IMG/VR virus record: IMGVR_UViG_2703718846_000007 | Location: 1-9,788 of that record | Source of the DNA: a virus | Taxonomy: Duplodnaviria > Heunggongvirae > Uroviricota > Caudoviricetes | Length of the DNA stretch: 9,788 nucleotides | Strand: one strand, 5' to 3' | Program-made: the position numbers and the translations under genes | Shown: piece after piece, positions 1 to 9,788 of the stretch | How the letters are laid out: every line of letters starts with the position of its first letter | Position numbering within the stretch: the stretch's first letter is position 1 | The notes under the pieces: generated by a model | Database searches by the model: none | The model's input: the letters and a program-made list of their open reading frames with translations, nothing else | What the model was told of the DNA's origin: nothing

Positions 1-1110
1 TTATCCCCTGAACCCTGGTGGAATTTCGGTGTCCGGTTCAGAAATGTGATTCACACAACGCTGGTTGTTCGTGCCGCTTACCGGGAGCAACCAGGGGTTT
101 TCAAAATTCCGGTCCGGTCCAAAAAACGTCGTCGCTCGCTGAACAAATTCCGTTCCCGCTTTCCCGGTCGCCGCCAGGTATCTCGCATAACGCCTCACAC
201 CATCCAGCATGGTCTCTGGTGGCACCCCCTCGCGCAATCTGGCCTTCCAGGCACTGAATGCGGATTTCTTCGGGTTTGCCCCGGCACGCAACGGGTATTC
301 CCGCCAGACCTGTTCGAACACATCCGGATAATCCACTCGTCCCACAGGCCGCCCGGTGTTTTCCGGGACTACCCGATCGGCTTCCCGCTGAATGGCGGAA
401 TCGACTTCAGGCTGCTGCAGTTGGTGTGATTGCTCCGCCCCTGCGGTCATCGCCTGCTGCACAGCGCCCGAATCGGCTTTCAGCGCATACGCCGAATCGG
501 CTTCCGGTGTCGTGCCTGCTGGCTGACCAGAATTTACGGTCTGAACATCCCCTGCCTGGTTCGTGGTGTTTTTTTCGCCATGAACCATAGTGTTTTTGTC
601 CTGTTCCTGTTCTTTCTCCTGCTCCTGTTCTTGGCTTCGAAGCCCCTTAAAAGCCCCTTCAAAGCCCCTTACCGAATTTCGGCTATTATTCCGCCTCACA
701 TCAAGATGGAAATCCGTTTTATATCTGTCGTAAAACGCTGACAGAAAAGCGTTTTCAGGTAATGATGCATACTCATTCCTGACACCTGCACAACGGTTAT
801 CGCCTGGCTTCAACGTTTCCCCAACCTGCCAGGCTGCCATTTCATGGACCCAGACCATCTCGGCATCATGGTCATAGCTACAAAAACCAGCTTCAACAGC
901 CCTTTTAAGCCCCTTTGAAGCCCCTTCCAGACCAAGCCCGGTTTCATGAGCAAGGTATAAAACTGGCAGGTAATACAAACCCAGCATATTTGCGTGAGGG
1001 GATGTCATCAGGTAAAAAGCAACAACTTGCGCTTCTGCACCCGCCTTTCTAAGTTCTCTCCCCGTTTCTCCCAGCCAGAATCGCGGAGAAACTTTTGCGT
1101 AATCACGCAT
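1..1110 (-). CDS. Phage replication initiation / replisome organiser protein (O-like), with a low-complexity QEQEQEKEQEQ linker between N- and C-terminal domains
   Basis: ORF-track frame 1..1221 with TAA stop at 1-3. I place the start at ATG 1108-1110 because GAGG lies 5 nt upstream, whereas ATG 1219-1221 has no Shine-Dalgarno. The N-terminus MRDYAKVSPRFWLGETG... resembles DUF1376-type initiators and the C-terminus YPDVFEQVWREYP...FVQRATTFF resembles the DnaT-like domain of phage replication proteins, both from memory. Confidence 0.8.
   Translation of the reverse strand: MRDYAKVSPRFWLGETGRELRKAGAEAQVVAFYLMTSPHANMLGLYYLPVLYLAHETGLGLEGASKGLKRAVEAGFCSYDHDAEMVWVHEMAAWQVGETLKPGDNRCAGVRNEYASLPENAFLSAFYDRYKTDFHLDVRRNNSRNSVRGFEGAFKGLRSQEQEQEKEQEQDKNTMVHGEKNTTNQAGDVQTVNSGQPAGTTPEADSAYALKADSGAVQQAMTAGAEQSHQLQQPEVDSAIQREADRVVPENTGRPVGRVDYPDVFEQVWREYPLRAGANPKKSAFSAWKARLREGVPPETMLDGVRRYARYLAATGKAGTEFVQRATTFFGPDRNFENPWLLPVSGTNNQRCVNHISEPDTEIPPGFRG
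640..670. repeat. Iteron-like direct repeats, cluster 1: three tandem AAGCCCCTT copies at 11-bp spacing
   Basis: Copies at 640-648, 651-659 and 662-670 (plus-strand reading), lying inside the initiator CDS. The three copies fall in three different codon phases of that CDS. Confidence 0.5.
897..926. repeat. Iteron-like direct repeats, cluster 2: two AAGCCCCTT copies plus one degenerate copy
   Basis: Exact copies at 907-915 and 918-926 and a degenerate copy (AGCCCTTTT) at 897-905, spaced 10-11 bp, inside the same CDS about 260 bp from cluster 1. Confidence 0.45.
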
Positions 1111-1327
1111 GGCTACCTCATCTGGTGCCGAACCTTCCTCCGGATATAATCTGTGGTTCCCAATCAACAGAACCAGAGGAGGTTCGACATGTATTTTTTG
1201 AAAAGCCTTTATCAGGCTCATGTATTAAATGTTGCAGCAACAAACCGCTGGTGTAACAGCCCCGAAATGCTCCCGGATTACAGAGCCTGGCTGCGCGCCG
1301 AAACATACCTTCGTCTCGACATATTGA

Positions 1328-1837
1328 TTAGCGAACTTCAAAAAGAGACTGCATCCATTCATAACCTTCAGGGTATCGACGCTGTTCGCATTCTGGTATC
1401 GCGCCATAGTGCTCTCTCAATAATTGAAGTGCGTCATCTCTCTTTTTCTGAACTGATTTTCTTGCTTCAACCAGCTCTGGAATCAGCGAATATCCCACCG
1501 AAAGTGATCCAATACCCACCTCATGTTGACGAGCAGTTACAAGATGTGCCATACAACCAGCGTGCTGGATTGACTCCCTGCTCAGAGGCTGAATGGGATC
1601 ACTCTCTGCTGAAGAAATACCAAGATTTGTATAATCCTCAATAAGCCCGGCACACGCTTCTGCATCAGCCAGCTTTATTCTGGTTTCCTTGCGCTGTTCT
1701 CTGGCTGACAAACGCCAGAGCAGCGCATTAGCTTTATGTATCAACCACTCTGCCAGCTCCACATCAGATAAACCGCCACGCCAGATGTGCGGACTGTTTT
1801 CGTAAACGCTCAGTGTCAATTTTTTGTCATTACTCAT
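1328..1837 (-). CDS. Hypothetical protein (169 aa) between the CII-like and initiator genes
   Basis: ORF-track frame 1328..1888, trimmed to ATG 1835-1837, which lies 13 nt after the upstream gene's stop. It is co-directional with the replication operon, and my hand count gives 58% purine at codon position 1 versus 48% for the overlapping plus-strand ORF. No family recognised. Confidence 0.5.
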   Translation of the reverse strand: MSNDKKLTLSVYENSPHIWRGGLSDVELAEWLIHKANALLWRLSAREQRKETRIKLADAEACAGLIEDYTNLGISSAESDPIQPLSRESIQHAGCMAHLVTARQHEVGIGSLSVGYSLIPELVEARKSVQKKRDDALQLLREHYGAIPECEQRRYPEGYEWMQSLFEVR

Positions 1838-1850
1838 ATTTATTACCCAA

Positions 1851-2276
1851 TTAATGCACAGCCAGAGTGTTTCCTGCCGGGCCACCACGATTCATCTGAT
1901 CGAACAGAACGATCGCTGATGCAACGAAATCATCAATATCTTTCACCAGCCGTTCCTTCGTCTCTACCAACTCCCGAAAATAAGCGGAACTGTGGCTGCG
2001 CATTCGGGCCACCAGCGGAGGCGGCATCGCTTTTTCGATCGCTGGTAACAACGCCTGAATTTTTTTAACCGCATCAGGAGTGTCTTTCTCCACCCAGCGG
2101 AAAATTTTCTGGGTGTTACGGCCCAGGGCTTCCGGATGGCTGTCGTCGTACAATTCCGGGAACGTCATACCGAGTTCGAAATACGCTTTGGTAATTTTCG
2201 CAGCCGGAACTTTTTCACCGTTCAGATGTGCCCAGGCATTCATCGCCATGCGGATGTGTTCATGCTTGATTTTCAT
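1851..2276 (-). CDS. YdaT-family protein (CII-like regulator, historically annotated as toxin YdaT)
   Basis: 141-aa ORF immediately downstream of the Cro-like gene, with an ATGA start/stop overlap at 2273-2276. Size, position and the MKIKHEH... N-terminus fit the YdaS/YdaT arrangement of Rac-like prophages (recollection, not searched). Confidence 0.7.
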   Translation of the reverse strand: MKIKHEHIRMAMNAWAHLNGEKVPAAKITKAYFELGMTFPELYDDSHPEALGRNTQKIFRWVEKDTPDAVKKIQALLPAIEKAMPPPLVARMRSHSSAYFRELVETKERLVKDIDDFVASAIVLFDQMNRGGPAGNTLAVH

Positions 2277-2500
2277 GAATCACTATTCCTCTCGCCATGA
2301 GTGGTATCCTTCTTTTTGTAAAGTTCTGGGTTCAAAGATAACTTCCCCTTGGAGTATGCTGCGGCTTCCGCAGCCCTCCCCTTTGGAACTATTTCACCAG
2401 GTCGCCTACGCCACATGTAAATAGCTTCACGGGTTATCCCATAAAAATCGGCAACCCTCTGAACAGAACCAAAAAACTGGACAAGTTCATCAACTCGCAT
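2273..2500 (-). CDS. Cro-like HTH transcriptional regulator (YdaS family)
   Basis: 75-aa ORF with a strong Shine-Dalgarno (AAGGAGGG) 4 nt upstream of ATG 2498-2500. It is divergent from the repressor gene and carries an HTH-like segment VQRVADFYGITREAIYMW. Confidence 0.8.
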   Translation of the reverse strand: MRVDELVQFFGSVQRVADFYGITREAIYMWRRRPGEIVPKGRAAEAAAYSKGKLSLNPELYKKKDTTHGERNSDS

Positions 2501-2596
2501 TTAGCCCTCCTTCAATCTAATTATTTTTAGACTAAATGATAATTTTTTTTAGGTCAATGCAATCTAAAATAATTTATATTCAATTCACGGGAGAAA
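2501..2596. promoter_or_regulatory. Divergent immunity control region (pR-like and pRM-like promoters with operators)
   Basis: 96-bp AT-rich intergenic region between divergent cro-like and cI-like genes. Minus-strand TTGACC (plus 2552-2557), 17-bp spacer, TAGTCT (plus 2529-2534). Repeated TTTTAG / CTAAAA half-sites, e.g. TTTTAGG-N11-ATCTAAAA at 2545-2568. Confidence 0.6.
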
Positions 2597-3244
2597 ATGA
2601 TGGAAAGCCTTGGCATCAGGCTAAAGAGACTCAGAAAAGATAAGGGACTAACCCAAGTAGAACTGGGTAAGCTTTCAGGTGTAACTGGAGTTACTGTAGG
2701 GTACTGGGAGAAGGATCTAAACGAACCTGGTAGTAAAGCTCTAAGTAAATTAGCCCAGGCATTAGGAACTACTGAGTCCTACCTCCTGTATGGAGTATCG
2801 TCTCCTGAATCATCTTTTATGCAGATCAATCCAGGCTCTCAGATCCCCTATTTTTCTTGGGGTGACGCGATTTCTTTCCTAATTTTAGAAGGAGAGAAAG
2901 CTATGGGAAATGTCGATAGGATCACCACATTCTTTGATGTCGAGGAAGGTGATTTTGCCGTTTCAATGCCTGATGACACTATGCATAACCCAACTGGGTC
3001 GCCGAGCATCCCAGTTGGTGCCACAGTGATCCTAAGGCCTAGAGAAAGTTATAAAAATGGTAGCATCGTCGCTGTAATAGTTCCGGATCCGCTTACAAAT
3101 GAACCATCTATGACTATAAAAAAATTAGTTATTGATGGAAAGCTTGCGTACTTAAGCCCTCTTAATCCACGCTATCAATCATCTTTGCTTACACCAGAGT
3201 GTAAAATTGTTGCCGTAGCAAAAGGCGTACAGTTCAACTTATAG
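2597..3244 (+). CDS. cI: CI-like phage repressor with N-terminal HTH and C-terminal S24 (LexA-like) autopeptidase domain
   Basis: 215-aa ORF with GGGAG upstream. N-terminal HTH LTQVELGKLSGVTGVTVGYWE; C-terminal motifs AVSMPDD (catalytic Ser), TIKKLV (catalytic Lys) and LSPLNPRY align with lambda CI GNSM, TFKKLI and LQPLNPQY. Confidence 0.9.
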   Translation: MMESLGIRLKRLRKDKGLTQVELGKLSGVTGVTVGYWEKDLNEPGSKALSKLAQALGTTESYLLYGVSSPESSFMQINPGSQIPYFSWGDAISFLILEGEKAMGNVDRITTFFDVEEGDFAVSMPDDTMHNPTGSPSIPVGATVILRPRESYKNGSIVAVIVPDPLTNEPSMTIKKLVIDGKLAYLSPLNPRYQSSLLTPECKIVAVAKGVQFNL

Positions 3245-3266
3245 CCCCGTCAAACCCTTTAATCTG

Positions 3267-3292
3267 AGGTCGGCAATGCCGACCTTTTTTTT
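3267..3292 (+). terminator. Rho-independent terminator downstream of the repressor gene
   Basis: Hairpin GGTCGGC-AAT-GCCGACC at 3268-3284 followed by eight T at 3285-3292, 23 nt after the cI stop. Confidence 0.75.
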
Positions 3293-3312
3293 AAATTATT
3301 TTAGATTTTCGC

Positions 3313-3341
3313 TTGACTAAAAAACTAAATACTTTTAGATT
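3313..3341 (+). promoter_or_regulatory. pL-like sigma70 promoter for the early-left operon
   Basis: TTGACT (3313-3318), 17-bp spacer, TAGATT (3336-3341). Flanked by two copies of TTTTAGATTT (3299-3308 and 3333-3342), the same half-site motif seen in the cI/cro intergenic region. Confidence 0.5.
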
Positions 3342-3515
3342 TATCACATACCCAACCCGCCCCACAGAATGCAGGGCAATACTTCGAGTTACCAGGCAGT
3401 GGTCAGGGGTTAAGTAGCCAGCCCGAGGCGTAAGAACATGACGGCAGGGTTCAACTTTAACTATGCAGCAGGTTTTTGTTCCGCCACCCCGGCGTTAAAG
3501 GGAAATGAGGTCAGC

Positions 3516-3668
3516 ATGGATACTATCGATCTTGGCAACAACGAATCTCTGGTATACGGCGTGTTTCCAAACCAGGACGGTACGTTCACCGCGATGACGT
3601 ATACCAAAAGCAAAACGTTTAAAACCGAAGCTGGCGCGCGTCGCTGGTTAGCCAGAAATACTGACTGA
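3516..3668 (+). CDS. Small early protein (50 aa), YdaF-like / DUF1391-like
   Basis: ATG 3516 with GAGG 5 nt upstream; TGA stop at 3666-3668. The ORF-track frame extends upstream to 3438 but that start is less well supported. Family assignment is from memory only. Confidence 0.55.
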   Translation: MDTIDLGNNESLVYGVFPNQDGTFTAMTYTKSKTFKTEAGARRWLARNTD

Positions 3669-3679
3669 TGAGGTTAACG

Positions 3680-4315
3680 ATGGAATTTAAAGATTTACCG
3701 CTATCAATCCAGGAGATTGCAGCACACACACTACGTCAACGTCTGAACGAAGCTATGGCTGAATCTGCAACGAAAGAAACCATTGATAACATGGCTCGTA
3801 ATGTGCACGATGCGTTTACCGGATTGTATTTCTGTGCGTCTGTAAATAAACACGACCCAGAGAGTGTGGCAAAGAAAATTGCAGAAACGACAGTGCAAAA
3901 CATCAATACGAAACCAACCGAAGACGAAATTGACCAGCCTGCCAGTGAACAAAAGAAAGAAAAATCGCCATATGCGGGGAACATGTTTGTTTATGACAAA
4001 CTTATCCGAATTCGTGGCGAAATTCCGACTGAATACCTGGCAAAAATTCACCAGGCATTACTTAAAAATCTGGAAACGGAAGTATTTGATGGCAACACCA
4101 ACGGCTCCTTCGTGGTGTCAGCCCTCACAAAAGAGTGGGATACAGATAATCGCCGGAATGTTGCTACATGGTTATTCAGCAACAAAGCTGCTGCCCTGGA
4201 AGCTGCGGCCTGTATTTGCGACCTGCTAAGGACAGACCGCAAATACAACCTGGATGTGTATAGCTATATTTATGCTGAACACTATCCACTCTGGATTGAC
4301 TGGTTTAAAGGGTAA
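3680..4315 (+). CDS. Hypothetical early protein (211 aa), function unknown
   Basis: ORF-track frame 3668..4315. ATG 3680 has GAGG 6 nt upstream; the alternative ATG 3668 overlaps the preceding stop (TGATG). Soluble, non-repetitive protein; no motif recognised. Confidence 0.7.
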   Translation: MEFKDLPLSIQEIAAHTLRQRLNEAMAESATKETIDNMARNVHDAFTGLYFCASVNKHDPESVAKKIAETTVQNINTKPTEDEIDQPASEQKKEKSPYAGNMFVYDKLIRIRGEIPTEYLAKIHQALLKNLETEVFDGNTNGSFVVSALTKEWDTDNRRNVATWLFSNKAAALEAAACICDLLRTDRKYNLDVYSYIYAEHYPLWIDWFKG

Positions 4316-4412
4316 CACCTGCGGGACCGAGCCGACCAGCACCACGATTATTTTATCCTCCATTAAGGGGTGAATTAAAAATGGAGACCAACACGCTGCT
4401 ACGTGTGGTCGT

Positions 4413-4452
4413 GCGCCGGACACGGATAACCTTCCGGCATGCTCTTTAACAA
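4413..4452 (+). promoter_or_regulatory. Candidate processive-antitermination site: hairpin followed by an rrn-type boxA (TGCTCTTTAACAA)
   Basis: Exact 13-mer TGCTCTTTAACAA at 4440-4452 on the plus strand, preceded by hairpin GCCGGA-N12-TCCGGC at 4415-4438. Orientation matches pL-directed transcription. Confidence 0.4.
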
Positions 4453-4477
4453 TCTGGATATCCACAACAGCAATAAC

Positions 4478-4996
4478 CTACGGATTGCTGCTCAATGCTC
4501 TACCTATCTCTTCTTCAGATGGGGGCGGTATATAGTCATCATTGCGTTCAAATTTAAAGCGCGAATCACATTTCAGGCATTTAGAAATATGGAACTTATC
4601 ATGCTCACCAATTTCAACAGGTTGAAGTATTGCTATTACACCATGCTGATAGCAATTGGGACAGGCATAGTGAAAACATGTGTCTTCTTCGTCGAGGCTG
4701 TTCCTGAAAGCATAGACAAAATGCCCAAAACCAGTTTTGTGTATCGTATAGCATTCAAGTTTTCGATTACGCTCGTCAATTTCATGACATTTTTGCTTAA
4801 GCAAGAGTATTTCCTCGTACTGAAGCGCGAGCGTTTTCGCTAGCTCTGCGTTCTGTATTTGTAAGTCTGCCAGTTGGCGACGCATTTCGTAGACAGCCTT
4901 TTCACGTTCAGATTGGCTTTTTGCATCAAGTATTACCTGTAATAAATCAATCGAGACTTTAATTGCCGTTATTGATGAAGTTATTCCAGATAGCAT
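4478..4996 (-). CDS. Hypothetical coiled-coil plus zinc-ribbon protein (172 aa) on an antisense-oriented AT-rich insert
   Basis: ORF-track frame 4478..5113, trimmed to ATG 4994-4996 because a perfect TATAAT lies about 32 nt upstream. N-terminal heptad-like region RRQLADLQIQNAELAKTLALQYEEILLLKQK; C-terminal CPNC...CLKC cysteine pairs. GC is visibly lower than in the flanks. Confidence 0.65.
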   Translation of the reverse strand: MLSGITSSITAIKVSIDLLQVILDAKSQSEREKAVYEMRRQLADLQIQNAELAKTLALQYEEILLLKQKCHEIDERNRKLECYTIHKTGFGHFVYAFRNSLDEEDTCFHYACPNCYQHGVIAILQPVEIGEHDKFHISKCLKCDSRFKFERNDDYIPPPSEEEIGRALSSNP

Positions 4997-5007
4997 TCTT
5001 AACTCTC

Positions 5008-5060
5008 TGTGTTGTTGGGGTATCCGGATTATACAAATTTCTTGTTGTTGGGGAACAACA
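5008..5060 (-). promoter_or_regulatory. Promoter and candidate operators for the antisense gene
   Basis: Minus-strand TATAAT (plus 5028-5033). Two copies of TGTTGTTGGGG (plus 5010-5020 and 5043-5053); the second forms a perfect palindrome TGTTGTT-GGGG-AACAACA (5043-5060) over the -35 region. Confidence 0.5.
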
Positions 5061-5313
5061 GGAACCACCTCGCCTGATGTGGTTAAAAGCAGGCACACAA
5101 CACGAAAGCGCACGGCGAAGGTTTCTTTTCCTTAGAAGGCTTGTCGTTAGATTTCTTCGACCGTGCGCTTCCGGTTGTGGCAATCCGCGAAATGGCGCGG
5201 CGGTAAGTATGGCGGGGTTATCCTTACCCCCACTGGTAGCACCGGGTTGTCAGGTTGACCATACGCTTAAGTGACAACCCCGCTACAACACTCCATGTTG
5301 AGTATTGACCTTT

Positions 5314-5354
5314 GGCGGCATCAGTTTAATTGCTGGCTGATGTCCGCCCTTTTT
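5314..5354 (+). terminator. Rho-independent terminator (plus strand)
   Basis: Stem GGCGGCATCAG (5314-5324), 12-nt loop, stem CTGATGTCCGCC (5337-5348), then CTTTTT (5349-5354). Confidence 0.6.
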
Positions 5355-5550
5355 AAAGTGAATTTTGTGATGTGGTGAATGCGGCTAAGCGCACGCGGAA
5401 CAGTTAAAAGACCATTTGTTCTCCGTATCAATACTTATGGGTAGGTACTTGCAGGCGGGTCCCTGTATTCCGGCGTTAATTGTTAACTGGTTAACGTCAC
5501 CTGGAGGCACCAGGCACCGCATCACAAAATTCATTGTTGAGGACGCGATA

Positions 5551-5739
5551 ATGGAAACGTTATTACTCAATTCCACTACGCCTGAGACTCGTTTTGAAAT
5601 TGGCGTTATCACTGGCGATAAAAACTTTATTGAAGATGCCATTAATCAGATAAAGCATGAGCCAGATTCATCAAATGAGATATGCATTGCTTCAATGCTG
5701 GCCCGTTTACGCCCGACGCAAAAAGGATGCTGGCAATGA
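5551..5739 (+). CDS. Hypothetical small protein (62 aa)
   Basis: ATG 5551 with GAGGA 7 nt upstream; stop TGA 5737-5739 overlaps the next start. The ORF-track frame begins at 5416 but upstream in-frame starts lack a Shine-Dalgarno and use rare codons. Confidence 0.45.
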   Translation: METLLLNSTTPETRFEIGVITGDKNFIEDAINQIKHEPDSSNEICIASMLARLRPTQKGCWQ

Positions 5740-5939
5740 ATACCACATTTGCACTTGTTCTGACGGTTTTTCTTGTTTCCGGTGAACCAGTTGACATGGT
5801 TATTGGCGTATACAGCTCAATGAAAGAATGCATGGCTGCCGCAGATGAACAGAAAATTCCCGGTAACTGTTATCCGGTCGATAAAGTTATTCACCAGGAT
5901 AATAACGAAATCCCGGCAGGACTTAAAACAGCGCCGTAA
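5736..5939 (+). CDS. Hypothetical small protein (67 aa) with an N-terminal hydrophobic segment
   Basis: ATG 5736 overlaps the upstream stop (ATGA), with AAGGA 8 nt upstream. N-terminus MNTTFALVLTVFLVSG looks like a signal peptide or transmembrane helix. The ORF-track frame starts at 5682. Confidence 0.5.
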   Translation: MNTTFALVLTVFLVSGEPVDMVIGVYSSMKECMAAADEQKIPGNCYPVDKVIHQDNNEIPAGLKTAP

Positions 5940-6016
5940 TTGATATTCGGTTTCATTTTTATATGTCAGCAATGACAGGGATTTGTTCACCCTTAAATCT
6001 GTAATGAGGTTTATCA

Positions 6017-8482
6017 ATGAGCACTGATAAAGAAGAATTTGCATTATATTGTGAAGCAAAAAATGACAAAGTCAGAAAACGCCTTGGAATTAAAGGTGGT
6101 TTTTACTGGACTACAGCAAAAAAATTATCTGTTGCCATCTCCCGCTGCATTACCGCAATGGATGACAACGATTATGATGAAGACGACTTTAAAAAACCCG
6201 TCCGCGTCCATTTACCCGTTGTGAATGACCTTCCACCTGAAGGCGTGTTTGATACTGAATTCTGTAACCGTTACGAAAAAGGCGGGGAAGATGGCATCAC
6301 AATGGTATTTATCGCGCCCTCACCCTCTGCGCAGGACAAACCAGCCAACACTGACAATACCAACGTCAACGGCGAAGACATGACTGAGATTGAGGAGAAC
6401 ATGCTCCTGCCGGTTTCAGGTCAGATTCTGCCTGTTCGATGGCTGGCACAGCACGGCAGCGAAAAACCGATCACACACGTTTCGCGGGACGAACTGCGCG
6501 CATTACATAACGCACAGGATGAAAAACTTCCCGCCGTTACCGCGCTGGCTATCTCAAATAAAGCAGCGCAACTCGAACCGCTGGAGATTCGCGATCTCCA
6601 CAAACTGGTGCGAGACACTGACAAAGTTTTCCCCGCCCCCGTAAATTCGGACCTGGGACTGATAACTTCTTTTATCGAAGCATACCTGGACGCCGACTAC
6701 ACCGATCGCGGTCTGCTGACAAAAGAGTGGATGAAAGGAAATCGTGTTTCGCGTATCACCCGTACGGCTTCCGGTGCAAATGCCGGTGGCGGGAACAAAA
6801 CCGATCGCAATCCGAATTTAGTACACACCTTCGATACGCTGGATGTGGAGACTGCAGCAGCCACACTTCCGATGGATTTTAATATTTATGAAATTCCGGG
6901 TAGCGTTTATCGTCGCGCAAAAGAAATCGTCCTGAAAAGAGAAAGTCCGTTCAAAGAATGGTCCGCAGCACTTCGCGCAACCCCGGGTATTCTGGATTAT
7001 TCCCGCGCCGCTATTTTTGCACTTATCCGGAGCGCTCACCCTGAGTTTTATCACTACCCGGGACGCCTTCAGGGGTATATCAACGCCCACTTAACGGAGA
7101 CTGATCACGAGAACCCCAGCAAGGAAACTCTCACTGCTGCACGACATACACCGGAAAAAGATATCCTGGAAGAAGTTAACCGCGAACTGGCTGCTGAACG
7201 CGAAACAGAAGAAGAAAAAAATAATGAGGAAAAATCACAACCGTCTGACGCAATGGCAGATGAACAGGCAACGGCCGAAGCAATGGAGCCGGATACAACT
7301 GAACATCACCAGGACACGCAATCGCTGGATACTCAGGAACAGGTAGATCCAGTTAAACAGGTAAAAGTTACCGCTGACGAAGTAAACAAAATTATGCAGG
7401 CAGCCAATATCAACCAGCCTGATGCCGACAAAATACTGGCAGTCCATCGCGGTGAGTTCGTTGACGGAATTAGCGACCCGAATGATCCGAAATGGGTTAA
7501 GGGGATTGAAACCCGCGATTCTGTGAACCAGAACCTGCCCGAATCGGAACAAAACGACCAGAAAGCGGAACAGAACAGCCCAAATACGTTACAAAACGAG
7601 CCAGAAACGAAACAGCCTGAACCAGAAGAGCAACAAGAACCGGAAAAAGTCTGCACCGCCTGCGGTCAGAGCGGTGGCGGCAACTGCCCTGATTGTGGCG
7701 CGGTGATGGGCGACGCAACATACCAGGAAACATTCGATGAAGAGAATCAGGCTGAAACTCAGGAAAATGATCCGGAGGAAATGGAAGGCGCTGAACATCC
7801 GAACAATGAGAATGCTGGTAACGATCAGCATCACACCAGCGATAGTAAAACTGGCGAGGCGGCAGATCCCTTAATTACGGTGAACAGTCATCACATTATC
7901 ACATCCACCAGCAGGGTATGGCACCATCTGATGATCGACCTTGAAACGATGGGAATTAACAGCAATGCGCCCATCGTAGTTATTGCTGCAGTGTTTTTCG
8001 ATCCGCAGACCGGGGAAATCGGACCGATATTTTATGTTGTCATCAGTCTGGTTGACGCAATGGACAAAGGTGCTACTCCCGATGGTGACGTAATCGAATG
8101 GTGGCTGGCGCAGTCCAGCGAGGCCAGATCTGCAATATTGGTAAATCAAATTCCGTTAGATGATGCACTATTGCAATTGCGGGAATTTATCGACGAAAAC
8201 TCCGGTGAATTTTTTGTTCGGGTCTGGGGAAATGGAGCCAGCTTCGACAACGTGATTTTACGCCGTTCATATGAACGGCAGGGTATCCCCTGCCCGTGGC
8301 GTTACTGCAACGATCGCGATGTGCGCACAATCGTTGATCTGGGAAAAGCCATAGACTTCGATGCCAGAACAGCTATTCCGTTCGAAGGCGTACGCCATAA
8401 TGCACTGGATGATGCCCGCCACCAGGCAAAACAAGTTTCAGCTATCTGGCAAAAACTGATCCCGAGTCAGGTTGATTTTTAA
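6017..8482 (+). CDS. Large prophage exonuclease (821 aa): RecE/exodeoxyribonuclease VIII-like N-terminal region, acidic low-complexity linker, CxxC-x9-CxxC zinc ribbon, C-terminal DEDDh-type 3'-5' exonuclease domain
   Basis: ATG 6017 with GAGG 7 nt upstream. C-terminal about 196 aa (nt 7892-8479) carry DEDDh motifs MIDLET, GNGASFD and HNALDD. Zinc ribbon CTACGQSGGGNCPDCG near nt 7651-7700. N-terminal segments (NTNVNGEDMTEIEENMLLP..., DYTDRGLLTKEWMKGNRVS...) resemble enterobacterial exonuclease VIII proteins as I recall them. Confidence 0.85.
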   Translation: MSTDKEEFALYCEAKNDKVRKRLGIKGGFYWTTAKKLSVAISRCITAMDDNDYDEDDFKKPVRVHLPVVNDLPPEGVFDTEFCNRYEKGGEDGITMVFIAPSPSAQDKPANTDNTNVNGEDMTEIEENMLLPVSGQILPVRWLAQHGSEKPITHVSRDELRALHNAQDEKLPAVTALAISNKAAQLEPLEIRDLHKLVRDTDKVFPAPVNSDLGLITSFIEAYLDADYTDRGLLTKEWMKGNRVSRITRTASGANAGGGNKTDRNPNLVHTFDTLDVETAAATLPMDFNIYEIPGSVYRRAKEIVLKRESPFKEWSAALRATPGILDYSRAAIFALIRSAHPEFYHYPGRLQGYINAHLTETDHENPSKETLTAARHTPEKDILEEVNRELAAERETEEEKNNEEKSQPSDAMADEQATAEAMEPDTTEHHQDTQSLDTQEQVDPVKQVKVTADEVNKIMQAANINQPDADKILAVHRGEFVDGISDPNDPKWVKGIETRDSVNQNLPESEQNDQKAEQNSPNTLQNEPETKQPEPEEQQEPEKVCTACGQSGGGNCPDCGAVMGDATYQETFDEENQAETQENDPEEMEGAEHPNNENAGNDQHHTSDSKTGEAADPLITVNSHHIITSTSRVWHHLMIDLETMGINSNAPIVVIAAVFFDPQTGEIGPIFYVVISLVDAMDKGATPDGDVIEWWLAQSSEARSAILVNQIPLDDALLQLREFIDENSGEFFVRVWGNGASFDNVILRRSYERQGIPCPWRYCNDRDVRTIVDLGKAIDFDARTAIPFEGVRHNALDDARHQAKQVSAIWQKLIPSQVDF

Positions 8483-8548
8483 TGTTCAACCCTGATCGCC
8501 GTCTCCGAATTATATTGGCGGCGGTCATGCTGTAAGGCACGTGACCAC

Positions 8549-8800
8549 ATGTACGAATTAACTCTATCGCCAGCAGAGATTCAAGAGATCACGAGATACG
8601 AGCGATACACAAGACAGCAACACCAGTTAAGGCTGCACGGAATTCCATTTGTAACCGGACCTAAAAATGAACCAATAGTTCTTCGCAAGGACGTTCCGCT
8701 AGGGCTGACATCGATACCGGATGCATCTGAACTGGTTTCTGCCGAACCTGATTTTGAGGCACTAAATAATGGGAAGACCAAGAATAAACAAAAAAGATAA
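8549..8800 (+). CDS. Putative excisionase / recombination directionality factor
   Basis: 83-aa ORF immediately upstream of int, overlapping it by 32 nt, as lambda xis overlaps int. No sequence similarity to lambda Xis recognised, so the call is positional. Confidence 0.45.
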   Translation: MYELTLSPAEIQEITRYERYTRQQHQLRLHGIPFVTGPKNEPIVLRKDVPLGLTSIPDASELVSAEPDFEALNNGKTKNKQKR

Positions 8801-9788
8801 TGTACTGCCACCACGGGTTAGATCGAATGGTTACAGTTACGTATGGAAACCCAAAGGAAGCACGAGAACGATAAGGCTCGGAAGGGTGCGGGAAACCAGC
8901 GTGGCTAAAGTCTGGCAAAATTATGAACTGGAAAAGGCAAAACTCCACGACATAATGACCGTCGCTAAATTATGGCACATGTTTATGGACTCCCCTGCAT
9001 TTACAGAATTGGCACCCCGAACTCAAAAAGATTATCGACAACATCAAAGGGCGTTGCTGGCGGTATTCGGAAAAGTGCTTGCTGATAATGTAAAAATTGA
9101 GCAGGTAAGAATTTTCATGGATAAACGGGGGCTTGAGAGCAAGACCCAGGCAAATCATGAACTGGCAAGTCTGAGTCGCGTATATGGATGGGGGTATGAG
9201 CGTGGGTATGTGAAAAATAATCCATGCAAAGGAGTCAGAAAATTCACGCTTAAAGCCCGTACTGTTTACATCACCGATGAACAGTATGCTGCGATATATG
9301 CGGAAGCAATTCCACAGTTACGTATTGCAATGGAGATATCCTATCTTTGTGCGGCAAGGCTCGGTGATGTACTCGAGCTGAAATGGCAGGATATTATGGA
9401 TAAAGGGATTTACATTGAGCAAAACAAGACCGGCACTAAACAAATCAAGGAATGGTCTCCGCGATTACGCACAGTGATCCAATTAGCCCGAAATGTATCT
9501 TCCGGCACATGCGAGTATGTGATCAACACAACCAAAGGCGGGAAGGTCATAGCTAAAACGCTGAACAACTGGTGGAATCAGGCTAAACGTGCAGCCGAGC
9601 AAAAAGCCGACGTTCCGTTTGGGTGCAACTTCCATGACATAAAAGCCAAAGGGATTTCAGATTACGAAGGCAGCAGCCGCGACAAACAAATTTTCAGTGG
9701 GCACAAAACAGAAAATCAGGTGTTGATTTATGATCGCAAAACAAAAATCACGCCAACACTGGATCTACCTCTTGTGGTCAGTAAGTAA
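8769..9788 (+). CDS. int: Tyrosine recombinase, lambda-family phage integrase
   Basis: 339-aa ORF with GAGG 9 nt upstream and TAA stop at 9786-9788. The catalytic region aligns to lambda Int: RLGDVLELKW (Arg-I), YIEQNKTGTK (Lys), FHDIK (His), GHK (His) and LIYDRK (Tyr). The N-terminus is basic like the arm-binding domain. Confidence 0.9.
   Translation: MGRPRINKKDNVLPPRVRSNGYSYVWKPKGSTRTIRLGRVRETSVAKVWQNYELEKAKLHDIMTVAKLWHMFMDSPAFTELAPRTQKDYRQHQRALLAVFGKVLADNVKIEQVRIFMDKRGLESKTQANHELASLSRVYGWGYERGYVKNNPCKGVRKFTLKARTVYITDEQYAAIYAEAIPQLRIAMEISYLCAARLGDVLELKWQDIMDKGIYIEQNKTGTKQIKEWSPRLRTVIQLARNVSSGTCEYVINTTKGGKVIAKTLNNWWNQAKRAAEQKADVPFGCNFHDIKAKGISDYEGSSRDKQIFSGHKTENQVLIYDRKTKITPTLDLPLVVSK

Follow-up and report, generated by a model that had tools for sequence, protein, structure and literature searches.

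A putative replication origin made of helically phased 9-bp repeats inside the initiator gene of a lambdoid Escherichia coli prophage

The window, which is the whole 9,788-nt stretch of prophage DNA analysed here, carries two arrays of a 9-bp word that reads AAGGGGCTT on the coding strand of a putative replication initiator gene. Both arrays are likely to be iterons bound by the N-terminal domain (N-domain) of the encoded protein and, together with a low-GC stretch and a purine tract, they probably make up the replication origin of the prophage. A phage origin at this site had been the original prediction, and the sequence comparisons support it through DNA-level conservation of the repeats, the initiator position of the gene, helicase or loader genes as neighbours, and a matching layout in phages with another class of N-domain. 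Our best reading is a lambda/SPP1-style origin embedded in its own initiator gene.

The window covers the immunity and early region of a lambdoid (Qin/Rac-like) prophage of E. coli (Table 1). The cro-like and YdaT/cII-like genes precede the repeat-bearing gene, which has the 'O' position in the early-right operon; in relatives, dicB and recE-type genes are found to the right. Two overlapping ORFs were also observed at 1153-1888, and a substitution-phase test favoured neither of them. All copies of the repeat fall within a minus-strand ORF spanning 1..1221, although the longer form reaching 1221 is probably not used. The ATG at 1110 is the start chosen by PGAP in a 99.2%-identical locus (VG35A2), has a GAGG 5 nt upstream, and supplies the Met at which the match to PHROG 1701 ('DnaD-like helicase loader') starts (E 1.5e-145). 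PHROG annotation describes the product as a replication protein, and a weak match to PHROG 6251 was also seen (E 3e-4). The protein matched no Pfam family at E <= 0.01 or at E <= 1, and matches to Phage_rep_O (the lambda O family) and to Phage_rep_org_N (SPP1 G38P-type) were absent at E <= 1. Relatives are labelled DnaT in some phage records. This identity was rejected, as only the last 24 residues match: the DnaT model NF002770 scored 17.8 bits against a cutoff of 201, and a PDB sequence search returned DnaT-tail matches only (6aep, 2ru8, 9zbt; E 0.02-0.07).

An AlphaFold2 model of the initiator, built with a 58-sequence alignment, predicted a winged-helix topology for the N-domain (aa 8-135, pLDDT above 90), a disordered acidic linker (about aa 146-256) and a helical C-terminal domain (C-domain). 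Several of its viral structural neighbours are annotated as replisome organisers or replication proteins. The protein occupies the 'O' position and, in the model, has the two-domain shape expected of a phage initiator. The gene following the initiator, which overlaps its stop codon in relatives, was a replication gene in all ten relatives sampled, encoding a DnaB-type helicase (five), a DnaC/IstB-like loader (four) or a lambda-P-like protein (one). A DnaC-like gene also follows the initiator in the O157:H7 and 75/02 Stx loci; the VG35A2 locus has DUF1627 downstream and lacks the DnaC-like gene. By these sequence criteria, the genomic context was shown to be that of an initiator.

Table 1. Coordinates of the features described in the window.
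Feature	Position	Strand	Details
Putative replication initiator gene, 369 aa	1..1110	-	stop codon 1-3; window ends at stop
Exchangeable C-domain	4..339	-	aa 258-369
DnaT-like C-terminal tail	4-75	-	aa 346-369; weak matches
Imperfect inverted repeat	557..587	.	12-pair stem including G-T pairs, 7-nt A/T loop; just past purine tract
Purine tract (CAR GAR)n	589..636	-	encodes SQEQEQE linker; inside T-rich tract 566-636
In-phase half-site	629..637	+	coding strand AAGCCAAGA; GGCTT at 633-637 (AAGCC on coding strand)
Iteron cluster 1	640..670	+	three exact copies, 11-bp spacing; encodes VRGFEGAFKGLR in disordered linker
Lowest-GC stretch of gene	686..780	.	between clusters; GC 0.37 over 700-780
Winged-helix N-domain coding region	706..1089	-	aa 8-135
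Iteron cluster 2	885..926	+	exact 918-926, 907-915; weak in-phase 896-904, 885-893
YdaT/cII-like gene	1851-2276	-	
P22-Cro-like gene	2273-2500	-	
cI-like repressor	2597-3244	+	

On the plus strand the repeat reads AAGCCCCTT. The five exact copies claimed by the original prediction were recovered at 640-648, 651-659, 662-670, 907-915 and 918-926. Only 0.11 copies are expected per window, at least five were reached in 0 of 200 dinucleotide-preserving shuffles, and no other 9-mer occurs five times in the window. Identical 9-mer pairs at a distance of 11 bp numbered four, against 0.056 in 2000 first-order simulations. Thus, both in the window and in relatives, the initiator ORF contains a short repeat in multiple copies above chance. 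The spacing within clusters had been given as 10-11 bp and is, in the window, exactly 11 bp. A degenerate copy had also been described; it exists but is weak, matching 6/9 when kept in phase (ACAGCCCTT, 896-904) or 7/9 when shifted by one base (CAGCCCTTT, 897-905), and a second weak in-phase copy (6/9) was found at 885-893. On the coding strand, AAGGGGCTT is read in all three codon phases, as KGL, (E)GA and (x)RGF, within the peptides LEGASKGLKRAV and VRGFEGAFKGLRS. The earlier argument from codon phase was therefore correct. Cluster 2 encodes aa 62-75 (EGASKGLKRAVEAG), which corresponds to a predicted helix at 61-73. Along the gene on the minus strand, the elements are ordered as the winged-helix coding region, cluster 2, the low-GC stretch, cluster 1, the AAGCC half-site and the purine tract, followed by the inverted repeat (587-557), a module junction at about 596 and the C-domain.

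Conservation was investigated across the N-domain family, which comprised 911 proteins at E <= 0.001 from enterics, Proteus, Acinetobacter, Burkholderia, Cupriavidus and Achromobacter. The comparison set consisted of 79 distinct homologous genes or loci from genomes of 37-68% GC. Aligning homologous initiator genes had been proposed as a check on the prediction, and in the 79 genes the 9-mers were exact where synonymous sites elsewhere vary freely. The cluster 2 codons GAA GGG GCT TCN AAG GGG CTT were nearly invariant. Normalised codon entropy was 0.17 at the iteron codons E62, G63, A64, K66, G67 and L68 and 0.81 at 60 other conserved residues (Mann-Whitney p = 1.3e-4); for instance, G63 was GGG in 74/75 genes and L68 was CTT in 71/78. 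The adjoining and equally conserved T-G-L residues used all synonymous codons, with the exception of G60 (GGC in 58/64), and the third base of the cluster 2 spacer varied across genes. Further frozen codons (K155, P156, S159, G60 and E73) lay in cluster 1, in the AGCCAAGA anchor or in in-phase half-sites. S159 was AGC in 73/73 genes, the half-site AGC CAA was synonymously frozen, and the AGCCAAGA string was near-universal even at 68% GC.

Cluster 1 was always found directly 5' of AGCCAAGA(CAR GAR)n, with two to three copies at 11 bp. Its position was constant across 78 relatives, whereas its orientation was not: 54 genes had inverted copies only, 10 (including that of the window) had direct copies only, and 14 were mixed. 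In the 75/02 Stx phage, at 76% DNA identity, the cluster is already inverted. The encoded peptide changes from EGAxKGL in the direct orientation to EAPxKPL (EAPSKPL) in the inverted one, while the DNA word and its position are kept. These alignments showed that the orientation of cluster 1 does not matter. It is presumably free because the cluster is located in the disordered linker, whereas the orientation of cluster 2 would be fixed because an inversion would put prolines into a helix. The difference between a fixed cluster 2 and a free cluster 1 also points to a function that does not depend critically on how the sites are oriented. In three relatives (L054, L077 and L045) the purine tract AAGCCAGGAGCAGGAG... 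is kept but read as KPGAGAGAG, and the ORF continues. Since the tract survives a change of reading frame, it is also conserved as DNA.

These results bear directly on the idea that a conserved peptide repeat, EGAxKGL, gave rise to the 9-mers as a side-effect. As protein, HETGLxxEGASKGL is indeed nearly invariant. However, all three codon phases are represented among the copies, synonymous freezing is confined to the 9-mers, inversion turns the peptide into EAPxKPL, and the tract survives frame changes. Codon freezing, orientation flips and the frame-changed tract thus refute a peptide-repeat explanation, to which we assign a negligible probability. That the repeats are conserved at the DNA level had been claimed from the window alone, and the claim was borne out by the frozen synonymous sites and by a word that is kept when its orientation, hence the peptide, changes. 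Across the 79 genes, the DNA of the repeats was conserved whatever peptide it encoded. Combined, the comparative results point to a motif array of duplex DNA under selection and exclude a peptide-repeat origin; selection was shown, at the level of sequence comparison, to act on the DNA of both the 9-mers and the purine tract. Given this selection on DNA, we read the 9-mers as a putative protein-binding array.

The geometry of the arrays was also conserved. Within clusters, the spacing was 11 bp in 162/174 adjacent (10-12 bp) pairs. When the copies were oriented, the consensus widened to G-AAGCCCCTT-C, a near-palindrome (GAAG-SSS-CTTC) that forms an 11-bp unit. Inter-cluster distances were 243/244, 255-257 or 267 bp, values that are confounded by copy-number differences. 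The repeats could alternatively act as RNA or single-stranded DNA structure, with a long-range stem between the clusters or local hairpins controlling translation or mRNA stability. In most relatives the two clusters are reverse complements of each other, and the mRNA segment of the window folds somewhat more stably than shuffled sequences (z = -2.6), forming local hairpins within both clusters. Yet in the window and other enteric members the clusters are direct and cannot pair, mixed orientations exist, and the word is conserved regardless. For the window, a long-range RNA stem was rejected, as the clusters are direct and the fold gives local hairpins only. The strict 11-bp periodicity fits duplex DNA. 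No Rfam match was obtained, and no compensatory changes keeping inter-cluster pairing were seen across the family, in which the word is invariant. We consider a structural role of the transcript highly improbable.

Exact copies of the word were strongly concentrated in the gene, with 207 in nt 150-520 of 80 genes versus 19 in 463 kb of flanking sequence (170-fold enrichment). Eleven of these 19 outside copies, in Acinetobacter and other relatives, were positioned 12-45 bp upstream of an ATG. Such a placement would suit a regulatory role, with the winged-helix protein controlling its own operon from operator or roadblock sites and no origin being present. Plasmid Rep proteins autoregulate through related repeats, and the upstream copies in some relatives make it plausible that the same sites can be used as operators. 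Against a purely regulatory role, the conserved arrays are intragenic, multi-copy, helically phased and adjoin a DNA-conserved purine tract; helicase or loader genes follow; the layout is that of a lambda/SPP1 origin; and the window has no iteron copy upstream of its ATG within two mismatches. Regulation in place of an origin is unlikely, though operator and origin roles are compatible and not mutually exclusive.

For an iteron-type origin, easily opened DNA would be expected alongside the arrays in lambda-like fashion, and the original prediction had pointed to a T-rich tract at this place. The tract is present at 566-636 (T 0.49, pyrimidine 0.75), but it is not AT-rich (GC 0.44 vs. 0.47 for the window). 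It is a strand-skewed polypyrimidine/polypurine stretch, the antisense of the (CAR GAR)n that codes for the QE-rich linker SQEQEQEKEQEQ. Across the family, the purine tract had a purine fraction of 0.80-0.84 and a GC content 0.09 under the locus mean. A family-wide GC dip of -0.12 to -0.14 was also measured upstream of cluster 1, at -110..-70 from the AGCCAAGA anchor. A strong AT-rich DNA unwinding element (DUE) was sought in the window and the family, and only modest dips were found (0.09-0.14 under locus GC), flanking cluster 1. The lowest-GC stretch between the clusters is one candidate unwinding region, and the purine tract is a second candidate. The inverted repeat just past the tract gave a terminator-like match on the plus strand; the promoter and terminator scans gave no more than expected by chance.

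The gene is mosaic, with its junction at about window position 596, directly after the purine tract. The C-domain half (window 1-596) was common to 2166 of 5426 complete E. coli genomes and the whole gene was present in 530, and C-domains are widely variable across the N-domain family. These patterns would fit a conserved linker that promotes homologous exchange of N- and C-domain modules among phages, that is, a recombination junction formed by the tract and iterons and having no origin function. This reading leaves unexplained the 11-bp phasing, the frozen cluster 2 sites some 250 bp off and the orientation flips, and it also does not account for a second N-domain class that has other iterons in the same layout. 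We regard it as very unlikely; more probably, the junction arose as a result of the conserved element.

The second class was found in the phages Tritos and 606R7, which share the C-domain of the window (~95% nucleotide identity), have another N-domain and lack AAGCCCCTT. In its place, CGTGAC is repeated in two clusters of four, with 10-11 bp from copy to copy and 260 bp between the clusters, and a (TCTTTATCTGTA)3 tract comes after the second. By hhalign, the Tritos initiator matched the window protein in the C-domain part only, and its class gave a sub-threshold full-length match to Phage_rep_org_N. The same layout with a different word means that the repeat type tracks the N-domain type. This comparison showed, as far as sequence goes, that iteron type and N-domain type change together, in two-domain initiators with a predicted DNA-binding N-domain.

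For the origin proposed here, we infer protein binding, bridging, the unwinding site, helicase recruitment and origin activity as follows. Upon derepression, transcription from the early-right promoter would lead to production of the initiator. N-domains would line up along one helical face, occupying the three plus one sites beside the linker-coding tract as well as the two plus two sites ~250 bp upstream. Bridging or wrapping of the two arrays could possibly yield a complex like the O-some, and strand opening would take place in either of the two easily melted segments that neighbour cluster 1. The exchangeable C-domain would then bring in the replicative helicase. In relatives, this recruitment may use the phage DnaC-like loader or the DnaB-type helicase, and in the window it may perhaps go through host proteins contacted by the DnaT-like tail.

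The lambda/SPP1 paradigm of an origin within the initiator gene means that the kind of system is already known, and by sequence the initiator family lies outside Phage_rep_O and Phage_rep_org_N. The lambda origin (ori-lambda) is located mid-gene in O and consists of iterons plus an AT-rich tract (PMC7466680). As in lambda and Stx phages with an O protein, the putative origin of the window is inside the initiator gene of the early-right operon, and the repeated (here putative) initiator sites lead into a strand-skewed and (here presumably) easily opened tract coding for the interdomain linker. Sequence comparison also suggests that, like O, the protein has an iteron-specific N-domain and an exchangeable, partner-specific C-domain, with a helicase loader next (here in relatives). 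Unlike lambda, the window initiator has no detectable sequence homology to O, and the words are 9 bp on an 11-bp pitch, whereas lambda iterons are sites of about 19 bp. The window further differs in having two arrays ~250 bp apart, one of them in the codons of the folded DNA-binding domain, a (CAR GAR)n tract of about 45-50% GC that is not AT-rich, and a variable array orientation.

SPP1 oriL lies in gene 38, the gene of the replisome organiser G38P, and combines AB boxes with a DUE (PMC5737612). The resemblance is in repeats placed within the organiser gene, with loader and helicase genes following in SPP1, and in a predicted two-domain shape like that of annotated phage replisome organisers; the differences are the Gram-negative host, the iteron sequence and the absence of a Phage_rep_org_N match in the window protein. 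Two further systems offer comparisons. Iteron plasmids with a winged-helix Rep (the RepA_N initiator 4pta; pPS10, R6K, F) typically have iterons of 17-22 bp outside the rep gene, unlike the 9-bp intragenic sites of the window, and no handcuffing or copy-control logic is evident for the phage. The ori/crr system of satellite phage P4 has 8-bp repeats in both orientations, in two separated clusters that are both needed. Its likeness to the window, in short repeats, both orientations and two clusters, goes no further: the alpha protein of P4 is a primase-helicase, and its sites are separated by kilobases and do not lie in the codons of a winged helix. Judged by sequence features, near-palindromic 9-bp words on an 11-bp pitch, in two arrays ~250 bp apart of which one flips, would set the present system apart, as would an array over putative recognition-helix codons and the replacement of an AT-rich DUE by (CAR GAR)n.

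In the structural model, cluster 2 appears to encode the putative recognition helix of the winged-helix domain. We tentatively propose, as a possibility we hold with less than even confidence, that the system represents an undescribed and widespread class of origin in Gamma- and Betaproteobacteria in which the binding array is written in the codons of the initiator's own recognition helix. Protein constraint would then lock cluster 2, the linker array would flip freely, and (CAR GAR)n would serve as the unwinding element. If this holds, protein specificity and DNA target reside in identical nucleotides and have to evolve together as a single unit, and the frozen 9-mer provides a simple rule for finding origins in prophages with such an N-domain. 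The locus is also an unusually clean natural case of overlapping codes, in which nucleotides held by DNA function, by protein function or by both can be read off.

The searched literature contained no description of the initiator family or its iteron and no experimental report on binding or origin activity, and a search with the 9-mer returned unrelated papers only. Papers on Eru typing assign the 75/02 Stx module to Eru4, and no origin or iterons are described in them. The present analysis names a concrete candidate for the origin, and for the sites of the initiator, in a replication module that is frequent among E. coli prophages. Shiga-toxin output is controlled by phage replication, so typing of origin and initiator is of practical interest. 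The N-domain was present in only 22 phage records, mostly annotated as hypothetical or DNA-binding protein. Among complete E. coli genomes, ~530 of 5426 carried this N-domain type, including O157:H7 prophages and 'Eru4' Stx phages, and the module reaches Acinetobacter, Klebsiella, Proteus, Burkholderia and others.

The initiator of phage Tritos (locus L003), and likewise that of phage 606R7 (L001), joined the C-domain type of the window to a different N-domain, for which only sub-threshold matches to Phage_rep_org_N and HTH_Crp_2 were obtained. This gene also carried repeats and a tract of its own. Judged from the sequence, the Tritos-type initiator gene is one in which the iteron is another and the architecture is unchanged relative to the window. 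The features are listed in the table below.

Coordinates of features in the window and in the Tritos locus
Feature	Position	Strand	Description
ORF	window 1153-1644	+	NCBIfam "ECs1072 family phage-associated protein", 104 bits against a cutoff of 70; the one annotated by PGAP
ORF	window 1328-1888	-	PHROG 8304, E 5e-119
Imperfect inverted repeat	window 557-587		12-pair stem including G-T pairs, 7-nt A/T loop; T-run next on the + strand
Tritos-type repeats	L003 3645-3683, 3905-3943		two clusters 260 bp apart, each with four CGTGAC copies at 10-11 bp spacing
Tritos-type tract	L003 3602-3637		12-bp unit, three times

Within the relatives that use the 9-mer of the window, three loci (L054, identical to L056; L077; L045) kept the iteron and (CAGGAG)n DNA at gene nt ~440-520 in another reading frame (KPGAGAGAG), and the ORF ran on into a C-domain. 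In a divergent subfamily (L070, L074, L076, L078, L083 and L084), cluster 2 held at most four in-phase copies in mixed orientations and was built of variant words, such as AAGCCCCTT-AAGGGGCTT-AAGGCCCTT. The residues of the helix encoded there were altered in step with these words (KRASKAL), and the subfamily is possible material for a study of helix/site co-variation. From its sequence, L084 looks like an L074-type copy with a 1-nt frameshift, either a pseudogene or a sequencing error.

Exact 9-mers were also found outside the two clusters. Nine loci, for the most part from Acinetobacter, had extra copies in front of the initiator gene, 12-45 bp from its ATG (L017, L022, L030, L032, L033, L039, L043, L060 and L067), which places them in the leader or promoter region, where they may act as autoregulatory operators. 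The window had no 9-mer upstream of this ATG. In L078, a further pair (4282 and 4537) lay 1097 bp downstream of the first with its internal spacing unchanged, which suggests a tandem paralogous second initiator gene.

A sharp mosaic break was located at ~596 of the window, where the purine tract ends. Among the 5426 complete genomes of E. coli, 2166 contained window 1-596 at 94-95% identity, and only 530 had the N-domain half as well. Directly past the tract is the inverted repeat, which came from a scan at chance level overall. In ori-lambda, a palindrome lies on the right side of the AT-rich region, and the window's repeat resembles it in position.

Two opposite-strand ORFs overlap at window 1153-1888, each with a match to a curated family; one of them is probably a shadow ORF. 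Tritos and 606R7 were without this entire ~740-bp segment, and there the initiator directly adjoins the cII-like gene.

The initiator tail, NHISEPDTEIPPGFRG (aa 346-369, window 4-75), was similar to the C-terminus of the primosomal protein DnaT (PDB 6aep, 2ru8 and 9zbt; NF002770 positions 156-179), and the likeness was limited to this tail. It was common to relatives with the ending ...IPxGFRG and explains the label "primosomal protein I" in some phage records. Such a tail may serve as a docking peptide for a host protein. The window ends on this side with the initiator stop codon, and the downstream gene was seen in relatives only: a DUF1627 gene directly follows the initiator in the closest relative (locus L004 of E. 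coli VG35A2, which shares 99.2% identity with window 1-1300), and a DnaC/IstB-like ATPase gene follows it in the O157:H7, VL46 and 75/02 Stx relatives.

Follow-up and report, generated by a model that had tools for sequence, protein, structure and literature searches.

The window, as we call the whole 9,788-nucleotide stretch of DNA analyzed here, covers the immunity and replication region of an E. coli prophage of the Rac/lambdoid type, and the reading that best accounts for one part of it is a conserved two-gene cassette in which a real plus-strand gene is overlapped by a real minus-strand gene and both frames are selected over 317 bases; we put the probability of this reading at about 0.72. 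The plus gene is already known to RefSeq. The unannotated minus partner looks, from comparative evidence, to be a genuine conserved gene as well, and this is the new part of the finding.

The signals that drew attention to the locus are all read directly on the plus strand: a TATAAT at 1145-1150, an AGGAGG at 1177-1182, a 6-nt spacer, and an ATG at 1189 that opens an ORF of 151 codons plus stop ending at 1644. On the minus strand, an ORF of 169 codons runs from an ATG at 1837 to a stop at 1328-1330, and a gap of 217 bp (1111-1327) separates it from a replication gene that starts at 1110 on the same strand. The first-pass annotation had reported these signals, the plus ORF, the gap, and the overlap of the two ORFs, and its coordinates are correct throughout. 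The pair is convergent and tail to tail; the common stretch, 1328-1644, comprises the last ~105 codons of both the plus and the minus gene, with plus codon positions 1/2/3 lying opposite minus positions 1/3/2. The features of the region are as follows.

1-1110, minus strand: DnaD/replication-initiator-like gene
1111-1188, plus strand: leader cassette, from the replication-gene start (1110, minus) to the plus ATG
1129-1140, plus strand: 5′ arm of an inverted repeat (anti-SD, CGAACCTTCCTC), pairing with 1175-1186
1145-1152, plus strand: candidate -10, TATAAT (1145-1150) overlapping TAATCT (1147-1152), proposed from conservation in 20 leaders
1175-1186, plus strand: 3′ arm of the inverted repeat, which includes the SD
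1177-1191, plus strand: Shine-Dalgarno sequence (SD) AGGAGG, spacer TTCGAC, and ATG of the plus gene
1189-1644, plus strand: plus gene, ECs1072-family phage-associated protein (151 aa, match to NF033230), antisense to the early operon
1328-1644, both strands: probable dual-coding antisense overlap, 317 nt, tail to tail
1328-1837, minus strand: minus gene, phrog_8304 (169 aa), co-directional with the cro-like, YdaT/cII-like, and replication genes
1851-2276, minus strand: YdaT/cII-like gene
2273-2500, minus strand: P22-Cro-like gene
2597-3244, plus strand: cI-like repressor gene

The plus product scores 104.6 bits (E 4.6e-30) in the NCBIfam family NF033230, whose curated cut-off is 70, covering positions 3-141 of the 142-position profile, and RefSeq/PGAP calls the plus ORF in hundreds of genomes as WP_000273724.1, “ECs1072 family phage-associated protein”, leaving the minus ORF blank; PHROGs has no family for the plus ORF. 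A search of 1.84 billion representatives at E<=0.001 returned 24 clusters of homologues, 144-161 aa long and almost all ~150 aa, with members reaching down to ~30% identity; full-length homologues in Salmonella reach down to ~50%. The ORF is intact (151-157 codons) in all but two of ~18 locus versions, the two pseudogenes being L031 (stop at codon 98) and L067 (W34stop), and it is kept in L041/L042, from which the minus ORF is absent. AlphaFold, given eight sequences, predicts an all-helical protein (pLDDT 85.7, pTM 0.82) for which no significant fold or sequence relative could be found: a Foldseek search of BFVD gave nothing at E<=0.001. The published expression data found for the locus consist of a microarray entry giving a fold change for ECs1072 in O157 Sakai (PMC2241611); there are none in the supplements of PMC5597208. 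Judged from sequence comparison, the plus ORF is a real, conserved protein-coding gene under purifying selection, and the suggestion of a small antisense gene made in the first-pass annotation is thus borne out.

The minus product matches the phrog_8304 profile from end to end (residues 1-169 to profile positions 1-169, E 3.7e-119) and has full-length homologues, Salmonella included, with identities down to 46-54%. Thirteen of the ~17-18 lineages surveyed retain an intact minus ORF in one and the same phase; it is frameshifted in L043/L044 and in L037, broken by a 1-nt deletion at window position 1804 in the group of E. coli genomes represented by L063, and, as noted, missing from L041/L042. 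Both its SD and its ATG are conserved, the SD being strong in most lineages and AGGAGGATATATG in the Salmonella versions. The best-conserved motif, SPHIWRGGLSD..ELA.WL..KANA, lies in the non-overlapping N-terminus, and AlphaFold is confident only for a long helix at residues 25-72, with pLDDT <50 at 73-119 and 150-169. L039/L040 have a shortened tail, and that of L067 has lost seven codons in frame; the stop is near-constant in place and phase in 12 of 13 lineages. Neither protein matches Pfam, nor did the PADLOC models yield a family at E<=1 for either one, and sequence searches of the PDB gave only noise (E 0.33 and 0.014). The first-pass annotation had proposed protein searches with both translations as a check; these found homologues for both products. 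Homology therefore cannot separate the two ORFs, and we turned instead to comparative sequence analysis.

Of 5,426 complete E. coli genomes, 457 (~8%) contain near-identical DNA, SE11 and O157:H7 EDL933 among them, and the cassette is also present in other O157:H7 strains. In EDL933 the plus ORF occupies 1256691-1257146 of NZ_CP008957.1. No match to the locus DNA or to either protein could be found among 50,697 isolated phage genomes by megablast and tblastn, nor did a profile search of genome contigs with the plus-family alignment confirm any locus. At least three contexts are represented: a cII-like/replication gene junction (E. coli), a cro/cII-like junction (L069), and a Cox...ExoVIII early operon (Salmonella). 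In every one of them the 169-aa gene follows the direction of the host operon, to which the 151-aa gene runs antisense. The base composition of the cassette is that of its flanks.

We compared ~18 distinct locus versions whose plus proteins are as little as ~30% identical. The most distant clade, L069-L071, encodes plus proteins ~30-35% identical to that of the window; HMM searches there recover the plus protein at E 1e-32 to 1e-46 and the minus protein at E 1e-28 to 1e-44 (a six-frame HMM search finds the minus gene in L071 too), and the overlaps, 257-269 nt long, are in the same phase as in the window. Each disruption of one ORF falls where the other ORF is spared. Codon-position variability is given below as mean pairwise differences at codon positions 1/2/3; pN and pS were obtained by the Nei-Gojobori method; and a site-class test modelled on OLGenie was applied to four phylogenetically independent close pairs, pooled.

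Outside the overlap each ORF varies as a coding sequence would. Specifically, i) the plus-only part (codons 1-46) has a variability of.33/.20/.56, a saturated pS (0.6-1.0), and a pN of ~0.25 (pN/pS ~0.25-0.45); ii) the minus-only part (codons 1-64, 190 nt) has a variability of.31/.22/.50 in the minus frame; iii) the site-class test gives a dNN/dSN of 0.14 for the plus-only part (P<0.0005), as against 0.72, not significant, for the fake opposite frame; and iv) it gives a dNN/dNS of 0.08 for the minus-only part (P<0.0005), as against 0.85, not significant, for the fake plus frame. Since the real frames are constrained and the fake frames are not, both ORFs appear to be coding and the test appears not to be badly biased. 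On this comparative evidence both genes are very probably real. The first-pass annotation had considered it likely that just one of the two overlapping ORFs was real, which the coding-type selection on both contradicts, and had leaned toward the minus gene as that one; the plus-only dNN/dSN of 0.14 and the intact plus ORF in versions without a minus ORF speak against that preference.

Inside the overlap, variability is flat (.34/.36/.37) among lineages that have both ORFs, and returns to an ordinary plus-frame pattern (.49/.43/.69) in comparisons with L041, which lacks the minus ORF; third positions of the plus frame are half as variable in the overlap as outside it, and recover against L041. 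Likewise, pS is 0.4-0.5 in either frame within the overlap as against 0.7-1.0 outside, and 0.77-0.88 in the comparisons with L041. Pooled over the four independent pairs, dNN/dSN is 0.41 for the plus frame (95% interval 0.24-0.69, P=0.0005) and dNN/dNS is 0.46 for the minus frame (95% interval 0.28-0.75, P=0.001). Synonymous resampling with the plus protein held fixed left the minus frame open in 0.3-30% of trials, depending on the lineage, yet 13 of ~17 lineages have it open; resampling with the minus protein held fixed left the plus frame open in 0.8-11.5%. Taken by itself, the E. coli clade gives a marginal value for the minus frame (0.64, 95% interval 0.40-1.03), and the overlap of the L069/L070 pair shows a plus-frame pattern only (.31/.23/.44). 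Taken together, these comparisons argue that both strands of the overlap probably code, the plus frame being dominant, and that within it the plus frame is more strongly and more consistently constrained than the minus frame. The contrast between a plus protein that can be modelled and a minus tail that is modelled poorly would fit a plus frame that is older than, or dominant over, the minus frame in the common DNA.

The leader, ~75 nt before the plus ATG (TGGTGCCGAACCTCCTGACGGTGnTAGCCTGC...CCAACAGAACCnnAGGAGGTTCGAC-ATG), is the best-conserved part of the whole locus. None of the 20 diverged leaders that were aligned departs by more than one base from the string AGGAGGTTCGAC and a start codon after it, even though the proteins that follow are as little as 45-50% identical, or unrelated; the plus-strand signals, noted at first sight as unusually clean, go beyond chance. 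The SD can also be seen in the translated N-terminal extension of a distant family member, P0028, as QNRRRFDM. In a pattern scan the leader element turned up ahead of unrelated ORFs of 87, 89, 153, and 70 aa, all of them antisense; unrelated cargo occupies the same slot beside the replication gene in L052, L055, L056, L057, L060, and L061, and in L041/L042 a second, tandem ORF follows the element. The 153-aa and 137-aa ORFs of L057 and the second ORF of L042 were considered as distant relatives of the plus and minus genes; their HMM scores are 0-3 bits, and we therefore claim no homology for them.

The TATAAT of the leader, described at the outset as promoter-like, is limited to the E. coli clade. 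Elsewhere the aligned position reads TGnTAGCCT, with which the window's TAATCT aligns, so that the hexamer can be written TAnnnT; its positions 1, 2, and 6 (T, A, T) are invariant in the 20 leaders, most copies carry a TG in front of it (in the E. coli clade the TG is missing and the hexamer is improved to TATAAT), and it sits 38 nt upstream of the ATG in a loop that otherwise varies in sequence and length. A sigma-70 consensus scan of 900-2000 that required both hexamers found no promoter, because there is no good -35. We infer that TAnnnT may be an extended -10 promoter that lacks a -35 and starts transcription near 1157. A YdaT-activated pRE equivalent was also considered for this promoter. 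In CP-933P, the pRE-equivalent promoter and the YdaT operator lie between ydaS and ydaT (PMC9986795), and the counterpart of that operator in the window is the TTGATTN6AATCAC site at 2266-2283, a weaker site at 1324-1341 being within chance; the plus promoter is accordingly not pRE. No terminator-like site could be found on the plus strand between 1189 and 2000, the first weak one lying at 2014-2031, and Rfam has no family for the leader (searched with the window at E<=1 and with canonical copies).

The leader also contains an inverted repeat whose complementary arms, CGAACCTCCT and AGGAGGTTCG (1129-1140 and 1175-1186), enclose the candidate promoter. The predicted fold has a free energy of -29.9 kcal/mol (z -3.0) on the plus strand and -34.2 kcal/mol (z -2.6) on the minus strand, and 95.5% of arm cells are paired over the 20 leaders, as against 35-54% when the arms are slid. 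Two compensatory double changes occur in the arms, one of which, in L067, keeps the pair but destroys the SD of the pseudogenized plus ORF; the covariation is sparse, being matched by 33 of 500 shuffles. As modelled, the repeat is able to sequester the plus ribosome binding site (RBS). With the promoter inside the loop, the 5′ arm would be missing from the plus gene's own mRNA, and a transcript begun at ~1157 is predicted to form only a local 5-bp hairpin (1170-1174 with 1181-1185) that leaves the SD partly in a loop. Alternatively, and no less plausibly, the hairpin might act in the RNA of the minus-strand operon, where it would lie shortly before the RBS of the next gene.

Four other readings of the locus deserve consideration. 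One holds that only the plus gene is real and that the minus ORF is an accidental open frame opposite it, continuing into non-coding DNA, as might be supposed from the annotation of the plus ORF alone by PGAP, the poor AlphaFold model of the minus protein, the four lineages in which the minus ORF is frameshifted or absent, and the plus-frame pattern of the L069/L070 overlap. We regard this as very unlikely: the 190-nt minus-only part behaves as coding sequence in the minus frame (.31/.22/.50; 0.08 versus 0.85 for the fake frame), the minus SD and ATG are conserved, and the N-terminal motif SPHIWRGGLSD..ELA.WL is kept in distant loci with HMM E values of 1e-28 to 1e-44. A second would accept the minus gene alone and take the plus ORF with its signals as fortuitous or as serving just to make an antisense RNA; it is scarcely credible in the face of a plus-only dNN/dSN of 0.14 with saturated pS, a plus ORF that survives without the minus ORF in L041/L042, a family of ~150-aa members that are ~30% identical, a confident fold prediction, and a near-invariant SD and ATG, even though the minus ORF is co-directional with the operon and is the one for which PHROGs has a family. 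Both genes might also be real while the overlapped ~105-codon tail of the minus gene is a tolerated, largely unconstrained or disordered extension and the overlap a by-product. The low pLDDT of the minus model over residues 73-169, the truncation of the tail in L039/L040 and its 7-codon deletion in L067, the marginal test within the E. coli clade, the plus-frame pattern of L069/L070, and a chance of 0.14-0.30 of an open frame in some lineages would all be accommodated; this reading is nonetheless improbable given a pooled minus dNN/dNS of 0.46 (P=0.001) against 0.72 for the fake-frame control, plus third positions that are half as variable in the overlap and recover against L041, and a minus stop that is near-constant in place and phase in 12 of 13 lineages.

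The fourth reading makes the main product a regulatory antisense RNA against the early operon, acting in immunity or superinfection exclusion in the manner of lambda oop or of STnc6030 of BTP1, with the protein secondary. The position and orientation are those of oop; there is no plus-strand terminator before the YdaT-like gene, and the transcript therefore probably runs antisense into that gene; and long prophage antisense RNAs with exclusion activity, STnc6030 among them, are documented (PMC7067206). We think it a very poor explanation of the locus all the same: what is conserved is a translated frame with selection at the amino-acid level and a near-invariant SD and ATG, no Rfam family matches, and the leader also drives unrelated ORFs, none of which lies antisense to a homologous target. 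Because RNAs of the STnc6030 type exist, a second, RNA-level role of the plus transcript is conceivable alongside the protein.

Returning to the two-gene cassette, we can outline how it might operate. The plus gene lies antisense to the prophage early operon, with its own strong RBS and, presumably, its own promoter of the extended -10 type inside the conserved ~75-nt leader, and would be an accessory (“moron”-like) gene expressed in the lysogen; the minus gene belongs to the early operon (cro-like gene, YdaT/cII-like gene, minus gene, then replication genes) and would be expressed on induction. The two transcripts are complementary over at least 317 nt and therefore would oppose each other. 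The leader repeat would lock the SD in a stem only in plus transcripts begun upstream of the leader's promoter, and the stem might thereby insulate the plus gene from read-through. That the locus is a mutual-exclusion device, in which the ECs1072 mRNA of the lysogen and the phrog_8304 mRNA of induction are antagonistic, combined with a portable, read-through-insulated leader for antisense accessory genes, is a proposal that we put forward tentatively and hold to be rather doubtful.

Claims of long antisense overlaps between two bacterial protein genes are disputed, since the evidence for most candidates is expression data on young ORFs. If the unannotated minus ORF is also a conserved gene, as it appears to be, the locus would contain an antisense overlap of ~260-320 nt that is shared between genera and brings its own internal controls. 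The pair stands apart in its conservation across genera, in the non-overlapping coding part that each partner possesses, and in a natural lineage that lacks one partner and in which constraint is released. It also exposes a blind spot of annotation: RefSeq shows one gene of the cassette, and PHROGs only the other. Finally, a leader common to unrelated cargo points to a reusable insertion or expression slot beside the replication genes of Rac/lambdoid prophages.

How does the cassette compare with known systems? The two families into which its products fall, NF033230 for the plus product and, from end to end, phrog_8304 for the minus product, are families in name only; each, in RefSeq and in PHROGs respectively, covers one strand, and neither records the gene overlap. 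The oop RNA of lambda is a 77-nt non-coding RNA with its own terminator, made from the pO promoter at the cII/O junction. The plus gene occupies the same place on the map and is likewise antisense to the 3′ end of the gene that precedes the replication gene (PMC7067206). Here, however, there is a conserved 151-codon ORF with a consensus SD and neither a terminator nor an Rfam match; the gene that is overlapped is not the cII-like one but an additional gene of 169 aa; and the YdaT/cII-like gene (1851-2276) could be reached by the plus transcript only through read-through. Being a conserved translated ORF without a terminator, the plus gene lacks the defining features of an oop-type small RNA. 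Of the equivalence with oop proposed in the first-pass annotation, the place and orientation (antisense, at the junction of the cII-like and replication genes) therefore stand, and every other feature differs; the oop-like antisense RNA itself has to be given up, with no plus-strand terminator in or just after the ORF, no Rfam match, and a conserved SD, ATG, and ORF.

Prophage morons are autonomously expressed accessory genes, of which bor and lom of lambda are examples. The plus gene resembles them in its putative self-contained expression signal, in not being required for the lytic programme, in a slot whose cargo varies between related prophages, and in the different prophage context found in Salmonella; it differs from them in having no flanking terminator, a composition like that of its flanks, and a 317-nt overlap with an operon gene. 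As for a moron promoter, the locus offers an invariant TAnnnT 38 nt before the ATG, but neither a -35 nor a match in the consensus scan. The leader recalls the fold-back inhibition of transposase translation in IS10, where only read-through transcripts sequester the RBS. In both cases a sequence complementary to the RBS lies upstream of the gene's own promoter; this is offered as an analogy, the promoter and the role of the hairpin being putative here.

Antisense overlapping pairs have been described in E. coli O157:H7 for nog1, laoB, ano, asa, and pop (PMC5810103, PMC5960689, PMC6294744, PMC7103648, PMC9927249), and the present pair is like them in comprising two long ORFs on opposite strands in EHEC, only one of which is annotated. 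Those ORFs are young and embedded, and are supported mainly by RNA-seq and Ribo-seq, whereas the support here is comparative. Unlike them, the partners described here are conserved across genera and overlap in part only, tail to tail; the remainder of each partner provides an internal control.

The leader of about 75 nt that precedes the plus gene is not confined to that gene: in other prophages, unrelated antisense ORFs of 87, 89, 153 and 70 aa each lie behind the same leader, the copies having in common the anti-SD arm, TGnTAGCCT, AGGAGGTTCGAC and the start codon. The leader-borne ORFs are flanked by a cII-like gene on one side and a DUF1376-type replication gene on the other, and the site looks like a common expression slot for accessory genes. 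Copies of the leader with an unrelated antisense ORF, by fetched locus, are:

L052 10870-11197
L055 8696-9030
L060 4153-4429
L056, L057 and L061, on the reverse strand

Close to these related loci, two Rfam matches reach the gathering score: L057 9609-9775 to the sok antitoxin RNA, at 74.4 bits, and L055 3103-3188 to sRNA-Xcc1, at 72.9 bits.

In L057, the leader-borne 153-aa cargo ORF again overlaps a convergent ORF, of 137 aa, by 233 nt; homology of these two ORFs to the pair in the window was not detectable (HMM scores of 0 to 3 bits). In oriented coordinates on the reverse strand, the overlapping pair is:

7537-7998 (+), 153-aa cargo ORF
7766-8179 (-), 137-aa ORF

The leader-plus-ORF unit can also be repeated: L042 carries two in tandem, 166-627 with an ECs1072-family ORF and then 719-1174 with an unrelated ORF of 151 aa, and the same arrangement is found in L041 at 3001-3462 and following. 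There is no trace of the minus gene in the L041/L042 lineage, the sole such lineage among the versions compared.

L063 (E. coli 2014C-3050) has a 1-nt deletion equivalent to window position 1804, common to several complete genomes (H128-H132) including two O111:H11 strains; with it the minus ORF loses its start region, and the plus gene is still intact. In EDL933 (L064, NZ_CP008957.1 1253998-1259646), RefSeq gives the locus tags RS06150, RS32100 and RS06160 in succession. RS06155 is absent from this series, which suggests that the plus gene took the place of a gene annotated earlier, probably the minus ORF. The replication-gene ORF (window 1-1221, minus strand) is open further upstream to an ATG at 1221, a start which, if used, would overlap the start of the plus gene; we favour the ATG at 1110, on the basis of RefSeq and a conserved SD.

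Among complete E. coli genomes, the cassette (window 1111-1850) is carried by about 8%, yet tblastn with the plus and minus proteins gave no match among 50,697 isolated phage genomes; cassette-bearing prophages may be mostly cryptic, or seldom recovered as plaques.

Matching to the YdaT operator consensus TTGATTN6AATCAA found 3 sites against 1.1 expected, within chance expectation, among them:

1324-1341, two mismatches, exactly at the minus ORF stop
2266-2283, one mismatch, at the cro-like/YdaT junction

The position of the latter is like that of the YdaT operator of CP-933P, described at the ydaS/ydaT junction (PMC9986795).

Follow-up and report, generated by a model that had tools for sequence, protein, structure and literature searches.

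Gene A, the 211-aa reading frame that stands behind the pL-like promoter in the 9,788-nt stretch of viral DNA analysed in this study (hereafter the window), is a real, early and modular gene of a polymorphic cassette site, at which its C-terminal domain is linked with a small convergent gene, named gene B here. Both the domain and gene B are under purifying selection, and gene B has been deleted in the window. From the comparison of this locus among prophages, we infer physical binding between the A and B proteins, the identity of B as the harmful partner, and a role of the pair in conflicts between phages. At a probability of about 0.35 for the whole of this reading, the product of gene A, a non-essential and predicted immediate-early protein built of two parts and encoded by a lambdoid prophage of Qin/Rac type, would act as one half of a cognate pair.

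Organization of the window and the pL-like promoter

The window is the immunity and early-left region of a Qin/Rac-type lambdoid prophage (Table 1). Downstream of the repressor gene, the operon is arranged in the order ydfA, gene A, DicF-like RNA, dicB, ydfD, exonuclease gene, xis and int. The sequence-only reading of this DNA had placed gene A as the first substantial gene after a pL-like promoter, and both parts of the statement were borne out: the predicted promoter follows the cI terminator and is flanked by palindromes of the cro-cI type, and gene A is strictly the second gene, preceded by the 50-aa ydfA (DUF1391 family protein in the annotations of EDL933 and strain C5). The distance between promoter and gene A is 340 nt with only ydfA in between, and the ydfA stop codon lies 11 nt ahead of the gene A ATG. 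The terminator scan gave no terminator-like site between 3341 and 4315, and therefore transcription should reach gene A without antitermination. Gene A thus shows the arrangement of an immediate-early (pL) gene, with a repressor-controlled predicted promoter upstream and no terminator between.

Four operator-like palindromes of the TCTAA-N-TTTAGA type were recognized as two pairs, one in the cro-cI region and the other at the pL-like promoter, and an exact 16-mer is common to the two places in inverted orientation. The four palindromes likely define the immunity specificity of the S24 repressor. On the opposite side of the repressor gene, a 'toxin YdaT family' protein is encoded after cro at the position of lambda cII, and the same arrangement is annotated in C5, TUM9812, EDL933 and O104:H4.

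Table 1. Features of the window around gene A. Positions are those of the whole stretch.
Feature	Position	Strand	Remarks
Replication-protein gene, YdaT-family gene, cro	left part of window	minus	YdaT-family gene, 1851-2276
Operator-like palindromes between cro and cI	2516-2531, 2562-2577		TCTAA-N-TTTAGA type
CI-like repressor gene	2597-3244	+	HTH_3 and Peptidase_S24 domains (Pfam)
Intrinsic terminator 3' of cI-like S24 repressor gene	3266-3295	+	terminator call at 3266-3286; 9-bp G+C-rich stem, then T run
Two operator-like palindromes	3293-3307, 3324-3339		bracketing/overlapping the pL-like promoter
pL-like sigma-70 promoter	3313-3341	+	TTGACT-17-TAGATT; consensus scan, 9/12 matches
ydfA-like gene (DUF1391, 50 aa)	3516-3668	+	first gene of the operon; PF07151, E 1e-28; phrog_751
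Gene A (211 aa)	3680-4315	+	phrog_2151 ('Ybl81')
N-module, residues 1-58	3680-3853	+	MEFKDLP..IQ.IAA...DNM.RNVRDAF.GLY; left flank of cassette site
Charged linker, residues 59-97	3854-3970	+	pLDDT 29-34; GRAVY -1.45; indels among alleles
C-domain, residues 98-208	3971-4303	+	orphan alpha/beta; beta-beta-alpha-beta-beta-alpha-beta (AF2)
Gene B remnant	4305-4363	minus	SD/start region (ATGGAGGATAAAAT, 4350-4363) and last ~15 codons (4305-4349)
Right flank of cassette site	4350-4439		5' of gene B on minus strand; homology across all types of cassette in E. coli
645-bp insertion relative to B-intact loci	4440-5084		blastn boundaries
Antisense ORF within the insertion	4478-4996, or to 5113 at most	minus	phrog_1244
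Structured leader	~5095-5300	+	
DicF-like sRNA and terminator	5303-5349	+	
dicB-like cell-division inhibitor gene	5551-5739	+	dicB annotation in 99.4%-identical strain C5 locus
ydfD (DUF1482)	5736-5939	+	Pfam
Exonuclease gene	6017-8482	+	Exonuc_VIII and Rv2179c-like (Pfam); followed by xis and int

Gene A is a genuine and accessory gene

The reading frame is open without interruption from 3668 to 4315 on the plus strand, and GAGG at 3670-3673 stands 6 nt ahead of the ATG at 3680. In alleles located behind ydfC instead of ydfA, the upstream MRLT codons are absent, yet all of these alleles start with MEFKDLP, and the ATG at 3680, which gives the 211-aa product, is therefore the correct start. 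The profile of phrog_2151 was matched end to end (E 6.9e-112, residues 1-208 against positions 1-212 of 212). Full-length homologues of 68-99% identity, including WP_000394548.1 of EDL933, fall into about 150 clusters, nearly all from Escherichia, and occupy the same position after ydfA; a few are named Ybl81, and the identical protein is encoded on 79 public contigs, every one annotated as hypothetical. Nearly all of these relatives keep gene B, while the window has lost it. The well-formed frame and the good ribosome-binding site seen at first sight were confirmed by this profile match together with the start region and the dN/dS ratios, and the comparisons identify gene A as a real gene, more than a chance reading frame.

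Gene A is strain-variable, being present in about 10% of the complete E. coli genomes, and this distribution marks it as a dispensable, accessory gene. About 5 of the 94 copies (L015, L081, L082, L086 and L089) are frame-shifted or truncated, as instances of sporadic decay of the cassette; in L086, an altered gene A 3' end lets gene B read through to 116 aa. The protein is predicted to be soluble and cytoplasmic, with pI 5.3 (5.6 for the C-domain) and a net charge of -7 over 211 residues. A reading as membrane exclusion protein was rejected after no hydrophobic segment was detected.

Two-part structure and intragenic recombination

Gene A protein consists of an N-module and a C-domain connected by a charged linker (Table 1). 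The full-length AF2 model, with pLDDT 52, was too poor for use. The helices of the N-module were predicted at low confidence, and the linker is, on the model and its composition, probably disordered. For residues 92-211, the AF2 model from an alignment including Salmonella relatives of 33-40% identity reached pLDDT 74 and pTM 0.69, with 79-92 in the core. Two motifs of the C-domain, FDGxxNG and WxFS...AxxE, are invariant and are held against the same Salmonella relatives. The predicted topology resembles that of SUI1/eIF1 (YciH) and of two-layer alpha/beta sandwiches of the ACT type.

The dN/dS ratio of gene A against diverged alleles was calculated separately for residues 1-58, 59-95 and 96-208. 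It ranged between 0.2 and 0.95 for the first segment, the value of 0.2 coming from deep divergence with synonymous sites saturated, and was near-neutral for the linker, at about 1 with a range of 0.5-1.2. The C-domain gave 0.12-0.38 in pairwise codon-level comparison, indicating that this domain is under purifying selection. The N- and C-parts of gene A are, on the allele comparisons, shuffled by intragenic recombination: against L011, the N-part has dS 2.5 and the C-part only 0.013; the reverse holds for L013, with an identical N-part and a different C-part.

Homology and structure searches

The first observation that the protein carries no recognized motif held after remote-homology and structure searches, which gave no relative in Pfam, NCBIfam, PADLOC or PDB and no informative fold. 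Nothing above noise was obtained in Pfam, NCBIfam and PADLOC for gene A protein, the C-domain alignment or the relatives; neither single-sequence nor profile search matched any PDB sequence; and the structure search of PDB and BFVD gave only generic fold matches for gene A. A profile search against 1.84 billion representative proteins yielded only 51 matches, about 40 of which share just the N-module (first ~55 residues). In the same search and its follow-up, Salmonella proteins of 206-323 aa were the only carriers of the C-domain beyond the E. coli family. Matches to phrog_1363, 9419, 6937 and 33007 are confined to the N-terminal part, covering residues 1-50 to 1-90. Among isolated phages (50,697 records), the C-domain is absent and only the N-module was found, in phage Evi and Stx phages including Stx2a. 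Pattern scans of a one-genome-per-species set detected neither the N-module nor the C-domain. Homology with YdfC was considered and rejected (BLASTP E 1.8). The literature searched for Ybl81, phrog_2151 and the two EDL933 accessions gave nothing, and that on DUF1391 and lambdoid hot spots nothing relevant.

Convergent partner gene B

Gene B is, on its conservation, a real gene, and its product of 64-73 aa belongs to an uncharacterised family, phrog_4274. The gene is convergent with gene A, abutting or overlapping its 3' end; in TUM9812 and EDL933, for instance, the stop codon of gene A is directly adjoined by a minus-strand gene for a 69-aa protein, and the B protein of EDL933 is WP_001133037.1. 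Its dN/dS of 0.06-0.3 indicates purifying selection. Among the 92 C-domain loci having downstream sequence, gene B was identified with an ATG start in 79 and with an altered start in 8 more, and is missing only in the window, three close relatives of the window and one pseudogene locus. Three more divergent clusters of gene B were sampled, and all adjoin a C-domain gene. Both genes are present in about 568 of the 5,426 complete E. coli genomes, and the cassette of the type found in the window, together with gene B, is mostly carried by O157:H7 and other STEC, including EDL933.

No promoter for gene B was found within about 350 nt. Searches of Pfam, NCBIfam and PADLOC and the fold searches indicated no resemblance of either protein to toxins, antitoxins, defence or anti-defence proteins. 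The pair differs from type II toxin-antitoxin systems in that A and B are convergent and no TA domain is recognized in Pfam, NCBIfam or PADLOC; the only TA-like feature is the HTH of the Salmonella variants described below, which resembles the HTHs of antitoxins and repressors.

A polymorphic cassette site in the early operon

The N-module continues into at least five unrelated C-termini, none of them with a Pfam family, and its variants belong to the same early-left operons, among them the operons of phage Evi and of Stx2a phages. In blastn against L098, a reference locus with intact gene B, the homology of the E. coli types ends at about codon 50-69 of gene A and resumes exactly at the SD/start of the small ORF, from which it runs to DicF and dicB. 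The 300-690 bp between these flanks, corresponding to the C-terminal domain of gene A and the whole of gene B, is unrelated across the types. Three of the types carry a convergent small ORF of their own, coding for an 84-aa zinc ribbon (L161), a 105-aa protein (L162) and a 68-aa protein (L163/L176), and the N-module variant of phage Evi is accompanied by an unrelated convergent ORF of 77 aa. The right flank was detected in 1,123 of the 5,426 complete E. coli genomes; O104:H4 and ATCC 25922, for example, carry another cassette type. These alignments define the locus as a recombining, polymorphic two-gene cassette site within the ydfA-dicF-dicB early operon: a conserved N-part is joined to alternative C-termini, and the small adjacent gene changes alongside. 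In the window itself, only one of the two partners remains, gene B having been destroyed.

Deletion of gene B in the window

Alignment with TUM9812 and C5 showed that a 163-bp frameshifting deletion has removed the inside of gene B, leaving a junction at 4349/4350; the corresponding sequence of L098 (3179-3341) is absent from the window in blastn, and tblastn gave no match of gene B in the window, L001, L011 and L088. This B-deleted arrangement was found in 3 of the 5,426 complete genomes, where gene A is intact. On these alignments, gene A in the window is the orphan half of an A/B pair.

The window also carries an insertion beyond the right flank (Table 1), which contains an antisense ORF matching phrog_1244 (E 1e-31, residues 42-195) and composed of a coiled coil and a CxxC...CxxC ribbon. 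The ORF is hypothetical in the annotation of strain C5, and shows a weak match to the ECs_2282-family zinc-binding proteins. Its orientation is opposite to that of the pL operon, so that it may be a moron transcribed from a promoter of its own. In L023, a 35%-identical copy accompanies an intact gene B. The possibility that this ORF is itself a B-type gene was rejected, the similarity being limited to 9 residues.

Downstream of the insertion, a noncoding leader of about 200 nt is 77-87% identical between E. coli and Salmonella, as compared in the window, L098 (3472-3668), L006 (7150-7400), L009, L092 and L094, whereas the neighbouring proteins are only 35-58% identical. RNAalifold predicted a stem of about 25 bp with 3 compensatory pairs, G-U pairs favouring the plus strand, and no Rfam family was matched. 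This stretch may serve for processing of the RNase III type, or may form a structured leader on the pL transcript. The DicF-like match that follows scores 37.9 bits (E 5e-6), under the Rfam cut-off of 48, and looks like a diverged allele of DicF that is missed by gathering thresholds. An STnc100-like match (33.9 bits) is located after the DicF-like RNA, at 5351-5570, and the same pair is present in L098. The 821-aa exonuclease is a fusion of two domains, the N-terminal region of RecE (Exonuc_VIII) and, at the C-terminus, an Rv2179c-like DEDD 3'-5' exonuclease, with a long acidic low-complexity stretch containing CxxC...CxxC between them; in Salmonella the two are separate genes.

Salmonella relatives

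In Salmonella, the C-domain is 33-41% and gene B 47-58% identical with those of E. coli, while the N-terminal domain is unrelated. The B homologue (64-69 aa) is again convergent, overlapping the 3' end of the C-domain gene by 11-53 nt. Without exception, the C-domain genes stand behind cox, in elements of the int-C-cox type whose further course is made up of lambdoid early genes. In proteins of 286-323 aa from Salmonella enterica (L006, L007 and L092-L095), a DicA-like HTH_3 stands between their own N-terminal domain and the C-domain; sister forms without the HTH are 217-220 aa, and both forms follow cox directly. The elements represented by L003, L006, L009 and L090-L095 have a hybrid backbone of a P2-type int-C-cox switch and lambdoid early genes, and carry genes for Rv2179c-like exonuclease, Exonuc_VIII/RecE, DUF1627, Ead/Ea22, Ash and P4-type 'Derepression' proteins. 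The Salmonella loci have the same right-hand flank as the E. coli cassette site, and thus represent the same site, not an independent association of A and B.

Function of gene A

The proposal of the sequence-only reading that gene A is an early accessory gene is supported by the repressor-controlled promoter, the lack of an intervening terminator, the dispensable and strain-variable nature of the gene and its location at a recombining cassette site. Its more specific suggestion of anti-restriction found no support: similarity was detected neither to Ral, Ocr, ArdA or Gam nor to any PDB or BFVD structure, and the protein, being only mildly acidic, does not look like a DNA mimic.

On the reading that we favour, gene A protein would be made at once when the CI-like repressor leaves the pL-like promoter. 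The small helical N-module would serve as a front end common to many early-operon proteins, and the cassette-specific C-domain as the working end that binds one specific protein, the product of convergent gene B. A and B would be cognate partners, either in defence and self-immunity or as toxin and antidote, with A as the early-expressed neutraliser, and convergent transcription from pL would in addition oppose the expression of B. The orphan A in the window could still neutralise B-type proteins of other prophages, acting as a counter-defence protein.

A cognate pair operating through direct binding is the most economical reading because the C-domain and gene B change together, stay joined even between distant relatives and are each constrained by purifying selection. 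The assignment of A as the neutraliser is favoured on four grounds: A is placed behind the lytic promoter; convergent pL transcription would counteract B; a DicA-like HTH ahead of the C-domain, as in DNA-binding antidotes, is present in many of the Salmonella A proteins; and the loss of B with A kept is harmless on this model. Against the pair stand the linkage between two recombination flanks, which by itself could produce the co-variation of A and B, the convergent orientation, which is unusual for protein toxin-antitoxin pairs, and the results above that neither a promoter for gene B nor any known toxin, antitoxin or defence likeness of the two proteins came out of the searches. The intact gene A without B in the lineage of the window indicates that A is not obligately dependent on B.

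The last observation also fits an alternative, rather unlikely in our estimate, that gene A alone is a host-takeover or anti-defence protein binding a host protein or an unrelated defence system, gene B being merely a linked moron. The promoter-proximal early position, the host-directed neighbours (DicF-like RNA, dicB and ydfD), the accessory and strain-variable nature of gene A and the soluble, cytoplasmic protein free of membrane segments all agree with such a function. However, no known anti-restriction or anti-defence protein or structure is similar, the charge is not that of a DNA mimic, and the supplements of two accessory-gene screens do not list the gene A motifs. This alternative also leaves unexplained the joint persistence of the C-domain and B at 33-41% identity and the type-specific small ORFs. 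Since gene A normally travels with a convergent partner, which is deleted here, a cognate-pair function is indicated instead of a stand-alone role in host takeover.

With the roles reversed, gene A would be a harmful, growth-arresting early effector, playing a role like that of Kil or DicB, and gene B a cassette-specific inhibitor or regulator that protects the lysogen when pL is leaky. The architecture of conserved N-terminus, variable C-terminus and co-varying small gene is that of polymorphic effectors, growth inhibitors are already encoded in the operon, and the loss of B would be tolerable as long as pL is repressed. We consider this reversal quite unlikely: the searches gave neither a toxin-like domain nor a catalytic motif and only generic folds were matched, only about 5 of the 94 copies are frame-shifted and thus give no sign of counter-selection, the HTH-bearing Salmonella variants are more antidote-like than toxin-like, and a few complete genomes keep A intact without B. 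Equally improbable is that gene A encodes a regulator of lysis-lysogeny or early genes, with the C-domain as an oligomerisation or ligand module of the ACT or ArgR-C type, the HTH forms acting on DNA and the HTH-less forms through a partner.

Extending the cognate-pair reading to the whole site, we propose, as an unlikely conjecture, that the ydfA-dicF interval of Qin/Rac-type prophages and the post-cox site of Salmonella host an undescribed polymorphic conflict system. In this system, pL-driven A proteins, with a common N-adaptor and interchangeable C-domains, would neutralise the cognate small protein from the opposite strand, which itself would be a prophage factor for exclusion or abortive infection; silencing would be reinforced at a second level by convergent transcription, and an orphan A would provide counter-defence against lysogens with matching B.

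Comparison with known systems and significance

CdiA-CT/CdiI, Rhs and colicin/pyocin-type cassettes are polymorphic effector-immunity systems. The site described here is like them in the conserved N-region with variable C-domain, in the co-changing small gene and in the exchange through flank recombination. Unlike them, gene A lacks secretion, delivery or toxin domains, the small gene is convergent and not co-directional, and a phage early promoter is used. With lambda Ral, Gam and Kil, gene A has in common the early-left operon, dispensability and predicted expression on derepression; in contrast, it shows no homology to them (Pfam, PHROGs and NCBIfam) and no fold match, and its protein is larger and two-domain.

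The sieB-esc system of P22 and lambda, in which esc is an internal product of sieB, follows a comparable concept of self-immunity. In the BstA/aba system, a prophage exclusion function is combined with an element that spares the lytic growth of the same prophage, the aba element being DNA (PMC8585504). The A/B pair would be alike in concept, with exclusion and a self-sparing element in the early region, the defence activity of B being hypothetical. It is unrelated to either system in sequence or fold, and would consist of two separate convergent proteins.

Gene A is carried by about one tenth of the complete E. coli genomes (including O157:H7 EDL933 and many STEC) and the cassette site by about one fifth, and all of the cassette genes are uncharacterised. 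Taken by itself, gene A is a hypothetical prophage gene of an ordinary kind; the literature searched gave no account of the cassette structure. If the pairs are not cognate, the anti-restriction guess is still set aside, and two orphan families, their domain boundaries and a recombination hot spot are defined. If they are cognate, the locus would represent a compact natural library of specific protein-protein antagonists in the earliest-transcribed part of Stx-associated and cryptic prophages, and would bear on prophage-prophage competition, the outcome of induction in EHEC and the mining of anti-defence genes.

Follow-up and report, generated by a model that had tools for sequence, protein, structure and literature searches.

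The window, by which we mean the whole 9,788-nt stretch of DNA that was analysed, comes from a lambdoid prophage of E. coli that resembles Rac and Qin and is integrated beside yccA, and it represents the immunity and early-left region of that prophage. A cI-like repressor gene (2597-3244, + strand), recognized by its Pfam HTH_3 and Peptidase_S24 domains, and a terminator for this gene found by a terminator scan (3266-3286, + strand) are followed just downstream by a sigma-70-like promoter (TTGACT-17-TAGATT; 3313-3341, + strand), which is pL-like in position and the presumed start of the transcript considered here, and by a conserved pL leader (3342-3515, + strand) that is about 90% identical to the racR-ydaG leader of K-12 Rac. 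The first gene of the operon (3516-3668, + strand) encodes a DUF1391 protein resembling YdfA and YdaF (Pfam E = 1.2e-28), and the second (3668-4315, + strand) is a 215-aa ORF of phrog_2151 located between DUF1391 and the boxA module that is the subject of this analysis. On the other side of the module lies a convergent gene (4478-4996, - strand) of 172 aa counted from its ATG, with an open frame that reaches a GTG at 5113 and a CxxC...CxxC arrangement at the C-terminus of the product. This gene occupies the slot that sieB holds in Rac and in lambda; its product has no match in Pfam or PADLOC, being assigned only to phrog_1244, and a search for homologues yielded a small family. Beyond the antisense stretch the first co-directional gene is dicB (5551-5739, + strand; Pfam DicB E = 1e-25), after which gene order indicates a DUF1482 gene, and gene order together with Pfam indicates a RecE-type exonuclease gene (6017-8482), xis (8549-8800) and int (8769-9788), all on the + strand. 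A Pfam scan of nine ORFs of the window, which is not an exhaustive search, found no N-type protein among them, in agreement with what a sequence-only reading of the same DNA had reported.

That reading had treated 5314-5354 as a simple operon terminator, an assignment that needs correction: the hairpin is most probably the 3' end of a DicF-like sRNA (5303-5354, + strand), which includes the terminator hairpin (terminator scan match at 5317-5344) and its T-run. The Rfam DicF family (RF00039) matches with a score of 37.9 bits (E = 1.7e-5), under the gathering score of 48, and the 5' part is short by 7 nt; the flanks align to the dicF locus of K-12 Qin, and dicB follows. An STnc100-like element is also present downstream of boxA.

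The 13-mer TGCTCTTTAACAA occurs once in the window, at 4440-4452 on the + strand, which is the strand of the pL-like promoter, and it remains a single site when up to two mismatches are allowed across the whole window; none of the loci compared has a boxA on the pR side. Direct sequence comparison confirms that it is identical to the boxA of the E. coli K-12 rrnB leader (positions 266-278 of L085). Within it, GCTCTTTAACA at 4441-4451 is the sole match in the window to GYTCTTTAANA, the functional boxA consensus (Baniulyte et al. 2017, PMC5725501). The motif is part of an extended block, GCTCTTTAACAATCTGGATATCCAC (4441-4465, + strand), of which the first 17 nt (4441-4457) are common to the rrn spacer, T7 and other phages. 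No exact copy of the 13-mer arose in 200 dinucleotide-preserving shuffles (0 mismatches allowed), and a chance origin, which the earlier reading had called improbable, is ruled out by this result together with the uniqueness of the site in the window and its conservation in distant loci.

Immediately upstream, at the position of a boxB, is a hairpin (4415-4438, + strand) with a 6-bp stem of GCCGGA (4415-4420) and TCCGGC (4433-4438) and a 12-nt loop (4421-4432), separated from boxA by A4439. The centroid fold contains the hairpin and leaves boxA unpaired, and the stem is kept while the loop varies among 12 distinct relatives; in fold energy the 91-nt region does not stand out from shuffles (z = -0.36). 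The module lies in non-coding RNA, 1.1 kb from pL behind two genes and 125 nt past the stop codon of the 215-aa ORF, and the terminator scan predicts no intrinsic terminator between the pL-like promoter and boxA. As the gene order is read here, boxA would sit in the sense strand of a predicted pL transcript, outside ribosome-covered RNA. Two short frames that touch the motif were rejected as coding sequence: the 22-codon ORF at 4382-4450, which has its stop inside boxA, is interrupted by stops or lacks a start codon in relatives, and the ATG of the 134-codon ORF from 4439 is absent in the prophages designated type B below. The palindrome UGGAUAUCCA (3 bp/4 nt) downstream of boxA shows no compensatory change that would maintain it in relatives, and no Rfam family matches the conserved block on either strand.

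The similarity to ribosomal antiterminators extends beyond the boxA of the rrnB leader. The antiterminator of the rrnB 16S-23S spacer is TGCTCTTTAAAAATCTGGAT, to which the window matches at 19 of 20 nt and the loci L068 and L074, from Scandinavium and Enterobacter, at 20 of 20; therefore the prophage block matches rrn over 20 nt and not 13, the 13-mer corresponding to the leader boxA and the next 7 nt (TCTGGAT) to the spacer copy. The order of hairpin and boxA is also that of the rrnB leader, GCCGCUgagaaaaagcgaAGCGGC-AC-TGCTCTTTAACAA, in which the stem GCCGCU/AGCGGC has 6 bp, the loop 12 nt and the spacer 2 nt, versus 1 nt in the window. The sequence-only reading had described the upstream hairpin as following the rrn order, and in geometry it does so; in sequence, however, the hairpin is unrelated to that of rrnB, type B relatives have another hairpin instead, and the hairpin of the window is part of a mosaic module of its own, which O157 has also without boxA. 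boxB matters far less for rrn antitermination (review, PMC12360218). As at rrn, no phage protein would be required. The element differs from its rrn counterparts in that it is situated in a prophage mRNA operon next to yccA rather than in an rRNA leader or spacer, in that an antisense protein gene follows it, and in that the window is without a GU-rich boxC (UGUGUGGG). The rrn complex (rrnTAC) comprises NusA, NusB, NusE, NusG, SuhB and S4. At rrn, SuhB binds the RNA 3' of boxA and NusA binds boxC (PMC6614801).

A second near match is in bacteriophage T7, where nt 813-830 read CGCTCTTTAACAATCTGG and lie between the early promoters A1-A3 and gene 0.3; the 17-mer GCTCTTTAACAATCTGG is thus placed in sense orientation just after the early promoters, and T7-like contigs with diverged flanks keep it. 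T7 differs in being a virulent podovirus with co-directional downstream genes and no convergent gene next to the motif. In every interpretable case the motif is sense-oriented to the early transcript.

Conservation of the element was assessed through homologues of the convergent gene, sampled by protein alignment search with one genome per species, a sample that is unbiased for the DNA motif because it was found by protein search only. Thirteen homologues with 26-36% aa identity were obtained from six other genera (Citrobacter, Scandinavium, Enterobacter, Kosakonia, Trabulsiella and Symbiopectobacterium), and ten of the 13 loci have a boxA with 0-2 mismatches on the opposite strand, 10-58 nt past the convergent stop codon, so that the conservation in related prophages anticipated by the earlier reading is found, and is deep. 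In a conservation profile, positions 2-10 and 12-13 are invariant and positions 1 (T/C/A) and 11 (C/A) vary, but the loci of the profile were chosen with a pattern for positions 2-13, and the unbiased statement of conservation is therefore ten of 13. Following the motif, the 11 nt from +13 to +23 average 0.88 majority identity, versus about 0.45-0.5 in the flanks. The conserved unit is GCTCTTTAA(C/A)AATCTGG, longer than the 13-mer, and it recurs in the pL regions of numerous N-less lambdoid prophages from several enterobacterial genera. The natural variants (GTTC.., ..AATAA, ..AAAAA, and T/C/A at position 1) differ mostly at degenerate positions of GYTCTTTAANA; one lineage (..TTTAGCAA; AGCTCTTTAGCAA, 4 loci) is substituted at a position that is fixed in the consensus. 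Scanning IMG/VR for GCTCTTTAAMAATCTGG gave at least 120 loci with many different flanks, among which some singletons may be chance matches (by a rough estimate, 10-20 are expected for a 17-mer).

Megablast comparisons indicate that the window is mosaic at the element. More than 1000 E. coli genomes contain a 90-bp module (4350-4439) that includes the hairpin and ends where boxA begins, and a second module runs from boxA into the end of the convergent gene. Two types of prophage can be distinguished by their hairpins. Type A is a regular feature of DUF1391...dicB-recE operons (18 loci). In type B prophages (e14/SfIV/CPS-53-like, e.g. L003) the convergent protein is only 33% identical, yet a 30-nt sequence, GCTCTTTAACAATCTGGATATCCACAACAG, is 100% identical. 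The joint between type A and type B is at the 5' edge of the conserved unit, and that of SfIV is directly after TCTGG, at the start of an unrelated segment that carries a co-directional ORF.

Of 52 distinct lambdoid contexts, 49 have a convergent ORF as the next sizeable one after the motif, versus 11 of 37 other contexts. Counted among the 52 were contexts that combine a hairpin of type A or type B with a distinct downstream sequence, and the ORF scored was the dominant one within the next 450 nt; the figure of 49 of 52 overstates the number of events because much of the co-occurrence is inherited. The safer measure is the family-level count of at least 4-5: the convergent ORFs fall into at least four families unlinked by BLASTP (34 phrog_1244-like, 9 membrane proteins of 148-166 aa, 2 of secreted type, and 1 of 87 aa), and in an independent context with a different leader (L176) the same boxA precedes another convergent ORF. 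The boxA is accordingly not tied to a single gene family, a possibility that was rejected in view of the four or more unrelated convergent families, and also some co-directional ORFs, that follow it. Nor is it part of the conserved pL leader: SfV, ST64B, ZF40, mEp460_4F5 and e14 of K-12 have the same leader with a co-directional first gene and have no boxA. The sequence-only reading had proposed that the element may carry transcription through the convergent gene. The location directly before the convergent gene, in these contexts and families and across genera, bears out the positional part of that proposal, and the passage of polymerase is taken up below as a predicted step.

The reading that we favour, and regard as rather probable from the sequence comparisons above, is that the element is a candidate site of the rrn type at which Nus factors would be loaded, independently of N, on the pL transcript of a Rac/Qin-like prophage. 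It resembles the nut sites of lambda and P22 in placing a boxA on the pL transcript upstream of a slot for convergent exclusion genes (pL-nutL-N-<sieB in lambda) and in implying host Nus factors, but it cannot be classed as a lambda-type nut site, since boxB is absent downstream, no N protein could be found and pR lacks a partner site; its hairpin is upstream, and its boxA fits the full rrn consensus, whereas that of lambda nutL is the non-consensus CGCTCTTAA. The Rac prophage of K-12 is organized in the same way, except that sieB is its convergent gene and KilS/kilR stand in place of DicF/dicB; by the consensus scan it is without boxA. A closer parallel in arrangement is the lone conserved boxA just before the long untranslated transcript of CRISPR arrays (Stringer et al. 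2020, PMC7665894), which has been proven by experiment to shield that transcript from Rho (PMC7665894); the RNA to be protected in the window would differ in being the antisense of a protein gene within a phage operon. HK022 is likewise an N-less lambdoid phage, and the structured leader of the window is in the position of put. The put site, however, is a two-stem RNA that binds RNA polymerase, whereas boxA is a linear protein-binding motif, and homology of the pL leader to HK022 put was rejected, there being no similarity by BLAST or covariance model and a positional resemblance only. The leader contains the motif AAGUAGCCAGCCCGAGGCGUA and is related to a covarying short leader of e14, SfV and ST64B; a covariance model of this short leader (R1) had no match in HK022 put and none in the window. 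Being structured, partly covarying and on the same transcript, the pL leader could itself affect elongation, and boxA would be redundant if the leader already made polymerase termination-resistant. In the literature searched, of which coverage was incomplete, no paper describes a boxA from N-less prophages of this kind.

If the element functions as a Nus-factor loading site, removal of the repressor would allow polymerase from pL to transcribe the leader, the DUF1391 gene and the 215-aa gene, whereupon the untranslated RNA GCUCUUUAACAAUCUGG would emerge and NusB-S10 would bind its boxA. Joined by NusA, NusG and SuhB, NusB-S10 would convert polymerase to a Rho-resistant complex, with the 3' extension of boxA plausibly acting like the rrn boxA-boxC linker, contacted by SuhB and NusA. 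This complex would cross about 850 nt that cannot be translated, consisting of the antisense of the 172-aa gene and the DicF region, and would then reach dicB, recE, xis and int. At rrn, boxA and NusB are needed to counter Rho in vitro, and the complete rrn-type complex lowers intrinsic termination in vitro (PMC6614801). Read-through of the DicF-like terminator by such a complex is possible but is a weaker and less certain claim, because rrn-type complexes are primarily anti-Rho, though intrinsic termination is reduced in vitro. Between 3340 and 6100 of the + strand, rut-like stretches with more C than G are found only at 4420-4620, starting at boxA, and at 5220-5300, before DicF, and these C-rich, G-poor stretches lend weak support to the proposed mechanism.

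The block could instead act on the other strand, in the 3' untranslated region of the convergent gene, as a stability element, as terminator context or as part of an Hfq-type sRNA (AUUGUUAAAGAGC followed by a hairpin and a U-tail), its likeness to boxA being incidental. It does travel with convergent genes, and in type B the complement of boxA follows the stop codon and precedes a strong intrinsic terminator of the convergent strand. The type B hairpin, AAGCGCCC-N4-GGACGCTT, has a G.U pair, a predicted energy of -12.1 kcal/mol and a U6 tract on the convergent strand; on the pL strand the pair becomes a C.A mismatch and the energy is -7.5 kcal/mol, and from this predicted asymmetry it would terminate the convergent gene yet be weak for pL transcription. 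The same asymmetry of G.U and C.A in the type A hairpin was rejected as an indicator of the strand, since two variants point opposite ways, and hairpin variants that do not separate the strands are compatible with action on either. Against the 3'-untranslated-region role, type A, which has no U-tailed terminator, keeps the block intact, and the block is retained in SfIV-type loci, where the convergent ORF is more than 200 nt off behind a co-directional ORF; across loci the distance from the convergent stop codon to boxA ranges from 6 to 218 nt. The absence of an Rfam match on either strand, the 17-20 nt shared identically with the rrn spacer and the early leader of T7 in the pL-sense orientation, and a pattern of variation that fits the NusB/E consensus count against it as well. 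We consider a role confined to the convergent strand unlikely; the identity with the rrn spacer and T7, the mosaic joints and the hairpin asymmetry of type B favour a boxA that would function in the pL RNA.

Even in the pL RNA, Nus factors recruited by boxA might promote Rho termination, as they do at suhB and hisG, and so silence the toxic dicB and the recombination genes against leaky transcription from pL in the lysogen. The C-rich, G-poor stretch that begins at boxA is consistent with such a role. In K-12 the rac kil gene is reportedly silenced by Rho, in work attributed to Cardinale et al. 2008, which would count for silencing of this kind; K-12 Rac, however, where this Rho silencing is located, has no boxA. 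Enhancement of Rho termination that depends on boxA is documented (PMC5725501; PMC12360218, for suhB and hisG), but the mechanism at suhB works by repressing translation from a start codon no more than about 50 nt away (PMC5725501), and the window has no co-directional start codon after boxA. Because of this, and because xis and int, which must be expressed for excision, lie downstream, promotion of Rho termination is disfavoured, and the T7 and rrn copies moreover sit where read-through is needed. We rate it below the preceding alternative, as distinctly unlikely.

Mosaic joints exactly at both edges of the block, and the cryptic state of many of the prophages that carry it, would also be expected of a short homology linker for the recombination of lambdoid modules, or of a relic of rrn, that has no present role in transcription. 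Such a linker or relic would not readily account for a motif that is kept across genera next to coding sequence in which changes have reached saturation, for substitutions almost all of which are at functionally permissive positions, or for the consistent orientation and position relative to pL and the convergent genes, and linkers are usually conserved because they are functional; this explanation appears very unlikely. The least likely is that what Nus loading affects is the folding or processing of RNA and not antitermination, for instance how the DicF-like sRNA folds or is matured by RNase III/E, by analogy with the proposed chaperone function of Nus factors at rRNA. RNA folding is reportedly the main activity of the Nus factors at rrn (PMC5725501), and both the DicF-like sRNA and the STnc100-like element are downstream of boxA, but type B prophages carry the element without DicF downstream, and the common denominator is the convergent gene and not an sRNA.

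If the boxA is functional as an N-independent Nus-factor loading site, it would explain how N-less prophages of the Rac/Qin/e14/SfIV-like kind express dicB, recE/T, xis and int across a backward gene, and why exclusion or defence genes can occupy this slot in convergent orientation. These prophages would be borrowing the ribosomal antitermination machinery of the host by means of a bare boxA, and the N-independent targets of boxA, namely rRNA, suhB and CRISPR leaders, would be extended to a very common class of prophage. Attention would also be drawn to a conserved 3' extension of boxA common to the rrn spacer, T7 and temperate phages. A wider proposal, which is tentative and against which we would lean if pressed, is that N-less temperate phages of Enterobacterales place a portable extended boxA of 17-20 nt (GCUCUUUAAMAAUCUGG) where the slot for convergent cargo begins, as a general device against polarity, and that its invariant 3' extension is a second, unrecognised determinant for the host complex (SuhB/NusA). 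Exclusion and defence genes could then be carried backwards in the early-left operon with no polarity on the genes for recombination, excision and cell division.

The arrangement is widespread: positions 4405-4500 of the window are matched in 613 of 5426 complete E. coli genomes (about 11%), O157:H7 included. Among the compact relatives, which include the O157:H7 prophage at potC, the hairpin-boxA module is found about 55 nt after DUF1391.

The prophage element (boxA at 4440-4452, plus strand), the T7 early leader (locus L201 414-431, corresponding to T7 nucleotides 813-830) and the rrn 16S-23S spacer (rrnB, L085 2272-2291) have in common the stretch GCTCTTTAA(C/A)AATCTGG, and because this unit is shared by all three, the conserved boxA-like stretch reaches 5-7 nt further in the 3' direction than the usual 12-13-nt definition of boxA.

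Farther upstream in the early-left transcript, a conserved non-coding leader starts 10-20 nt downstream of the pL promoters of prophages with many different immunity types (window 3342-3515; K-12 e14, L084 1110-1177, minus strand; SfV, L079 1505-1565; ST64B, L080 1502-1562; and L003 2405-2470, which belongs to the e14/SfIV/CPS-53-like type B class). In its short form, approximately 65 nt in length (AACGAACAGGCAGGACGCCCACGAAGUAGCCGCC...GGAUGAUUCG), the leader adopts a fold of two hairpins and a closing stem, and compensatory changes are found at 10 of the 16 pairs; the form in the window is longer and of the Rac type, with approximately 90% identity to the racR-ydaG leader of K-12. No Rfam family matches the pL leader, which is similar in position and size to putL of phage HK022; a covariance model gave no link between the two. 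In a single IMG/VR prophage (L176, about 1205-1257), the pL leader (TCGAACGGCGCGACTTTAAACCATGCGTCGG) is close to stem I of HK022 putL (GACGAACGGCGCGTCTTTAAACCATGCGTCGGG) and runs directly into the extended boxA, which replaces stem II of put.

The 90 bp immediately preceding boxA in the window (4350-4439) constitute a mosaic module that occurs, at approximately 94% identity, in over 1000 E. coli genomes. In O157:H7 (L002 2501-2590), the module has no adjoining boxA and serves as the 5' flank, including the ribosome-binding site, of a minus-strand gene of 61 aa that is absent from the window. A second possible hairpin within the module (4386-4410) varies in sequence among relatives. In L003 (2475-2500), as in other type B loci, the hairpin beside boxA is strand-asymmetric: the convergent strand shows a G.U pair and a U6 tail, the pL strand a C.A mismatch. 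This hairpin is therefore a predicted one-way terminator, placed head-to-head with boxA.

The convergent slot that follows boxA, which corresponds to the sieB position in lambda and Rac, is occupied by at least four unrelated small proteins across different prophages (window 4478-4996, minus strand; comparison loci L130 4917-5363, L156/L175, L140, and L176 1440-1745). Among these are a CxxC...CxxC family (phrog_1244) as well as a membrane protein. PADLOC gave no match for any of the proteins, all of them candidate exclusion or defence cargo.

Around boxA, the prophage of strain C5 (L001) and the window have the same sequence, but their immunity regions differ. The window encodes its RecE-type exonuclease in a single ORF of 821 aa (6017-8482), whereas the C5 annotation divides the corresponding region (7907-10273) between a truncated pseudogene and a distinct exonuclease ORF. 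Thus, the window prophage is distinct from the C5 copy.

Upstream of dicB, the window contains a variant DicF-like sRNA (5303-5354, plus strand) that scores 37.9 bits in Rfam, under the 48-bit threshold. Compared with K-12 DicF, it lacks 7 nt in its 5' part and has an altered loop, and because of these sequence differences its target range may be different. Between this sRNA and dicB is an STnc100-like segment (5351-5570, plus strand), also sub-threshold in Rfam (33.9 versus 47 bits, E = 1.8e-4), which is conserved in K-12 Qin and O157 as well.

Follow-up and report, generated by a model that had tools for sequence, protein, structure and literature searches.

The stretch of viral DNA analysed here (the window, 9,788 nt) comes from a lambdoid E. 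coli prophage of the Qin/DicB type, of which it covers the immunity region and the early-left arm. One AT-rich gene in this arm runs against the surrounding operon, and it raises the question of what its product does and what the repeat-bearing, palindromic DNA just upstream of its start codon is for. An initial annotation had read it as an independently regulated accessory gene of no recognised family, possibly repressed by its own product through the palindrome. We estimate a probability of about three in four that the gene, here called rip1-like, is a separately transcribed moron in the sieB slot with a predicted function as a single-protein anti-phage defence of the Rip1 family. By analogy with phage P22, an antisense RNA resembling sas probably silences the gene once the prophage goes lytic.

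An antisense gene in the sieB slot

The prophage has repressor, xis and int genes, and the gene runs opposite to its early-left operon (Table 1). That it stands alone on its strand in the early-left region and is lower in GC than its neighbours had been noted at the outset. It is indeed the sole substantial minus-strand ORF between the repressor and int; its GC content is 40.5%, with 47.0% in the window as a whole and about 51% in the immediate flanks, and the dip is modest, other early-left genes having 43-44%. The 172-aa product originally proposed is also the reading we prefer, because the N-termini of the protein family align to its M1. A 211-aa reading from a GTG at 5113, which PGAP gives in some genomes, crosses conserved non-coding DNA, namely the module described below, and is probably wrong. 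Public annotations of the gene disagree, with products of 172, 211 or 267 aa or truncated ones of 106-107 aa. In PapRG-04-4, no more than a 107-aa fragment is annotated for a 99.5% identical copy, suggesting that this allele carries a frameshift or a nonsense mutation.

Table 1. Features of the window and of the rip1-like product; nucleotide positions are counted from the first nucleotide of the window
Feature	Position	Strand	Details
O-like replication gene, YdaT/cII-like gene, cro-like gene		minus	
CI/S24-type repressor gene	2597-3244	plus	
Two early-left ORFs	3438-3668, 3668-4315	plus	
rip1-like gene	4478-4996	minus	172 aa plus stop; ATG at 4996-4994; ORF call and translation
Stretch homologous to P22 sas antisense RNA	4992-5110	plus	Approximate ends; by homology only
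SD-like AGAGAG	5003-5008	minus	6 nt upstream of ATG; read from sequence
Proximal 11-nt repeat	5010-5020		TGTTGTTGGGG on plus strand, CCCCAACAACA on gene strand; between -10-like hexamer and SD
-10-like hexamer	5028-5033	minus	TATAAT on gene strand (ATTATA on plus strand)
Hairpin	5039-5064	plus	Arms 5039-5049 and 5054-5064; GGGG loop 5050-5053
Distal 11-nt repeat	5043-5053		TGTTGTTGGGG; inside hairpin
Near-invariant 30-nt core	5065-5094		CCACCTCGCCTGATGTGGTTAAAAGCAGGC on plus strand
DicF-like RNA	5303-5349	plus	Rfam match, below the gathering score
dicB	about 5437-5739	plus	DUF1482 gene also on plus strand
821-aa exonuclease ORF	6017-8482	plus	xis and int also on plus strand
Hydrophobic/amphipathic helix of product	residues 2-24		
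Long helix of product	residues 28-81		
ILQP motif of product	residues 123-126		
Beta-rich four-cysteine domain of product	C-terminal		

In each of the four phage types examined, the Rip1-family homologue is an antisense "moron". Three of these lie in the early-left region: the rip1 gene of HK446 (gp37), with N on one side and a ral-like gene on the other, hkaP of HK620 and HK630, between hkaQ/N and cIII, and the PhiR29_2 homologue, between yfdP and cI; the homologue of Pseudomonas phage DMS3-25 likewise occupies an antisense moron slot. In lambda and in P22, sieB fills the equivalent slot, antisense to the pL operon, so the early suggestion, made from position, that this is a place for superinfection-exclusion or defence genes was sound. 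Lambda and P22 sieB, HK620 hkaP and HK446 rip1 all take the equivalent antisense position. Recurrence at equivalent positions, which had been proposed as a check, is found for the homologues in HK446, HK620/HK630 and PhiR29_2, and by its homology to Rip1 the gene is predicted to be defence cargo itself. The suggestion that it has expression signals of its own fits a conserved -10-like hexamer and SD on the gene strand, and the gene would be transcribed independently of the surrounding operon.

A close relative, the DicB-type phage mEp460_ev081 (L011, 2290-2749), was compared with the window over 3700-5039. The flanks are shared, at 94% identity on the left and 81-86% on the right from window position 5039 onward, and in place of rip1 there is a 66-aa ORF behind a short-leader version of the upstream module. 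Such a replacement is direct evidence of cargo swapping at the slot.

Several further features of the arm were observed. The DicF-like small RNA scores 37.9 bits against an Rfam gathering score of 48 (E=1.7e-5), and a terminator-like hairpin with a T-run lies at 5317-5344, a short way upstream of dicB; a single early-left transcript would be the source of DicF as well as of the putative sas-like RNA, each being cut from it. Another Rfam match below threshold, to STnc100 (5351-5570, plus strand), scores 33.9 bits where the gathering score is 47, and extends into the beginning of dicB. Upstream of dicF, the segment 5100-5300 is prophage DNA of very wide distribution: of 5426 complete E. coli genomes, about 4360 contain matches to it at 80-90% identity, with a median of 2 copies per genome. 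The 13-nt arms of an inverted repeat lie at 5103-5115 and 5161-5173. Inside the exonuclease ORF, the plus strand shows a very strong AT skew (0.41-0.49) at 7050-7800. This region encodes the middle of the exonuclease, ahead of the C-terminal nuclease domain, where the protein has a long low-complexity segment that is acidic and rich in Q/E/N/K.

A divergent member of the Rip1 family

Scans of the 172-aa protein against Pfam, PADLOC and NCBIfam gave nothing usable, and a word-indexed homologue search returned near-identical proteins only. The protein matches phrog_1244 (E=7.5e-32), a PHROG labelled "unknown function", and a literature search for that name gave no match. The family became visible only through tblastn against phage genomes and an exhaustive phmmer search. 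The former found full-length homologues at 28-32% identity in HK620 (hkaP), HK629/HK630, PhiR29_2 and Klebsiella Kp4882-1, and in the Pseudomonas Mu-like phages DMS3, JBD30, D3112 and MP38, while the latter collected 343 representative clusters at 50% identity, nearly all of about 145-185 aa. In an alignment of 88 sequences, C112, C115 and C140 are invariant, and 90% or more of the members share C143, Y83, G91, Y95 and L124. The layout that had been read from the sequence, a helical N-terminus followed by a four-cysteine ribbon, is borne out as N-terminal helices and then a beta-rich domain with C112/C115 and C140/C143.

A profile of the 88 members matched PDB 9oox_L with E=2.4e-37 over profile positions 4-148, nearly full length. 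The single sequence matched 9oox by phmmer (E=6.1e-9), and BLASTP against HK446 gp37 gave E=6e-12 at 24% identity. An AlphaFold (AF2) model built on the family alignment was confident throughout (pLDDT 92.4), and Foldseek matched it to 9oox_M with a probability of 1.00 (TM 0.75, rmsd 2.9 A, 123 columns). The only significant PDB matches were 9oox chains, the next match having E=0.29. The remote-homology search and structural comparison that had been recommended as a check therefore gave a decisive match to 9oox, which is phage HK446 Rip1 ("ring-interacting pore 1") bound to the T6 small terminase. The expectation of a protein without a characterised family fails here, as the family has a solved relative and a published mechanism (PMC13434031).

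Rip1 is a single-protein, prophage-encoded defence (Patel et al., Nature 651:1060, 2026, as summarised in PMC13434031). According to that summary, the Rip1 gene of a P. aeruginosa prophage sits between terminase genes, Rip1 alone is non-toxic, and phages that escape it are altered in the portal (Pseudomonas phages) or in the small terminase (E. coli phages). The same summary describes a cryo-EM structure in which an 11-mer small-terminase ring is surrounded by 12 Rip1 monomers, a pore formed by N-terminal amphipathic helices with dye release from liposomes and perforation of cells, and relatives widespread in proteobacterial prophages. The mechanism of the family is also treated in PMC13601566 and PMC12908700.

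Residues 1-24 of the window protein have a mean hydrophobicity of 0.37-0.40 and a hydrophobic moment of 0.27-0.33, compared with 0.34-0.40 and 0.27-0.42 for the N-terminus of HK446 Rip1, and the analysis of these residues found a classical TM segment in neither protein. Because the whole architecture is kept and the properties of the N-terminal helix resemble those of HK446 Rip1, we assign the protein to this family, of which it is a divergent, new member. At 24% identity, its trigger specificity or even its activity could differ from that of HK446 Rip1. Membership of SieB was also considered and rejected, as the protein has no Pfam SieB match and falls outside the lambda/P22 SieB group (cluster 2).

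A protein with a Rip1-like fold could do another job, either SieB-type exclusion with a different trigger or service as a factor on the DicB/DicF cell-division module, and the low identity to HK446 Rip1, the great diversity of the family and the adjoining dicF and dicB would all allow for this. We nonetheless think it unlikely, since the protein keeps the family architecture over its full length, together with the invariant cysteines and the Y/G/Y/ILQ motifs, and the gene recurs together with the same cassette in HK620, HK446, PhiR29_2 and Kp4882-1, all of which are without dicBF; the link to DicB is thus positional only. It is more doubtful still that the gene has lost its activity and is left over in a cryptic prophage undergoing decay, its frame intact by chance or recency. 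Truncated versions of 106-119 aa are annotated in other strains, from which it follows that the gene is dispensable, and the exact allele, like DNA near-identical to 4300-5300, is present in only 3 of 5426 complete E. coli genomes. Against decay, the frame is intact, all family-invariant residues are present, the model is confident over its length, the regulatory module is undamaged and agrees with the family consensus, and in Salmonella a copy with 89% identity still has all 172 aa. A defence protein of the Rip1 type remains our preferred reading.

A conserved module upstream of unrelated genes

Upstream of the ATG lies a module of about 115 nt that is not private to the rip1-like gene. On the gene strand it runs from a 30-nt core through a CCCC-loop hairpin containing the first repeat copy, a -10-like hexamer and the second repeat copy to the SD and the ATG. 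The perfect TATAAT reported earlier is present, and so are the two repeat copies: TGTTGTTGGGG occurs exactly twice in the window, where about 0.23 matches are expected by chance and two or more were seen in 6 of 200 shuffles. The copies are 33 bp apart, one on either side of the -10 hexamer. The palindrome had been described as a perfect one over the -35 region; it is real and longer than claimed, with 11-nt arms that are 91% complementary around a GGGG loop. No acceptable -35 element was found 16-18 bp upstream of the TATAAT, and a sigma-70 scan called neither the TATAAT promoter nor any promoter from which a sas-like RNA could start on the plus strand. Even so, 28 of 30 long-type cassettes have a -10-like hexamer (4 or more of 6 matches) where they align to it, which supports a promoter despite the absent -35, and a purine-rich stretch stands in the place of the SD in all aligned cassettes.

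The core contains two overlapping invariant helices, CCAC/GTGG and GCCTG/CAGGC. These interleave in the topology of an H-type pseudoknot; as they never vary, they offer no covariation evidence for such a topology.

The same layout is found upstream of the Rip1 homologues of HK620, HK446, PhiR29_2 and Kp4882-1, whose proteins are about 30% identical, and upstream of lambda and P22 sieB, whose product is unrelated. The sequence of the P22 sas antisense RNA has been published (PMC13397905), and it is the exact reverse complement of the module in P22, starting 5 nt inside sieB; for these coordinates AF217253 matched the sRNA paper, while NC_002371 and BK000583 differ. The plus strand of the window is 66% identical to P22 sas overall and agrees at 27 of the 30 core positions. 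Rfam has no family that covers 4992-5110. This sas-homologous stretch is antisense to the SD and start codon of rip1, and it would be transcribed as part of the repressor-controlled early-left operon.

Scanning viral contigs with the core pattern gave at least 120 stretches (L016-L135), and the core marks a slot whose content is hypervariable. Among the matches listed, the downstream ORF always points away from the core, and the leader comes in two forms: a short one, with the start codon 54-60 nt from the core, one hairpin and TATNCT directly after the core, and a long one, with the start codon 84-93 nt from the core, as in the window. The ORFs behind the module fall into at least 35 unrelated clusters. 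The largest among the matches listed are Rip1-like (at least 15), SfIV_36-like (at least 15) and SieB (at least 12), followed by a small CxxC protein (at least 11) and a 106-aa membrane protein (at least 10). Ten cargo representatives gave no convincing match in Pfam or PADLOC. One cargo (L074) is a 136-aa coiled-coil protein with two CxxC motifs that does not cluster with Rip1 by BLAST; hhalign against the Rip1 family profile gave a probability of 96%, and the ILQP beta segment is missing, so that, going by this alignment, it may be a shortened Rip1-like variant.

Among the matches listed, both repeat copies always change together, as CCCCAACAAC, CCCCTACAG, TTCCACAGTCAA, CCCCCACAA or CCCCAATGCAA, and one repeat type is found with different cargo families. 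The CCCCAACAAC type precedes at least five unrelated families, and the CCCCTACAG type is common to lambda/P22 SieB and HK620/HK446 Rip1. Whatever binds the repeats therefore cannot be the cargo protein.

The hairpin was analysed in 30 distinct long-type modules, whose sequences are related. RNAalifold on a MAFFT alignment predicted only the invariant GCCUG/CAGGC stem, and for this reason the hairpin pairs were specified by hand for counting. Compensatory changes occur at 8 of the 11 pairs, and pairing is kept in 83% of cells. The covariation observed was reached in 0 of 500 column shuffles; registers slid along the alignment gave about 40% pairing. G-U pairs number 40 in the plus (sas) sense and 18 in the gene sense, a moderate excess over 23 distinct, related variants. 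RNAfold found the plus-strand hairpin more stable in 27 of 29 variants (mean -8.5 versus -4.85 kcal/mol), and the GCCUG/CAGGC core stem is invariant except for two U-G variants that pair only in the plus sense. Single-sequence folds of the module were no better than shuffles (z=-1.1, plus strand).

These results run against the earlier proposal of a palindrome through which the product may repress its own gene, since SieB, SfIV_36-like proteins and other unrelated cargo have the same hairpin and repeats upstream. A zinc-ribbon protein that acts as a DNA-binding regulator of its own promoter would suit the identical 11-mers flanking the -10, one of them inside the inverted repeat, and the four-cysteine domain of the protein, but it is very improbable given the sharing of repeat types between unrelated cargo, an inverted repeat that varies yet keeps its pairing, the RNA-like G-U excess on the non-coding strand, and the binding of the homologous C-terminal domain in 9oox to a protein ring rather than to DNA. 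Taken together, the compensatory changes, the G-U excess opposite the gene strand and the homology to P22 sas point, at the level of sequence comparison, to an RNA-level module and not to an autoregulatory operator.

Proposed mechanism, related systems and implications

We propose the following course of events, modelled on published Rip1 and on the P22 locus. In the lysogen, the repressed prophage would make the Rip1-like protein by constitutive low expression, with the gene strand of the module supplying the -10-like element, leader and SD, and the protein would be harmless alone. A superinfecting phage in late gene expression would produce oligomer rings of small terminase or portal. These rings would nucleate a Rip1 ring via the C-terminal four-cysteine domain, the N-terminal helices would form a membrane pore, and the cell would collapse before progeny mature, resulting in abortive infection. 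Upon prophage induction, repressor-controlled early-left transcription would cross rip1 and the module to give a sas-like RNA. Bearing the covarying GGGG-loop hairpin and complementary to the SD and the start codon, this RNA would stop the synthesis of Rip1. The shut-off would spare the terminase and portal of the induced prophage itself.

A precedent for antisense shut-off is the sieB/esc/sas exclusion locus of P22 and lambda, reportedly described by Ranade and Poteete in 1993. An Esc-like internal start was considered for the Rip1 family and rejected, no Met being conserved. With no internal start of the Esc type, RNA-based self-immunity would be a simple shut-off and not a translational switch.

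The closest known systems are HK446 gp37 and Pseudomonas Rip1, which the window protein resembles in full-length homology, fold, the four cysteines and the character of the N-terminal helix. HK446 further shares the prophage slot and the architecture of the upstream cassette. It differs in protein sequence (only 24% identity), in the cassette repeat (CCCCTACAG, where the window has CCCCAACAAC) and in its host element, an HK97-like phage as opposed to a Qin/DicB-type element with a CI/S24 repressor. HkaP of HK620 and HK629/HK630, annotated as a "putative superinfection exclusion protein" in AF335538, is 28% identical over its full coverage and is encoded antisense between N/hkaQ and cIII, behind the same module as the window protein; it belongs to a different subfamily, closer to HK446 Rip1, and its annotation is positional only. 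A literature search found no experimental data on HkaP; in the one relevant paper, the flanks of the gene served as insertion sites only.

The sieB/sas locus of P22 and lambda shares with the window the antisense position in the pL operon and a homologous upstream module, including the sas region. Both SieB and proteins of the Rip1 type are prophage-expressed and cause abortive infection, which by analogy would extend to the window protein. SieB itself is an unrelated membrane protein of 184-192 aa, and its locus has an Esc product, whereas the Rip1 family lacks a conserved internal start of that kind. A further parallel, in the same slot as a Rip1-family homologue, is Tab/anti-Tab of Pseudomonas phage JBD26 (PMC10884400). 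This defence is expressed by the prophage, acts at a late stage and has a promoter of its own. Tab is an unrelated 83-aa protein that blocks tail assembly via the tape-measure protein (PMC10884400), and self-immunity in JBD26 is provided by a protein, anti-Tab, in contrast to the RNA proposed for the window locus.

For the gene itself, these findings turn a "hypothetical protein" with inconsistent PGAP starts into a predicted Rip1-type abortive-infection defence, with a concrete predicted trigger in small-terminase or portal rings. The most interesting by-product is that one conserved sas-type module recurs before unannotated cargo families by the dozen; besides Rip1 and SieB, dozens of small proteins of no assigned role stand behind it in the same slot. 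We suggest, tentatively and at rather less than even odds, that this module is a portable "express in lysogen, silence when lytic" switch that couples any cargo in the sieB slot to a sas-like RNA. If this is true, the co-varying repeat types would define specificity classes, and the at least 35 cargo families, almost wholly unannotated, would be a largely unexplored reservoir of exclusion and defence genes, of which Rip1 and SieB would be the only two families characterised so far. The core motif CTTTTNNCCACNTCAGGCNNGGTGG is a possible sequence handle for mining new defence genes. If the sas-type switch is general, it would explain how prophages can carry late-acting suicide defences without killing their own progeny.

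Follow-up and report, generated by a model that had tools for sequence, protein, structure and literature searches.

DicF of Escherichia coli K-12 is a small RNA whose maturation from the dicBp transcripts has been described: cleavage by RNase III generates the 5′ terminus of a 190-nt RNA, the 53-nt DicF owes its own 5′ end to RNase E, and the DicF terminator sets the 3′ end of both, with read-through transcripts also being found (bioRxiv 10.1101/2023.04.14.536235; PMC9438474). RNase E releases DicF from the 190-nt species, which builds up once the enzyme is inactivated (bioRxiv 10.1101/2023.04.14.536235). Within K-12 DicF, a CUCCG motif acts against the ftsZ ribosome-binding site (PMC5069750).

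Other structured RNAs are encoded in the early transcripts of temperate phages. The polymerase-utilisation RNAs of HK022, putL and putR, are ~70-nt elements composed of two stem-loops and a triplex (PMC9378689), and like the element described below they lie in an early operon of an N-less temperate phage, 3′ of the promoter and 5′ of terminators. C4 of P1 and P7 and CI of P4 (Rfam clan CL00128) are likewise small structured RNAs, cut from early or immunity transcripts in the same phage groups. In addition, hairpins processed by RNase III are known in phage early transcripts, namely in the lambda N leader and in the T7 early mRNAs.

Here we analyse a non-coding region within a 9,788-nt stretch of DNA from a tailed virus (IMG/VR record IMGVR_UViG_2703718846_000007); the whole of this stretch is referred to as the window. 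Taking the assignment jointly with the domain structure and the distribution reported below, we are confident in identifying the region as the small-RNA locus dicF in a lambdoid prophage resembling Qin.

A dicF locus within a lambdoid early-left operon

The dicF region (5093-5354, plus strand) is situated within a lambdoid early-left operon. A cI-type repressor gene (2597-3244, plus strand; phrog_4) and its terminator (3266-3286, plus strand) are followed on their 3′ side by the PL-like promoter of the early-left operon (3313-3341, plus strand; a consensus match only). Two small ORFs with no assigned function (3438-3668 and 3668-4315, both plus strand) and an inserted antisense gene (4478-4996, minus strand) precede the dicF region. 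The next gene 3′ of the DicF-like terminator is dicB (5551-5739, plus strand; phrog_1251), identified through the RefSeq annotation of the E. coli C5 locus, and this placement means that dicB expression requires read-through of the terminator. Further downstream on the plus strand are recE (6017-8482), with a DUF1482/ydfD-like gene between it and dicB, and then xis and int.

The nearest public locus is the prophage of E. coli C5, at 98.9% identity, and matches to some part of positions 4900-5600 occur in 4730 of 5426 complete E. coli genomes. No sigma-70-like site was found within 4400-6100, and hence no match for the antisense gene's promoter that the original prediction placed beside the stretch. 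Neither the window nor eight related loci contained a tRNA or tmRNA. The original prediction, made from the sequence alone, had proposed that the non-coding stretch might be functionally tied to the adjacent antisense gene. We reject this proposal, as the gene is absent from most carriers of the element, among them Qin, Tritos, cdtI, pPE4 and P1.

The terminator that had been predicted at 5314-5354 (plus strand) was recovered by a terminator scan, which located a stem at 5317-5344 followed by a T-run; the hairpin has a GGCGG.../...CCGCC stem followed by U5 and an energy of -21 kcal/mol. A covariance-model search returned a full-length match to Rfam DicF (RF00039) at 5303-5349 (plus strand), with a score of 37.9 bits (E = 1.2e-6) that is under the gathering score of 48, and this region aligned both to dicF in Qin of K-12 and to the DicF annotated in phage Tritos. 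Judged by its sequence, the window thus carries a diverged DicF-like sRNA, with this terminator as its body and 3′ end. DicF of K-12 Qin (RF00039) occupies the same place in its operon, with the small early-left ORFs on its 5′ side and dicB on its 3′ side, and shares the base of the terminator (UUUGGCGG...CCGCCC-U5-AAAGUGAAUUUUGUGAUG).

Compared with K-12 DicF, the window copy lacks 7 nt of the 5′ tail, and its loop, UUUAAUUGCUGG, is without CUCCG and hence without the anti-ftsZ loop of K-12. The predicted cofold gain with the ftsZ translation-initiation region was -1.5 kcal/mol for the window RNA versus -7.5 kcal/mol for K-12 DicF; cofolding was used instead of RNA duplexfold, which did not discriminate between the DicF-ftsZ combinations. 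The lost motif and the weak predicted gain thus indicate a diverged member of the DicF family, one that probably has targets other than ftsZ.

Three hairpins compose one conserved pseudoknotted domain

Upstream of the terminator, the original prediction listed three successive hairpins, each of which was found in the sequence: CCGCG-N6-CGCGG at 5185-5200 (one base away from the 5186-5201 originally given), GGGGT-N7-ACCCC at exactly 5214-5230, and GGGTTGTCA-N19-TGACAACCC at exactly 5244-5280. They belong to a conserved pseudoknotted RNA domain of 116 nt (5174-5289, plus strand), which we call the core; positions 5185-5280 correspond to 1649250-1649371 in K-12. On the plus strand it is closed by helix P0 (5174-5181/5282-5289) and contains H1 (5185-5189/5196-5200), a CCGCG-AAAUGG-CGCGG hairpin of nearly invariant sequence; P2, a helix of 3 bp (5202-5204/5241-5243); H2 (5214-5218/5226-5230), whose stem and loop are variable and covary strongly; and H3 (5244-5252/5272-5280), a 9-bp stem with a conserved 19-nt loop. 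The H3 loop carries the 3′ strand of the pseudoknot, in which GUAUGG (5207-5212) pairs with CCAUAC (5259-5264). P0, P2, the pseudoknot and the long hairpin described in the next section had been overlooked, as had the DicF character of the terminator hairpin, the unity of the three hairpins and the occurrence of the same domain in P1 and P7.

The region folds far better than expected for its composition. The plus strand of 5085-5354 has a predicted energy of -107.5 kcal/mol versus -83.5 ± 5.2 kcal/mol for 200 dinucleotide shuffles, none of which was as good (z = -4.65). Homologues preserve the pairing. In a plain MAFFT alignment of 79 distinct sequences (A4), 94.7% of cells were paired, versus 34-56% in slid controls, and both partners vary in 11 of 33 pairs. 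A second alignment (A5; 93 distinct sequences), which is by construction fitted to the model, gave 95.3% paired cells versus 33-55% for slid partners; both partners vary in 17 of the 33 pairs, and none of 500 shuffles matched any measure. The sequences in the alignments are closely related. De novo RNAalifold on the MAFFT alignment produced a poorer and partly conflicting structure, and it revealed P2, which was then tested separately.

Individual substitutions illustrate how the helices are maintained. The one varying pair of the pseudoknot is UA in 82 sequences, CG in 8 and UG in 3, with GUAUGG/CCAUAC becoming GCAUGG/CCAUGC in P1 and independently in the lambdoid-type copy L215. P2 is GGU/ACC in 85 sequences and GGC/GCC in 5, while H2 occurs as CUGGGG/CUCCAG, CCCGGG/CCCGGG, CCAGG/CCUGG and CUGGG/CCCAG. 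In H3, GGGUUGUCA/UGACAACCC is replaced by GGGUAACCA/UGGUUACCC in Izhakiella, GGAUCACCA/UGGUGAUCC in the metagenomic copy L209, GGAUUGUCA/UGGCAAUCC in Citrobacter and GAGUUGCCA/UGGCAAC in P1, where H1 reads GCCGCG-ACAGG-CGCGGC. The search patterns themselves fixed some positions of the H3 loop and junction, and some of the loop invariance stems from this; the copies of P1, P7, cdtI and F1055, which were found by BLAST and not selected by pattern, show the same conservation. The alignment holds 177 G-U cells versus 48 A-C cells, and this excess of G-U identifies the transcribed plus strand as the strand that is folded.

Taken together, the covariation of P0, P2, H2, H3 and the pseudoknot identifies the three hairpins as parts of one domain, and the conservation of pairing that the original prediction named as its check is borne out in both alignments. 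The description of the stretch as structured and non-coding also holds: the energy z-score and helix covariation exceed chance, and no reading frame is conserved in homologues, where the H2 loop carries indels of 1, 4 and 7 nt. Searches of Rfam 15 with windows of 701 nt and 216 nt, at the gathering threshold and at E ≤ 10, gave no gathering-level match over the core, with the best matches by E-value being noise at 9-13 bits; the only sub-threshold matches were DicF and STnc100, neither of which covers the core.

A long hairpin shares a strand with the closing helix of the core

Immediately 5′ of the core, and overlapping it, is a long hairpin that we refer to as LH (5093-5181, plus strand), with a 5′ arm at 5093-5121, a 3′ arm at 5155-5181 and ~25 bp. 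It is present in both the minimum-free-energy and centroid folds, and is longer than the ~20 bp of double-stranded stem expected of an RNase III substrate. By analogy with K-12 DicF, RNase III probably processes the transcript at LH. Placed by RNA length only, 190 nt upstream of the 3′ end of K-12 DicF, the K-12 cut would map ~5 nt before GGUUGUGGC, within the LH 3′ arm. The K-12 pathway of RNase III cleavage, RNase E cleavage and termination suits the anatomy of the window. Regarding the choice offered by the original prediction between a small RNA and a structured leader or terminator block, each option is therefore partly right, as the stretch is part of the early-left transcript and its K-12 homologue yields small RNAs.

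Like the processing hairpins of the lambda N leader and T7, LH is a long imperfect stem of ~25 bp between units of a polycistronic early RNA; unlike them, its 3′ arm is one strand of the closing helix of the next domain. The 3′ end of LH, GGUUGUGGC, doubles as the 5′ strand of P0, so the two helices cannot form simultaneously and cleavage of LH would switch the pairing partner of the shared strand. P0 has a covarying position (C-G to U-A) that is unexplained by LH. Equivalents of LH occur in three lineages with unrelated upstream sequence (the Qin, cdtI and L198 types), and in each of them the 3′ arm ends in CGUUGUGG, always overlapping the 5′ strand of P0.

The core is shared by lambdoid prophages and P1

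Positions 5150-5290, which include the core and part of the long hairpin that K-12 also carries, are almost invariant between the window, K-12 and Tritos, whereas DicF and its flanks are only ~80% identical. By this comparison the core is better conserved than DicF. The domain is present in many lambdoid prophages of Enterobacterales, once in each phage, and a model of it (R1) likewise found one copy per locus. Lambdoid copies found by BLAST, such as those of cdtI, pPE4, Salmonella phage F1055 and Stx2c phages, are always in the early-left operon, 300-900 nt 3′ of the repressor gene. Scans by sequence pattern extended the set to genomes of Escherichia, Citrobacter, Trabulsiella, Erwinia and Izhakiella, ~240 viral or metagenomic loci, and ~500 plasmids, most of which are ~90-100 kb, the size of P1.

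In P1 and P7 the core lies in the leader of the ban operon, directly 3′ of the C1-controlled promoter P1ban and starting ~35 nt after it. The P1 record annotates a ‘dicF-like region’ at 68791-68892, an interval that takes in the terminator but no more of the core than its 3′ portion. The H1-H3 core of P1 and P7 is 77% identical to that of the window and has compensatory changes in H2, H3 and the pseudoknot, and as in lambdoids it is found between a repressor-controlled early promoter and an intrinsic terminator. In contrast, the flanks are unrelated: there is no long hairpin and no evident P0, the P1 terminator (GCCCAUCUUCGGGUGGGC-U6) is not DicF-like, and the genes 3′ of the core are tRNAs, tciABC and ban. 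Between its promoter and this terminator, P1 is predicted to make an RNA of ~180 nt, near the 190 nt of the K-12 species. These alignments identify the domain itself, and not its flanks, as the part common to lambdoids and P1/P7.

Loci with and without the core

A terminator was found within ~100 nt 3′ of the core in 65 of 70 unique contexts, and the other five have an extended version of the hairpin. Only the metagenomic copy L209 is without a downstream terminator. The sequence of the terminator differs between groups, being DicF-like in lambdoids, with a conserved GGCGG/CCGCC base and a variable top, and unrelated in P1.

A core-independent scan, keyed on the DicF terminator and spacer, yielded ~117 evaluable DicF-type loci. 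In 31 of these (~26%) the core is missing, and the long hairpin is joined to the terminator through a short spacer. At one locus (L289) exactly H1-H3 have been lost and P0 is kept as a plain hairpin. Downstream, dicB mostly accompanies core-bearing loci and other small genes mostly accompany core-less ones, but dicB is not 3′ of the core in cdtI, Salmonella phage F1055 or P1. Comparison of gene content between core-bearing and core-less loci identified no gene common to all core contexts, indicating that the association with dicB is linkage only.

The interval from the repressor gene to the core contains no annotated or detected N-like protein in any of the window, Tritos, cdtI, pPE4, F1055, mEp460 and an Stx2c phage. 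N-like matches were also absent from 94 core-bearing loci and from 24 of the 25 core-less loci that have at least 3 kb of upstream sequence, using as probes lambda N, P22 gp24 and the N-like protein of POCJ13 (translated from L273), a set that misses divergent N proteins. Shigella phage POCJ13 has an N-like gene, keeps the DicF-like terminator and contains a shortened core. The anticorrelation between N proteins and the core that POCJ13 prompted was set aside, since it is undermined by the 31 core-less loci, with N-like matches missing from 24 of the 25 examined.

Discussion

We tentatively favour the explanation that the core acts autonomously, as an early RNA domain that is processed from its transcript and binds a conserved partner, while giving it somewhat short of an even chance. 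The polycistronic, repressor-controlled early-left transcript carries LH (5093-5181), the type of substrate that RNase III cuts. Cleavage at LH would make the 5′ end of an RNA ending at the DicF-type terminator, as in K-12, from which RNase E would then free DicF (53 nt in K-12). The same cleavage may free GGUUGUGGC for pairing with GCUACAAC, thereby closing P0 and giving a compact RNA. The 5′ end of this RNA would be made by RNase III in lambdoids or lie near the transcription start in P1, and its 3′ end would come from the terminator or from RNase E. The domain could then be viewed as a horizontally exchanged early non-coding RNA module, in which the invariant surface of H1, the junction and the H3 loop with its pseudoknot would act on a partner conserved throughout Enterobacterales, a host protein being the likeliest candidate. 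The attached terminator hairpin would give the 3′ end and, in DicF types, might also serve as a separate base-pairing regulator.

Several features lead us to favour an autonomous RNA. Formation of the 5′ end is conserved, through either an RNase III hairpin or a nearby promoter, the closing helix is built from the two ends of the domain, and a 3′ terminator is nearly always present whatever its sequence. Moreover, the domain alone is exchanged between P1 and lambdoids, its presence is optional, and the P1 RNA (~180 nt) and the K-12 species (190 nt) are similar in length. Finally, each phage has one copy and no gene is common to all contexts.

Some observations argue against an autonomous RNA. 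A core species of ~130 nt is unreported, with the published Northern blots having used DicF probes, and P0 is not evident in P1-type copies. In addition, a cis-acting transcription element would be just as much at home in such a place, early in the operon and right before a terminator.

One such element would be a put-like RNA in cis, whereby the nascent domain binds the RNA polymerase that is transcribing it and promotes read-through of the DicF-type or P1 terminator and of Rho sites within the long stretches that are not translated. We consider this possible but unlikely; if true, it would allow expression of dicB, recE, xis and int, or of ban in P1, in phages without N. In every case the domain is in the sense orientation within an early operon under repressor control. 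Its distance from the promoter ranges from 35 nt to ~1.8 kb, and 12-35 nt separate it from a strong intrinsic terminator that the downstream genes must pass. No core-bearing phage examined has an N-like protein, POCJ13 combines an N-like gene with a shortened core, and the invariance of the loops suggests that the partner is conserved to the degree that RNA polymerase is. However, the core is missing from ~26% of DicF-type loci, where the terminator is equally strong and 24 of 25 lack an N-like match, so the core is not required for read-through there. Nor does this explanation account for why an RNase III hairpin in competition with P0 should be conserved, and the L209 copy, which has no terminator downstream, also speaks against it.

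Homology with HK022 put was considered and rejected, as BLAST detected no similarity to positions 22000-32500 of HK022, where its immunity region lies, and model R1 had no match there. The architectures also differ, with the core having 116 nt, five helices and a pseudoknot. Each phage has a single core whereas HK022 has left and right put copies, and unlike put in this comparison the core is missing from about a quarter of the related loci. A bolder formulation, to which we give about one chance in four, is that the core represents a new class of factor-independent RNA whose target is either the host RNA polymerase during transcription or termination factors, or in a variant a sensor of a host signal that gates early-left expression. 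If this were true, the core would license read-through of the early terminator and would be a second fold for RNA-mediated antitermination, unrelated to HK022 put, in N-less lambdoids and in P1.

The core is equally distinct from the small immunity RNAs. C4 and CI are ~70-77 nt long and the core is 116 nt. The c4-a1b1 model reached only 9 bits over the core (E = 9.6), which is no model match, and in P1 the core is in the ban leader whereas C4 is in immI.

[quoted passage not shown] The domain does lie exactly between the two cleavage sites, and in K-12 the 190-nt species is the RNase E substrate for DicF that accumulates when the enzyme is inactivated. Against a scaffold, the domain is more conserved than the DicF it would serve, it is kept in P1/P7 and cdtI-type phages whose terminators are unrelated or seedless, DicF-type RNAs occur without it, and the invariant loops and pseudoknot exceed the needs of a spacer.

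A compact covarying fold with a pseudoknot and conserved junctions directly 5′ of an intrinsic terminator is also the usual layout of a riboswitch, and the domain might be imagined as an aptamer that binds a small molecule, or responds to some other host-state signal, and so controls termination at the hairpin beside it. We regard such a sensor as very unlikely: inspection of the sequences found no alternative pairing of the domain with the 5′ arm of the terminator that is kept across the window, cdtI and P1, the P1 and lambdoid terminators are unrelated, nuclease sites flank the domain, and it matches no known aptamer family. A small protein-coding gene, for which mechanical ORFs exist at 4963-5274 (plus strand) and 4959-5183 (minus strand), or hairpins arising by chance can be dismissed in view of the compensatory substitutions in the stems, homologue indels that are not multiples of three, the z-score of the fold and the intergenic position of the region in Qin.

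The core forms part of two known entities, the 190-nt K-12 precursor and the P1 ‘dicF-like region’. The domain is undescribed in the literature that we surveyed on put-like elements, DicF covariation and the ydfC-dicF spacer. The dicF papers covered treat the upstream part only as a precursor or as the ydfC 3′ UTR, never as a structured domain.

DicF is among the oldest known bacterial sRNAs, and most E. coli genomes carry its locus. Within this locus, however, it is the upstream domain and not DicF that is conserved best. That the same domain also heads the P1 ban operon indicates an independent, exchangeable RNA module of early transcription in temperate phages. Looking forward, the identity of its partner would reveal either how phages without N pass their first terminator or a new RNA effector of early phage development.

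Variation in the core and its flanking elements

The most divergent core found (positions 1400-1635 of the metagenome contig L209) forms P0 as GUGCUGU/ACAGCGC and H3 as GGAUCACCA/UGGUGAUCC. The terminator 3' of the core is absent at this locus, and the core runs straight into a CAAGAGCA...CCGG block that lies 3' of the terminator in other lineages.

In the deletion variants L019 (2646-2766), L039 (1631-1752) and L084 (5220-5341), the 5' arm of the long hairpin that otherwise precedes the core, GCACACAAC, is joined directly to H1 via a repeated CGCGAAA, leaving the P0 5' strand missing; L019 has a damaged pseudoknot strand as well, and this copy of the core may be decaying. Shigella phage POCJ13 (L273, 3380-3610), a Stx-type phage with an annotated N-like antiterminator, retains a DicF-like terminator, but its core is reduced to the 3' third, beginning at the H3 loop. 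The core is missing altogether from 31 DicF-type loci (L276-L326; e.g. L276, 5500-5800), where the long hairpin is followed by the spacer AAAUAACGACAUUGCUGUGUGUAG and then the terminator. At one of these, L289, exactly H1-H3 are gone and GUUGUGGC-AAUCA-GCUACAAC is retained as a hairpin.

An extended hairpin terminator was found 3' of the core in copies from Erwinia, Izhakiella, Trabulsiella, Salmonella phage F1055 and the metagenome locus L198 (L030, 4660-4830; L009, 3130-3320; also L031, L015, L028 and L198), one example being GGCGGUACC...GGUACCGCC-U6. The hairpin encloses AGGAG and an ATG or GTG at which a small conserved ORF begins (MF[YC]R..[FL]FTQQ.RASP.DGLITQSTR), and the start codon of this ORF is therefore inside the terminator. 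The F1055-type lineage (L009, 2920-2935; also L187 and L170) also carries a string resembling a tRNA T-arm, GGTTCGATTCC, ~90 nt 5' of the core; ARAGORN detected no tRNA at this string.

Organization of the early-left operon

Within 3266-3341 on the plus strand of the window, a strong terminator (GAGGTCGGCAATGCCGACCTT followed by an eight-T run) lies immediately 3' of the repressor gene, and downstream of it is the promoter-like site TTGACT-17-TAGATT. Judged by its sequence this site is likely PL, which would place the core ~1.8 kb from its promoter in the window prophage, versus ~35 nt in P1. The early-left operon also contains an insertion on the minus strand (4478-4996), a phrog_1244 gene encoding 172 aa of unassigned function, which Qin, Tritos and mEp460 all lack; its orientation would make its transcription convergent with that of the operon.

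Beyond the DicF-type terminator, the plus-strand stretch 5351-5570, spanning the dicF-dicB spacer and the dicB leader, matches Rfam STnc100 (RF02076) at 33.9 bits (E = 1.3e-5), a sub-threshold score (gathering score 47). Because positions 5470-5550 are invariant in comparison with the E. coli K-12 Qin locus and Tritos, another conserved RNA element may lie immediately 5' of dicB.

Follow-up and report, generated by a model that had tools for sequence, protein, structure and literature searches.

The closest described counterpart of the locus analyzed here is the dicBF operon of the Escherichia coli K-12 Qin prophage, published with the gene order ydfABC-dicF-dicB-ydfD (PMC10448788, PMC5069750) and controlled by DicA, a repressor without a RecA cleavage site (PMC10448788). 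K-12 DicB binds MinC, and the complex reaches the septal ring via ZipA and depolymerises FtsZ; the DicB-MinC interaction also inhibits ManYZ, blocking phages that use ManYZ for DNA entry (PMC6832061). Induction of K-12 YdfD lyses the cells, and co-expression of either dicB or sulA prevents this lysis (PMC8835842). Through its residues 1-28 YdfD binds IspG, both in vitro and in vivo, and either ispG overexpression or HMBPP relieves the lysis that it causes; this IspG mechanism comes from one study, carried out without enzyme kinetics (PMC8835842).

We analyzed a window of 9,788 nucleotides of phage DNA, the whole stretch considered here, in which an earlier note had pointed out two small overlapping ORFs immediately upstream of an exonuclease. 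From the hydrophobic N-terminus of the second ORF, the note had proposed a membrane-targeted host-takeover factor comparable to the Kil-type division inhibitors. Our analysis indicated that the two ORFs are very probably dicB and ydfD of a Qin-like lambdoid prophage, with the early-operon roles that we propose below. The identity and architecture of the pair, its conservation and the purifying selection on it are documented here directly. Both genes are already known and are annotated as a matter of routine, dicB having been described in the 1980s and ydfD in 2016, so the locus carries little weight as a discovery and its main value is a corrected record for the window.

The dicB-ydfD pair and its operon

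The window covers the early region of a Qin-like lambdoid prophage, in whose early-left operon the pair lies. The plus strand carries, in this order, a repressor, a promoter, a ydfA-like gene, a 215-aa ORF, a DicF-like sRNA, a structured leader, dicB, ydfD, the exonuclease, xis and int; the minus strand carries a gene for a replication protein as well as YdaT/CII-like and Cro-like genes. The repressor is a CI-type protein of 215 aa with HTH and S24 peptidase domains (2597..3244, plus strand; Pfam HTH_3 and Peptidase_S24) and is likely the repressor of the operon. It is followed on the same strand by a terminator-like site (3266-3286) and a promoter-like site (3313-3341). The first gene of the operon is the ydfA-like DUF1391 gene (3438..3668, plus strand; Pfam PF07151, 98.9 bits), whose position matches that of ydfA in K-12 Qin. 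The closest relative among complete genomes is the ompW-adjacent prophage of E. coli PapRG-04-4, which is 96-98% identical to the window on both flanks and differs from it in the immunity module (2283-3669).

Within this operon, dicB (5551..5739, plus strand) encodes the division-inhibition protein DicB in 62 codons, from the ATG at 5551 to the TGA stop at 5737-5739. It is joined directly by ydfD (5736..5939, plus strand), which encodes a small lysis protein of the DUF1482/YdfD family (67 aa, ATG at 5736, TAA stop at 5937-5939) and whose product begins with MNTTFALVLTVFLVSG. Direct reading of the letters places the start codon of ydfD and the stop codon of dicB in an ATGA overlap (5736..5739, plus strand). 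Each gene has a Shine-Dalgarno sequence of its own on the plus strand: GAGGA (5539..5543) lies 7 nt 5' of the dicB ATG and is identical in all the loci compared, and AAGGA (5723..5727) lies 8 nt 5' of the ydfD ATG, within the 3' end of dicB, and is kept in the K-12 and mEp460 alleles. The 821-aa exonuclease ORF begins at 6017, 77 nt past the ydfD stop. The layout that the earlier note had described, with a 62-aa and a 67-aa ORF overlapping in ATGA, each behind its own Shine-Dalgarno sequence and just 5' of the exonuclease, was thus present in every element.

The overlap suggests that dicB and ydfD are co-translated. We found no stable or conserved RNA structure at the dicB-ydfD junction, where the fold z-scores of five alleles ranged from -0.2 to +1.9, and on these values we rejected enforced coupling by an RNA fold that hides the Shine-Dalgarno sequence and start codon of ydfD. 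Since the junction lacks such a structure and ydfD has its own Shine-Dalgarno sequence, coupling through termination-reinitiation is possible, being allowed by the overlap and not enforced.

Profile searches assigned both ORFs to described families. The first matched the Pfam DicB family (PF05358) over residues 1-62 of 62 (E 2.9e-26, 91.4 bits, cut-off 27) as well as the NCBIfam model NF049927, CellDivInhibDicB (121.6 bits, cut-off 100), and is 56% identical to the K-12-type DicB of a Qin-type prophage along all 62 residues. By these comparisons it is DicB, and its hydropathy profile has no hydrophobic segment. The second matched DUF1482 (Pfam PF07358; E 1.4e-24, 86.2 bits, cut-off 25) and phrog_1092 (E 3e-38), and across 63 residues it is 78% identical to the K-12-type YdfD of the same prophage, which places it in YdfD/DUF1482, the family of E. 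coli K-12 YdfD. In our alignments it has all the residues that are invariant in the family (G16, C32, E38, Q39, C45, P47 and PAG60-62), a family that comprised ~516 clusters at 90% identity in a profile search. The pair therefore consists of real ORFs whose family matches are far beyond chance. A sequence search of the PDB gave no match for DicB or YdfD, and the PADLOC library of anti-phage defence systems gave none for DicB, YdfD or two neighbouring ORFs. A scan of genome contigs with YdfD peptide patterns, which were too specific, recovered only 4 loci.

These assignments change the reading of the locus. An early host-takeover division inhibitor is indeed present, as the earlier note had expected, but it is DicB, the product of the first ORF, and not the second ORF acting through a hydrophobic N-terminus. 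Neither ORF belongs to the Kil family, since at E<=0.1 Pfam returned only DicB, DUF1482 and a weak DUF7336 match. The hydrophobic second ORF corresponds to the lysis protein YdfD, a reported inhibitor of IspG (PMC8835842), and is not a division inhibitor.

The YdfD of the window is 67 aa long and ends in LKTAP, not 63 aa long ending in L63 as in K-12. The two forms differ by one T in a T-run (CTT-AAA in the window vs CTT-TAA-A in K-12), such that in the window the K-12 stop is lost and KTAP is added. Congruently, in the 63-aa alleles of K-12, E. albertii and mEp460 the +1 frame past the stop codon reads KT(A/V)P and then ends at a stop. We rejected a private frameshift as the origin of the 67-aa length, since alleles of this length are frequent in E. 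coli, E. albertii and E. marmotae; being common in the family, this length is also compatible with YdfD membership. The alignments thus point to two allelic length classes of 63 and 67 aa, of which the 67-aa form may be the older one and the K-12 form a derivative shortened by a 1-nt insertion. In the 63-aa K-12 protein, deletion or change of the last residue abolishes killing (Lu et al., PMC8835842).

Two neighbours of the pair have properties of their own. The exonuclease (6017..8482, plus strand; Pfam PF06630 and PF16473; phrog_607) is of a fusion type, with a RecE-type (exonuclease VIII) region at its N-terminus and an Rv2179c-like DEDD 3'-5' exonuclease domain at its C-terminus, between which lies a long middle part that is acidic and of low complexity; its match to the NCBIfam exonuclease VIII model covered positions 1-603 of 877 only and scored 891.9 bits (cut-off 1269). 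On the minus strand, a 211-aa ORF (4478-5113; phrog_1244) runs antisense to the early-left operon. This ORF has a coiled-coil-like middle, C-terminal CxxC pairs and a weak, sub-cutoff match to NF047912 (putative zinc-binding), gave no match in PADLOC and, lying between the 215-aa ORF and DicF, resembles an insertion of the moron type.

RNA elements and conservation of the pair

Upstream of dicB lies a DicF-like sRNA with an intrinsic-terminator hairpin (5303..5349, plus strand), in which the stem at 5317-5344 is followed by a T-run. Its match to Rfam RF00039 (37.9 bits, E 1.7e-5) falls below the gathering score of 48, and both its position and the terminator hairpin are conserved. Since ~7 nt (UUCUGGU) of the 5' part of K-12 dicF are absent from this copy, it may act on a different range of targets than K-12 DicF.

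The sRNA is followed by a structured, STnc100-like leader of dicB (5357..5535 within a region of about 5351-5570, plus strand), which matched Rfam RF02076 (STnc100) with 33.9 bits, below the gathering score of 47, and has a fold z-score of -5.95. The leader is closed by a 21-bp duplex of 5357-5377 with 5515-5535 that ends 3 nt before the Shine-Dalgarno sequence of dicB; the duplex resembles a substrate of RNase III, which may cleave the transcript at this site. The hairpin at its core (5497-5518) was found in at least 120 viral contigs, with two versions of the stem that are set apart by one compensatory pair, and across 131 viral copies compensatory changes are found in both the closing helix and the core hairpin. 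Positions 5468-5550 of the leader are >=95% identical in 4,433 of the 4,653 matching E. coli records, and the leader is more conserved than the genes behind it. Moreover, the module made of DicF and the leader also precedes at least three other, unrelated ORFs in phages, and in those cases the similarity stops right after the motif. We considered the antiterminator RNA put of phage HK022 as an identity for the leader and rejected it for lack of similarity: against the whole HK022 genome the leader gave chance-level short matches only, and no motif was found near PL/PR (putL/putR).

The pair itself is widely conserved. A megablast search of positions 5101-6100 against 5,426 complete E. coli genomes gave matches in 4,745 of them, and dicB together with ydfD (lysis protein YdfD) or DUF1482 is annotated in ~4,000 of the same set. 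Sequenced phages, such as mEp460, Tritos, HannyBb and PPompW, carry the pair too. The overlap is kept as ATGA or GTGA in K-12 Qin, E. albertii and the mEp460 and PPompW phages, and it survives in pairs that are only ~58% identical at the nucleotide level; in the DNA alignment of K-12 with the window, the Shine-Dalgarno sequences and the ATGA junction are the same. Pairwise dN/dS against diverged alleles was ~0.3 for dicB and ~0.2 for ydfD, and both frames are under purifying selection. The exact allele of the window is rare, as 7 E. coli records are >=99% identical to it over the pair and most are 60-90% identical; identity of >=90% over the pair was reached in 54 of 4,088 E. coli records. Conservation as ORFs in relatives had been named beforehand in the earlier note as one of the observations on which its reading depended, and on this point the pair held up.

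YdfD-like ORFs are also found in Citrobacter, Salmonella and Klebsiella phages, with 43-47% identity and at about position 2501 of the phage loci. There they occupy the same slot before the exonuclease, and the ORF preceding them is unrelated to DicB; in the Klebsiella phage the ATGA overlap is retained with this non-DicB upstream ORF. Because the YdfD-like ORFs of these phages follow ORFs unrelated to DicB, the pairing of YdfD with DicB is not obligatory outside Escherichia and Shigella.

Alternative readings of the pair

The reading frame of dicB is open 5' of position 5551 in every Escherichia locus that we examined, and longer starts stand in the databases: PGAP gives 100 aa in the near-identical PapRG-04-4 prophage and phage mEp460 is recorded with 95 aa. 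These observations would fit a longer dicB, of 100-107 aa, with an upstream start codon (ATG 5437 or TTG 5416), which we nevertheless regard as very improbable. The Pfam and NCBIfam models of DicB are 62 residues long and aligned from 1 to 62, the K-12 gene encodes 62 aa and has no in-frame upstream ATG, and ATG 5437 falls within a segment that is absent or rearranged in K-12. In addition, there are zero synonymous changes in the 81 nt before 5551, against a dS of 0.5-1.3 in the coding part, and these 81 nt form the 3' strand of the 21-bp leader helix. The lack of synonymous changes 5' of dicB points to a constraint on the RNA rather than on a protein, and together the comparisons favour the 62-aa start. 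Even less credible is that the two genes are leftovers without function, decaying in a cryptic prophage. Its best-studied copy sits in the defective Qin prophage and the allele of the window is as rare as stated above; against this, both frames are intact and under purifying selection, the pair occurs in inducible or sequenced phages, and the window carries intact int, xis, exonuclease and S24-type repressor genes, so we consider such decay extremely improbable.

A role of the second ORF at the membrane, whether as a single-pass anchor, a holin-like protein or a secreted peptide, deserves closer discussion. The original YdfD paper, by Masuda et al. in 2016, reportedly proposed membrane association for the hydrophobic N-terminal segment. 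This segment is the hydropathy maximum of the protein (Kyte-Doolittle mean of 2.7 for residues 4-14) and is hydrophobic throughout the family; besides, the phenotype of the K-12 orthologue is lysis, and the two invariant cysteines could form a disulfide in the periplasm. The apolar run, however, spans only 14 residues (T3-G16), and a conserved Gly with an acidic residue after it (G-E/D) marks its end. None of the homologues has a K or R flanking the run, and some of them start with ME-. Its 19-residue Hessa sum is ~+6 kcal/mol, and by a rough hydropathy test YdfD has neither a hydrophobic helix of at least ~18-20 residues nor a signal peptide with a basic n-region. AlphaFold modelled YdfD with a mean pLDDT of 79 as a beta-beta-alpha-beta fold (strands 4-12 and 18-26, helix 29-39, strand 43-48), and the apolar run became strand 1, within residues 1-40 at a pLDDT of 84-91. 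Moreover, a detergent-free purification yielded tagged K-12 YdfD from the soluble fraction (Lu et al., PMC8835842), IspG, which it binds through residues 1-28, is cytoplasmic, and cysteine mutants retain IspG binding (PMC8835842). The short apolar run, the missing basic flank and the modelled beta-strand make membrane targeting doubtful, and they tell against a transmembrane helix or a Sec signal peptide of canonical form. In silico, the membrane targeting that the earlier note had proposed for the second ORF finds no support, and we consider action at the membrane unlikely.

The strand model is itself a lead rather than a proof, since pLDDT exceeded 75 in 2/5 models only and the alignment of 20 sequences (49-90% identity) behind it was shallow, because the profile search gave mostly relatives >=75% identical. 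A Foldseek search of the PDB with this model gave no match at E<=0.001. If YdfD does begin with a strand of a soluble domain, the region of strand 1 could possibly be a surface for IspG binding or for oligomerisation. Tentatively, and as a combination that we think possible yet somewhat improbable as a whole, we propose that the N-terminus of YdfD is a strand of a soluble domain, that the 67-aa length is ancestral, and that the STnc100-family leader is a portable module of control and recombination. If this were true, the leader would provide toxic early genes with a portable means of post-transcriptional control and of recombination.

Proposed role and comparison with known systems

The biochemical activities of DicB and YdfD in the window would be those of their K-12 orthologues, from which we infer them. 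Once repression is lifted, transcripts reading through the DicF terminator would allow both DicB and YdfD to be translated. By homology with K-12, the 62-aa DicB would bind MinC and reach the Z ring through ZipA, blocking division, and its complex with MinC would inhibit ManYZ and exclude ManYZ-dependent phages. YdfD, which would be started within the stop of dicB at the ATGA from its own Shine-Dalgarno sequence, is predicted to bind IspG and block the MEP isoprenoid pathway, starving envelope synthesis to the point that dividing cells lyse. DicB made from the same mRNA would mask this lysis, and the architecture of the two genes suggests that YdfD is never produced from the shared mRNA without the DicB that masks its lysis.

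On this reading, the corrected record of the window has a division inhibitor as its first ORF and, as its second, a lysis or MEP-pathway toxin whose effect is masked by the first. The pair here sits in an apparently intact, probably SOS-inducible lambdoid prophage and not in the defective Qin, so that the role of the pair during a real phage cycle could reasonably be studied in the window prophage. Modest leads for specialists are the structured leader, the diverged allele of DicB and the 67-aa class of YdfD.

The lambda Kil and Rac KilR proteins are the analogy for the first ORF, as small early-left proteins that block the FtsZ ring and are encoded between the immunity and recombination genes. 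They have no sequence relationship with DicB, which acts through MinC, and the analogy does not extend to the hydrophobic second ORF. Lu et al. (PMC8835842) liken YdfD to the single-gene lysis proteins, such as E of phiX174, A2 of Q-beta and LysM of phage M, as a small phage protein whose inhibition of an enzyme that makes envelope precursors leads to lysis. It differs from them in its target, IspG of the MEP pathway, in the absence of homology, and in its place in the early operon of a dsDNA lambdoid phage, which is expected to have late lysis genes of its own.

The nearest comparison remains Qin. As in K-12, the DicB of the window has 62 aa, and its gene follows DicF and the leader and immediately precedes ydfD; the Shine-Dalgarno sequence and the overlap are shared too. 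The window allele is 56% identical to its K-12 counterpart, from which its action on MinC, ZipA and ManYZ is predicted by homology. The YdfD proteins have in common the hydrophobic N-terminus, the two cysteines, the PAG motif and the overlap with the dicB stop, and they differ in length, with 63 aa in Qin YdfD (a paralogue of YebW) and 67 aa including KTAP in the window. The RNA elements follow the K-12 arrangement of a DicF-like terminator hairpin and then a structured leader, although both scored below gathering against RF00039 and RF02076 and ~7 nt of the K-12 5' region are missing from the DicF copy. The operon as a whole matches the published K-12 order, but it probably answers to a CI-type repressor that carries an S24 peptidase domain, and not to DicA; since this repressor is of the cleavable type, joining an HTH to an S24 peptidase, whereas DicA of Qin lacks a cleavage site, the dicB-ydfD copy of the window is probably SOS-inducible.

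Follow-up and report, generated by a model that had tools for sequence, protein, structure and literature searches.

The 821-aa protein encoded on the (+) strand at positions 6017 to 8482 (stop codon included) of the window, by which we mean the whole 9,788-nucleotide stretch of DNA that was analysed, is very probably a RecE-lineage protein with a swapped domain, in that it carries a DEDDh exonuclease of the DexA/Rv2179c type behind a RecE N-terminal module. The PD-(D/E)XK 5'-3' nuclease of RecE is replaced by the DEDDh exonuclease. The reading frame is intact, begins with ATG and has a GAGG Shine-Dalgarno sequence 7 nt 5' of the start codon; the identical protein occurs on 7 NCBI E. coli contigs. 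The assignment is based on Pfam and NCBIfam matches. A chimera of a RecE-like N-terminus and a DEDDh C-terminus had already been proposed in the first-pass annotation of this DNA, and the separate domain matches to PF06630 and PF16473 bear this out.

Domain organization of the exonuclease

All features described in the following are located on the (+) strand. Within the N-terminal module of about 620 aa, residues 58-621 (6188..7879) align with residues 50-592 of K-12 RecE with 56% identity over 564 aa (BLASTP), and the NCBIfam comparison likewise identifies this part as RecE-homologous. For this region we further refer to the report that full-length RecE enhanced linear-linear recombination compared to the nuclease domain alone (PMC11611040). 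The Pfam family PF06630 (Exonuc_VIII) matches aa 57-189 (6185..6583) with an E-value of 3.4e-28. The preceding segment, aa 1-57 (6017..6187), could not be aligned to K-12 RecE and recurs elsewhere in the family (MSTDKEEFALYCEAK...). Conservation within the module is highest at aa 246-380 (6752..7156), a block characterized by the pattern RT..G.NAGGGN.TDR ... PGILDYSRAAIFALIR. A structural model predicts a small alpha/beta unit at aa 5-100 and a helical region at about aa 270-380 (pLDDT mostly 78-91); with the predicted model of the module (pLDDT 69) no informative structural relative was found.

The conserved block is followed by an acidic low-complexity linker at aa 381-540 (7157..7636; 26% Asp and Glu), in which the dN/dS of about 0.31 indicates relaxed constraint, and by a Cys4 ribbon at aa 546-560 (7652..7696; CTACGQSGGGNCPDC). 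A second acidic linker (aa 566-635; 7712..7921; 24% Asp and Glu) extends up to the cassette junction. The long acidic linker noted at first pass is thus real. The ribbon had been given the spacing CxxC-x9-CxxC and was regarded as a separate third component; its actual spacing is CxxC-x7-CxxC (C546, C549, C557, C560). It also occurs in K-12 RecE and nearly all relatives. Ribbon and acidic linker are both part of the RecE module: they fall within the stretch that aligns with K-12 RecE, and K-12 RecE has the same CNACGQTGGDNCPDC.

The homology to RecE ends at aa 616-621 (ADPLIT; 7862..7879), the last residues in common with RecE (ADPVIV, RecE 587-592), about 14 residues ahead of the crystallised nuclease domain of RecE, and we therefore regard this position as the swap point of a clean exchange of nuclease cassettes. 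The NCBIfam equivalog model for RecE, NF007259, aligns over positions 1-603 of its 877 only, and the score of 892 falls short of the cut-off (1269). PF12684 (DUF3799), which K-12 RecE matches with an E-value of 4e-28, has no match in the 821-aa protein, and tblastn found no RecE C-terminal domain in the window. The possibility that this architecture is simply the characterised form of exonuclease VIII, considered at first pass, does not agree with the low NF007259 score and the missing profile end. As the domain responsible for it is missing, a processive 5'-3' dsDNA exonuclease activity of the protein is unlikely. K-12 RecE of the Rac prophage thus shares with the window protein the N-terminal part of about 590 residues with Cys4 ribbon and acidic linkers, but continues with a PD-(D/E)XK 5'-3' nuclease (RecE ~600-866, PF12684) in place of the DEDDh domain.

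Residues 636-811 (7922..8449) match the Rv2179c-like family PF16473 over the complete profile (positions 1-177 of 177; E 1e-65, 221 bits compared to a cut-off of 27). The three motifs pointed out in the first-pass annotation were located at aa 639-644 (Exo I, MIDLET; 7931..7948), aa 738-744 (Exo II, GNGASFD; 8228..8248) and aa 794-799 (Exo III, HNALDD; 8396..8413). They contain the catalytic residues D641 and E643, D744, and H794 and D799, respectively, and the occurrence of H794 together with D799 in the Exo III motif defines the DEDDh subtype. All five residues are invariant in our alignment A1, T4 DexA included.

T4 DexA (exonuclease A; PDB 8kel/8ken) is the only PDB match with an E-value below 0.001 (8kel, 7e-5, phmmer) and represents the sole solved relative by sequence. 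No chain named Rv2179c was among the PDB matches, neither with the sequence alone (E up to 0.01) nor with the profile (E up to 1). DexA is a member of the same PF16473 DEDDh family and a phage-encoded 3'-5' DNA exonuclease (PMC12153337). Unlike the window protein with its RecE-type N-terminal module of 620 aa, it is a stand-alone enzyme of 227 aa with extra loops, and the two share 23% identity only. A 3'-5' DNase activity of the 821-aa protein is probable, with DNA rather than RNA as the predicted substrate and a polarity that is likewise predicted from the family relationship.

Operon context, annealase search and prevalence

The gene is the exonuclease gene in the early-left operon of a Rac/Qin-like lambdoid prophage, which is integrated beside yccA. 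The window comprises the entire early-left operon, from a cI-type repressor with HTH and S24 peptidase (2597..3244; Pfam/PHROGs) to a tyrosine integrase (8769..9788), which is followed by the prophage end and, to its right, by host genes (yccA, tusE and others). Upstream of the exonuclease the operon contains a dicB-like cell-division inhibitor gene (5437..5739; PF05358) and, directly adjacent, a DUF1482 (ydfD-like) gene (5736..5939); directly downstream, after a gap of 66 nt, lies a DUF4224 excisionase-like gene (8549..8800; Pfam/PHROGs). The gene order dicB - DUF1482 - exo - xis - int is conserved, and no terminator-like site was found in the gaps flanking the exonuclease gene. The operon position agrees with the earlier view that the gene sits in the slot of recE-recT or exo-bet. 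K-12 RecE occupies a corresponding lambdoid early-left slot between kil/dicB-type genes and xis-int.

The absence of an annealase gene, noted at first pass for this DNA, turned out to be general. None of the sizeable ORFs in the window matches the RecT, Bet or Erf families (Pfam and PHROGs). To take related loci into account we surveyed IMG/VR, as a scan of species-dereplicated genomes had yielded 11 loci only, and searched 3877 ORFs from 80 loci by tblastn and phmmer. The queries were K-12 RecT, two divergent RecTs, Bet, Erf, Gam, lambda Exo, Abc1, Abc2 and a RecT profile. The best match to any of these queries was no better than E 0.3; RecT, Bet, Erf, Gam, lambda Exo and Abc were thus found at none of the 80 DEDDh loci, compared to 11 out of 11 PD-(D/E)XK loci with RecT directly downstream. 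The remainder of a related prophage (loci L001 and L131) contains RusA and no annotated annealase. A hidden annealase is rejected on account of these searches. The window gene and the lambda Exo-Bet, RecE-RecT and 'SynExo'/EATR pairs have in common the genomic slot and the presumed timing of expression, but the window protein has the opposite predicted polarity, belongs to a different nuclease superfamily and is encoded without an annealase partner, and in particular without the recT gene that lies next to recE in K-12 and is translationally coupled to it.

At one and the same junction the N-terminal module is followed by a DEDDh, a K-12-type PD-(D/E)XK or a divergent DUF3799 nuclease. At one locus (L117) the N-terminal region is 85% identical to that of the window protein, yet it is joined to the K-12 nuclease and RecT. 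The C-terminal domains also occur as several alleles (72-79% identity, compared to 81-97% in most loci) on similar N-terminal backbones. In the N-terminal family, 43 long representatives have neither a DEDDh nor a PD-(D/E)XK match. Pfam revealed no third nuclease type in these; they match PF06630 only, plus a RecT domain in two of them.

The RecE-N/DEDDh architecture is ordinary and among the commonest E. coli prophage genes. DNA of the DEDDh cassette matches 4058 out of 5426 complete E. coli genomes, and the K-12-type recE nuclease with recT was found in 1750 of the 5426. Both modules are under purifying selection, with a dN/dS of 0.14 for aa 58-380 and again 0.14 for aa 636-821; in the linkers the values are 0.31-0.50. 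Existing annotations read 'RecE family' or '3'-5' exonuclease', and the architecture has been filed as an 'ExoVIII-type recombination system' (PMC2669165). The literature searched, with most subscription journals outside its coverage, contained no functional study of the RecE-N/DEDDh architecture, and under the same limit it offered nothing relevant on Rv2179c in prophages, on PF16473 or on PF06630/Exonuc_VIII.

Potential functions of the exonuclease

We favor the explanation that the protein is an early-left-operon 3'-5' exonuclease, composed of the RecE-N module and a DexA-type domain, which would act without a dedicated phage annealase; as a whole this is offered with slightly less than even confidence. 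Upon prophage induction the exonuclease gene would be transcribed together with dicB, xis and int, a timing that we read from the gene order only. The N-terminal module may supply the same positioning or scaffolding as in RecE, whatever that is, and the DEDDh domain would take nucleotides off DNA 3' ends by two-metal catalysis via D641, E643, D744, H794 and D799. The outcome could be either trimmed 3' ends or 5' overhangs, which might pair alone or with the help of host factors.

The role in recombination or end processing is a tentative part of this explanation, plausible but somewhat doubtful. Resection in the 3'-5' direction leads to 5' overhangs, which are not the canonical substrate of RecA or of SSAPs, and this counts against recombination. 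A precedent for joining independent of an annealase is provided by the 3'-5' exonuclease XthA (PMC6379578). By functional analogy XthA (host exonuclease III) produces cohesive 5' overhangs through which linear DNA is joined without a phage annealase in RecA-independent in vivo assembly, but it is a host enzyme with the unrelated fold of the AP-endonuclease family.

A different light on the nuclease is shed by stand-alone 3'-5' exonucleases of approximately 180-190 aa, which lack the RecE-type N-terminal module and are 60-79% identical to aa 636-821 of the window protein. They are found in lambdoid/SfV-like phages (e.g. mEp460 gp26) and in prophages of Salmonella, Citrobacter and Klebsiella. 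In mEp460 the 190-aa copy occupies the same slot directly upstream of xis; the nuclease is therefore able to work in the absence of the RecE module and may have a role unrelated to RecE-type recombination. One such role would be nucleotide salvage or host-DNA degradation, in which DNA fragments are broken down to mononucleotides in lytic growth, as by DexA, to feed phage replication, with the RecE module as a DNA-end tether only. The operon of the mEp460 homologue also encodes a deoxyribonucleoside 5'-monophosphate phosphatase, DexA as the closest characterised relative has documented roles that include the scavenging of host DNA, and the loci lack an annealase. We nevertheless consider salvage rather unlikely: the identity to DexA is low, we know of no degradation of the host chromosome by temperate lambdoid phages, and salvage leaves unexplained why the RecE cassette was replaced so precisely behind a module of 620 aa that is conserved and subject to purifying selection.

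An anti-defence role is improbable. The protein would remove a nucleic acid of host immunity whose 3' end is free; examples are retron msDNA, other guides made of DNA or RNA, and signalling oligonucleotides. The idea has its parallel in K-12 RecE, which degrades retron msDNA and has been discussed for an anti-restriction function; in the same study, however, RecE triggers the retron rather than evading it (bioRxiv 10.1101/2020.06.22.160242). While the position in the early operon would fit a counter-defence gene, as would the several C-terminal alleles on similar N-terminal backbones, the RcaT blocker gene racC is usually missing at DEDDh loci, being present at 2 out of 80 only, compared to 10 out of the 13 surveyed non-DEDDh loci (11 PD-(D/E)XK and 2 truncated loci in all).

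The reverse assumption, raised at first pass, is a defence nuclease, here of the HREX/EcD type, or superinfection exclusion by destruction of incoming phage DNA modified with 5hmC, e.g. that of T4. The precedent is the stand-alone E. coli DexA homologue EcD, for which cleavage of 5hmC DNA and protection from T4 have been reported (Kang et al. 2025, PMC12153337). EcD and the window domain belong to a common family found in enterobacterial genomes or prophages, and an EcD-like ORF, retrieved via a published primer, is 36% identical to the window domain (E 1e-29). This stand-alone ORF of 189 aa is a distant paralogue and a different gene, and an identity of the window protein with HREX/EcD is rejected. 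The Trp and Glu proposed for 5hmC recognition (W132 and E145 in the EcD-like ORF, W152 and D169 in DexA) are replaced by C764 and K777 in an alignment of 23% identity with an indel near D169. P713 aligns with DexA S87, so that neither W152, D169 nor S87 of DexA is conserved. D716 aligns with D90, the tetramer-forming Asp of DexA, and is thus kept where EcD has A78, the loss that defines its 'dimer-only' state. The gene lies in a repressed early-left operon and not in the position of a lysogen-expressed moron, and PADLOC-DB v2 gave no match at E up to 0.01 for the exonuclease or four neighbouring ORFs. A defence role is thus quite improbable.

An RNA exonuclease with Rv2179c-like trimming of RNA 3' ends, for instance when transcripts or small RNAs of phage or host are processed or degraded, is very improbable. 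DEDDh enzymes frequently act on RNA, and the Pfam family is named after a 3'-5' exoribonuclease, its founding member Rv2179c, but the sequence is nearer to the DNA enzyme DexA and the domain takes the place of a DNA nuclease, while the module in front of it serves DNA recombination in RecE. Already disfavoured and scarcely tenable is the view that the gene is a functionless remnant left by recombination in defective prophages, on whose activity selection does not act. In its favor, many genomic copies are split or truncated (pseudogene plus 'exonuclease'), and of the seven O157 Sakai prophages just one is described as having an intact system (PMC2669165). Against it stand 68 intact ORFs among the surveyed loci, the low dN/dS in both modules, the conservation of every catalytic residue and the presence of the gene in phage-annotated records, namely Evi (LR597642) and vB_EcoS-640R1; the latter is a partial genome, and its record also contains host genes.

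Implications for the RecE family

RecET is a workhorse of recombineering. The fusions at a fixed junction of one N-terminal module to either a PD-(D/E)XK nuclease with RecT (11 out of 11) or a DEDDh nuclease without RecT (0 out of 80) represent a natural swap experiment. The occurrence of both cassette types at one junction implies that the N-terminal region is not specific to 5' resection or to RecT loading, and as the DEDDh form has no RecT partner a RecET-like way of working should not be assumed for it. A more far-reaching proposal, which we regard as unlikely, is that the RecE N-terminal region could be an autonomous, portable module driving nucleases of opposite polarity. The DEDDh form would then represent a separate, annealase-independent system of DNA-end processing that is commoner than RecET in E. 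coli prophages and mis-filed as 'exonuclease VIII', and it might act in recombination via 5' overhangs or destroy 3'-ended nucleic acids of immune systems or competitors.

The chemistry suggested by thousands of annotations as 'exodeoxyribonuclease VIII' or 'RecE family', and by prophage inventories that list these genes under an 'ExoVIII-type recombination system', is probably wrong. Should the protein be a salvage nuclease only, the finding would amount to a useful correction of annotations and little beyond. Annealase-free end joining or counter-defence, if true, would provide a useful tool or new phage-host biology.

Domain composition of the exonuclease gene

The gene at 6017-8482 (+) is an uninterrupted reading frame of 821 codons, with a GAGG ribosome-binding site 7 nt ahead of its ATG. 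Pfam family PF06630 (Exonuc_VIII) matches aa 57-189 of the product (E 3e-28), and PF16473 (Rv2179c-like 3'-5' exonuclease family) matches aa 636-811 with the whole profile covered (E 1e-65). This bears out the RecE-like N-terminus and 3'-5' exonuclease C-terminus proposed in the first-pass annotation, and the three exonuclease motifs it named are present as MIDLET (aa 639-644), GNGASFD (aa 738-744) and HNALDD (aa 794-799). The four-cysteine motif exists as well (aa 546-560), though spaced CxxC-x7-CxxC and not x9 as annotated, and the two linkers flanking it are indeed acidic (24-26% Asp and Glu).

Compared to K-12 RecE (sequence taken from MG1655), aa 58-621 of the window protein align with residues 50-592 at 56% identity (BLASTP). 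This stretch contains RecE's own CNACGQTGGDNCPDC and acidic tail, so that the “zinc ribbon” and acidic linker, previously regarded as extra pieces, both belong to the RecE N-terminal region. The last homologous residues are ADPLIT (616-621), corresponding to ADPVIV (587-592) in RecE, approximately 14 residues ahead of the crystallised RecE nuclease domain, which we take to begin at residue 606. Published ranges for this nuclease domain are 564-866 and, from InterPro, 602-866 (PMC11611040). The PF12684 PD-(D/E)XK domain, located at 615-850 in K-12 RecE, was not found in the window protein by the Pfam scan, and the NCBIfam RecE equivalog aligned over profile positions 1-603 of 877, with 892 bits against a cut-off of 1269. 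As the RecE match runs to residue 621, PF12684 is missing and the NCBIfam alignment ends at profile position 603, the protein is, judged by its sequence, the N-terminal module of RecE joined to a different nuclease.

Nuclease cassettes and annealase genes at related loci

Related loci were collected for comparison, 80 of them in IMG/VR and another 11 in species-representative genomes. In the junction alignment the common N-terminal module extends to ...TGE(A/V)ADP(L/V)I and is followed by a cassette of three possible kinds: DEDDh, K-12-type PD-(D/E)XK or, in proteins of 1035-1053 aa, a divergent PD-(D/E)XK domain of the DUF3799 type. The nuclease swap is a general, modular trait of the family, and cassette type and N-terminal allele assort independently. 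One locus (L117) combines a window-like N-terminal region (85% identity, compared to 56% for K-12 RecE) with the nuclease (97%) and RecT (98%) of K-12. The N-terminal family comprises only 217 clusters at 50% identity among 1.84 billion proteins; representatives of at least 450 aa at this level divide into 26 with PD-(D/E)XK, 14 with DEDDh and 43 without a further recognisable domain. In an alignment of representatives, two long members include a Pfam RecT domain within the one chain, in which no nuclease is recognisable; they may be true fusions or frameshift artefacts.

Compared to loci L045-L124, the DEDDh cassette of the window (7922-8479) is a minority allele: only L004 and L045 share it at 100% identity, and in most other full-length loci the identity is 72-79%. 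Many loci with cassettes in this 72-79% range have an N-terminal region 81-97% identical to that of the window. These allele patterns point to mosaicism within the gene, besides the RecE junction.

At the PD-(D/E)XK-type loci a RecT-family gene begins at or overlaps the exonuclease stop codon in 11 out of 11 cases. Homologues of RecT, Bet, Erf, Gam, lambda Exo, Abc1 and Abc2 occur at 0 out of 80 loci combining the RecE module with DEDDh (window included; median 8 kb upstream, up to 3 kb downstream); the annealase search gave nothing at E ≤1e-3 by tblastn and nothing better than E 0.3 by phmmer and the RecT profile. The missing annealase, for which a look at recT/bet neighbours in related prophages had been suggested, thus holds for the window and for the whole class. 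None was found in L045, essentially the same prophage, over 10 kb upstream of the gene (approximately 4 kb past the window's left end), and a related prophage followed through to its head genes contains RusA and no annotated annealase. Two features that define RecE/exonuclease VIII are missing here, its nuclease domain and its partner RecT: the architecture is common, but the protein is not the characterised exonuclease VIII.

The gene order cI ... dicB - DUF1482 - exonuclease - xis - int is kept, int being followed in the wider genomic context of the window by host yccA-tusE-rlmI, and no terminator-like sites were found in the gaps flanking the exonuclease gene. The racC gene, reported as a recE-paired blocker of the retron toxin RcaT, lies upstream at 10 loci (L035-L039, L042, L116, L118, L119, L121) out of the 13 non-DEDDh loci surveyed (11 PD-(D/E)XK, 2 truncated) and at only two of the 80 DEDDh loci (L077, L101); DEDDh loci have dicB and DUF1482 upstream instead. 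In L038 (E. coli ECMA0423) and L039 (Shigella flexneri SFBU1023), at 10001-12811, the RecE-like N-terminal region stops at about aa 421. Behind it lies a gene resembling lambda Gam (81% identity), and neither a nuclease nor an annealase was matched; these early regions look degenerate or recombinant.

Two further window reading frames were observed. One of 211 aa at 4478-5113 (-) lies in a patch of low GC (~0.40) within the early-left operon, on the opposite strand. It has two CxxC pairs (CPNC ... CLKC); its match is PHROG 1244 (unknown function), and Pfam and PADLOC gave none. As it occupies the slot of sieB-type morons in lambda and Rac, it may be lysogen-expressed. A 215-aa frame at 3668-4315 (+) matches PHROG 2151 (unknown function), and its first ~60 residues match several further PHROGs, suggesting that one N-terminal module is combined with differing C-termini.

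Relatives of the DEDDh domain and its possible role

T4 DexA (8kel), annotated as a 3'-5' DNA exonuclease, is the only solved relative of the C-terminal domain by sequence (E 7e-5), and all five DEDDh catalytic residues (D641, E643, D744, H794, D799) align; on sequence criteria the protein belongs to the DexA/Rv2179c DEDDh family. In phages this family counts 729 records, mostly stand-alone genes of ~190 aa, and enterobacterial stand-alone versions share 60-79% identity with the window domain. Phage mEp460 has such a gene in the same slot, directly ahead of xis; its early-left operon (L129, 3273-5115) also encodes DUF2303 (YfdQ-like) and a deoxyribonucleoside 5'-monophosphate phosphatase, and no annotated annealase.

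We tentatively favor a role in DNA-end processing or recombination, because the cassette takes the place of the RecE nuclease next to a module of importance to linear-linear recombination, and because XthA sets a precedent of a 3'-5' exonuclease alone sufficing for RecA-independent joining in E. coli (PMC6379578). Expression of the protein would follow induction, driven by the early-left promoter, its DEDDh domain would take nucleotides off DNA 3' ends, and the RecE module could provide the same positioning function as in RecE, whatever this function is, the enzyme acting without a phage annealase.

Salvage in the manner of DexA seems unlikely, and an anti-defence function ranks behind it as improbable. 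Doubtful to a higher degree is an HREX-like form of the defence role put forward earlier. According to Kang et al. (NAR 2025, PMC12153337), 5hmC DNA is degraded by EcD, a stand-alone homologue in E. coli that confers protection against T4 (“HREX”), and W152 and D169 of DexA are implicated in 5hmC recognition. An EcD-like reading frame, recovered via the published primer of these authors, shares 36% identity with the window domain and keeps both equivalents (W132, E145), whereas the window protein has C764 and K777. Since these residues are replaced, the tetramer-forming Asp lost in EcD is retained (D716) and PADLOC gave no match for the window protein, the defence reading is unsupported. Among the alleles checked, the W152 position is W in the stand-alone homologues P0089 and P0085 and Y in P0051. 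We give little credence to RNA as the substrate. That the gene is a relic is highly improbable: in pairwise comparison of 63 distinct intact genes, aa 58-380 and the DEDDh domain each have a dN/dS of 0.14 (0.31 and 0.50 for the two linker segments), and both modules are selectively maintained.

Prevalence and annotation

A megablast match spanning at least 80% of the gene occurs in 1215 out of 5426 complete E. coli genomes. The DEDDh cassette DNA alone is matched at 8006 places in 4058 genomes, some of these presumably stand-alone copies, compared to 1750 genomes for the K-12-type recE nuclease and recT. PGAP labels such genes “exonuclease”, “3'-5' exonuclease” or “RecE family exodeoxyribonuclease”, full-length PHROGs families exist, and the gene also occurs in records with a phage annotation (Evi; vB_EcoS-640R1, a partial genome including host genes). 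The architecture is ordinary and very common, and the sequence family is not new. An 84%-identical copy with a dicB homologue on a MAG contig labelled Veillonella parvula (L034, JAGZPX010000007.1) is probably a binning contaminant.

In O157 Sakai, such genes in seven prophages were counted as an “ExoVIII-type” general recombination system (Asadulghani et al. 2009, PMC2669165), and our literature search found no paper examining the enzyme itself. A cassette-swapped RecE lineage with opposite predicted polarity and strict annealase absence appears to be undescribed. While not a first-order surprise, it offers a useful annotation correction and a handle on what the RecE N-terminal region does.

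Follow-up and report, generated by a model that had tools for sequence, protein, structure and literature searches.

A serT-directed lambdoid prophage integrase with lysine at the Arg-II position belongs, by sequence comparison, to a large clade that conserves it

The open reading frame that closes the window (the whole 9,788-nucleotide stretch of viral DNA analysed here, IMG/VR record IMGVR_UViG_2703718846_000007) very probably encodes the working integrase of an Escherichia coli lambdoid prophage of the O157 Sp4/CP-933M type, one that recombines attP with serT and for which lysine, rather than the second catalytic arginine (Arg-II), is the natural residue at position 292. As judged from alignments of its homologues, Lys at Arg-II is a conserved trait of a large clade, neither a defect nor a novelty. 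The integrase itself is known and abundant among E. coli prophages, and a natural Lys at Arg-II has already been acknowledged and is compatible with activity. The features on which the argument draws are collected in Table 1.

Table 1. Positions of the integrase, its catalytic residues and neighbouring genes in the window.
Feature	Positions	Strand	Details
cro-like gene	2273-2500	minus	divergent from the cI-like gene
cI-like gene	2597-3244	plus	HTH and S24-peptidase-like C-terminus, by eye
Exonuclease gene	6017-8482	+	821 aa; Exonuc_VIII N-terminal region (PF06630) and Rv2179c-like 3'-5' exoribonuclease domain (PF16473)
xis-like gene	8549..8800	+	83 aa; DUF4224 (PF13986, E = 1e-9); PHROG 1266 'excisionase' (E = 1.4e-19)
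int	8769..9788	+	339 aa, ATG start; lambda-Int-like tyrosine integrase, Sp4/CP-933M type, serT-specific
Box I, C194-A-A-R197	9348..9359	+	R197 = Arg-I, codon 9357-9359; MAFFT
Lys220	9426..9428	+	beta-hairpin catalytic Lys (lambda K235); phmmer, MAFFT
Box II, FHDIK	9630..9644	+	counterpart of lambda FHELR; H289 = His-I, codon 9633-9635
Lys292	9642..9644	+	codon AAA, at the Arg-II position (lambda R311); phmmer and MAFFT
His312	9702..9704	+	His-II (lambda H333); phmmer, MAFFT
Tyr321	9729..9731	+	nucleophile (lambda Y342); MAFFT

The int protein scores 34.8 bits against Pfam PF00589 over residues 168-323, passing the curated threshold (cut-off 27.1), and PHROG integrase families match the ORF. 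When all PDB sequences were searched with phmmer, the sole match was lambda integrase (E = 1.6e-16, int residues 1-318), which pairs int from its residue 1 with the N-domain of lambda Int and so covers the arm-binding domain. The AlphaFold2 (AF2) model, which has a mean pLDDT of 79 and is poor at residues 300-339 (pLDDT below 50), forms three short strands and a helix at residues 17-59, the arm-binding domain. Its best PDB match is full-length lambda Int (1z1b), with further fold matches to Tn1549 Int, XerA/XerD, IntI and Cre. On its sequence and predicted fold, int is a three-domain, lambda-Int-like (heterobivalent) tyrosine recombinase. The IntBPP-1 subgroup of Smyshlyaev et al. 2021 was rejected as its home: DUF3596 (PF12167), the trait of that subgroup, has no match in int at E <= 0.01. 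Distant relatives of int that lack His-I (phage Alize, for example, which reads FRDIR) do resemble what is described for IntBPP-1.

This integrase is also common. The exact protein is already annotated in E. coli, in 129 contigs, as 'tyrosine-type recombinase/integrase'; the 90% cluster that holds it has 1765 members; and a near-full-length xis-int segment is found in 738 of 5426 complete E. coli genomes. As the first-pass annotation of this DNA had remarked, the gene ends at the very end of the window, where its TAA stop is the final triplet.

The catalytic residues fall where lambda Int has them. R197, K220, H289, H312 and Y321 align with lambda R212, K235, H308, H333 and Y342, and Tyr321 lies nine residues past His-II, the same distance as in lambda. 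The first-pass annotation had listed this same set (Arg-I, Lys, both His and the Tyr nucleophile) and had paired lambda FHELR with FHDIK, which puts Lys at Arg-II. That pairing stands. The phmmer alignment sets C286-N-F-H-D-I-K292 against lambda F-H308-E-L-R311 without a gap in the vicinity, MAFFT agrees, and in both alignments it is Lys292 that fills the column of the Arg of the HxxR motif. The motif had thus been read correctly; its coordinates, given as about nt 9628-9642, were 2 nt low. It had also been foreseen that a proper alignment might place an Arg at Arg-II, and this is not what the alignments give. The column is unambiguous because the nearest Arg-type relatives read HD[IL]RAK and this clade HD[IL]KAK, a comparison that also disposes of the misalignment that the annotation had offered as one explanation. 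Its other explanation, a natural Arg-II variant, is borne out by profile, multiple and fold-level comparisons, in which the Lys marks a large conserved clade.

Arg-II is described as nearly invariant in tyrosine recombinases, and a small number of recombinases are described with a conserved Lys at the position (PMC4381057). Because the conserved Lys is thus accepted as a rare natural alternative, Lys292 is no bar to membership of the PF00589 superfamily. A literature search for the catalytic motif strings of the Lys variant found no relevant papers. The subgroup name 'IntKX', considered as a label for the Lys variant, was set aside; it denotes simple recombinases of gammaproteobacterial ICEs.

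Whether close homologues share HDIK had been marked as a point to check, and they do: HD[ILV]K occurs in 117 of the 120 best homologues of int, which are 55-96% identical and come from Escherichia, Citrobacter, Klebsiella, Salmonella, Cronobacter, Dickeya, Pectobacterium and others. At greater distance, an HMMER search of 1.84 billion cluster representatives (50%-identity clusters) gave 4671 matches to int. We tallied the Arg-II position in the 128 near-full-length representatives among the best 150 of these 4671 matches. Lys is present in 91 of the 128, with the consensus HD[IL]KAKG[IV]SD (the K group), and Arg in 32, which read HD[IL]RAK[AS].. in a register identical to that of the Lys type (the R group). 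Nearest neighbours never differed in K/R state, and in a rough NJ tree the K and R groups are not split by one branch (47 + 42 K; 5 R outside the main R group).

The codons point the same way. Lys292 is encoded by AAA in the window, in phage Evi and in E. coli prophages, and by AAG in ST64B, ZF40 and Stenotrophomonas phage BUCT709. Both Lys codons are in use, by lineage; therefore selection acts on the amino acid. These comparisons indicate that Lys292 is neither chance nor sequencing error, and that it is a fixed, selected feature of the large clade HD[IL]KAKG[IV]SD.

Box I differs together with box II. Arg-II-bearing relatives and lambda have TGxR as box I, whereas the Lys292 clade has CAAR. 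No other position follows the K/R state as closely as that of Cys194, which replaces the Thr of TGxR and is found in 90% of the K group versus 0% of the R group; Gly295, Gly301 and Lys306 also co-occur with Lys292. As far as the alignments go, the combination of Lys292 with the box I change from TGxR to CAAR is a small new detail. The coupling of box I and box II may be active-site co-adaptation or may be mere shared ancestry. A bolder proposal, possible but in our view rather doubtful, is that integrases with Lys for Arg-II are a large, old, functional lineage whose active site was remodelled as a unit (HxxR to HxxKxKG together with TGxR to CAAR). If that were true, Arg-II would be dispensable once its surroundings co-adapt; the lineage would be a natural system for dissecting the role of Arg-II (transition-state charge, tyrosine positioning, cleavage/religation balance); and annotation rules that require RHRY would be misflagging a common class of prophage integrases as inactive.

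The attachment site lies just beyond the window, as the first-pass annotation had supposed. We located it in contig LOOR01000034.1 (E. coli, GCA_001575625.1), which matches the final 4020 nt of the window without a difference and extends further. The att core occupies nucleotides 142-206 past the window end in this contig. The sequence that begins 142 nt after the int stop, CGGTCTTGAAAACCGGCGACCCGAAAGGGTTCCAGAGTTCGAATCTCTGCGCTTCCGCCAAATAA, covers the tRNA-Ser(UGA) gene serT from its anticodon stem through its 3' end and five bases more. Past this 3' fragment come host sequence and then yccA, tusE, yccX and rlmI; Stx phages have been reported to insert at the yccA/serT locus (PMC8065619). In a related locus ARAGORN found no tRNA adjoining int, since nothing but the 3' part of serT occurs at that spot. 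The intact serT is at the far end of Sp4. When the two junctions of Sp4 are aligned with attP of phage Evi, whose integrase is 97.6% identical to that of the window, they show a common core of ~65 nt.

The flanking sequence had also been singled out for a search for direct repeats, and besides the serT core it contains a copy of TTGGTATA. All five copies in the 7-kb Evi locus are inside attP (0.15 expected), which spans positions 4018-4330 of that locus (LR597642.1). One copy is on the int side; the far side has three direct copies and one overlapping inverted copy. LOOR01000034.1 has the int-side copy shortly after the window end; in this locus positions 4021-4226 are the first 206 nt past the window. 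Their placement makes it likely that the TTGGTATA repeats are arm-type sites, and such predicted sites stand on both sides of the core in Evi attP, the layout of a heterobivalent recombinase. Just after the tRNA 3' end (Evi locus 4226-4262) the phage carries a hairpin and T-run, AAGGGGTTACCAAATGGTAGCCCCTTTGCTTTTTT, that resembles the host serT terminator, AAGGGGTTAGCTAAATGCTAACCCCTTTTTCTTTT; therefore the rebuilt serT would still have, after integration, a terminator-like element, one provided by the phage. In the Evi record the integrase is annotated as 'Mobile element protein' from locus position 3133, with the loss of its first 44 codons. The full int ORF of Evi starts at 3001 (3001-4020) and aligns end to end with the window integrase.

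Immediately upstream, the putative xis noted in the first pass does overlap int by 32 nt (8769-8800), and its DUF4224 and PHROG excisionase matches (Table 1) predict for it the function of an adjacent recombination directionality factor. The protein is 85% identical to Sakai ECs_1056. The xis-int gene order is shared with ST64B and phage BUCT709: a DUF4224 gene is directly upstream of the K-type integrases of Sp4, Evi and BUCT709, and ST64B has a gene annotated as excisionase at the position upstream of int. The Xis proteins of Sp4 and Sp14 have been judged to be without DNA-binding motifs and probably non-functional (PMC2669165). The position of the DUF4224 gene suggests that it is the clade's own excision factor.

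An exonuclease gene is upstream of xis-int and a lambdoid immunity and replication region lies beyond; this layout identifies the window as the early-left arm of a lambdoid prophage. The two domains of the 821-aa exonuclease are joined by a long acidic, low-complexity middle with a CxxC...CxxC stretch, and homologues vary in length from 773 to 821 aa. Positions 1-5200 are a mosaic lambdoid early region that holds several small ORFs and, on the minus strand, a replication-protein gene which the left edge of the window cuts short. Among complete E. coli genomes, that of strain C5 alone matches over more than 80% of the window, at 96.6% identity.

Are integrases of this type active? Asadulghani et al. 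found Sp4 and Sp14 as excised circles, though only after mitomycin C and regional amplification, and concluded that the integrases alone appear capable of excision (PMC2669165). In those experiments a trans-acting integrase may have been at work. The Sakai prophages Sp6 and Sp10, which lysogenise K-12, were considered as further K-type examples and rejected: Sp6 reads FHEQR and Sp10 is Rac-type. Their integrases are thus Arg-type, and the direct evidence for lysogenisation in that paper is therefore not applicable to the Lys type. Excision of ST64B has been quantified by attP qPCR, and chromosomal IntA, which is reported to be 50.2% identical to the ST64B integrase and to reintegrate ST64B, is reportedly needed for efficient reintegration (PMC12455584). 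Given this need for IntA, ST64B's own integrase may be inefficient. Moreover, K-type integrases are encoded by viruses that were recovered in phage form, namely ZF40 (from an induced lysogen), Evi and Stenotrophomonas phage BUCT709. In the literature we found no purified, assayed member of the exact Lys-type clade; at its level of identity to the ST64B integrase, Salmonella IntA may be Lys-type too, and would then be the first such member.

A 2026 paper describes two Pseudomonas integrases with Lys for Arg-II: Pal_Y-Int_1 was efficient, with integration in 18.7% of plasmid-receiving cells of Pseudomonas putida, and Pal_Y-Int_2 gave no integration (PMC12884075). The asnB att block of Pal_Y-Int_1 had no matches in viral contigs, and the 34 Pseudomonas/Pantoea genome loci that contain it had no integrase nearby, so these loci appear to be empty attB sites. 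The first-pass annotation had asked whether homologues with this motif are already known to be active, and the answer is largely yes: Sp4, Sp14 and ST64B excise, and Pal_Y-Int_1, which may lie outside the clade, is active. The activity of these motif-bearing homologues removes the novelty of the Lys, not the observation.

We propose that the integrase recombines attP of the phage and the 3' part of serT, a tRNA-Ser gene upstream of yccA, with TTGGTATA arm-type repeats flanking the core and the overlapping DUF4224 gene as the likely excision factor. By established tyrosine-recombinase chemistry, Tyr321 would attack the scissile phosphate, which Arg197 and Lys292 would hold, while Lys220, His289 and His312 would complete the active site; the DUF4224 protein would tilt the reaction towards excision. 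We infer the catalytic role of Lys292: it presumably gives a positive charge and one hydrogen bond to the phosphate. Lys for Arg at the equivalent position leaves Flp (R308K) and vaccinia topoisomerase IB (R223K) partly active, which fits a workable Lys.

Lys292 could be a disabling mutation, and int the decaying integrase of a cryptic prophage. The near-invariance of Arg-II (PMC4381057) speaks for this, many O157 prophages are defective (PMC2669165), and AAA is one base from AGA. We nevertheless give the idea hardly any credence. The ORF is intact and full length; the Lys is kept, in both codons, in homologues of 55-96% identity and in dozens of 50%-identity clusters; and K-type integrases are found in inducible or free phages and in excising prophages. 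Fainter still is the chance that the alignment misleads, the true Arg-II being a nearby Arg and the Lys a neighbouring position. With an identity to lambda Int of only 22-27% such a slip is conceivable, but the F-H-[DE]-[IL]-[KR] block is gap-free in both phmmer and MAFFT, in relatives of 30-35% identity HDIRAK falls exactly in register with HDIKAK, and int has no Arg between residues 273 and 302 to take the part.

It is also very unlikely that Lys292 is not the functional equivalent of Arg-II and that another Arg of the clade, R232 or R145 for example, reaches the active site instead. There is a precedent in CTnDOT IntDOT, in which a relocated catalytic Arg replaces the missing Arg-I (PMC8138268), and both candidates favour the K group: position 232 is Arg in 84% of it versus 23% of the R group, and position 145 in 81% versus 32%. 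However, neither is invariant, whereas Lys292 is invariant in the K group, as a bystander would have no need to be. Furthermore, the K and R groups are phylogenetically separate, so the differences at R232 and R145 may be plain lineage markers.

If Lys292 is, as we hold, the natural residue of a working integrase, the mechanistic gain is modest: that Lys can replace Arg-II in nature is already accepted by the field. What remains of value concerns annotation practice and the option of studying by mutation how box I and box II are coupled. Lys-type integrases lack the textbook RHRY, so a motif-based pipeline or a manual curator might mistake them for inactive enzymes. For the annotation of prophages in STEC it is useful to know that the clade is functional and directed to serT or serU.

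Among known systems the closest is Sakai Sp4 (CP-933M in EDL933). Its integrase, ECs_1055, is 96% identical to that of the window over 339 aa and has the same FHDIKAKGISDYE motif; its exonuclease-xis-int order and its site between the serT fragment and yccA also match the window type, which in the identical contig is inserted at the 3' part of serT by yccA. The two differ by 14 amino acids in int, and elsewhere the window is mosaic, made up of other lambdoid modules. The integrases of Sakai Sp14 (CP-933U; 55% identical) and of Salmonella phage ST64B (Sb28; 48-49% identical) both have the FHDLKAKGISDYEG motif and a like xis-int arrangement, and both elements excise in vivo. Sp14 adjoins serU (tRNA-Ser CGA), whereas the window type adjoins serT.

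Lambda integrase (PDB 1z1b, 1z1g, 1p7d, 1ae9) has the same three domains as int, the N-terminal one being an arm-binding domain with MGRxR, and its Arg-I, Lys, His-I, His-II and Tyr come in the same sequence and at the same intervals. Lambda also has an overlapping upstream xis and arm-type repeats round the core, as in the window type. The two proteins are only 22-27% identical, however; int has Lys for R311 and CAAR where lambda has TGQR, and its neighbour is a putative DUF4224 excision factor rather than lambda Xis. The target of int is a tRNA gene and that of lambda is attB, which sits between gal and bio.

Pal_Y-Int_1 resembles int in its natural Lys at Arg-II but targets asnB, not a tRNA gene (PMC12884075). 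CTnDOT IntDOT and the IntDes subgroup are, like int, natural exceptions to the RKHRH pentad (PMC8138268). Their departures affect Arg-I or His-I, whereas that of int affects Arg-II; and whereas IntDOT is compensated by a displaced Arg, int keeps a basic residue at the position itself.
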